From the NCBI GenBank assembly GCA_043798915.1, contig JAZDOG010000083.1:1-30410 (forward strand): a stretch of DNA of 30,410 nucleotides, in the 5' to 3' direction. Shown here piece by piece: positions 1 to 30,410 of the stretch. Origin of the DNA: Pseudomonadota bacterium (lineage in GTDB: Bacteria; UBA10199; 2-02-FULL-44-16; JAAZCA01). How positions within the stretch are numbered: position 1 is the first letter of the stretch; each line of letters opens with the position of its first letter. The notes below the pieces were generated by a model. The model saw only the letters and a program-made list of their open reading frames with translations, did no database searches and had not been told where the DNA came from. A program made the translations under genes and the position numbers.

Positions 1-5
1 ACTCT

Positions 6-279
6 CGGTTCATCCCCACGCGCGTGGGGAACACGTTATGAAATCACTTGAAGACAGGATGCCGATCGGTTCATCCCCACGCGCGTGGGGAACACGACAG
101 TTATCTCCGCTTGGCATGGAATGGCAATCGGTTCATCCCCACGCGCGTGGGGAACACCCCCTTCCGTTTGTCCCCCTTTATTTAACTAGCGGTTCATCCC
201 CACGCGCGTGGGGAACACCCCAAGGACATCAAGGCCGTGGTCAATAACGACGGTTCATCCCCACGCGCGTGGGGAACAC
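6..279 (-). CRISPR. Type I-E CRISPR array, leader-proximal end; 5 repeats and 4 complete spacers visible, array probably continues beyond the window start
   Basis: Five identical 29-bp repeats CGGTTCATCCCCACGCGCGTGGGGAACAC at 6-34, 67-95, 129-157, 190-218 and 251-279 (minus strand GTGTTCCCCACGCGCGTGGGGATGAACCG, the E. coli-type I-E repeat with CCCCAC/GTGGGG stem). Unique spacers of 32, 33, 32 and 32 bp. Adjacent to cas2. Confidence 0.99.
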
Positions 280-344
280 TCTTCCTGCATCCCACTAATC
301 TACCACGTTATTTTATCATTTTTTCGATCCACCGCGTATTTTGT
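280..344 (-). promoter_or_regulatory. CRISPR leader (short, AT-rich)
   Basis: 65-bp AT-rich non-coding segment between the cas2 stop and the first repeat, the standard I-E arrangement. Confidence 0.8.
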
Positions 345-1535
<1,191 letters not shown>

Positions 1536-1539
<4 letters not shown>

Positions 1540-2363
1540 TTCTTTCCCTTCAACCTCTTTCGAGATTCCGGTTCCTTGAGATAATTTTCTCGGCTGGAAA
1601 CCCGTCGTCCCGTTTCCCGTTCGAGCTTCGTTCGCGCATCGCCGGCAATACGACCGCCCTTGTATGCCACGACCTTGTTCTCATCGAATCCCTTTGCGTC
1701 GTGTTTGCGTGCGATCTCGGTCGTGGCCGCTTCTCCCAGCATGGAAAAAATCAGCTCCAGATCGTTCATGTGATCGCGCAGGTTCTCGCGTTCAAGGCCC
1801 TTGAATTTTTTGTGCTCGTTTGGCGTCATGCCGAAGGCGGCCTTGCTGATCTCAGCCGTGAGGATGGCGTATTCGGGTTCATCCTTGACTCCGCGATTCT
1901 TCCACTCATCGGTCAGCTCGGCGCGGACCGCGATGCCGCGCATTCGTTTCTCGATCCACGCGTCCGAATACCCCTTGGCTCGGTAGAGGGCCTTGGTTCT
2001 CTTCGTAGCAAGCTCCGGGTCCTCGATCTCCTGGACCCGTTCGTAGCCGACCTTTGCCAGCCAGCGCTTAAACGGCTCGGCTTTGGGCGAGGGGATGGAC
2101 TGAATCAAACGAAAAACTCCCTCCGTATTTGCACAATTGAGTTTTTGGGGACCGCCAGAGGTTTCAATTGAAAGGGGGGTGGCAATTTGCCCCCACCCTT
2201 TGGCAAGTTCCTCATCCCGCCTCCGCATATCCTTCAGATACCCTTGAGGATCTGCCGAATCAGTCAGGGCAGACACGACATCCGCGATCACGAACCACCA
2301 CTCTTCCTGATGGAGCGTCCTGCGAATTTTCTTACCTTTGAAGACTGCAAGATGAGTTTGCAT
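1536..2363 (-). CDS. Bro-N domain (phage antirepressor-like) protein, copy 1, inside the cas operon
   Basis: 275 aa; IRR..H.EEWWFVIADVVSALTDS...LIQSIPSPKAEPFKRWLA is the Bro-N pattern. The stop overlaps the cas1 start (ATGA, 1536-1539). Confidence 0.9.
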
Positions 2364-2364
2364 A

Positions 2365-2430
2365 TCAATACCTCATAAGCGAGAGCATGCCGCAGACAAA
2401 AGCCTTGCCGGGGCCGATGCCGGAATTTCC
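2365..2430 (-). pseudogene. Relic 3' end of a second cas6e (Gly-rich loop)
   Basis: Immediately after the cas6 TGA and in the same frame it reads GNSGIGPGKAFVCGMLSLMRY*, matching the Cas6e C-terminal G-loop (GIG..KAFG.G.LS). Confidence 0.75.
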
Positions 2431-3105
2431 TCAGGCTATCGGCATCACCGACAGGAGTCCAAGTCCCATGACCTTGCCATGGCCGATGCCGGTCTGCAGC
2501 GCAGCCTTGAACTTGTCTGGTTCGGTAACCGCAAGCACTCCGTCATACAGCACCGAAAAAACCCGGATGCCATTACCCTCATGCTGTTTCCCGCCGAGCA
2601 TCTGCTCCTGAGAAACACGCACATCGACCTGCTCCTGGTGTGTCTTTGAAAGGTCAAGGGATGCCAGTTGCGGCAGGGAAAATCCGTGCTGCTCTCCTTT
2701 GCGCTTAATCCATTTTTCCTGCTCTTCCAGCCGCAGCAGCCCCAGTCGTTTACCCTCGCGTTTCACACAAGGGTTCGCGCGCAGTCTGAAACGAAAGCGC
2801 TGTTCGACCTTGAGTGAATCGAGCTTGAGCCGCTCCTTCAGATTGATGGCTGGATCAGCCTTTGCCAACCAGCCCTGCACGCCGATGCCAGTCCAGTCCG
2901 GGATCGCCCGGCTTTGCACAAGAATGCGCGGACACCCGGTGGAGTCGGTCTCCGGCTCAAGCCTCCACAAGATTTCGCCTTCAGGGCACTTCCTGTCGGG
3001 CTCGCAGAAAGCCCGACACAGAGTGGAATGAAACTGGTAGGGATCGGAAAGGTCGCGCCTGGCCTCTCGGCAACGTGGATCAAGATGAATTCTATGCAGG
3101 AACAT
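2431..3105 (-). CDS. cas6e: Cas6e (Cse3/CasE) crRNA-processing endoribonuclease
   Basis: 224 aa; DPYQFHSTL, RFRFRLRANP and C-terminal GIGHGKVMGLGLLS. Confidence 0.96.
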   Translation of the reverse strand: MFLHRIHLDPRCREARRDLSDPYQFHSTLCRAFCEPDRKCPEGEILWRLEPETDSTGCPRILVQSRAIPDWTGIGVQGWLAKADPAINLKERLKLDSLKVEQRFRFRLRANPCVKREGKRLGLLRLEEQEKWIKRKGEQHGFSLPQLASLDLSKTHQEQVDVRVSQEQMLGGKQHEGNGIRVFSVLYDGVLAVTEPDKFKAALQTGIGHGKVMGLGLLSVMPIA

Positions 3106-3790
3106 GAATCACCTCCTGGGGAAACGGGATCCACCCCGATCGCACGAACCGCGCTCCGAAGCGCCGTTCGGCAAACGACGACAACGGCTGGTCCATCTTG
3201 AGGACACCCGATCCGTCCTCGGACTCGAAGGAGACCAGCAGTTTCTCAGGGAGTTCTTCCCATCTCCGCTGCGAGGTGATCCACGGCCACCGTGTCAAAG
3301 CATCTCGCAACGGAACATCCTGCACGCCATGCTCAAGCCAGATCGATTCGGAGGGCACATAAGATTTTCGCCCCAAGGCCAAAGGCCAGACGGGGTCGCG
3401 CAGGGCAGCGTGAATTTGTTCCAGAAAAGAACGATCATCGCATTCCAGGCCCACAAGAAACGCCGCATCGGCGATGTAGAAGCGATCGGAAACAACGCCT
3501 CCATCCTTGGCTTGGGTTCCATCAGCCTTGATGATGGTGTCGGTTGCGGCACATCCCGCTGTTTGGTAGTCCCGCTTGGGCACCCCGGGCCGGTCGTGCC
3601 GAACGCCCATCGACAGGCGAGTGAGTGGTTCCAAATACGCCCAGTTCTCGCGGTCTATTCCCAGGGCGGCAGCCAGGAGTCCGACGACGCCAGACTTGCT
3701 CGGCTCCTTCCCGGTATCGCGTTGAGCAAAGCGACTGGTGGTTCCCCACGATTGCATCGGTCCCGCCAGGCGAAGCAGTAAAGTCGGCAT
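3092..3790 (-). CDS. cas5e: Cas5e (CasD)
   Basis: 232 aa; LLLRLAGPMQSWG...PSKSGVVGLLAAALG...LALGRKS. Confidence 0.96.
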   Translation of the reverse strand: MPTLLLRLAGPMQSWGTTSRFAQRDTGKEPSKSGVVGLLAAALGIDRENWAYLEPLTRLSMGVRHDRPGVPKRDYQTAGCAATDTIIKADGTQAKDGGVVSDRFYIADAAFLVGLECDDRSFLEQIHAALRDPVWPLALGRKSYVPSESIWLEHGVQDVPLRDALTRWPWITSQRRWEELPEKLLVSFESEDGSGVLKMDQPLSSFAERRFGARFVRSGWIPFPQEVIHVPA

Positions 3791-3793
3791 GGA

Positions 3794-4954
3794 TCACCCC
3801 TGTACGGCTGAAAGGGTCTTGTCGAGAATCTCTTTCAACGCTGGCACGGCTGTTCCGTATCCATCCAAATCGGCCTTAACGAGATTGAGCACGAAAGTTT
3901 CGCCCTCACCACCAAAAGCAGACTGCAAAGCTTTGGCCTTCTTAGCAAGCTCCTCTGCCGACTTTCTGGTCAGCGACTCACCTTTTTTCGTGAACACAGC
4001 TGTCTCAAAGGCATTAGCCAGGTTACGCGGTGCTGTGTTGCGGCGCACAGATACCGCGATAAACTCCGGAGGATTGTGGGCAGCAAAGGTGTTTTGCTTG
4101 CCGGTGGGTTCAGCCACTACGAAACCTTCCAGAAAGGCTCGTAGCCCCTTGGTCGCCAGTTCCGTATCATCTTGGAGATTTGCAACCAGCTTCTCCCAAT
4201 CCACCACGGCGTAACGGTAGAAGCATGCGGAATTGAACTCCACCGTGCCCATCATGTCAGCGCCAGCGGTATCCTCGGGCTTGAGATCATCCACGGCGGT
4301 ATAGAAGTCGAATTCGCGCTCTACAGAATGGGTCGAGATGGCGTGGGCCACCTGGCAAGCAGCATTCTGGTTCTTCTCTGGCATGTCGGCCAGCATGCGT
4401 CCGAAGAGCGCCACATCCACAGCTTTGCCTCCGTTGAAAACTTTATCGAGAGCTTTCTTCAACTCGGGATCAGCATTCTGGGCGGCTTGCTTTTTGGCTT
4501 TGCCCGGTTTTTTCCCCTCGGCTGGAGCCGTATCGGATGCGACAATGGAATCCCACTTATCGTTGATAATGTTGGTTATGCTGGAGACCTCTCGTTGCCC
4601 CAAAAACAGAAGATACTCACTTTTCCCGTCATCCTTCACCGTAAGCTCCATGGACGCCAATGCCAGGCGAGCCTTGTCAGATGCTTCAGTTTCGGCCCGC
4701 CCCTTTGCGACCAGGGATTTGGTGAGGGCATCCAAAACGCGTTTGGTGCGGACAGCAACATCATCCGATGCCAGGGCGTTTTGTTCCACCAGACCCGTGA
4801 AGTGCTGGCGTACCGCTCGTTTGATACACTGGCTGGACACGCGGGCGCGACGAGTGCCACCGAAAAGAGCATCTTTCGGAGCACCCGTGTCGTCGCGGTT
4901 CAGGTTCGACGGGGCAAAGTTCTGCAAGGCATGAATCTCGATAATTGTTTTCAT
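3794..4954 (-). CDS. cas7e: Cas7 (Cse4/CasC) backbone subunit
   Basis: IHALQNFAPSNLNRDDTGAPKDALFGGTRRARVSSQ, VALFGRM and PTGKQNTFAA. Start taken at ATG 4954, which is preceded by AAGGAG. Confidence 0.97.
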   Translation of the reverse strand: MKTIIEIHALQNFAPSNLNRDDTGAPKDALFGGTRRARVSSQCIKRAVRQHFTGLVEQNALASDDVAVRTKRVLDALTKSLVAKGRAETEASDKARLALASMELTVKDDGKSEYLLFLGQREVSSITNIINDKWDSIVASDTAPAEGKKPGKAKKQAAQNADPELKKALDKVFNGGKAVDVALFGRMLADMPEKNQNAACQVAHAISTHSVEREFDFYTAVDDLKPEDTAGADMMGTVEFNSACFYRYAVVDWEKLVANLQDDTELATKGLRAFLEGFVVAEPTGKQNTFAAHNPPEFIAVSVRRNTAPRNLANAFETAVFTKKGESLTRKSAEELAKKAKALQSAFGGEGETFVLNLVKADLDGYGTAVPALKEILDKTLSAVQG

Positions 4955-4968
4955 TCGCTGATCTCCTT

Positions 4969-5469
4969 TTAGGTTTGGCATTCTGTAGCTGTTTCATGAT
5001 CCAGGTTTCGGTAGAAGTCGCGTGCCCAGGCATTCTGAGTGCGTTTCTGATCGTCGTTCCAGTACAAAAGCCCCTTCAACAAGTCGTCGAAGTCGATGGT
5101 TTGCTCCTTGAGAAGGGCAATCATCTGACGCAAGCGGTGTGGCAACTGGTCGGGATCGGCGTCAAGTAGAGTGATGAAACGCCGCTCGGTACTAGTTGAG
5201 ACGCTGGTTTCCTGATGGGTTGCAGCCGCTTTCCCTATTTTCATCTGGACACTCGATCGACCTTTCCGCCAGTGTGCGGCCCAGACACCGGCCACCAAAT
5301 AGAGCATTTGCCGTCGCCAGGAATTGTCCGCATCCTTTATAAATGGTTCAACATAGGGATACGCAGGCACGAAGGTTCCGGGATCAAATGCAAGGCTTCG
5401 TCGCAGCGCCGCTCTGACTTTGGTGTCCTTTTCGTTCACGATTTTCAGCCATTCAATGAATCCGCTCAT
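4969..5469 (-). CDS. casB: Cas11 (Cse2/CasB) small subunit
   Basis: 166 aa helical protein; RAALRRSL, ERRFITLLDAD..L..RLRQ, WARDFY. Position between cas8e and cas7. Confidence 0.93.
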   Translation of the reverse strand: MSGFIEWLKIVNEKDTKVRAALRRSLAFDPGTFVPAYPYVEPFIKDADNSWRRQMLYLVAGVWAAHWRKGRSSVQMKIGKAAATHQETSVSTSTERRFITLLDADPDQLPHRLRQMIALLKEQTIDFDDLLKGLLYWNDDQKRTQNAWARDFYRNLDHETATECQT

Positions 5470-6983
5470 GCGACCTCCTTCCCTGGTTCAAGTTTCACAA
5501 TCTCATCATTCAGCTCCTTCAGCTTGCGCCGCATCGGCCCTTCGGCTTTCACGAGGGCACGGATAGCCCAGGCATCGCCCATGGAGACTGATGCGCTATG
5601 CAGTTCCCACGCCTTCTTCAAAGTGCCTCGCACCGACTTCAACCACTGACAACGGATATTCTCGGAATCACGGTCGAGAGTGTACTCGCGCAGGATTTCG
5701 TGAAAGCGAAATTCAAGGGTGGACCAGTACCAGGCGTTCAGCGACATCTGCTTCACGAATCCAGAAATGTCTTTTTTTTCAAGTTTCCGGTCCCCTCGGC
5801 TCAACAAATTTCGCGCGAATGAACTACAGGCATCGTATAGTGATTTTTGGGCATCTTCTGCGTCTTCGAGGATATGCCGGATATCCGTCCGGATAAAACG
5901 ATCTCCCGCTAGGACTGAGGGCAAGGCGAAGCGCTCCATACGCCAGAACTCCAAATTAGCGTTTGGTGGATTATATCTCAAACCAAGCACCAGAACCGAT
6001 TCCGGCATTAAACCCACTTTATTCCCTGCCAAGCGGAGCGCATTCTGAACTGTCATGGGAGCGAGATTGCTACTGTCGGGAAGCAAGGAGTCAAAGTTCC
6101 TCCATGTTCCCCGATCCTCTTTGAACTGAACAGGTAGTATCCCGTAAGTTTCATCTGTCCTGTAGGGCTGCATCGGATCAGGATTTTTCGATGGGTTCTC
6201 AAAACCCTGTCCGGCAACAAATCTCGTAACTGCCACATCATCCGAGGGTAGTTCCTCAAGCAGGATCATCCGAGACTGCCATGAGTAGAGGTCTGCATAT
6301 CCAGATGCCATCTGCTTTGGGATGCCGAGGGGAAGCGTCTTTGGTTCACGCTCCCACAATGCTGAATCCCCGCGCATCACATCCCGATTAGGATAAGGAA
6401 CCAGACTGTAGCAGAGTGTTTCATGGAGACTCCGGCCCAATGGAATGCACATCATCGCATTCGGGGATGGCGACGGATAATAGCCTCTGCCGCCGCTGAT
6501 CGAAAAACTCATGGTTGAGAGCAGCCAACGAGCACATTCTTTCAGCTCCCGAGCGCCGGGCTTTTTGGTGTCGGTGTGATCAAAGAGAACCTTGTTCGAC
6601 GTCGCATTGTATTCAGCCGTTAGCTTGGTCCAGGGTTCGATTTCATCCTTCGGAATATTCGGATTTTGTACAAACGGATACTTCTCATCGAACAGCCAGA
6701 ACCGATCTCGCCACTTTTCCAAGTAAGCCGTGATTTTTTCACCCGGCAGCCCTGAGTTGAATAACGCCTTCGCCTGATCAATATCGGTCGGCCCTTTCAA
6801 GGCGCGATACAATACCGCAAGCAGAAAGCGATGCAGGGAGGCCACCACCAGCGGCGATGGATCTTCGATCGCCGTGATCTCTTTGGATCTCAGCATGGTA
6901 TCGCGGATACCCAGTTCGTCGCGGGTTCCATCAGGGAACCGCACAGGGATCCATTTCTCATCGATCAGGTTGAATCGGCTCAT
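5466..6983 (-). CDS. casA: Cas8e (Cse1/CasA) large subunit
   Basis: 505 aa; FNLIDEKWIPV, RFLLAVLYRA, RFWLFDEKYPF.Q. ATGA overlaps with both neighbours. Confidence 0.95.
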   Translation of the reverse strand: MSRFNLIDEKWIPVRFPDGTRDELGIRDTMLRSKEITAIEDPSPLVVASLHRFLLAVLYRALKGPTDIDQAKALFNSGLPGEKITAYLEKWRDRFWLFDEKYPFVQNPNIPKDEIEPWTKLTAEYNATSNKVLFDHTDTKKPGARELKECARWLLSTMSFSISGGRGYYPSPSPNAMMCIPLGRSLHETLCYSLVPYPNRDVMRGDSALWEREPKTLPLGIPKQMASGYADLYSWQSRMILLEELPSDDVAVTRFVAGQGFENPSKNPDPMQPYRTDETYGILPVQFKEDRGTWRNFDSLLPDSSNLAPMTVQNALRLAGNKVGLMPESVLVLGLRYNPPNANLEFWRMERFALPSVLAGDRFIRTDIRHILEDAEDAQKSLYDACSSFARNLLSRGDRKLEKKDISGFVKQMSLNAWYWSTLEFRFHEILREYTLDRDSENIRCQWLKSVRGTLKKAWELHSASVSMGDAWAIRALVKAEGPMRRKLKELNDEIVKLEPGKEVA

Positions 6984-9685
6984 CCGATCTCCTTTGATTC
7001 GTACACTACGCCCAAATCGTCATCCAGTAGCACGGTGGAGTCCTCCGTCCAACGGCCGTCTGCATTCAGGGCCATCTGGAAGCAGTTGCGCAATAGCGGA
7101 GATTTCTTCCAGCCTTCAGGCACACCCAGCGCCTTAAGTTTCCTGACCACACCTTTGCGCGAAAGGCTCACGGCTCGCAAGAACCATTGTTTGGCCTGAC
7201 CAAAATCCGGCGTTGCTTCAGGACGGAATCCGTCTTCCGCCAATAACGGTACAGCTATAATCGAGTCTGCACCAAGCCTGGTCTGGGCCATGAGGGTTCG
7301 ATGTACACCGGGTTCATCTTCGTCATAAAGAACGAATCTCTCTGGCTGATTCCACGATGCATCGTCGGGAAAACCAATGATCGCATGGTTCGCCTGCCCC
7401 CTAAGGGCGATGGTTTCTCCGTCTTCTGTCGCCATGGCATTCTCCAGCCGCACCCGCAGGGATTCCGGCACGTCCACTTGCTCTTCGTAGACCGCCTGCA
7501 CCAAGTTGTCGATATCGTCCGGCAACGTCAGGTTCTGTCTTGAGCGCAAAAGACTCCATGTGCGCAACAGAATATCCTCGCGGTACACCGCTCCCCACCA
7601 GAGAGGTTTCCCGAATGAAGGCGGCTCATCGCCAGCAAGACCTGCCACCAGCAAAATCGGTTCGGGAATGGGCCTGAAATCCCGAGAGTGCCGCCACAAG
7701 CGCCCCGCTCGCTGGAGCACAAGATCAATTGGTGCAAGGTCGGTTGCGATCAGGTCGAAGTCGAGATCAAGGCTCTGTTCAGCCACCTGAGTGGCGATGA
7801 GTATTTTTCGACCGGTCCGACCCCCTCCTTCCCCGAAGGTCTCCAATACGTGATCCTCGCGTGGCTGCCGTCGCTCGGCCGGAAAGCGAGCGTGAAAGAG
7901 AAACACTTCTGTCCCATCGGAGAGGCGCTTGCCGATACGCTGACCTTCGCGTTCCAGCGACTCACCTTCGGGGAAAAGCCGATACAAATTCTGGGCACGC
8001 TGCACGGTATTGACAAGCGCCAACCCCATTCCACCACTGACAAGATGCTCCTCCAAGGCAGAGCGCATGGCTGACAGATCCGTTGGAATCCCTCGGAGTT
8101 GCAGAGTCCGGCGGCGAGCAGGGTCGGTCCCAAAATGTGACTGTTCCACCACACCAGGATAAAAGACGGAAAGACGGGGATATTCCTTCTCTTGTTCCGG
8201 TAGCTGTGCATTTACCACTTCTGCCAACTTTCGTCGAATAGAAGGCGACAGTGTCGCTGAGAGAAGCACCACCGATGAACCCAATGCCAGGAGCCAGCGC
8301 AGCAGGTGAACCAGGAGCGTGCCCGTATAGGCATCATATGCGTGGATCTCATCGAAGACTACCACACGGTTCGCAAGGCCCCAGAGACGCACGAAGTTAT
8401 GGCGCACAGGCAAAATGGGCAGCAAGGCTTGATCCACAGTTCCCACACCGTATTCCGAGAGAAGCGCTCGTTTCTTTTGTGTAAACCATTCGCCAGCGCG
8501 GATCTCACCACCCGTTGTCGGATCGTAGATGCCCGAAAGGCGAAGATTCTGAAAAGTGTCGTTGAGGAGTGCCGCACCATGCAGCAATTGCAGATCGAGC
8601 TTTCGGTCTGCTCCTTGGAGACGCAAGAATTTGAGGGTTCGCTTGAACATGGCATTGCCGGTCGCCTTGGTTGGCAGGGCTATATATAAACCGCGATGCC
8701 CGAAATGTCGCTGCAACTCCAGATATGCTAAGAAGGCCGCCTCGGTCTTGCCTTCTCCCATCGGCGCTTCCACAAGCAGGATGGCTGGTGCCTGTAAATC
8801 AGTCAGAGCGTCGGCAACCGCCTGCTGCAATGGGCGGGGGGCGAAGCCAAAAACTTGTTCGAAAGACTTCGACGTCGAAGAAAGCGGGATTCGCTGTTCC
8901 CAACCGATGGCGTCAAGGGCTTGGTCGGCAGTGGCTCTTCGCTTATCGAACCATTCCGGCAAATTTTCACACTCATCAGGAGTGCCGAAGGAAAACCACT
9001 CTTCGTTGGATCCTATCCAGTCGGCAAAACTCGTGAGCCCCGACAACAACATGAAATCAGGGCCGGAGAGTTTTTGTCTCGTAGGTGCCCTGCCGGGTTT
9101 GAAAACATCCAGCAATGCTTCCACAAGACTTCGGCGTGCTTCAGTCCAATCATCCTTCCCCAGAGCACGCCTATCGCCCATGAGATGATCGAGGACGTTT
9201 GGAGAAGCGCGACTCCCGTGGTGACACCCCACTGCATCGGCCACCAGCGCAGTCAATTCATCTGGCCAACCCTGTTTCTGTAACATTTCTGTCAGGGCAA
9301 TCTGGCTCACGAAGGCGTGATTAATATTGATGTTAGGGCTTCGAGGTATTTGCAAGCCAGTCAAGGGGGCCTCCGGCCATTTGCACTGAAAACCCGGACA
9401 AGCCTTCCCCAGATCATGGCAGGCCATCACGAACAAGAGCCATGGTCGGGCGTCCTCCCAATCGATCCCAAGGCATGCGGCCATCCTTTTACGAGTCGAT
9501 TCTGGTTCACGCGTAAGGATGGCATCCGCACTGGCGGCCACATCCAGCATATGGAGAATAAGTGGATGCCATCCCATTTCACAGCTCTTGGCCGTCTTCG
9601 CCCAAAGATTTGTCAGCTGCCACTTATCGGGCGGATCGCTTGATAGGCTGCGGGCGTAGAAGCGTTTTGGATCGTCTGATGGCAT
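6980..9685 (-). CDS. cas3: Cas3 HD nuclease-SF2 helicase
   Basis: 901 aa; WAK..WHPL..HMLDV, HDLGK (HD), APMGEGKT (Walker A), DEIH, SAT, ATQVAEQSLDLDFD and QRAGRLWRH. Confidence 0.98.
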   Translation of the reverse strand: MPSDDPKRFYARSLSSDPPDKWQLTNLWAKTAKSCEMGWHPLILHMLDVAASADAILTREPESTRKRMAACLGIDWEDARPWLLFVMACHDLGKACPGFQCKWPEAPLTGLQIPRSPNININHAFVSQIALTEMLQKQGWPDELTALVADAVGCHHGSRASPNVLDHLMGDRRALGKDDWTEARRSLVEALLDVFKPGRAPTRQKLSGPDFMLLSGLTSFADWIGSNEEWFSFGTPDECENLPEWFDKRRATADQALDAIGWEQRIPLSSTSKSFEQVFGFAPRPLQQAVADALTDLQAPAILLVEAPMGEGKTEAAFLAYLELQRHFGHRGLYIALPTKATGNAMFKRTLKFLRLQGADRKLDLQLLHGAALLNDTFQNLRLSGIYDPTTGGEIRAGEWFTQKKRALLSEYGVGTVDQALLPILPVRHNFVRLWGLANRVVVFDEIHAYDAYTGTLLVHLLRWLLALGSSVVLLSATLSPSIRRKLAEVVNAQLPEQEKEYPRLSVFYPGVVEQSHFGTDPARRRTLQLRGIPTDLSAMRSALEEHLVSGGMGLALVNTVQRAQNLYRLFPEGESLEREGQRIGKRLSDGTEVFLFHARFPAERRQPREDHVLETFGEGGGRTGRKILIATQVAEQSLDLDFDLIATDLAPIDLVLQRAGRLWRHSRDFRPIPEPILLVAGLAGDEPPSFGKPLWWGAVYREDILLRTWSLLRSRQNLTLPDDIDNLVQAVYEEQVDVPESLRVRLENAMATEDGETIALRGQANHAIIGFPDDASWNQPERFVLYDEDEPGVHRTLMAQTRLGADSIIAVPLLAEDGFRPEATPDFGQAKQWFLRAVSLSRKGVVRKLKALGVPEGWKKSPLLRNCFQMALNADGRWTEDSTVLLDDDLGVVYESKEIG

Positions 9686-9816
9686 AGTAGCCGGCCTCTT
9701 TTGTCTCTGCCCTTTACATCAACCCTCTGTCATCCGGGGCCATATGCCGCGGACTGCCCGGCGTCCGCCCCGATCCGCTTGAGGCGGAGCACCATCCCGC
9801 CTGCCATTTCAATAAT

Positions 9817-9865
9817 CACACCCTCCGTTCACATTGCAACGGCCGATTTGGGAGTGGAAAAGGCG
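9817..9865. promoter_or_regulatory. Copy A of a duplicated palindromic motif (core CCGTTCACATTGCAACGG at 9825-9842) in the divergent cas3/helicase intergenic region
   Basis: The 18-bp core is identical to 15343-15360, with shared flanks CACACC and GGAAAAGGCG. CCGTT/AACGG inverted arms; contains TTGCAA (-35-like). The regulatory role is inferred. Confidence 0.6.
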
Positions 9866-9892
9866 CGTTGGACGCGCTATGAGGCGGCTTCA

Positions 9893-11449
9893 ATGGGCAT
9901 GAACATCAAGGACATCGAGATCAACGCGCAGTTTGCCGCGGCGCTCAATCTCATGGAGGAGGGCGGCAGGCCGCTCTTCATCACGGGGCGCGCGGGCACC
10001 GGCAAGTCGACGCTTCTCGAATATTTTCGCGCGACCACGAAACGGAAGGCCGTCATCCTCGCACCCACAGGCGTCGCGGCTGTGAACGTATCCGGCCAGA
10101 CGTTGCACTCCTTTTTTGGCTTCAGGCCCGACATCACCGTCGAGAAGGCCGCGGCTGCGGCGAAAAAAGCTGTCAAGGCCGGGCGCGCAGGCGTCTACCG
10201 GAAGATGGAGACGCTCGTTATCGACGAGATTTCGATGGTGCGCGCCGATCTCTTCGATTGCGCGGACGCGTTCCTCCGCACAGTGCGCGGGAGGCGCGCC
10301 GAGTCCTTCGGCGGCGTCCACGTCGCGATGATAGGAGATCTCTATCAGCTCCCGCCGGTCGTGACGTCTCACGAAGCCGGAATCTTTTCCAGCCACTACG
10401 CGAGCCCGTATTTCTTCGATTCGCATGCGTGCCGCGCGATGGAAGTGGAGATAGTCGAACTTGAGAAAATATACCGCCAGCGCGACGATCGCTTCATCGC
10501 CCTGCTCAACTCGATCAGGAACAACACGGCTGGCGAGGCGGAGATCGCCGCCCTCAACGAACGATGCGATCCCGATTTTGATCCGGGAGACGGGTCGTAT
10601 ATCCACCTCACGTCGCTCAACCGCGAGGCCGATGCGATAAATGAGAGGCGCCTCGATGCGCTGCCAGGAAAGGCCAGGCGTTTCGCGGCAGATGTTTCCG
10701 GCACCTTCGACGAGAAATCCTTTCCAGCTGGCAGCGAGGTGATCCTCAAATCCGGCGCGCAGGTGATGCTCCTCAGCAACGATCCGCTAGGCAGATGGGT
10801 CAACGGGACGATCGGAACGGTCAGGTCGGTGCGCGCCGATTCCGCGGATGTGAAACTGTCCGGCGGATCCATCGAAAACATCGGGCCGCACACCTGGCAG
10901 ATGTTCCGCTTCGGCCTGGACAAGGCGGGGAAGTCGATCGTCTCCGAGGCCGTAGGCAAATTCACCCAGATCCCGCTCGCGCTCGCGTGGGCGGTGACGA
11001 TCCACAAGGCCCAGGGCAAGACCTTCGACCGGGCGGTGATCGACATCGGCCGCGTGTTTGCCTGCGGGCAGACATACGTGGCCCTGAGCCGCGCCAGGTC
11101 CCTCGACGGAATAGTCCTCAAGTCCAGGCTGAAAAAGGGGCATGTCCGCGTGGACCCCAGGGTCGTCAAGTTCCTGACCTCGCACCACTATGCGATCTCC
11201 GAGAAGAAGATGCCTCTCGCGGACAAGATCAGGATGATCGAGGAGGCGATCGAAACCGGGAAGCTTCTCGAGATGTCGTATCTCAAGGCGAGCGACGTAA
11301 AATCCGCGCGCATCATAGAACCGCTGGAGGTCGGCGAAATGGAATATGCCGGCCGCGCTTTTCCCGGCCTCCGCGCGATCTGCAGGAAAAGAAACGAAGA
11401 GCGCGTATTCCGCGTCGACAGGATATTGGAGATGAAGATCCTCAGCTGA
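9893..11449 (+). CDS. Pif1/RecD-like SF1B helicase with C-terminal WYL domain
   Basis: ITGRAGTGKS, LAPTGVAA, IDEISMV, GDLYQLPPV, LAWAVTIHKAQGKT and GQTYVALSR. The C-terminal ~70 aa (IEEAI..G..LEMSY...R.IEP...LRAIC..RNEERVFRVDRI) fits WYL. Start taken at ATG 9893 or 9899 rather than the upstream TTG. Confidence 0.9.
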   Translation: MGMNIKDIEINAQFAAALNLMEEGGRPLFITGRAGTGKSTLLEYFRATTKRKAVILAPTGVAAVNVSGQTLHSFFGFRPDITVEKAAAAAKKAVKAGRAGVYRKMETLVIDEISMVRADLFDCADAFLRTVRGRRAESFGGVHVAMIGDLYQLPPVVTSHEAGIFSSHYASPYFFDSHACRAMEVEIVELEKIYRQRDDRFIALLNSIRNNTAGEAEIAALNERCDPDFDPGDGSYIHLTSLNREADAINERRLDALPGKARRFAADVSGTFDEKSFPAGSEVILKSGAQVMLLSNDPLGRWVNGTIGTVRSVRADSADVKLSGGSIENIGPHTWQMFRFGLDKAGKSIVSEAVGKFTQIPLALAWAVTIHKAQGKTFDRAVIDIGRVFACGQTYVALSRARSLDGIVLKSRLKKGHVRVDPRVVKFLTSHHYAISEKKMPLADKIRMIEEAIETGKLLEMSYLKASDVKSARIIEPLEVGEMEYAGRAFPGLRAICRKRNEERVFRVDRILEMKILS

Positions 11450-11465
11450 TTTGCTGCTAAACACG

Positions 11466-11682
11466 GCGAAAAACGAGGATGTGTAAGGCAGGGTCGCAGG
11501 TGCAGGGCGCACTTCGCTCGCTATTCCTCGCCAATAGGTCGTGTGGATTTGGAAACTTAAAGGCCGACAACGGAGGACATTTAAGTTTCCAAACCACTAC
11601 GACTTTTGACTTCGTCATACGCTCGTCTCGTAGACGCGCCTTAAGCACCTACGACCCTCCCTTACACATCCTCGTTTTTCGC
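11466..11682. repeat. Palindromic miniature element, copy 1 (217 bp; MITE/REP-like)
   Basis: Perfect 23-bp terminal inverted repeat GCGAAAAACGAGGATGTGTAAGG (11466-11488 / 11660-11682), extending imperfectly inward. Inner stem TTTGGAAACTTAAA/TTTAAGTTTCCAAA. Homologous in inverted orientation to 14092-14311. Confidence 0.9.
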
Positions 11683-11709
11683 TCCCTGAACCAGAAGATT
11701 ATTTTTTGT

Positions 11710-12564
11710 TTAATCCAGCAATAGCGCTTCCGTCAAGGTTGCCACCCAGCAATCAGGCTTTATCATTAATCTGTTGGTGTACCTGTCGTTGAAATATCGA
11801 TGGCGTTCAAGGTGTGTTGATGACGTAAAGATAAATTCCCAGCTAGCCGTTCGGGCAAACAGGCAGGCTGCAACAATATCAATTTCCCCAACCTTGTAAA
11901 ACCGCTGAGCTTTTGGATTTCCGTCAAGTGCATCAGTAGAGTTACGGGTCCTTTGGAAATCTATTGTCAGTGGGTGCTCATCAAACTGAGTCAGAAAGGG
12001 TTTTAGCTTGTTCCGGTCGACGTGCCTTATCTGCAGCATGCTTTCACTGAATTTGTAGCGTGGAAGACCAGATTCCCTCAAGTCTTGCGGCAGGAGAGCT
12101 TCGATGTGATCGATTATTTTTTTTGGACCCCCATCAAGACATCGGTCAGCTGCGCTCACATCAAGAGCACAATGTAATTCTGTGTTGGTTTTGGTAATTA
12201 GGTCACGCCATTGGTTTTGGTCTAGATAGTTGTGTCCAAGGAGAAACTTAAGATACTTTATTCTAAACTCACTCTTATTCGGATTATAAACCTGGACATT
12301 CTTACACTCGATGGCAATGTCGACATCATTTTGTAGCACGATATAGAAGTCTTTCTCAAAATCGCCACGACCGCGCCTGAACGATTTTATCCCTCCATCC
12401 TCACGATATTTCTCAAGAAGTATTTCGAGATGTTTTTCGGCGACGGCACCCCTCAAATTCATATATGCACGAGGATTTTTCTGAAGCACATCTGCAAGGT
12501 CCTTATCCGAAAGACCGGTCATTTCATACAATAACGACACGCTTCGCGGTTCACTTGCTTGCAT
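11710..12564 (-). CDS. Putative type II restriction endonuclease (PD-(D/E)xK-like)
   Basis: 284 aa, low GC. RGAVAE...DF...IECKN fits the E..D..ExK catalytic pattern. Lies downstream of an HTH gene and divergent from a C5 MTase. Confidence 0.65.
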   Translation of the reverse strand: MQASEPRSVSLLYEMTGLSDKDLADVLQKNPRAYMNLRGAVAEKHLEILLEKYREDGGIKSFRRGRGDFEKDFYIVLQNDVDIAIECKNVQVYNPNKSEFRIKYLKFLLGHNYLDQNQWRDLITKTNTELHCALDVSAADRCLDGGPKKIIDHIEALLPQDLRESGLPRYKFSESMLQIRHVDRNKLKPFLTQFDEHPLTIDFQRTRNSTDALDGNPKAQRFYKVGEIDIVAACLFARTASWEFIFTSSTHLERHRYFNDRYTNRLMIKPDCWVATLTEALLLD

Positions 12565-12793
12565 CGGGATTTATCTTCCATTCAAAAAAATCGATTGGAT
12601 TCAGATTTAGTGCCATTCCAACTTGAGAGATCGTTTCAAAAGTGGCATTGTAATCAGACCTCGAAGCAAGTGACTTGAGCGTATCCATCGAGATGCCAGA
12701 AGTCTTGCTTAGCTCCGCATAGGATAAACGGATTCCTGTTTTTGATTCATAATGATCCAAGGCAAGTTTTAGATCGAACCTTAATGTGTTCAT
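12551..12793 (-). CDS. Xre/Cro-type HTH protein, probable R-M controller (C protein-like)
   Basis: 80 aa; LSYAELSKTSGISMDTLKSL...TFETISQVGMALNLNP HTH. Overlaps the endonuclease start. Confidence 0.75.
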   Translation of the reverse strand: MNTLRFDLKLALDHYESKTGIRLSYAELSKTSGISMDTLKSLASRSDYNATFETISQVGMALNLNPIDFFEWKINPDASK

Positions 12794-12802
12794 AGTTGTC
12801 TA

Positions 12803-12819
12803 GTGTATTGACAATACAC
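12803..12819. promoter_or_regulatory. Perfect inverted repeat GTGTATTG-A-CAATACAC, candidate operator in the divergent controller/MTase promoter region
   Basis: 8-bp arms with a 1-bp centre. Contains TTGACA (+ strand, 12808-12813) and overlaps TACACT (- strand), which lies 8 nt before the HTH ATG. Confidence 0.65.
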
Positions 12820-12875
12820 CACTAATTATGTTCATATTGTGCACGAATCTCTTAACTTCTGCACGGGGAATTGTC

Positions 12876-14045
12876 ATGAAAAAAAGAAAAGTGATTAGCC
12901 TTTATACTGGCGCAGGTGGGCTTGATTACGGTCTTGAGGCTGCGGGTTTTGAAGTAGGTGTCGCTGTGGAAATGGATTCATTTTGCTGTAAGACAATTAG
13001 ACAAAATCGAGACTGGGCTCTAATCGAAAGTAAGATCGAAGATGTTGATTCAAAGCGTTTGCTTAAGCATGGAAACTTGAAGCTAGGCGAAGCAGATATC
13101 TTAGTTGGCGGTCCGCCTTGTCAGCCGTTCTCAAAATCCAGCTATTGGGTAAATGGTGACACGAAACGTTTGGATGATCCGCGGGCCAACACTTTGTCGC
13201 AATATATGAGAGTGTTAAATGACACACTCCCCAAGGCTTTCCTGCTAGAGAATGTCTTTGGATTGGCTTATAAGAATAAAGATGAGGGGCTCCAGTATCT
13301 ATTGGATGAGATCAAGGCGATCAATAAGAGGAGCGGTGTAAATTACTCAATCACTTGGAAGGTAATAAATGCGGCGGACTATGGGGTGCCGCAGATACGA
13401 GAACGCGTGTTCATGATTGGGCACCGAGAAGGAAAGGAATTTATATTTCCGCAGCCAAGGTTCAGGTCTCGCGATTCAGAACAAACGCTTTTTGATTCAA
13501 TTACAGAACCCTATCGAACTGCGTGGGATGCAGTTGGAGATCTTGATAATGATAGTGGTGCGATATCCGCGTGTGCCGTCGGTGGAAAATGGTCCGGTCT
13601 GTTGCCCACAATTCCTCCCGGAATGAATTATCTATGGCATTCGGAGAGGGGTGAAGGAAACCCAATATTTAAATGGCGGTCGAGATATTGGTGCTTTCTT
13701 TTAAAACTACATCCTGAATTGCCCAGCTGGACAATTCAAGCTCAACCAGGATCTGCAATCGGCCCCTTTCATTGGAATAACCGGCGGCTGACCATGCGAG
13801 AGATGGCTAGAATACAGACATTCCCGGATGATATTGAGATTATGGGAGGTATATCGCAGGTCCAAAAACAGTTGGGGAATGCGGTTCCATCAGCAATAGG
13901 AGAACTCCTTGGGAAGGAGATCCGAAAGCAGTTGTTTAAAGATGGCAATATTGATTCCGGGCAAACGCTTATACCACCAAAACGTAAGGGAATCCCCAAG
14001 ATTGATTACAAGAAATCCGTACCGCGAAAATACCTATTAGGGTGA
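12876..14045 (+). CDS. DNA (cytosine-5)-methyltransferase
   Basis: Motif I SLYTGAGG, IV GGPPCQPFS, VI ENV, VIII QIRERVF, IX R.LT.RE..RIQTFPD, X QLGNAVP. Start taken at ATG 12876 after GGGGA. Confidence 0.96.
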   Translation: MKKRKVISLYTGAGGLDYGLEAAGFEVGVAVEMDSFCCKTIRQNRDWALIESKIEDVDSKRLLKHGNLKLGEADILVGGPPCQPFSKSSYWVNGDTKRLDDPRANTLSQYMRVLNDTLPKAFLLENVFGLAYKNKDEGLQYLLDEIKAINKRSGVNYSITWKVINAADYGVPQIRERVFMIGHREGKEFIFPQPRFRSRDSEQTLFDSITEPYRTAWDAVGDLDNDSGAISACAVGGKWSGLLPTIPPGMNYLWHSERGEGNPIFKWRSRYWCFLLKLHPELPSWTIQAQPGSAIGPFHWNNRRLTMREMARIQTFPDDIEIMGGISQVQKQLGNAVPSAIGELLGKEIRKQLFKDGNIDSGQTLIPPKRKGIPKIDYKKSVPRKYLLG

Positions 14046-14091
14046 ATTGAATGTATCGTTCCGGGGACACGACACTTAATTCGGCCAAGGA

Positions 14092-14311
14092 GCGAAAAAC
14101 GAGTAGGTGTAAGGGAGCGGTCGTACGGTGCTAAAGGCGCGTCTACGAGACGAGCGTATGACGAAGACAAAAATCGTTGTGGTTTAAAACTTGAAGGCTG
14201 ACAGCGGAAGCCATTCAAGTTTTTGTAAACCACAACGATTTTTGACGAGGAATAGCGAGCGAAGTGCCCCCAGCACCCACGCCCGCTCCCTTACACCTTC
14301 TCGTTTTTCGC
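14092..14311. repeat. Palindromic miniature element, copy 2 (220 bp), inverted relative to copy 1
   Basis: Terminal IR GCGAAAAACGAG.AGGTGTAAGGGAGCGG / CCGCTCCCTTACACCT.CTCGTTTTTCGC. Inner stem CAAAAATCGTTGTGGTTTA/TAAACCACAACGATTTTTG. Shares GGCGCGTCTACGAGACGAGCGTATGACGAAG and CGAGGAATAGCGAGCGAAGTGC with the reverse complement of copy 1. Confidence 0.9.
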
Positions 14312-14319
14312 CAGCGTAG

Positions 14320-14457
14320 CTAAACCTCACCATTTATCTCCGCATCCAGTCTCTTAAAAAAATTCTGCCATAAACGCATGGCGGCCATCGGCGAGGCGCC
14401 GGTCTTCGCGCGTGAGTATTCGCTTGTAGGCGTGCTGGAGCTTGTGGAGGAATTCCC
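14320..14457 (-). pseudogene. 3' remnant of an HD-domain phosphohydrolase (YedJ-like C-terminus)
   Basis: Minus strand reads EFLHKLQHAYKRILTREDRRLADGRHAFMAEFF, then after a 1-nt shift in a T7 run KRLDAEINGEV*. This matches the EF..KL......T....LA..RH.FM..F tail of HD hydrolases. No 5' part is present. Confidence 0.65.
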
Positions 14458-15285
14458 TTACTTCTTTCCCTTCAGCCTCTTTCGGCCTTCCGGTTCCATT
14501 AGATAATTTTCACGGTTTGAGACCCGCTTTCCCGTCTCTTTCTCGAGTTTTGATCTGGCATCGCCGGCGATGCGGCCGCCCTTGTGTGCCGCAATCTTGC
14601 TTTCAGTTAGTCCCTGCGCGTCATGCTGCCGTGTGATTTCGGTCGTGGCCGCCTCGCCCAGCATAGAAAAGATCAATTCCAGATCATTCATGTGGTCACG
14701 CAGGTTTTCCCGCTCCAACCCCTTGAATTTTTTGTATTCGCCTGGCGTCATGCCGAAGGCGGCCTTGCTGATCTCAGCCGTGAGGATGGCGTATTCCGGC
14801 TCATCTTTGACTCCGCGATTCTTCCACTCATCGGTCAGCTCGGCGCGGACCGCGATACCGCGCATTCGTTTCTCGATCCATACGTCCGAATATCCCTTGG
14901 CCCTATAGAGGGCCTTGGTCCTCTTCGTTGCCAGCTCCGGATTTTCAATCTCCTGCACCCGTTCGTAGCCGACCTTCGCCAGCCAGCGCTTGAACGGTTC
15001 GGCCTTGGGGGAGGGGATGGACTGGATGATGCGGAAGATGCCTTCAGTGTTGGCACAGAGCATGTTCTGCGCTCCTCCGGGCGTATCAATGGAAAGGATA
15101 TGTACAATTTGTACCCACCCTTTTGCTAGTTCCGGATCGCGCTGTTTCATGCGCTGGATATATTGTTTTGGATCCCTTGAATCTATCAATGCCAAAACGA
15201 CATCTTCGATGACGAACCACCACACATTATTATGAAGTGTCCGGCGAATATTATTCCCCTTAAAGACTGCAAGATGGGTTTCCAT
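14458..15285 (-). CDS. Bro-N domain protein, copy 2
   Basis: 275 aa, ungapped with copy 1; about 82% identical by manual count (49 differences). Confidence 0.9.
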   Translation of the reverse strand: METHLAVFKGNNIRRTLHNNVWWFVIEDVVLALIDSRDPKQYIQRMKQRDPELAKGWVQIVHILSIDTPGGAQNMLCANTEGIFRIIQSIPSPKAEPFKRWLAKVGYERVQEIENPELATKRTKALYRAKGYSDVWIEKRMRGIAVRAELTDEWKNRGVKDEPEYAILTAEISKAAFGMTPGEYKKFKGLERENLRDHMNDLELIFSMLGEAATTEITRQHDAQGLTESKIAAHKGGRIAGDARSKLEKETGKRVSNRENYLMEPEGRKRLKGKK

Positions 15286-15334
15286 TTTAGCGTCTCCCGT
15301 TTGTTTGCCACTTTCTGTTTTTCATCTCTATAGC

Positions 15335-15396
15335 CACACCTGCCGTTCACATTGCAACGGACTATTTGAGGGTCGAAATTTTGTGGGGAAAAGGCG
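15335..15396. promoter_or_regulatory. Copy B of the duplicated palindromic motif (core 15343-15360) upstream of Bro-N copy 2
   Basis: CACACCTG-CCGTTCACATTGCAACGG-ACTATTTG...GGAAAAGGCG. On the minus strand TTGCAA is followed 19 nt later by TATAGA. Confidence 0.6.
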
Positions 15397-15407
15397 GTAT
15401 TGACGGG

Positions 15408-17171
15408 CTACGGCCGGTTTACTGTCAGGCCGAGCTCTTTGAGCTGCGCCTCTGAGACCGTCGAGGGTGCGTCGCACATGAGGTCGGCGGCGGTGGTCGT
15501 CTTCGGGAATGCGATCACGTCGCGGATGTTCTCCGTGCCGGCCAGCAGCATGACGAGCCGGTCTAGCCCGAGCGCCAGCCCGCCGTGCGGCGGCGCGCCA
15601 TACTCGAGCGCGTCGAGGAGGAATCCGAATTTGGCGCGCGCCTCCTCATCGCCGATGCCCAGCGCCTTGAATATCCTGCTCTGGGTTGCGCGGTCGTGGA
15701 TGCGGATGGAACCGCCGCCGACCTCGCTGCCGTTCATCACGATGTCGTAGGCGAGCGAGCGCGTCTTTGCGGGCTCGGAGTCCAGGAGGGCCATGTCTTC
15801 GGGATGCGGCGCGGTGAACGGGTGGTGCACCGCCATGTGCCTGTGTTCGTCGCCGCTCCACTCGAGGAGCGGGAAGTCCACGACCCAGAAGAGGTCCGTC
15901 TTCGTTTCGTCGACTAGCCCCAGTTTTTTCCCAAGATGCATGCGAAGATTTCCGAGCGCGTTGTCGGCGGTAGTGCGCTTGTCGGCCACGAGGAAGATCA
16001 CATCCCCGTCCTTCGCGTTCGCGACCTCCCTGACCTTGTTGAGTTCCGCATCCGACAGGAATTTTGCTATGGAGCCGCCCCATTTATCCGATGCCGCCTT
16101 GACCCAGGCGAGCCCCTTCGCGCCGAACGATTTTGCGATAGATTCCAGCTCGTCGACTTCCTTCCGCGAAAAATCGCGCGCGCCTGCGTTCAACCCCTTC
16201 ACGACCCCGCTGCCGTCGATCGCCTGGGCGAAGGCCCGGAAGCCCGAGCCGCGAAACGCCTCGGTGAGCTCGCACAACGTCCACGGCACGCGCCTGTCGG
16301 GGCGGTCGCTACCGTAGAGCGACATCGCCTGGGCATATGTGATGCGCTCGAGCGGCAATTTGATGTCGGTCCCCTTTATGTCATGCAAGAGCTTTGCGAA
16401 GAGGCCGTCGATGAGCCCCATGATATCATCACGGTTTATGAACGAAGCCTCTATATCGACCTGCGTGAACTCCGGCTGGCGGTCAGCGCGAAGGTCCTCG
16501 TCGCGGAAGCATTTGACGACCTGGAAATAGCGATCGAACCCGGCGACCATCAGGAGCTGCTTGAAGATCTGCGGGCTCTGCGGAAGAGCATAGAAGTGAC
16601 CGCGGCTGATCCTGGAGGGGACGAGATAATCGCGCGCGCCCTCCGGCGTGCTCTTCGTGAGGATAGGCGTCTCCATCTCGAGGAAGCCCTCGTCGGAGAG
16701 ATATCCGCGGACGATCTGCGCCACGCGGTGCCGGAGCGCGAGCAGGTTCTGGAGCTTGGGCCTGCGCAGGTCGAGATAGCGATATTTGAGCCGCAGCTCC
16801 TCGGAGGCGTCGGTATCGTCCTCGATGAGGAACGGCGGCGTCTTTGCAGGGTTGAGGATCGTGAGAGAATCGACCATCACCTCTATCTCGCCCGTGGCCA
16901 TCTTGGGATTGGCCTGCCCCTCGGGGCGCCTGGCCACCTTTCCCTCGATCTCCGCGACGAATTCATAGCGCACGCCCTCGGCAGTCTTCACGGTCTCGGG
17001 CGATGCGGCGGTGGGGTTCACGACGATCTGGGTCACTCCATAGCGGTCGCGGAGCCCCAAGAAGATCAACCCGCCCAGATCGCGGCGGCCACCCACCCAG
17101 CCCTGGAGCAGGACCCTCTTTCCCTCATGAGACGCGTTCAGTTCGCCGCAGGTGTGTGTTCTCTTTTTCAT
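15408..17171 (-). CDS. aspS: Aspartate--tRNA ligase
   Basis: 587 aa; RTHTCGEL, RLKYRYLDLRR, TPEGARDYLVPSR, LPQSPQIFKQ, FRDEDLRADRQPEFTQ and GAPPHGGLALGLDR. Confidence 0.99.
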   Translation of the reverse strand: MKKRTHTCGELNASHEGKRVLLQGWVGGRRDLGGLIFLGLRDRYGVTQIVVNPTAASPETVKTAEGVRYEFVAEIEGKVARRPEGQANPKMATGEIEVMVDSLTILNPAKTPPFLIEDDTDASEELRLKYRYLDLRRPKLQNLLALRHRVAQIVRGYLSDEGFLEMETPILTKSTPEGARDYLVPSRISRGHFYALPQSPQIFKQLLMVAGFDRYFQVVKCFRDEDLRADRQPEFTQVDIEASFINRDDIMGLIDGLFAKLLHDIKGTDIKLPLERITYAQAMSLYGSDRPDRRVPWTLCELTEAFRGSGFRAFAQAIDGSGVVKGLNAGARDFSRKEVDELESIAKSFGAKGLAWVKAASDKWGGSIAKFLSDAELNKVREVANAKDGDVIFLVADKRTTADNALGNLRMHLGKKLGLVDETKTDLFWVVDFPLLEWSGDEHRHMAVHHPFTAPHPEDMALLDSEPAKTRSLAYDIVMNGSEVGGGSIRIHDRATQSRIFKALGIGDEEARAKFGFLLDALEYGAPPHGGLALGLDRLVMLLAGTENIRDVIAFPKTTTAADLMCDAPSTVSEAQLKELGLTVNRP

Positions 17172-18440
17172 TTAGTCGCCCGTCCGCACGAAGTGCATCG
17201 GAATGTCCTTGATGTGAACCTCTCTCTGCGTGCTTGCGCGCATGTCGCGGATGGTCGCCGTGCCCTTTGCGACCTCGTCGTCGCCGAGGATCACGACCGT
17301 CTCCGCGCCGATCCTGCTGGCGCGGCGCATCTGCGCCTTGAGCGAGCGAGCGCCGTAGTCCCATTCGACCCTCACCCCGTCGCGCCTTAGCGTCTGGACG
17401 ATGGGGATGGCGGCGGCCTGCGCAGCCTCGCCCAGCACCGCGAAGAATATGATGTCCTCGAACGGAGGTTTCTTGCCCGCTCCCTCGAGCAGCAGCACGA
17501 GCCTCTCGATGCCGAGGGCGAACCCCACGCCGGCTATCTCCGGCCCACCCAGCGATTTCACCAGGCCGTCGTAGCGGCCGCCGCCGACGACGGCGCTCTG
17601 GCTCCCAAGCGCCTTCGATGTGAATTCGAATGCCGTGCGGACATAGTAGTCGAGTCCCCTCACGATGCGGACGTTTTCCACATACGGGACCGACATTCCG
17701 TCCAGCGCGCGCTTCACCGCGCTGAAGTGGCCGCGGCACGCCTCGCACCAGTGGTCGGAAATCTTCGGGGCGTCCTTGAGGATCTTTCTGCAGTTCTCCT
17801 GTTTGCAGTCGAAGACGCGCGATGGGTTGCGGGAGAGGCGCCTCGTGCAGTCCTCGCAGAGGTGCGCCGCGCGCGCCGTGAGAAAGACGACGAGTGCCTC
17901 GTTGAACGATGGCCTGCAATCGGCGCAGCCGATGGAGTTTATCTCGAGCGCCACATCCCGGGCCCCCACCTCGCCGAGGAAGTGGGAGGTCATCGCTATC
18001 GTCTCCGCATCCGCGACCGGGCTCTCCACCCCCAGGATCTCGCAGCCGATCTGGTAGAACTGCCGCTGCCTTCCTTTCTGCGGCCGTTCGCGCCTGAACA
18101 TCGGGCCCATGTAATAGTAGCGCGCGATGGGATCGGATATGCAGGCGCCCGATTCGATGTAGGCGCGCACGACAGATGCGGTCCCCTCAGGGCGCAGCGA
18201 GAGCGAATCGCCGCCCTGGTCGACGAAGGAGTACATCTCCTTTTCGACGATCGAGGTGCTCTCGCCCACGCCGCGCCGGAATAGTTCGGAGGGTTCCACG
18301 ATCGGCGTGCGGATTTCGTGATAGCCGTATTTGTCGAAGACGCGCCGCGCCGTCGACTCGATTTCCTGCCAGAGGGAGGAGACGGGGGGCAGGACATCGG
18401 CCATGCCCTTGACTGCGCTGAATTTTTTGGTGTCGGCCAT
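17172..18440 (-). CDS. hisS: Histidine--tRNA ligase
   Basis: 422 aa; LRPEGTA, FRRERPQKGRQRQFYQ, VRGLDYY and GGGRYDGL. Abuts aspS. Confidence 0.99.
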   Translation of the reverse strand: MADTKKFSAVKGMADVLPPVSSLWQEIESTARRVFDKYGYHEIRTPIVEPSELFRRGVGESTSIVEKEMYSFVDQGGDSLSLRPEGTASVVRAYIESGACISDPIARYYYMGPMFRRERPQKGRQRQFYQIGCEILGVESPVADAETIAMTSHFLGEVGARDVALEINSIGCADCRPSFNEALVVFLTARAAHLCEDCTRRLSRNPSRVFDCKQENCRKILKDAPKISDHWCEACRGHFSAVKRALDGMSVPYVENVRIVRGLDYYVRTAFEFTSKALGSQSAVVGGGRYDGLVKSLGGPEIAGVGFALGIERLVLLLEGAGKKPPFEDIIFFAVLGEAAQAAAIPIVQTLRRDGVRVEWDYGARSLKAQMRRASRIGAETVVILGDDEVAKGTATIRDMRASTQREVHIKDIPMHFVRTGD

Positions 18441-18448
18441 TCCGGCGA

Positions 18449-18516
18449 TTTATGCAGAACTGGTGGGCGCCTGTCAATGCAATTGCCTTGATAACATCCG
18501 GAAAAACAATTACTAT
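18449..18516. promoter_or_regulatory. Back-to-back sigma70-like promoters for hisS (-) and the lipoprotein gene (+)
   Basis: Plus strand: TTGATA (18488-18493)-17-TACTAT (18511-18516), 6 nt before ATG 18523. Minus strand: TTGACA (18477-18472)-17-CATAAA, 9 nt before the hisS ATG. Confidence 0.6.
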
Positions 18517-18522
18517 CTGCAA

Positions 18523-19590
18523 ATGAGGGTCTTCGTCCGACTAGGGATAATCATCGTTCTGCTCTCCACCACGGCATGCTGGAACCCCTTCAAAAATCCC
18601 TTCGCGAGCAGCAGCGGCAGCAGCAGTCCATCCACGGAACCAGGCCGCGTGATCGAGGCTACTGCGAAGTATTCGCTGGCGATCGGCGGGGTGGCGCCCG
18701 GCCGCGATGAGGTTGTCATCTACGACGCGAGCGGAGACATCAGCGACTTCGGCAGCCGCACGCTCGCCTGCGCGGCCGACAGCCAGATCGTGTTTTTGAG
18801 AAACAGGCCCGGCTTCGACACGCCAGCCGCCGGCAGCGGGGTGCAGGTGGTCGCCGTCGAGCCCGGCGTCACCGCTGTCCGCTGCACGCTCGACGGAGAC
18901 GCCGTCGGCGGAGTCTATGAGATCACCGTTCCGCCGCAGAACCTGATCCAGATACTCGTCGCCGAGGCGGGGGCCCAGCTCTCGGCGGAGGCAAAGATCG
19001 ACAGTTCGAGCGGTTCGGATGCCGTCGCCCTGGACAGCGTGAGCAAGACCGGGGATGCGATAGGTTCCGTGATACGCAACCGCATAGACAAAATCAATAT
19101 AGCGAAAAATCCAAGCCTCTTTTCCGCCGACCCGAAGGCTTATGACGCCGACGCTCCGGTATCTTATTATGATGCGGTGATCGAAGCAGCGGGACAGTTT
19201 TCGCCGGTCGACCCCAAGGATTCGTCGCACGCGATCTTCGACAAGGCGCAGGACCGCAACTTTCTCGACGGGGACTATGTCGTAGCCTACGATCAGGCGG
19301 TCATCATAGCTGCCGGCATATTCAACGGAGATATCAGCGATTCGACCGGAGGGTCCTTCGCGTTCCGTTCGCCCACGGCTGAGGAGTGGACTTCCGTCGA
19401 AAGCGCCTGGACGATGCTCTTGTCTCAAGTGCCGGCCGACGCAGGTTTTTCTGACGCAACTTTTCCGGACCTCGCTCCGATCCAAATCCTCATCCAGCCG
19501 GATGTGTGGAAATATCCCGACGGCCGGCCTTCCTTCATCTTCGCTCGAAGCCGAACGGCAGCGGATTACGCAGTGGTGAATAAACCGTAA
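18523..19590 (+). CDS. Predicted lipoprotein with C-terminal SleB/CwlJ-like (Hydrolase_2) cell-wall hydrolase domain
   Basis: MRVFVRLGIIIVLLSTTA-C signal/lipobox and a Ser-rich linker. C-terminal ILVAEA...AIGSVIRNRI...VIEAAGQFS...D.TGG..F pattern. Confidence 0.65.
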   Translation: MRVFVRLGIIIVLLSTTACWNPFKNPFASSSGSSSPSTEPGRVIEATAKYSLAIGGVAPGRDEVVIYDASGDISDFGSRTLACAADSQIVFLRNRPGFDTPAAGSGVQVVAVEPGVTAVRCTLDGDAVGGVYEITVPPQNLIQILVAEAGAQLSAEAKIDSSSGSDAVALDSVSKTGDAIGSVIRNRIDKINIAKNPSLFSADPKAYDADAPVSYYDAVIEAAGQFSPVDPKDSSHAIFDKAQDRNFLDGDYVVAYDQAVIIAAGIFNGDISDSTGGSFAFRSPTAEEWTSVESAWTMLLSQVPADAGFSDATFPDLAPIQILIQPDVWKYPDGRPSFIFARSRTAADYAVVNKP

Positions 19591-19593
19591 GAA

Positions 19594-20445
19594 TCAGCGT
19601 CTGTCTGCCACATCGTCCAACAACGCCTGCATGCCTATTCCCAAATCCTGGCCGACGCCATCCACGATCTCTGCCCCTATCGGAATGGGGACTTTCCTGA
19701 CGAATCCCTCGAAGAGCGAGTTGTCCGCGATGATGTTCACGAGCCTGGGATTTCCCAGCGAGAGCTCGTAGATCCTCCGGAGCGCCTCGGCGGAGAATAT
19801 GTTCTGGCTCGACCCCGCATGGAAGAGCCTGAAGCGGACGTAGTCCGATACCACCTCGGGAGAAAAATTCTTGAGCTCATAGCGCACCGCGGTCCGCTGT
19901 TTCAGCGCCGGATCGAGCGAGAGACAGCCGTCGAGCTCCGGCATGCCGAACATCACGAAGGAGATCAGCTTGGAGGCGGCGAGTTCGAGGTTTAAAAGGC
20001 CCCGCACCTCCTCGAGGACCTGGCGATTCTTGAGCATGTGCGCCTCGTCCACGATGATGACGGCCCTGCGCCCCTCCTCCGAGATGCGGTTCAATCTTTC
20101 GTACAGGCGGCCGATGATATCCACCTTCCCACCGCCCGTGTCTTCGACGCCGAACTGTGCCGCAACCCTCTTCACGAGCCACTCGCTCGTCACATCGGTG
20201 TGGAGGACGACGAGCATGGAGACTTCATACTTCTCCTCCGGCAGCGCTTCGAGGAGCCTGCGCGCCAGGAGCGTCTTCCCCGTCCCGATCTCGCCTACGA
20301 GCACCGCGAGCCCCTTCATCGCCTCGACCGAGCGCATCAGGCGTATGAAGGCCTGATCGTGCTGGTCGTTGTGATAGTAGAAATTCGTGAGAGGCACGAC
20401 CGAGAAGGGCTCTTCCTTGAGTTCGTAATATGCTAGATGATCCAT
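19594..20445 (-). CDS. ExeA/GspA-family AAA ATPase
   Basis: 283 aa; YYELKEEPFS, GEIGTGKT, IIVDEAH, GMPEL and GNPRLVNIIADNSL. Confidence 0.9.
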   Translation of the reverse strand: MDHLAYYELKEEPFSVVPLTNFYYHNDQHDQAFIRLMRSVEAMKGLAVLVGEIGTGKTLLARRLLEALPEEKYEVSMLVVLHTDVTSEWLVKRVAAQFGVEDTGGGKVDIIGRLYERLNRISEEGRRAVIIVDEAHMLKNRQVLEEVRGLLNLELAASKLISFVMFGMPELDGCLSLDPALKQRTAVRYELKNFSPEVVSDYVRFRLFHAGSSQNIFSAEALRRIYELSLGNPRLVNIIADNSLFEGFVRKVPIPIGAEIVDGVGQDLGIGMQALLDDVADRR

Positions 20446-20454
20446 AGCGGATTA

Positions 20455-21897
20455 TTATACAAACGATACCTTCTTTTTACTCTCTTTTTCTTTCAATTTT
20501 TCAGGCTGCGCTTCGGTCCTGCGAGCTGGCGGAGCAGCGGGTTTCTCCTCTATCTGGGAGAGGCGCCTGGAGATATCTTCGTCCTTTGTGCCGCTTTCAA
20601 GGCAGCTCCGGTATATATCCGCCGCCTTCTTGAGCTCCGAGGCCGCTTCGTCGGCGAGCCCCATCCGCCTGTAGGCCATCCCGAGATCGAACGCCGCAGC
20701 GGCGATCTGGAGATCGGGCGTCCTTACAACCGGTTTCTCGACCGGCGCAGCCTGTTTAGCTGCAGGCTTGGTTGAAGGCGCGGCCTGTTTGGCTGCGGGC
20801 CTCGTCGAAGGTGCGGCCGGGGGCGCGGCCTTGTGCGGCGCGGGTTTTGGCTCAGCGGGCGGTTTCGCGGCGGCGGCCTCGGGCGGCGCCGCTTTCTTTT
20901 TCTCTTCCTCGTCCTGCCTTCGCCCCTCCTCCTTCTCGATCTCCTCCCGGATCTGCCTGGCGCGCGCGGCGACCTCCGGAAATGAGCCGGGCCTCAGCTC
21001 TTCAACATAGCGGGAGATGCGATCCTCCTCGTCCGGGAGGAGCACGAGGATTTCACAATAGGCCTCGATCGCGCCTTCGACGTCACCGGAAGCCTTGAGC
21101 AGCTCGGCCAGGGCCAGGAACTTTGCTCGCGCTGTTTCATTCTGATTTTGAGAGGAGTATATCTTTGCCGCAAGGCGCAGGAGGCTCGAGTCCTGTTCGA
21201 CCACATCCTTCCCCGAATCGAGCCATTTCAGTATCTTCTTGTGATCCCCCATCCCTTCGTAGATGCCGATCAGCTTTTTGAGCATGTCGTGGTTGTCGGG
21301 CCTGTGCGCCAGTATCTTCTCGAAGATATCTGCGAGCCCTGATTTGTCGCTGCCGCTCGCTTCCATCTGCTTGGCGTATTCCTCATACTGGTCTATCGCC
21401 TCCTCGATCTTGCCCTCGCGCTGGTATATCTCCGCGAGCTTCACGCGCGCGGTTCCGTCCCTGGGGGCGAGCCTCACTAACTTGAGCCTGGCCTCGAGGA
21501 CGCGGTCGGTCTGCCCCTTCATTTCGAGCGCGGCCGCGAGGATGTCGTATTGGCGAATCGCATCCTGCACGAGCCCCATGCTTTCATAGAGGGAGGCCAG
21601 CTGTTCATTGGTCTCGGTGAGGGAGGGGTTGAGCCTCAGGATGTTTTTGTGGACGGTGACGGCCTTGAGGTAGAAGCCCTCCACGGCGTATGCGTTCGCG
21701 ACTTCACGGTATATGCGGATGGCCTCGGTGATCTGCTTGCGCTTGGTGTAGAGCTCCGCGATGCGGAGCTTCACGCGGAGGTCGCTCGGGTCTGCCACGA
21801 GCAGCTTCTCGTATTCCCGGATGGCCCTGTCGTACTTCCCCTCGGCGATGAAGTCGCGGGCCGTGTCGAGAATTTTTTCCTTGTTCAGGATCGTCAC
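20455..21897 (-). CDS. TPR protein, SgmX/Bd2492-like N-terminus
   Basis: Start taken at GTG 21897 after GGAG. KEKILDTARDFIAEGKYDRAIREYEKLL...GFYLKAVTVHKNILRLNP TPR array, Pro/Ala linker, C-terminal TPR, ends KKKVSFV. TPR call is firm; SgmX similarity is from recall. Confidence 0.75.
   Translation of the reverse strand: MTILNKEKILDTARDFIAEGKYDRAIREYEKLLVADPSDLRVKLRIAELYTKRKQITEAIRIYREVANAYAVEGFYLKAVTVHKNILRLNPSLTETNEQLASLYESMGLVQDAIRQYDILAAALEMKGQTDRVLEARLKLVRLAPRDGTARVKLAEIYQREGKIEEAIDQYEEYAKQMEASGSDKSGLADIFEKILAHRPDNHDMLKKLIGIYEGMGDHKKILKWLDSGKDVVEQDSSLLRLAAKIYSSQNQNETARAKFLALAELLKASGDVEGAIEAYCEILVLLPDEEDRISRYVEELRPGSFPEVAARARQIREEIEKEEGRRQDEEEKKKAAPPEAAAAKPPAEPKPAPHKAAPPAAPSTRPAAKQAAPSTKPAAKQAAPVEKPVVRTPDLQIAAAAFDLGMAYRRMGLADEAASELKKAADIYRSCLESGTKDEDISRRLSQIEEKPAAPPARRTEAQPEKLKEKESKKKVSFV
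20744..20809. repeat. Two 33-bp coding tandem repeats (PSTRPAAKQAA/PSTKPAAKQAA) in the TPR protein linker
   Basis: GGCGCAGCCTGTTTAGCTGCAGGCTTGGTTGAA followed by GGCGCGGCCTGTTTGGCTGCGGGCCTCGTCGAA. Confidence 0.85.
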
Positions 21898-21916
21898 CCT
21901 GTTCTCCGGCACGCCG

Positions 21917-22471
21917 TCAATCGGGTGAAGCGGGCAGTGCCTCAAGACCCCTTCTCGCGGCCTCGTTTCCGGGGTCGGAGGTGAGGATCGACTTGAAGAT
22001 CGCGCGGGCCTGATCGAAGTGCCCCTGGGTTGCATAGATGCTGGCCATGGTGAGCGTCCTCCAGGAGGGCGCTGGCGGCTCTGCGACAGGCTTTTTATCG
22101 GTTTTTTCCGCAGGATTGTTTCTGCTGTCGTGCACGTCCGCCTCTGAATCCCTGCTTAGATACATGTTGATCTTTTTCAGGAGCTCGTGGGCCGACATAT
22201 TTTCCGGTGCGATCGAGAGGGCATCCTTGAGATTTTCCTCCGCTTCCTCCCAGTTGCCGCGCCTCATATGGATCTTCGCCATCACCACTTTGCCGCTCAC
22301 GAGCGATGGGTGCCGTTTTATTCCCTCGCGGCAAACCTTCATCGCATCGTCGAGCATGCCGAAGGTGAGAAAATACTCGGCGATCGGGGCGAAAACGATC
22401 GAGTCAGGATCGTCCTGCCATTGCTTGTAGTATCGGAGAAAACAGGAATTGTTGAGGAGTTCCGGATGCAT
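21917..22471 (-). CDS. TPR protein
   Basis: DPDSIVFAPIAEYF..G.LDDA..VCREGIKRHP and C-terminal TLTMASIYATQGHFDQA..IF. Start uncertain (22471 or 22501). Confidence 0.8.
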   Translation of the reverse strand: MHPELLNNSCFLRYYKQWQDDPDSIVFAPIAEYFLTFGMLDDAMKVCREGIKRHPSLVSGKVVMAKIHMRRGNWEEAEENLKDALSIAPENMSAHELLKKINMYLSRDSEADVHDSRNNPAEKTDKKPVAEPPAPSWRTLTMASIYATQGHFDQARAIFKSILTSDPGNEAARRGLEALPASPD

Positions 22472-22519
22472 ATGACTGCAACGGAATACACGAAACAGCA
22501 TGCATAAGCAACGATTACG

Positions 22520-22732
22520 TTATGGAAACACCCGTTCTTTGTCGGAGAGCTTGAGGCCCAGGGCGAGCAGTATCTTGCGCATCGTGTCCATGCGGCATTG
22601 CATGCCTCTTTCGACGCGGTCGATGGTGAGGGCGGAGAGACCCGCCTTTCGCGCGAGTTCCGCCTTGCTCATGAGGATCTCCTCGCGGAGGCGCCGCACG
22701 TTATTCGGAATGATTTGTTTCTCTTTTGTCAT
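22520..22732 (-). CDS. Small Xre-family HTH regulator
   Basis: NNVRRLREEILMSKAELARKAGLSALTIDRVERG. Start at ATG 22732 or GTG 22744. Confidence 0.88.
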   Translation of the reverse strand: MTKEKQIIPNNVRRLREEILMSKAELARKAGLSALTIDRVERGMQCRMDTMRKILLALGLKLSDKERVFP

Positions 22733-22758
22733 ATCGGGCACCACTTATTAACTTCTGA

Positions 22759-22850
22759 TTATACACTCAAACCCACCTAAATCGTCAAGTATTTTTAAAA
22801 ATTTTAAACATTACAATATCAATTAATATAAATTAATATTAATTATAGAT
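22759..22850 (-). promoter_or_regulatory. AT-rich promoter region of the HTH-TPR-TPR-ExeA unit
   Basis: Minus strand TTGACG...TATAAT (19-nt spacing) upstream of the HTH gene, preceded by a ~60-bp almost pure A/T tract. Confidence 0.5.
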
Positions 22851-22880
22851 ACTTATAAGGAGAGGAGTTTAGAGGTTCCT

Positions 22881-23684
22881 CTACATAAACAGGTTCAAAT
22901 ACCAGGATATCGCCCTCTCCCCCACAAAGAGCTGGACGAACCCCGCCGCAACGAGAAACGGGCCGAAGGGCATTGCGTACTTCATGTCTTTGCGCAGAAT
23001 GACGATGAGGAGGAGACCGACGATGGAGCCGAGGATCGAGGAGAAAAGGAGCATGAACAGTGCCGCCTTCCACCCGAAGAAGGCCCCGAGCATCGCTATG
23101 AGCTTTATATCACCGCCGCCCAGCCCCTCCTGCTTTTTGAGTTTTTCGTAGACGAGGGCCACCAGAAAGAGGGCCAGCGAGCCGGCAAGGGCCCCGAGCA
23201 GCGAATCGAGGGCTGCGGCCTCCCTGTGCCCCGGGCCAGCGAGGAAGATATGCGCCCCGGCGCCGACGAATATCCCCGAGATCGAGATCTCGTCAGGGAT
23301 TATCAAATGTTTCAAGTCGATGAACGTGATGATGACGAGCGGGATGACGAAGAGGCAGAGATAGATGAAATACGGCAGCGGATGCCTGAAATGCCACCAT
23401 GTGAGCATTGAGAGCGCCGCGCAGATGAGTTCCACCATGGGATATCGGACTGAGATTTTCCTGCCGCATCCCCTGCAGCGGCCTTGGAGGAGGATGAAAC
23501 TCAGGATGGGGATGTTTTCTTTCCACCTCAGCCTGTGCCCGCAATGCGGGCAGTGCGACGACGGCCTGACGATCGATCTGCCGCGCGGCATCCTGACTAT
23601 GCAGACGTTGGCGAAGCTGCCCAGGACAGCGCCGATCATTCCGGCAAAGGTGTAGAAAAACCATGGAGGCATCGTTGCGAACAT
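22881..23684 (-). CDS. pilD: Type IV prepilin peptidase
   Basis: GSFANVCIVRMP, SHCPHC..C..C, FIDL...IIPD, GLGGGDIKL and PFGPF. Start at ATG 23684 or 23672; the longer ORF overlaps genes on the other strand. Confidence 0.95.
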   Translation of the reverse strand: MFATMPPWFFYTFAGMIGAVLGSFANVCIVRMPRGRSIVRPSSHCPHCGHRLRWKENIPILSFILLQGRCRGCGRKISVRYPMVELICAALSMLTWWHFRHPLPYFIYLCLFVIPLVIITFIDLKHLIIPDEISISGIFVGAGAHIFLAGPGHREAAALDSLLGALAGSLALFLVALVYEKLKKQEGLGGGDIKLIAMLGAFFGWKAALFMLLFSSILGSIVGLLLIVILRKDMKYAMPFGPFLVAAGFVQLFVGERAISWYLNLFM

Positions 23685-23759
23685 GCGGCGGACGGTAGCA
23701 CATGAACCGGCATAAGCCAAATCCTTGCCAGCCTCTGCCCTCTGTGTTAGATCGCCGAT

Positions 23760-24062
23760 ATGCCAAAACTTCCACGTCCAGAAGTCGAATATTTTGGAAA
23801 GATGGACATAAAAAAGCTGCAGAGGATCGCCGAGACCAGGCGCGACAAGCTTGCGAAGGATGAGAGGGATGAGCTCAAAAAGCTCCACTGGCGCAGGTGC
23901 GCTGAGTGCGGCATGGAGCTCGATCCCGTTCCTTTCAAGGGGATCACCGCGCACAAATGTTTCAACTGCGGCGGCGTGTTCCTCGAGGCGAAGGCGCTGG
24001 AAAAACTCTGCGGAGAGGAATTTCACATCATCGAGTCGTTTCTCGACCTGTTCAAATTTTGA
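23760..24062 (+). CDS. Zinc-ribbon (zf-TFIIB-like) protein
   Basis: 100 aa; E.EYF, charged helix, CAECGMEL...[10 protein letters not shown]. Confidence 0.8.
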
Positions 24063-24069
24063 GGATTCA

Positions 24070-25113
24070 ATGGACACTATTAAAACCATAGAGTGGAAGG
24101 ACGACAAGGTGGTCATCCTCGATCAGCGCAGGCTCCCGACCGAAGAGGTCTACAACATCTACGAGGATTATCTGGGAGTTGCCCAGGCGATAAAGAGCAT
24201 GGCGATCCGTGGCGCCCCGGCGATCGGCGTCGCCGCGGCCATGGGGATGGCGCTCGGCGCGCAGGGGATCGGCGTCGATAGCTTCGACGAATTCTACAAG
24301 AAGCTCCTGGCGGTCGCGGACCGGATTGCCGAGACGAGGCCCACCGCCGTCAACCTCTTCTGGGCGCTCGAGCGGATGAAGGTGTGCGCGCAGGCGGCGA
24401 AGGATAAACCCCTGGCCGCGATCAGGGAGGCGCTGAAGATCGAAGCGCTCAACATCTGTGCGGAGGACATCGCGTCGAACAGGATGATAGGGCGCAACGG
24501 GGCGAAGCTCCTCAAGGACGGCATGACCGTGCTCACGCATTGCAACGCGGGCGCGCTGGCGACGGCGGGCTACGGGACGGCGCTGGGCGTCATCTATGCG
24601 GCGACGGACGCAGGCAAGCGCATCCACGTCATCGCCGATGAGACGAGGCCCCGCTTGCAGGGCGCAAAGCTCACGGCGTGGGAGCTGCAGAAACACGGCA
24701 TCGAGGTGACCGTCATCGCCGACACGATGGCGGGTTCGCTGATGAAGAAGGGGAAGATCGACGCCTGTATCGTCGGCGCGGACCGGATCGCGGCAAACGG
24801 CGACGTCGCAAACAAGATCGGCACCTATCAGGTCGCGGTGCTAGCCCTGCGCCACCGGATACCGTTCTACGTGGCCGCGCCGTTGTCGACGATCGATCCC
24901 AAAATCGCGAGCGGCGACGACATACCGATAGAGGAGCGCGACCCGCGCGAGGTGACGCACATCGGATCGGTGCAGATCACGCCGGACTATGTCGAGGTGA
25001 TAAACCCGGCGTTCGACGTGACCCCCGCCGAGCTCGTCGCGGCGATCATAACCGAGAAGGGCATCGCCGAAGCGCCCTATCAATCCTCGCTCGCCGCGCT
25101 GTTTGAGGTTTAA
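24070..25113 (+). CDS. mtnA: S-methyl-5-thioribose-1-phosphate isomerase
   Basis: [45 protein letters not shown] and [21 protein letters not shown] 24070 after GAGG. Confidence 0.97.
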
Positions 25114-25114
25114 T

Positions 25115-26110
25115 CTATTCAATCTGCCGGACTTTAATGCCGGCTCCCTTGAGGAGCTTCATCGGCACATCCTCGATCGTATATGACTTGCTGTAGACGA
25201 CCTCGGCGAGCCCGGAGTTGAGGATCATCTTCGTGCAGATGAGGCAGGGCGACAGGGTGCAGTAGATCGAGGCATCCTTGATCGACACGCCGTGATAGGC
25301 GGCCTGGACGATCGCGTTCTCCTCGGCGTGGGAGCAGAGACATTCCTCGAGTTTCTCGCCCGGTGCGCCGAAGCGGTTGCAGCGCGGGCACCCGCCCTCG
25401 CTGCAGTTTGCCACCCCCCTCGGGGTGCCGTTGTAGCCGGTCGAGATGATCCGCTTGTCCTTTACGATCACCGCCGCGACCTTTCGCTTGATGCAGTTGC
25501 TTCTGAGCGCCACGACCCGCGCGATCCCCATGAAGTATTCGTCCCACCCGGGGCGCTCAGTGGCCGCGGCCAGCGCCTGCACGACCTGCCGCACCTGCTC
25601 GCGCAGCTCCTCGATCGTGCCATTGTTGCAGACGACCGCGTCGGCCATCTCGCCGGTGCGGTTCATCTGCTGGGTCGCAGGGTCCGGCGACTGGGCCTCG
25701 CGCGACTCGAGATCCTGAAACTCCTCGTAGGTCGTCGGGTCGGATTCGCGGTTGCGGTCCTTCACCCTCTCGAATCTGACCTTCGGATCCGCTTCGATCG
25801 CCAGGAGATGAAACGATTTGCGCCTCCGGAGCGCCTCGACCTCGAATGGATTTCTTACGGAATCGACTACGGCATGGGCATCGGGGCTTAGACGTTCGAG
25901 GATGCGCTCGGCGAGCACGCCAGCGCCGAATTTCCGGCGGAGATCGTTCGCCGTCTTGACCAGCAGCTCGCGCGTGACCGCCTCGCCGCCCTTCGCTATC
26001 TCCTCGCGCACGGCGTCGGAGAGCGAGTGATATTCATAGCCGCTGTCGGTGAGGAACTTCGCTACTTCGCCCTTGCCAGACCCGTTTTTCCCCGTGAGCC
26101 CTATGATCAT
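25115..26110 (-). CDS. P-loop nucleotide kinase-like domain fused to dCMP deaminase
   Basis: 331 aa; N-terminal IIGLTGKNGSGKG and VVDSVRNPFEV. C-terminal RPGWDEYFM, STGYNGTP, HAEENAI and PCLIC. Confidence 0.92.
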   Translation of the reverse strand: MIIGLTGKNGSGKGEVAKFLTDSGYEYHSLSDAVREEIAKGGEAVTRELLVKTANDLRRKFGAGVLAERILERLSPDAHAVVDSVRNPFEVEALRRRKSFHLLAIEADPKVRFERVKDRNRESDPTTYEEFQDLESREAQSPDPATQQMNRTGEMADAVVCNNGTIEELREQVRQVVQALAAATERPGWDEYFMGIARVVALRSNCIKRKVAAVIVKDKRIISTGYNGTPRGVANCSEGGCPRCNRFGAPGEKLEECLCSHAEENAIVQAAYHGVSIKDASIYCTLSPCLICTKMILNSGLAEVVYSKSYTIEDVPMKLLKGAGIKVRQIE

Positions 26111-26162
26111 GCTGCCGCGACTAGCATGAAATCGAGTTCAGGGGCAACGGGAATCGACCCAG

Positions 26163-26190
26163 TTGACAATTGTTTTTTGTTCAATACAAT
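26163..26190 (+). promoter_or_regulatory. Sigma70-like promoter of the ABC operon
   Basis: TTGACA (26163-26168)-16-TACAAT (26185-26190), 10 nt before ATG 26201. Confidence 0.7.
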
Positions 26191-26200
26191 TCACGCCGCA

Positions 26201-27136
26201 ATGATTCACGTCGAACAGCTTCATAAAAATTTCGGTCCGGTCCGCGCGGTCGACGGCGTCTCCTTCGATGTCGCCCGCGGCGAGGTCGTGGGGCTTCTGG
26301 GGCCAAACGGCGCCGGGAAGACGACGACGATGCGCATCATCACCGGCTATCTCGCGGCCGAGAGGGGAAAGGTCGCGGTGGACGGCATCCCCGTCGAAGA
26401 GGGCCAGATCGAGGCGCGCCGCCGCATCGGCTATCTCCCCGAGAACGCGCCGATCTATCACGACCTCGAGGTCACAGAATATCTGAACTACATAGCGAAG
26501 CTTCGCGGCGTCGGTGCGGCTGAAAGGCCGTCGAGCATCAGGGAGATGGTGGATACGTGCGGCCTGGGGCAAGTGATGGGGAGGCCTATCGGGGAGCTCT
26601 CCAAGGGATACCGCCAGCGCGTTGGGCTCGCGGCCGCGATGATCCACCGCCCGCCGATACTGATCCTCGACGAACCGACCTCCGGGCTGGACCCGAACCA
26701 GATAGTCGAGATCAGGGGTCTCATAAAGGAGATCGGCCACGAGCGGACGGTCGTGCTCTCGACGCACATCCTTCAGGAGGTCGAGGCCACCTGCTCGCGG
26801 GCTCTCATCATCAGCTCCGGTAAACTCGTGGGGGAGGGAACGATTGAGGAACTCCTGCACCGAGGCGGCGCTCACCACGCGAGCTACACGGTCGCCGTGC
26901 GCGCAGGCCGGGAAGCTGTGGAGAGGGACATCGCGGGGATCGCGGGGCTTGCTCTTGGCGAGTGGCTGTCGGAGCCCAGGGACGAGCGCCAGCGCTTCAC
27001 GCTCTCAGGCGACGGCGCCGATCGCTCGGAGGATATCTTCAAGTGGGCAGTGGGCTGCGGTTTGGTGCTCTCGGAGCTCAAGCGCGAGAGCGCATCGCTC
27101 GAAGAGGTGTTCAGGGAGCTGACGCAGGGCACATGA
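26201..27136 (+). CDS. ABC transporter ATP-binding protein (GldA-like)
   Basis: GPNGAGKTT, LSKGYRQRV, ILDEPTSGLDP and STH. Start taken at ATG 26201. Confidence 0.95.
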   Translation: MIHVEQLHKNFGPVRAVDGVSFDVARGEVVGLLGPNGAGKTTTMRIITGYLAAERGKVAVDGIPVEEGQIEARRRIGYLPENAPIYHDLEVTEYLNYIAKLRGVGAAERPSSIREMVDTCGLGQVMGRPIGELSKGYRQRVGLAAAMIHRPPILILDEPTSGLDPNQIVEIRGLIKEIGHERTVVLSTHILQEVEATCSRALIISSGKLVGEGTIEELLHRGGAHHASYTVAVRAGREAVERDIAGIAGLALGEWLSEPRDERQRFTLSGDGADRSEDIFKWAVGCGLVLSELKRESASLEEVFRELTQGT

Positions 27137-27140
27137 ACTT

Positions 27141-27857
27141 ATGAAACCAATTTTTACAATAGCCCGCCGCGAATTCTCGGCATACTTCACGAGCCCGATC
27201 GCATACGTCTATCTCATCACGTTCCTCGTGATCGCCAACTGGCTCTTCTTCCGCGCATTCTTCCTCATAGGCCAATCCGACATGCGCGCGTTCTTCGCGA
27301 TCATGCCGTGGATATTCCTCTTCTTCGTTCCGGCGGTGGCCATGGGCAAGTGGGCCGAGGAGAGAAAACAGGGGACGCTCGAGATACTCTTCACGCTGCC
27401 GATCCGCGACCGGGACATCGTTATCGCAAAGTTCGCGGCTGGACTCGCCCTCATCGCCTCGGCGCTCCTTCTCACCGTCCCGGTCGCCGTGACCGTGGCG
27501 CTCCTGGGGGACATGGACTGGGGCCCGGTCATCGGCGGCTATGCGGGGCTCATCCTGCTCGGCGGCGCATACCTGGCTATCGGCCTTGTGGTCTCCGCCC
27601 TCACGGAGAACCAGATCATCGCCTTCATCGTCGGGGTCGCCGTCTGTTTCCTGATGCTCATCGTCGGGACGTCCATGGTGGTGGGCGGCGCGTCGAACCT
27701 CCTCACCCAGGCGCTGCAGTACCTGGGGCTTGCGACGCATTTTGAATCGATAGGCCGTGGCGTTGTCGACAGCCGCGACATCATCTATTATCTTTCGGTG
27801 ATCGGCTTCTTCCTCTTTTTGAACCTCAAGGTGCTTGAGACGAGGGCGAGGCGATGA
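27141..27857 (+). CDS. ABC-2 type permease (GldF-like)
   Basis: 238 aa, multiple TM segments; RREFSAYFTSPIAY, WAEERKQGTLEILFTLP and SALTENQI. Confidence 0.93.
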   Translation: MKPIFTIARREFSAYFTSPIAYVYLITFLVIANWLFFRAFFLIGQSDMRAFFAIMPWIFLFFVPAVAMGKWAEERKQGTLEILFTLPIRDRDIVIAKFAAGLALIASALLLTVPVAVTVALLGDMDWGPVIGGYAGLILLGGAYLAIGLVVSALTENQIIAFIVGVAVCFLMLIVGTSMVVGGASNLLTQALQYLGLATHFESIGRGVVDSRDIIYYLSVIGFFLFLNLKVLETRARR

Positions 27858-29431
27858 TGACAATGAAGCGAACAAACGCGCTTATCACGATTCTCACGGT
27901 TTTGATCGTGCTCCTGGCGGCGAACTTTCTCATCTCGCGCCATCCTCTGCGCCTCGACCTGACCCAGAAGCGGTTGTACACGCTCTCCGACTCGACGAAG
28001 AAGATACTCAAGGGCCTGGACGACGTCGTCACGGTCCGCGTCTACTTCACGACCGATCTCCCGCCGGCGATGCAGTCGCTTCGCCGCGACGTGGACGACC
28101 TGCTCTCCGAGTTCAAGGGCTTTGGCGGGTCGAGGCTCCAGATAGAGTTCATCGACCCGGGCTCCTCCGTGATGGAGGAGCAGAAGGTGTCGATGATGGG
28201 CATCCCGCCTGTCCAGGTGAACGTCGTCGAGCGCGACAAGCAGTCCGTCGCGAAGATATATCTCGGCATGGCCGTCATGTTTGGCGACAAGCAGCAGGTG
28301 ATCCCGGTCGTGCGCGACGCCGACAATCTGGAGTACGACCTCTCCGAGGCGATCATCAAGGTGTCGACGAAGGAGCTGCCGAGGATAGCGTGGTGGGAGC
28401 CGGGCCGCGGCGAGGCGCCGGAGGGAGAGGGCTTTTCGCTCATCGAGAACGCGATGTCGCGCCGCTACAGCGTGGTGCATCTGCAGGGCAAGGACCTGGC
28501 CGACCTCGATGCGAAGAAATTCGCCGCGCTCGTGCTGGCCTCGCCCAGGAAGATGTCGGACGATGAGATATTCGCCTTCGACCAGTATCTCATGGGCGGG
28601 GGAAAGGTCATCGCGCTGGTCGACCGGTTCGATGTGGGGGCGCAGCTGAACCTCATTCCATTGGAGACCTCCGCGGCCGATCCCGTCGCCCACTATGGGG
28701 CCGAGGTCGAGGATTCGGTGGTCGCCGATCAGTCTAACGCCATGGCCGCCTTCTCTGGCGGGGTCGTGACGTATCATGTTCCTTATGCCTATTGGCCCCA
28801 GATCAGGCGCGAACAGTTCATCAGGACGGAGCCGATCGTCGCGGGCCTCGAGGCCGTCGTCCTGCCCTGGACGAGCCCGATCAAACTCTCATCCAGCGGG
28901 GCGAACGACCGTTCGGAGAAAGCGATTGCGGTGAGCACGGAGCTGGCGGTGGCCGTGCCGGAGAATGAGGCGAGGCTCGATCCCCAGTCGGCGAACGGCG
29001 CCCTGATTCATGGAGAGCGGGGTTCGAAGACTTTTCTGGCGCTCCTCTCCGGTCCGTTCGGCAGCTACTTCGCGCCGGGCAAGTCTGTTCCCCCAAAGGG
29101 GCGCCAGGTCATAGCCGAGAGCGTTCCTGGCGCCCGCCTCTTCGTCGCCGGTTCGTCGCGCTGGGTCTCGGACCGCGTCCTGCAGACCTTTCCGCAGAAC
29201 GCGGCGCTCTTCCAGAACGCGCTCGACGCATTCGCTATGGGCGATCTCCTGATAGGCATACGCTCCCGCGAAGGCGTTTCGCGTCCGGTGGCGATTCTCT
29301 CGGATGGCGCGCGCGCGATCGTCAAATATTCAAACCTTGTCGTCGGCCCGCTGGTCGTCGTGGCGATCGGCCTCGTTCTATATATGATCCGTCGCTCGCG
29401 CCGGCGGGCGATACAGGCGATGTATAAATGA
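27854..29431 (+). CDS. GldG-like ABC auxiliary component
   Basis: N-terminal TM, RLDLTQKRLYTLSDSTK, EFIDP, LEYDLSEAI, DQYLMGGG and a C-terminal TM. Confidence 0.9.
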   Translation: MMTMKRTNALITILTVLIVLLAANFLISRHPLRLDLTQKRLYTLSDSTKKILKGLDDVVTVRVYFTTDLPPAMQSLRRDVDDLLSEFKGFGGSRLQIEFIDPGSSVMEEQKVSMMGIPPVQVNVVERDKQSVAKIYLGMAVMFGDKQQVIPVVRDADNLEYDLSEAIIKVSTKELPRIAWWEPGRGEAPEGEGFSLIENAMSRRYSVVHLQGKDLADLDAKKFAALVLASPRKMSDDEIFAFDQYLMGGGKVIALVDRFDVGAQLNLIPLETSAADPVAHYGAEVEDSVVADQSNAMAAFSGGVVTYHVPYAYWPQIRREQFIRTEPIVAGLEAVVLPWTSPIKLSSSGANDRSEKAIAVSTELAVAVPENEARLDPQSANGALIHGERGSKTFLALLSGPFGSYFAPGKSVPPKGRQVIAESVPGARLFVAGSSRWVSDRVLQTFPQNAALFQNALDAFAMGDLLIGIRSREGVSRPVAILSDGARAIVKYSNLVVGPLVVVAIGLVLYMIRRSRRRAIQAMYK

Positions 29432-30410
29432 GTCCAAACAAACGCCCACTGATTTACCTGGCCGTCGCAATTGTGGCGGCGCTCGCGATACTCGTCATCG
29501 AAGGGCCGGAGAGGTTTCGCCCGGGCGGGTCGTCGGAAAACTATTTCATCCCCGATTTCGACAGCGCGAACGTGACGAGGGTGGAGGTGGACCAGCTCGT
29601 CGATGGCGTCGTCCTCGAGCGCGAGGGCGAAGGGTGGAAGGTGTCGGAACTCGTGACGCCGATGAAGAAGGGGCTCCTCGAGAAGGAAGGCCGGCCTCTG
29701 CCTGAGACAAAATGGCGCGCGGCTGACCGCACGCGAATCAACTCGGCGCTCGGTTCCTTCGGCGGCCTGGCTGAGGGCGTCCTCGTCTCCGAGAATCCCG
29801 AGAAACAGGCGCTCTATCAGGCGAGCGATGTCTTGGGCCTCAAGGTCCGCGCGCTGGGCGCGGAAGGAAAGCCCATCGTCGACGTCGTCATCGGAAAGAG
29901 CGGCCCGGACTTCGAGAGCACATACGTGAGGAAGGCAGGGGAGGGCCGTGTCTATCTCGTGCGCCGCGCCCTCGTCGGGATGTTCTCTTCCAGGGCGGAC
30001 GACTGGCGGGAGAAAAAGCTCTGGACGATCGATCCGAAGACTGTTTCGGGCGTGGAAGTTTCGTCGCCCAAGGGCAGCTGGAGGATGACGAAGGCGGAGG
30101 GCGGCGAGTGGGGCCTCGCCTTGCCCGCAGGCGGCGCATTCGATGCCGCGGCGGCCGGCGCTCTCGCAGGAAAGCTCTCCGGTCTCAGGGCCCAGGGTTT
30201 TGCGGACGATGCGGATGAAAAGATCGCCGGATTGGAAACCCCCTCGCTGACCCTCGCCGTGTCATATGGGGCGGACAAGTCGGTGAAGCTCTTCGTGGGC
30301 AAGGAGATGGCCGAGGCCGGCAAGAAGGACGAAAAATCCAGGAGATACTACGCGAAGCTGGAAGGCAGCGGCCAAATATATCTCATCCCCAAATCGCTCG
30401 TCGATTCGAT
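29428..30410 (+). CDS. DUF4340-like membrane-anchored protein, runs off the window end
   Basis: ATGA overlap with the previous stop. MSPNKRPLIYLAVAIVAALAILVI TM anchor, then repeated units such as VIGKSGPDFESTYVRKAGEGRVYLV. This is the usual fourth gene of GldA/F/G-like operons. Confidence 0.8.
   Translation, partial: MSPNKRPLIYLAVAIVAALAILVIEGPERFRPGGSSENYFIPDFDSANVTRVEVDQLVDGVVLEREGEGWKVSELVTPMKKGLLEKEGRPLPETKWRAADRTRINSALGSFGGLAEGVLVSENPEKQALYQASDVLGLKVRALGAEGKPIVDVVIGKSGPDFESTYVRKAGEGRVYLVRRALVGMFSSRADDWREKKLWTIDPKTVSGVEVSSPKGSWRMTKAEGGEWGLALPAGGAFDAAAAGALAGKLSGLRAQGFADDADEKIAGLETPSLTLAVSYGADKSVKLFVGKEMAEAGKKDEKSRRYYAKLEGSGQIYLIPKSLVDS

Follow-up and report, generated by a model that had tools for sequence, protein, structure and literature searches.

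Several non-core elements are known in or beside cas operons. Adaptation accessories include Cas4, IHF and the DnaQ domain that is fused to Cas2 in some I-E systems, and the CreTA module is embedded in I-B cas operons. The gene described here, which encodes a Bro-N protein inside a type I-E operon, resembles these elements in its position. However, they either show a stable tie to one subtype or protect particular cas genes, whereas the Bro gene is one among many interchangeable occupants of its site.

Nesting within restriction, BREX and DISARM operons has recently served to predict new phage defences: the PDC models of a preprint (Payne, Hughes, Fineran & Jackson, bioRxiv 10.1101/2024.01.29.577857) derive from genes found inside BREX, DISARM and type I R-M systems. 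PDC-S13 is a predicted phage defence family of candidate status. The Bro gene resembles it in giving a full-length HMM match and in being a single, same-orientation gene in a defence operon. In contrast to these defining hosts, the host here is a type I-E CRISPR-Cas system, and the gene sits at its interference/adaptation boundary. The same preprint presents PrrC in the EcoprrI type I R-M operon as the model case of a backup, set off by inhibition of its host system (bioRxiv 10.1101/2024.01.29.577857). There, too, one defence gene lies within the operon of another, but PrrC is an ABC-ATPase/nuclease with a known trigger, whereas no enzymatic motif was detected in the Bro protein.

Two DNA-damage proteins complete the comparison. 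DdrC of Deinococcus radiodurans (PDB 7qvb, 7udi, 8u0g, 8u1j) is a radiation-induced repair factor, described as a homodimer that engages single- or double-strand breaks in pairs (PMC11347143). It combines an N-terminal winged-helix-like domain with a C-terminal helical bundle, as does the predicted Bro structure, and a homodimer is predicted for Bro. Unlike the Bro gene, DdrC is not operon-embedded, and the two proteins share 12-14% identity with no sequence match. Escherichia coli DinD is SOS-inducible and is reported, together with RecX, to ensure removal of RecA filaments (PMC4849656). DinD is of near-equal length (274 vs 275 aa), has a C-terminal domain in common with Bro and likewise falls under PDC-S13, but its N-terminal domain matches ORF6N/RhuM-type models where that of Bro is Bro-N.

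A search of titles and the first part of abstracts returned no cas-embedded Bro-N gene, and the listed literature held nothing relevant on RhuM, Fic or DUF1016 with CRISPR. The main text of the Payne et al. preprint, supplementary tables apart, mentions neither CRISPR, cas1, Bro-N nor DinD. Bro-N, antirepressor, Fic, RhuM and DUF1016 are absent from the main text of the preprint of Shmakov et al. (2018), whose supplementary tables, like those of Payne et al., may list such genes, and from PMC6967390.

The type I-E operon and the junctions of the Bro gene

The window, the whole stretch of 30,410 nucleotides analysed, carries a type I-E operon that is complete by Pfam and NCBIfam, entirely on the minus strand, with a CRISPR array beyond cas2 (Table 1). 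The array was detected by an exact-repeat search (five matches, chance expectation 0); Tandem Repeats Finder, run on positions 1-400, did not pick it up. A 275-aa gene does lie between cas6e and cas1, as the first-pass annotation had described, and it shares the strand of the multi-gene defence system in which it is embedded. The Bro gene overlaps cas1 and shows neither a promoter-like nor a terminator-like signal of its own beyond chance expectation: positions 200-3400 hold one promoter-like site against 1.6 expected by chance and three terminator-like sites against 3.3. A gene for a WYL-domain helicase adjoins cas3.

Table 1. Features of the window discussed in the text
Feature	Position	Strand	Basis or remark
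CRISPR array, cut by window end	6..279		five exact 29-nt repeats
cas2, type I-E	345..635	minus	PF09707, E 5e-37
cas1, type I-E	616..1539	minus	NCBIfam TIGR03638 (cas1_ECOLI), E 1.1e-115
ATGA overlap, Bro stop / cas1 start	1536..1539	minus	sequence read
Bro-N + DinD-C gene (PADLOC PDC-S13), 275 aa	1536..2363	minus	ORF; slot between cas6e and cas1
GAGG, likely ribosome-binding site	2371..2374	minus	7 nt upstream of Bro ATG; putative function
Relic C-terminal tail of older cas6e, ~18-20 codons + stop	about 2365..2424	minus	sequence read
cas6e, intact	2431..3105	minus	PF08798, E 2.4e-51; TIGR01907 (casE), E 1.8e-21
Interference module (cas5, cas7, cse2, cse1, cas3)	3092..9685	minus	Pfam
cas5	3092-3790	minus	Pfam
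cas7	3794-4981	minus	Pfam
cse2	4969-5469	minus	Pfam
cse1	5466-6983	minus	Pfam
cas3	6980-9685	minus	Pfam
Second PDC-S13 paralogue	14458..15285	minus	82% aa identity over 275 aa, no gaps

Both junctions are as tight as had been noted at first reading. The Bro TGA (1538-1536) shares bases with the cas1 ATG (1539-1537). Upstream, beyond the stop of the intact cas6e (2433-2431), a second, out-of-context cas6e-like tail can be read; its TGA ends one base ahead of the Bro ATG, and the tail contains the GAGG. What had been made of these features, namely that coupling on both sides marks an accessory, is not supported. The tail is similar to the real cas6e tails of three other loci (L046, L103, L106), and a relic occurs in every locus with the same effector type irrespective of cargo, including those in which it follows an intact cas6e (L051, L122, L134, L144, L172, L176, L166/L167, L170). 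Likewise, the ATGA overlap is found in related loci where cas6e, YhcG or RhuM stands ahead of cas1. Because both features recur with other upstream genes, they are explained otherwise: judged by sequence comparison, the relic tail is the scar of an effector-module swap and not a mark of Bro coupling, and the ATGA overlap is a property of the cas1 start. Such relic tails are a record of whole-module swapping in type I-E evolution.

Domains and predicted fold of the Bro protein

The Bro-N domain (PF02498) occupies residues 13-104, spans profile positions 2-92 of 96 and, with 50.1 bits (gathering cut-off 25.6; E 4.4e-13), places the protein in that family. The PADLOC PDC-S13 model PDLC04920 matches residues 3-270 (model positions 5-275 of 286; E 1.6e-113). 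E. coli DinD matches the same model through its residues 122-250 (E 2.2e-16) and the sister model PDLC04919, also under PDC-S13, much more strongly (E 2.4e-121); residues 147-234 of the window protein match PDLC04919 in turn (E 1e-5). The link to DinD rests on these PADLOC models, since pairwise likeness is weak (hhalign probability 3.4%, E 0.013; blastp E 0.055). The NCBIfam DinD equivalog NF008573 gives 17.8 bits against a cut-off of 242, and the protein falls outside it. By these profile matches, PDC-S13 is a Bro-N DNA-binding domain joined to a helical C-terminal domain common to E. coli DinD.

The family is well conserved. Among 79 sequences, 41 columns are invariant and mean column identity is 59%, which points to strong purifying selection. 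R14 and R85 are among the invariant residues; in DdrC, the contacts predicted for nicks are Arg-14 and Arg-81 (PMC11347143). Suppressed synonymous change was absent across 156 distinct coding sequences scanned in 9-codon windows (relative codon entropy mostly 0.8-1.0; single columns fall to 0.54 near codons 58-69), so the Bro gene holds no family-wide nucleic-acid element.

An AlphaFold2 model of the Bro protein (pLDDT 86.8) finds DdrC as its best and isolated fold match: Foldseek returns DdrC chains at E 4e-7 (best 4.1e-7) to 4e-6 with probability 1.00, and the next match is at E 0.3. VIA-align superposes 203 of 214 residues on 7qvb_A with Z 12.5, a value to be read with the high full-length rmsd of 12.0 and with the fact that helical folds can reach Z near 13 by chance; the DdrC N-terminal domain aligns over 93 residues with Z 8.0 and rmsd 4.2. 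A profile search of PDB sequences returned only flavivirus NS5 (E 0.011-0.037), dismissed as chance, and DdrC was not among the matches. The homodimer model scores 0.66 against 0.00 for the best of three controls, although likeness to the solved DdrC dimers may contribute to that score, whose mark is reached by 20 of 30 proteins solved as one-chain pairs and by one of 23 solved as single chains. At least 65% of contacts are common to the dimer runs, the partner chain has a pLDDT of 81 or more, and the interface involves residues 49-130. The protein is thus predicted to adopt a two-domain, DdrC-like fold and to form a symmetric dimer.

Together, the DdrC fold match and the DinD domain tie a very widespread candidate defence family to two DNA-damage proteins. 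A DdrC-like fold and a domain shared with DinD suggest broken-DNA binding as a simple biochemical hypothesis.

The slot between cas6e and cas1 and its occupants

The slot was surveyed in 80 I-E loci whose Cas1 is 77-87% identical to that of the window, 69 of which could be evaluated. The Bro gene is the commonest occupant (24/69), standing directly before cas1 in 16 loci, together with Fic in four and with a short ORF in one, and surviving as a remnant in three. Other identified cargo fills 20 slots (Fic 5, RhuM 5, YhcG 5, a YhcG fragment 1, ORF6N 1, IVP 2, MazEF 1), seven hold unknown ORFs and 18 are empty. These other cargo families fall under PADLOC SoFic, PDC-S02, PDC-S04 and PDC-S05. The same guild of PDC-S13, Fic, RhuM, YhcG/DUF1016, ORF6N, IVS protein and toxin-antitoxin pairs thus also settles in I-E and I-C operons, and does so at one precise site, where the interference module meets the adaptation module. 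Operons that differ only in carrying one cargo, another or none offer a defined, easily cloned natural test bed for whether an embedded gene acts as a backup, a modulator or a mere passenger of its host system.

The slot turns over quickly among unrelated cargo, faster than Cas1 diverges. One starred clade of the Cas1 tree (L141/L144/L148; end branches of at most 0.005) contains slots with ORF6N, Bro, and a Bro remnant plus ORF6N, and another (L183/L186/L185/L195) shows four different slot states. Remnants of the 3' end of Bro lie directly before cas1, behind Fic or ORF6N, and the gene has decayed in place in three loci (L148, L155, L185). Presence across the Cas1 lineage is accordingly unstable, and congruence between the Bro and Cas1 phylogenies fails for two of the three groups compared: in an AU test on 25 I-E rows, with groups picked after the trees were seen, the Bro tree was incompatible with two Cas1 clades (p-AU 0.005 and 0.0003) but not with a third (p 0.59).

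Turnover within the slot coexists with a clear preference of the family for CRISPR loci. A cas gene is the immediate neighbour in 15 of the 80 closest genome homologues. In an even sample of 401 genomes (one phylum), 15 of 42 copies belong to type I-E or I-C loci; among the 19 copies at least 63% identical to the window copy, 14 are CRISPR-linked. Cas-linked copies always occupy a module boundary (before cas4, between cas4 and cas1, before cas1, or before cas3), in I-E and I-C loci alike. Copies from I-E, I-C and cas4-cas1 contexts share starred clades on the family tree, apart from a separate 55-row clade that has no cas context; this clustering fits a CRISPR-specific role for the cas-linked subclade. 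Recurrence of one family at the same kind of junction in many CRISPR loci places the arrangement beyond chance. The survey of I-E loci and homologues therefore bears out the cas enrichment and the earlier view that the gene is no fresh random insertion. The family also has other hosts, among them type III R-M (L072, L110), HsdS (L061) and type IIG enzymes (L042, L115); further copies lie beside RhuM, Fic, DUF1016 and IVP genes, or between housekeeping genes.

Passenger, accessory or hitchhiker

We lean towards reading the Bro gene as an embedded defence-type passenger or backup in a swap-slot, and not as an adaptation subunit. A passenger or backup is more likely than a part of the CRISPR machine because the junction holds many interchangeable defence-type genes. 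The gene would belong to a guild of small defence-type genes that are transferred promiscuously and lodge in defence operons, the slot being the boundary between the interference and adaptation genes of the type I-E operon. It would be part of the cas transcript, its translation immediately preceding that of cas1, and the position may bring it co-regulation and co-transfer with the host system. By analogy with DdrC, the protein might work by itself, its dimer binding DNA with breaks or nicks; alternatively, its targets might be recombination intermediates, much as DinD acts on RecA filaments. Its role would be a second-line or auxiliary defence acting on DNA cut by Cas3 or restriction, or on linear phage DNA, and it would be dispensable for Cas1-Cas2 function. 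Several observations sit uneasily with this account. The CRISPR association (15/42 copies) far exceeds what a genomic sink alone would produce, cas-linked copies share starred clades, and the likeness to DdrC is confined to the fold and the sequence likeness to DinD to the C-terminal domain.

The first-pass annotation had read the gene as a retained CRISPR accessory that regulates cas expression or modulates adaptation. Its non-random association with CRISPR stands; a dedicated accessory is not supported, since within one Cas1 lineage the slot holds Bro, other cargo or nothing. An accessory of type I systems nonetheless deserves the most weight among the alternatives, unlikely as it is. Here a DdrC/DinD-like dimer would act on ends or nicks left by Cas3 (or RecBCD), and either feed primed acquisition by Cas1-Cas2(-Cas4) or block RecA-dependent repair. 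Such a role would suit the constant placement at the border of the adaptation module or just before cas3, the CRISPR-linked share of the even sample, the clustering of cas-linked copies that move between I-E and I-C contexts, and a predicted fold that is that of a DNA-break sensor. It would also suit the tight Bro-cas1 junction in all six genome I-E loci (ATGA or 2-38 nt) and the status of Bro as commonest occupant, present on the deepest Cas1 branches (L046, L045, L036). Against these points stand the 18 same-lineage loci without cargo and the 20 with unrelated cargo, the near-identical Cas1 proteins with differing cargo, decay in place, the two Cas1 clades rejected as Bro clades (in groups chosen post hoc), and the occurrence of the same family within R-M operons and between housekeeping genes. 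A fuller version, to which we likewise assign a low probability, is that the Bro-N/DinD-C subclade is an unrecognised accessory of Cas3-based I-E and I-C systems, a DdrC-like nick- or end-sensing dimer that feeds Cas1-Cas2(-Cas4) capture or stops RecA rescue, with the boundary as a dedicated docking slot for co-regulated second-line defence genes.

That the gene is a selfish hitchhiker without host benefit, travelling in defence operons that tolerate insertions as a genomic sink, is quite improbable. The family is patchy: it is matched in 31 of 61 genomes among relatives of the window genome, with many hits partial, and it is often multi-copy, with fragments and copies interrupted by stop codons. 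It is also 65-82% identical across very distant phyla, archaea included, and its copies between housekeeping genes, like its replacement and decay within the slot, would be expected of a hitchhiker. Strong purifying selection argues otherwise, as does enrichment in DNA-targeting defence loci far above random tolerance. Neither a mobility gene of its own nor a flanking repeat was seen, and the companion cargo includes SoFic, a family with reported defence activity.

Regulation of cas expression by an antirepressor-like transcription regulator, the other half of the earlier accessory proposal, is very improbable. The protein does carry a Bro-N DNA-binding domain, and anti-repressor PHROG families match it, but only over the N-terminal domain (E 7e-10 and weaker); phrog_15286 matches at E 1.5e-85, and the full-length PHROG match is to a PHROG of unknown function. 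The slot also holds enzymes (Fic, a PD-(D/E)xK nuclease, MazF) that could not replace a regulator, and the WYL-domain helicase gene is the likelier regulator candidate. A phage antirepressor of the Ant/Bro type was rejected: Pfam finds no Ant or KilAC C-terminal domain in the protein, and the family is nearly absent from phages (4/50,697 records, all at most 46% identical). That a phage or mobile element left the gene behind as an anti-CRISPR or another anti-defence function, as suggested by the "phage antirepressor" label on some records (e.g. H5), is scarcely credible given the paucity of matches in phages and plasmids (21/72,556 plasmid records), the shared strand and operon with intact cas genes and an array, and the recurrence of the family in many intact cas loci.

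I-E Cas1 occurs in only two of 60 relatives of the window genome and in three of 92 genomes of the phylum (67-69% identity), and none of 29 Bro loci of relatives has a cas neighbour within 1.5-kb flanks. The local lineage thus offered no comparable I-E Bro locus, and the locus was probably acquired by transfer. The genome holds a third copy, 65% identical, on another contig. The "free" paralogue in the window ends AAG TAA, as the first-pass annotation stated, and shares the strand of cas3, lying only 4.8 kb upstream of it. On the family tree it groups with the cas-embedded copies in one starred clade, and the 3' two-thirds of the two window genes are each other's closest DNA match. Its site corresponds to the family's second position in I-C loci, just ahead of cas3.

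The gene between cas6e and cas1

The minus strand of the window encodes a complete type I-E CRISPR-Cas operon, as judged from ORFs and Pfam and NCBIfam models, and the first-pass annotation correctly placed a 275-aa Bro-N gene (Bro) between its cas6e and cas1. Both junctions are also as that annotation described them: the Bro TGA overlaps the cas1 ATG (ATGA), and the Bro start lies 1 nt past the stop of a relic cas6e-like tail that directly follows the intact cas6e stop and supplies a GAGG 7 nt upstream of the Bro ATG. The paralogue does end AAG TAA, and elsewhere in this genome a different contig carries a third copy (65% identical).

Features of the window, with the position of E. coli K-12 dinD
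Feature	Coordinates	Strand	Remarks
CRISPR array, five exact 29-nt repeats	6-279		after cas2; exact-repeat search
cas2	345-635	-	type I-E operon
cas1	616-1539	-	type I-E operon
Bro ORF, 275 aa	1536-2363	-	Pfam Bro-N at residues 13-104, E 4.4e-13
relic cas6e-like C-terminal tail, ~19 codons	about 2424-2365	-	sequence reading
cas6e	2431-3105	-	type I-E operon; intact
cas5	3092-3790	-	type I-E operon
cas7	3794-4981	-	type I-E operon
cse2	4969-5469	-	type I-E operon
cse1	5466-6983	-	type I-E operon
cas3	6980-9685	-	type I-E operon
PIF1-type helicase, C-terminal WYL domain	9701-11449	+	divergent, right beside cas3 start
284-aa ORF without family	11710-12564	-	beside methylase
C5 cytosine DNA methylase	12828-14045	+	
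Bro paralogue	14458-15285	same as cas3	4.8 kb upstream of cas3; 82% identical; ends AAG TAA
E. coli K-12 dinD	L237:7761-8585		sequence from annotated record

The tight fit on both sides had been read as coupling of Bro to the operon. The packing is real and fits co-translation, yet it goes with the site. In every comparison locus (L-numbers) with window-type cas6e, the intact stop is followed at once by the remains of the other cas6e type, be the cargo Bro (L051, L122, L134, L144, L172; decayed in L165), MazEF (L176) or YhcG (L166/L167, L170; shorter). Because it is present whatever the cargo, the relic was not made by or for Bro. It is the scar of a whole interference module (cas3-cas6e) swapped onto an older adaptation module, the break having fallen ~18 codons short of the old cas6e's end. 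Protein identities agree with such a swap: in five of six type I-E loci from genomes, Cas1 is ~80% identical to that of the window and Cas7, Cas5 and Cas6e just 25-39%, and the interference genes of L051 are 58-86% identical (cas6e 74%, cas5 77%). At the other junction, cas1 of the window's lineage starts ATGAC, and its TGA serves as the stop of Bro (12 loci), YhcG (L164, L166, L170), RhuM (L186) or cas6e (L156) alike, which makes the overlap a feature of the site. The locus as a whole was probably acquired horizontally, since type I-E Cas1 occurs in just 3 of 92 other genomes searched of the window's phylum, at 67-69% identity.

Two type I-C arrangements look like module-swap or duplication scars: a Cas7 fragment followed by Bro and a complete type I-C operon in L233 (G453:C7), and Bro with three further cargo genes between two cas4 genes in L226 (G316:C12).

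Cargo exchange before cas1

A search of metagenome contigs with the window Cas1 yielded 80 loci (Cas1 77-87% identical), and the slot between interference and adaptation genes could be judged in 69, the other 11 having too short upstream DNA. Bro occupies 24 of the 69, directly before cas1 in 16, followed by Fic in 4, with a short ORF in 1 and as remnants in 3. Other identified genes fill 20 slots (Fic, RhuM and YhcG/DUF1016 nuclease in five each, 23S-rRNA-IVS protein in two, and a YhcG fragment, ORF6N and MazEF in one each), familyless ORFs fill seven, and 18 are empty, with cas1 abutted by the last interference gene. The non-Bro cargo families represented in PADLOC are SoFic, PDC-S02, PDC-S04 and PDC-S05. 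Type I-C slots hold the same guild: L197 has an IVS protein, and L226 has YoeB and a RhuM-N/Fic protein (PDC-S23). Genes for 23S rRNA intervening-sequence proteins, which are four-helix bundles, stand in cas slots or adjoin Bro (L119, L121, L197, L069); they belong to this embedded-gene guild, though they have no PADLOC model.

On the Cas1 tree, cargo turns over faster than Cas1. One marked clade (L141/L144/L148; end branches <=0.005) carries ORF6N, Bro, and Bro remnants with ORF6N, another (L183/L186/L185/L195) shows four different slot states, and the presence of Bro requires 15 changes. In L185 and L148 a 3' remnant of Bro immediately precedes cas1, after Fic and ORF6N respectively, and tiny remnants persist in L141 and L183; newer cargo therefore inserted into a pre-existing Bro. 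Bro may be the ancestral occupant, as it is the commonest and is carried by the deepest Cas1 branches (L046, L045, L036).

Family assignment and predicted fold

Over its full length, the window protein matches PADLOC model PDLC04920 (PDC-S13; E 1.6e-113) and a PHROG without assigned function, 15286 (E 1.5e-85). The PDC ('phage defence candidate') models are presented as untested and as derived from families nested within three kinds of system, BREX, DISARM and type I restriction-modification (Payne et al. preprint, bioRxiv 10.1101/2024.01.29.577857). A later survey counts S13 among the widespread candidates, most of which still await validation (PMC12988326).

E. coli K-12 DinD matches the sister PDC-S13 model PDLC04919 (E 2.4e-121) and, over residues 122-250, PDLC04920 (E 2.2e-16); its N-terminal domain is matched by ORF6N/RhuM-type models, not Bro-N. 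Pairwise likeness to the window protein is weak (hhalign probability 3.4%, blastp E 0.055), and the NCBIfam DinD equivalog scores far under its cut-off on the window protein. Taken together, these scores reject orthology with DinD, although the two proteins have a common C-terminal domain. A 717-position 'Type I specificity subunit' model matches DinD too, over its first 267 positions, implying that fusions of DinD-like domains to HsdS exist somewhere.

For an AlphaFold2 model based on an alignment of 79 members (A1; mean pLDDT 86.8), the sole clear fold match in Foldseek is DdrC of Deinococcus radiodurans (E 4e-7 to 4e-6, probability 1.00; next match E 0.3). VIA-align superposes 203/214 residues over the full length (Z 12.5, rmsd 12.0) and 93 residues when the N-terminal domain is taken by itself (Z 8.0, rmsd 4.2), although a Z near 13 is reachable by chance for helical folds; the match owes its weight chiefly to standing alone among the hits and to spanning the two domains in order. 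DdrC is described as a homodimer that binds DNA breaks, single- or double-strand, in pairs, in a paper whose main text is silent on Bro-N and DinD (PMC11347143). A homodimer is predicted for the window protein (score 0.66 against 0.00 for the best of three controls), a mark reached by 20/30 proteins solved as one-chain pairs and 1/23 solved as single chains. At least 65% of contacts agree between runs, partner pLDDT is at least 81, and the predicted interface is symmetric (residues 49-130); solved DdrC dimers may contribute to this prediction. We regard the family assignment and the likeness of fold to DdrC as established; the dimer is a prediction.

R14 and R85 of the window protein are invariant across A1, and Arg-14 and Arg-81 are the predicted nick contacts of DdrC (PMC11347143). 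DdrC, described as unique to Deinococcus, appears from the model to have the same fold as the widespread PDC-S13 family.

Distribution and probable role

With more than 591 relatives in public genomes, the family is very widespread; the best 80 (65-82% identical) span many bacterial phyla and some archaea. A cas gene is the immediate neighbour in 15 of these 80 loci: six are type I-E (cas6e or cas5, Bro, cas1), five read Cas7 (PF05107), Bro, Cas4, three Cas4, Bro, Cas1, and one Cas4, Bro. Restriction-modification genes flank Bro in six (type III mod and res in L072 and L110, HsdS in L061, an Eco57I-type gene in L042 and L115, an HsdR_N/TaqI_C protein in L059), and seven adjoin RhuM, Fic, DUF1016, KilA-N, IVS-protein or toxin genes.

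Because ranking by likeness to a cas-embedded query biases that list, an even sample of 401 genomes was drawn from the phylum of locus L036. The family occurs at E 1e-30 or better in 48 of them, at 68 places, 44 near full length; neighbourhoods were examined for 42, the other two lying at contig ends. Eleven copies separate the interference genes from cas4/cas1 in an I-E or I-C locus, and four directly precede an entire type I-C operon (Bro, cas3, cas5d, Csd1, cas7, cas4, cas1). A cas locus is estimated to make up ~0.3% of such a genome; against this rough estimate, which is no statistical test, and with relatives that are not independent, CRISPR linkage of 15/42 copies is far above random placement, and the earlier view that Bro is no fresh random insertion stands.

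Position, orientation, overlap, recurrent CRISPR and restriction-modification contexts and rapid slot turnover are all matters of observation. The reading we favour, with somewhat better than even confidence, is that Bro is an embedded, independent second-line or auxiliary defence gene. It would be transcribed with the cas operon (a scan of 200-3400 found no promoter- or terminator-like signals of its own above chance), its product would bind broken or nicked DNA or act on recombination intermediates, and the gene would profit from co-regulation and co-transfer with DNA-cutting systems.

A true CRISPR accessory, as first proposed, is unlikely though worth weighing for this subclade. In the even sample, 14 of the 19 copies with 63% or higher identity to the window protein are CRISPR-linked; congruence with Cas1 fails in two of three tests. 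In 25 I-E rows, Cas1 clades L134/L136/L137/L138 (p-AU 0.005) and L154/L194 (p-AU 0.0003) are rejected as Bro clades and L051/L103 is not (p 0.59), p-values weakened by the groups having been picked after the trees were seen.

That Bro merely hitchhikes is improbable given its cas enrichment, even with the family's patchy spread: among relatives of the window genome, 31 of 61 genomes have a match, often multi-copy, with fragments and interrupted copies, and none of 29 loci examined there has a cas neighbour.

In a tree of 119 members (with the caveat that 18 of its 25 I-E rows come from a Cas1-centred search), 34 cas-linked rows require 10 state changes, and the non-cas, non-restriction-modification group requires 15 against a shuffled mean of 33.7 (0/500 shuffles as low). 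I-E, I-C and cas4-cas1 contexts intermix within marked clades, and a nested 55-row clade has no cas context.

Regulation of cas expression, also suggested at first, is very improbable; the 'anti-repressor' PHROGs match the N-terminal domain only. An anti-defence gene is least credible of all: this is not a phage family, with matches in 4/50,697 phage records (all 46% identity or less) and 21/72,556 plasmid records.

The PDC-S13 family is already known, and so is the notion that genes become nested within defence operons (guilt-by-embedding). Type I-E and I-C CRISPR-Cas hosts, a precise module-boundary slot with fast cargo exchange, module-swap scars and the DdrC/DinD structural link were not found in the main texts searched; supplementary tables may contain such entries.

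In four Omnitrophota loci (L054, L066, L073, L104), Bro lies directly 3' of a tadA-like deaminase gene amid housekeeping genes, a conserved non-defence position in this group.

The window paralogue, separated from cas3 by the methylase, the 284-aa ORF and the helicase, recalls the 'before cas3' placement of I-C loci. The two window copies are mosaic: codons 93-184 are mutual best matches (90.6% DNA identity), and codons 1-92 of each are nearer to copies in other genomes. Synonymous change is nowhere suppressed across 156 distinct coding sequences, so the mosaic suggests within-genome gene conversion rather than a conserved nucleic-acid element. The PIF1-WYL helicase may regulate the locus. WYL models in PADLOC carry the label CRISPR-associated signalling. 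The methylase and the 284-aa ORF (11710-14045), which lie between the second Bro and the CRISPR locus, may form a small restriction-modification pair.
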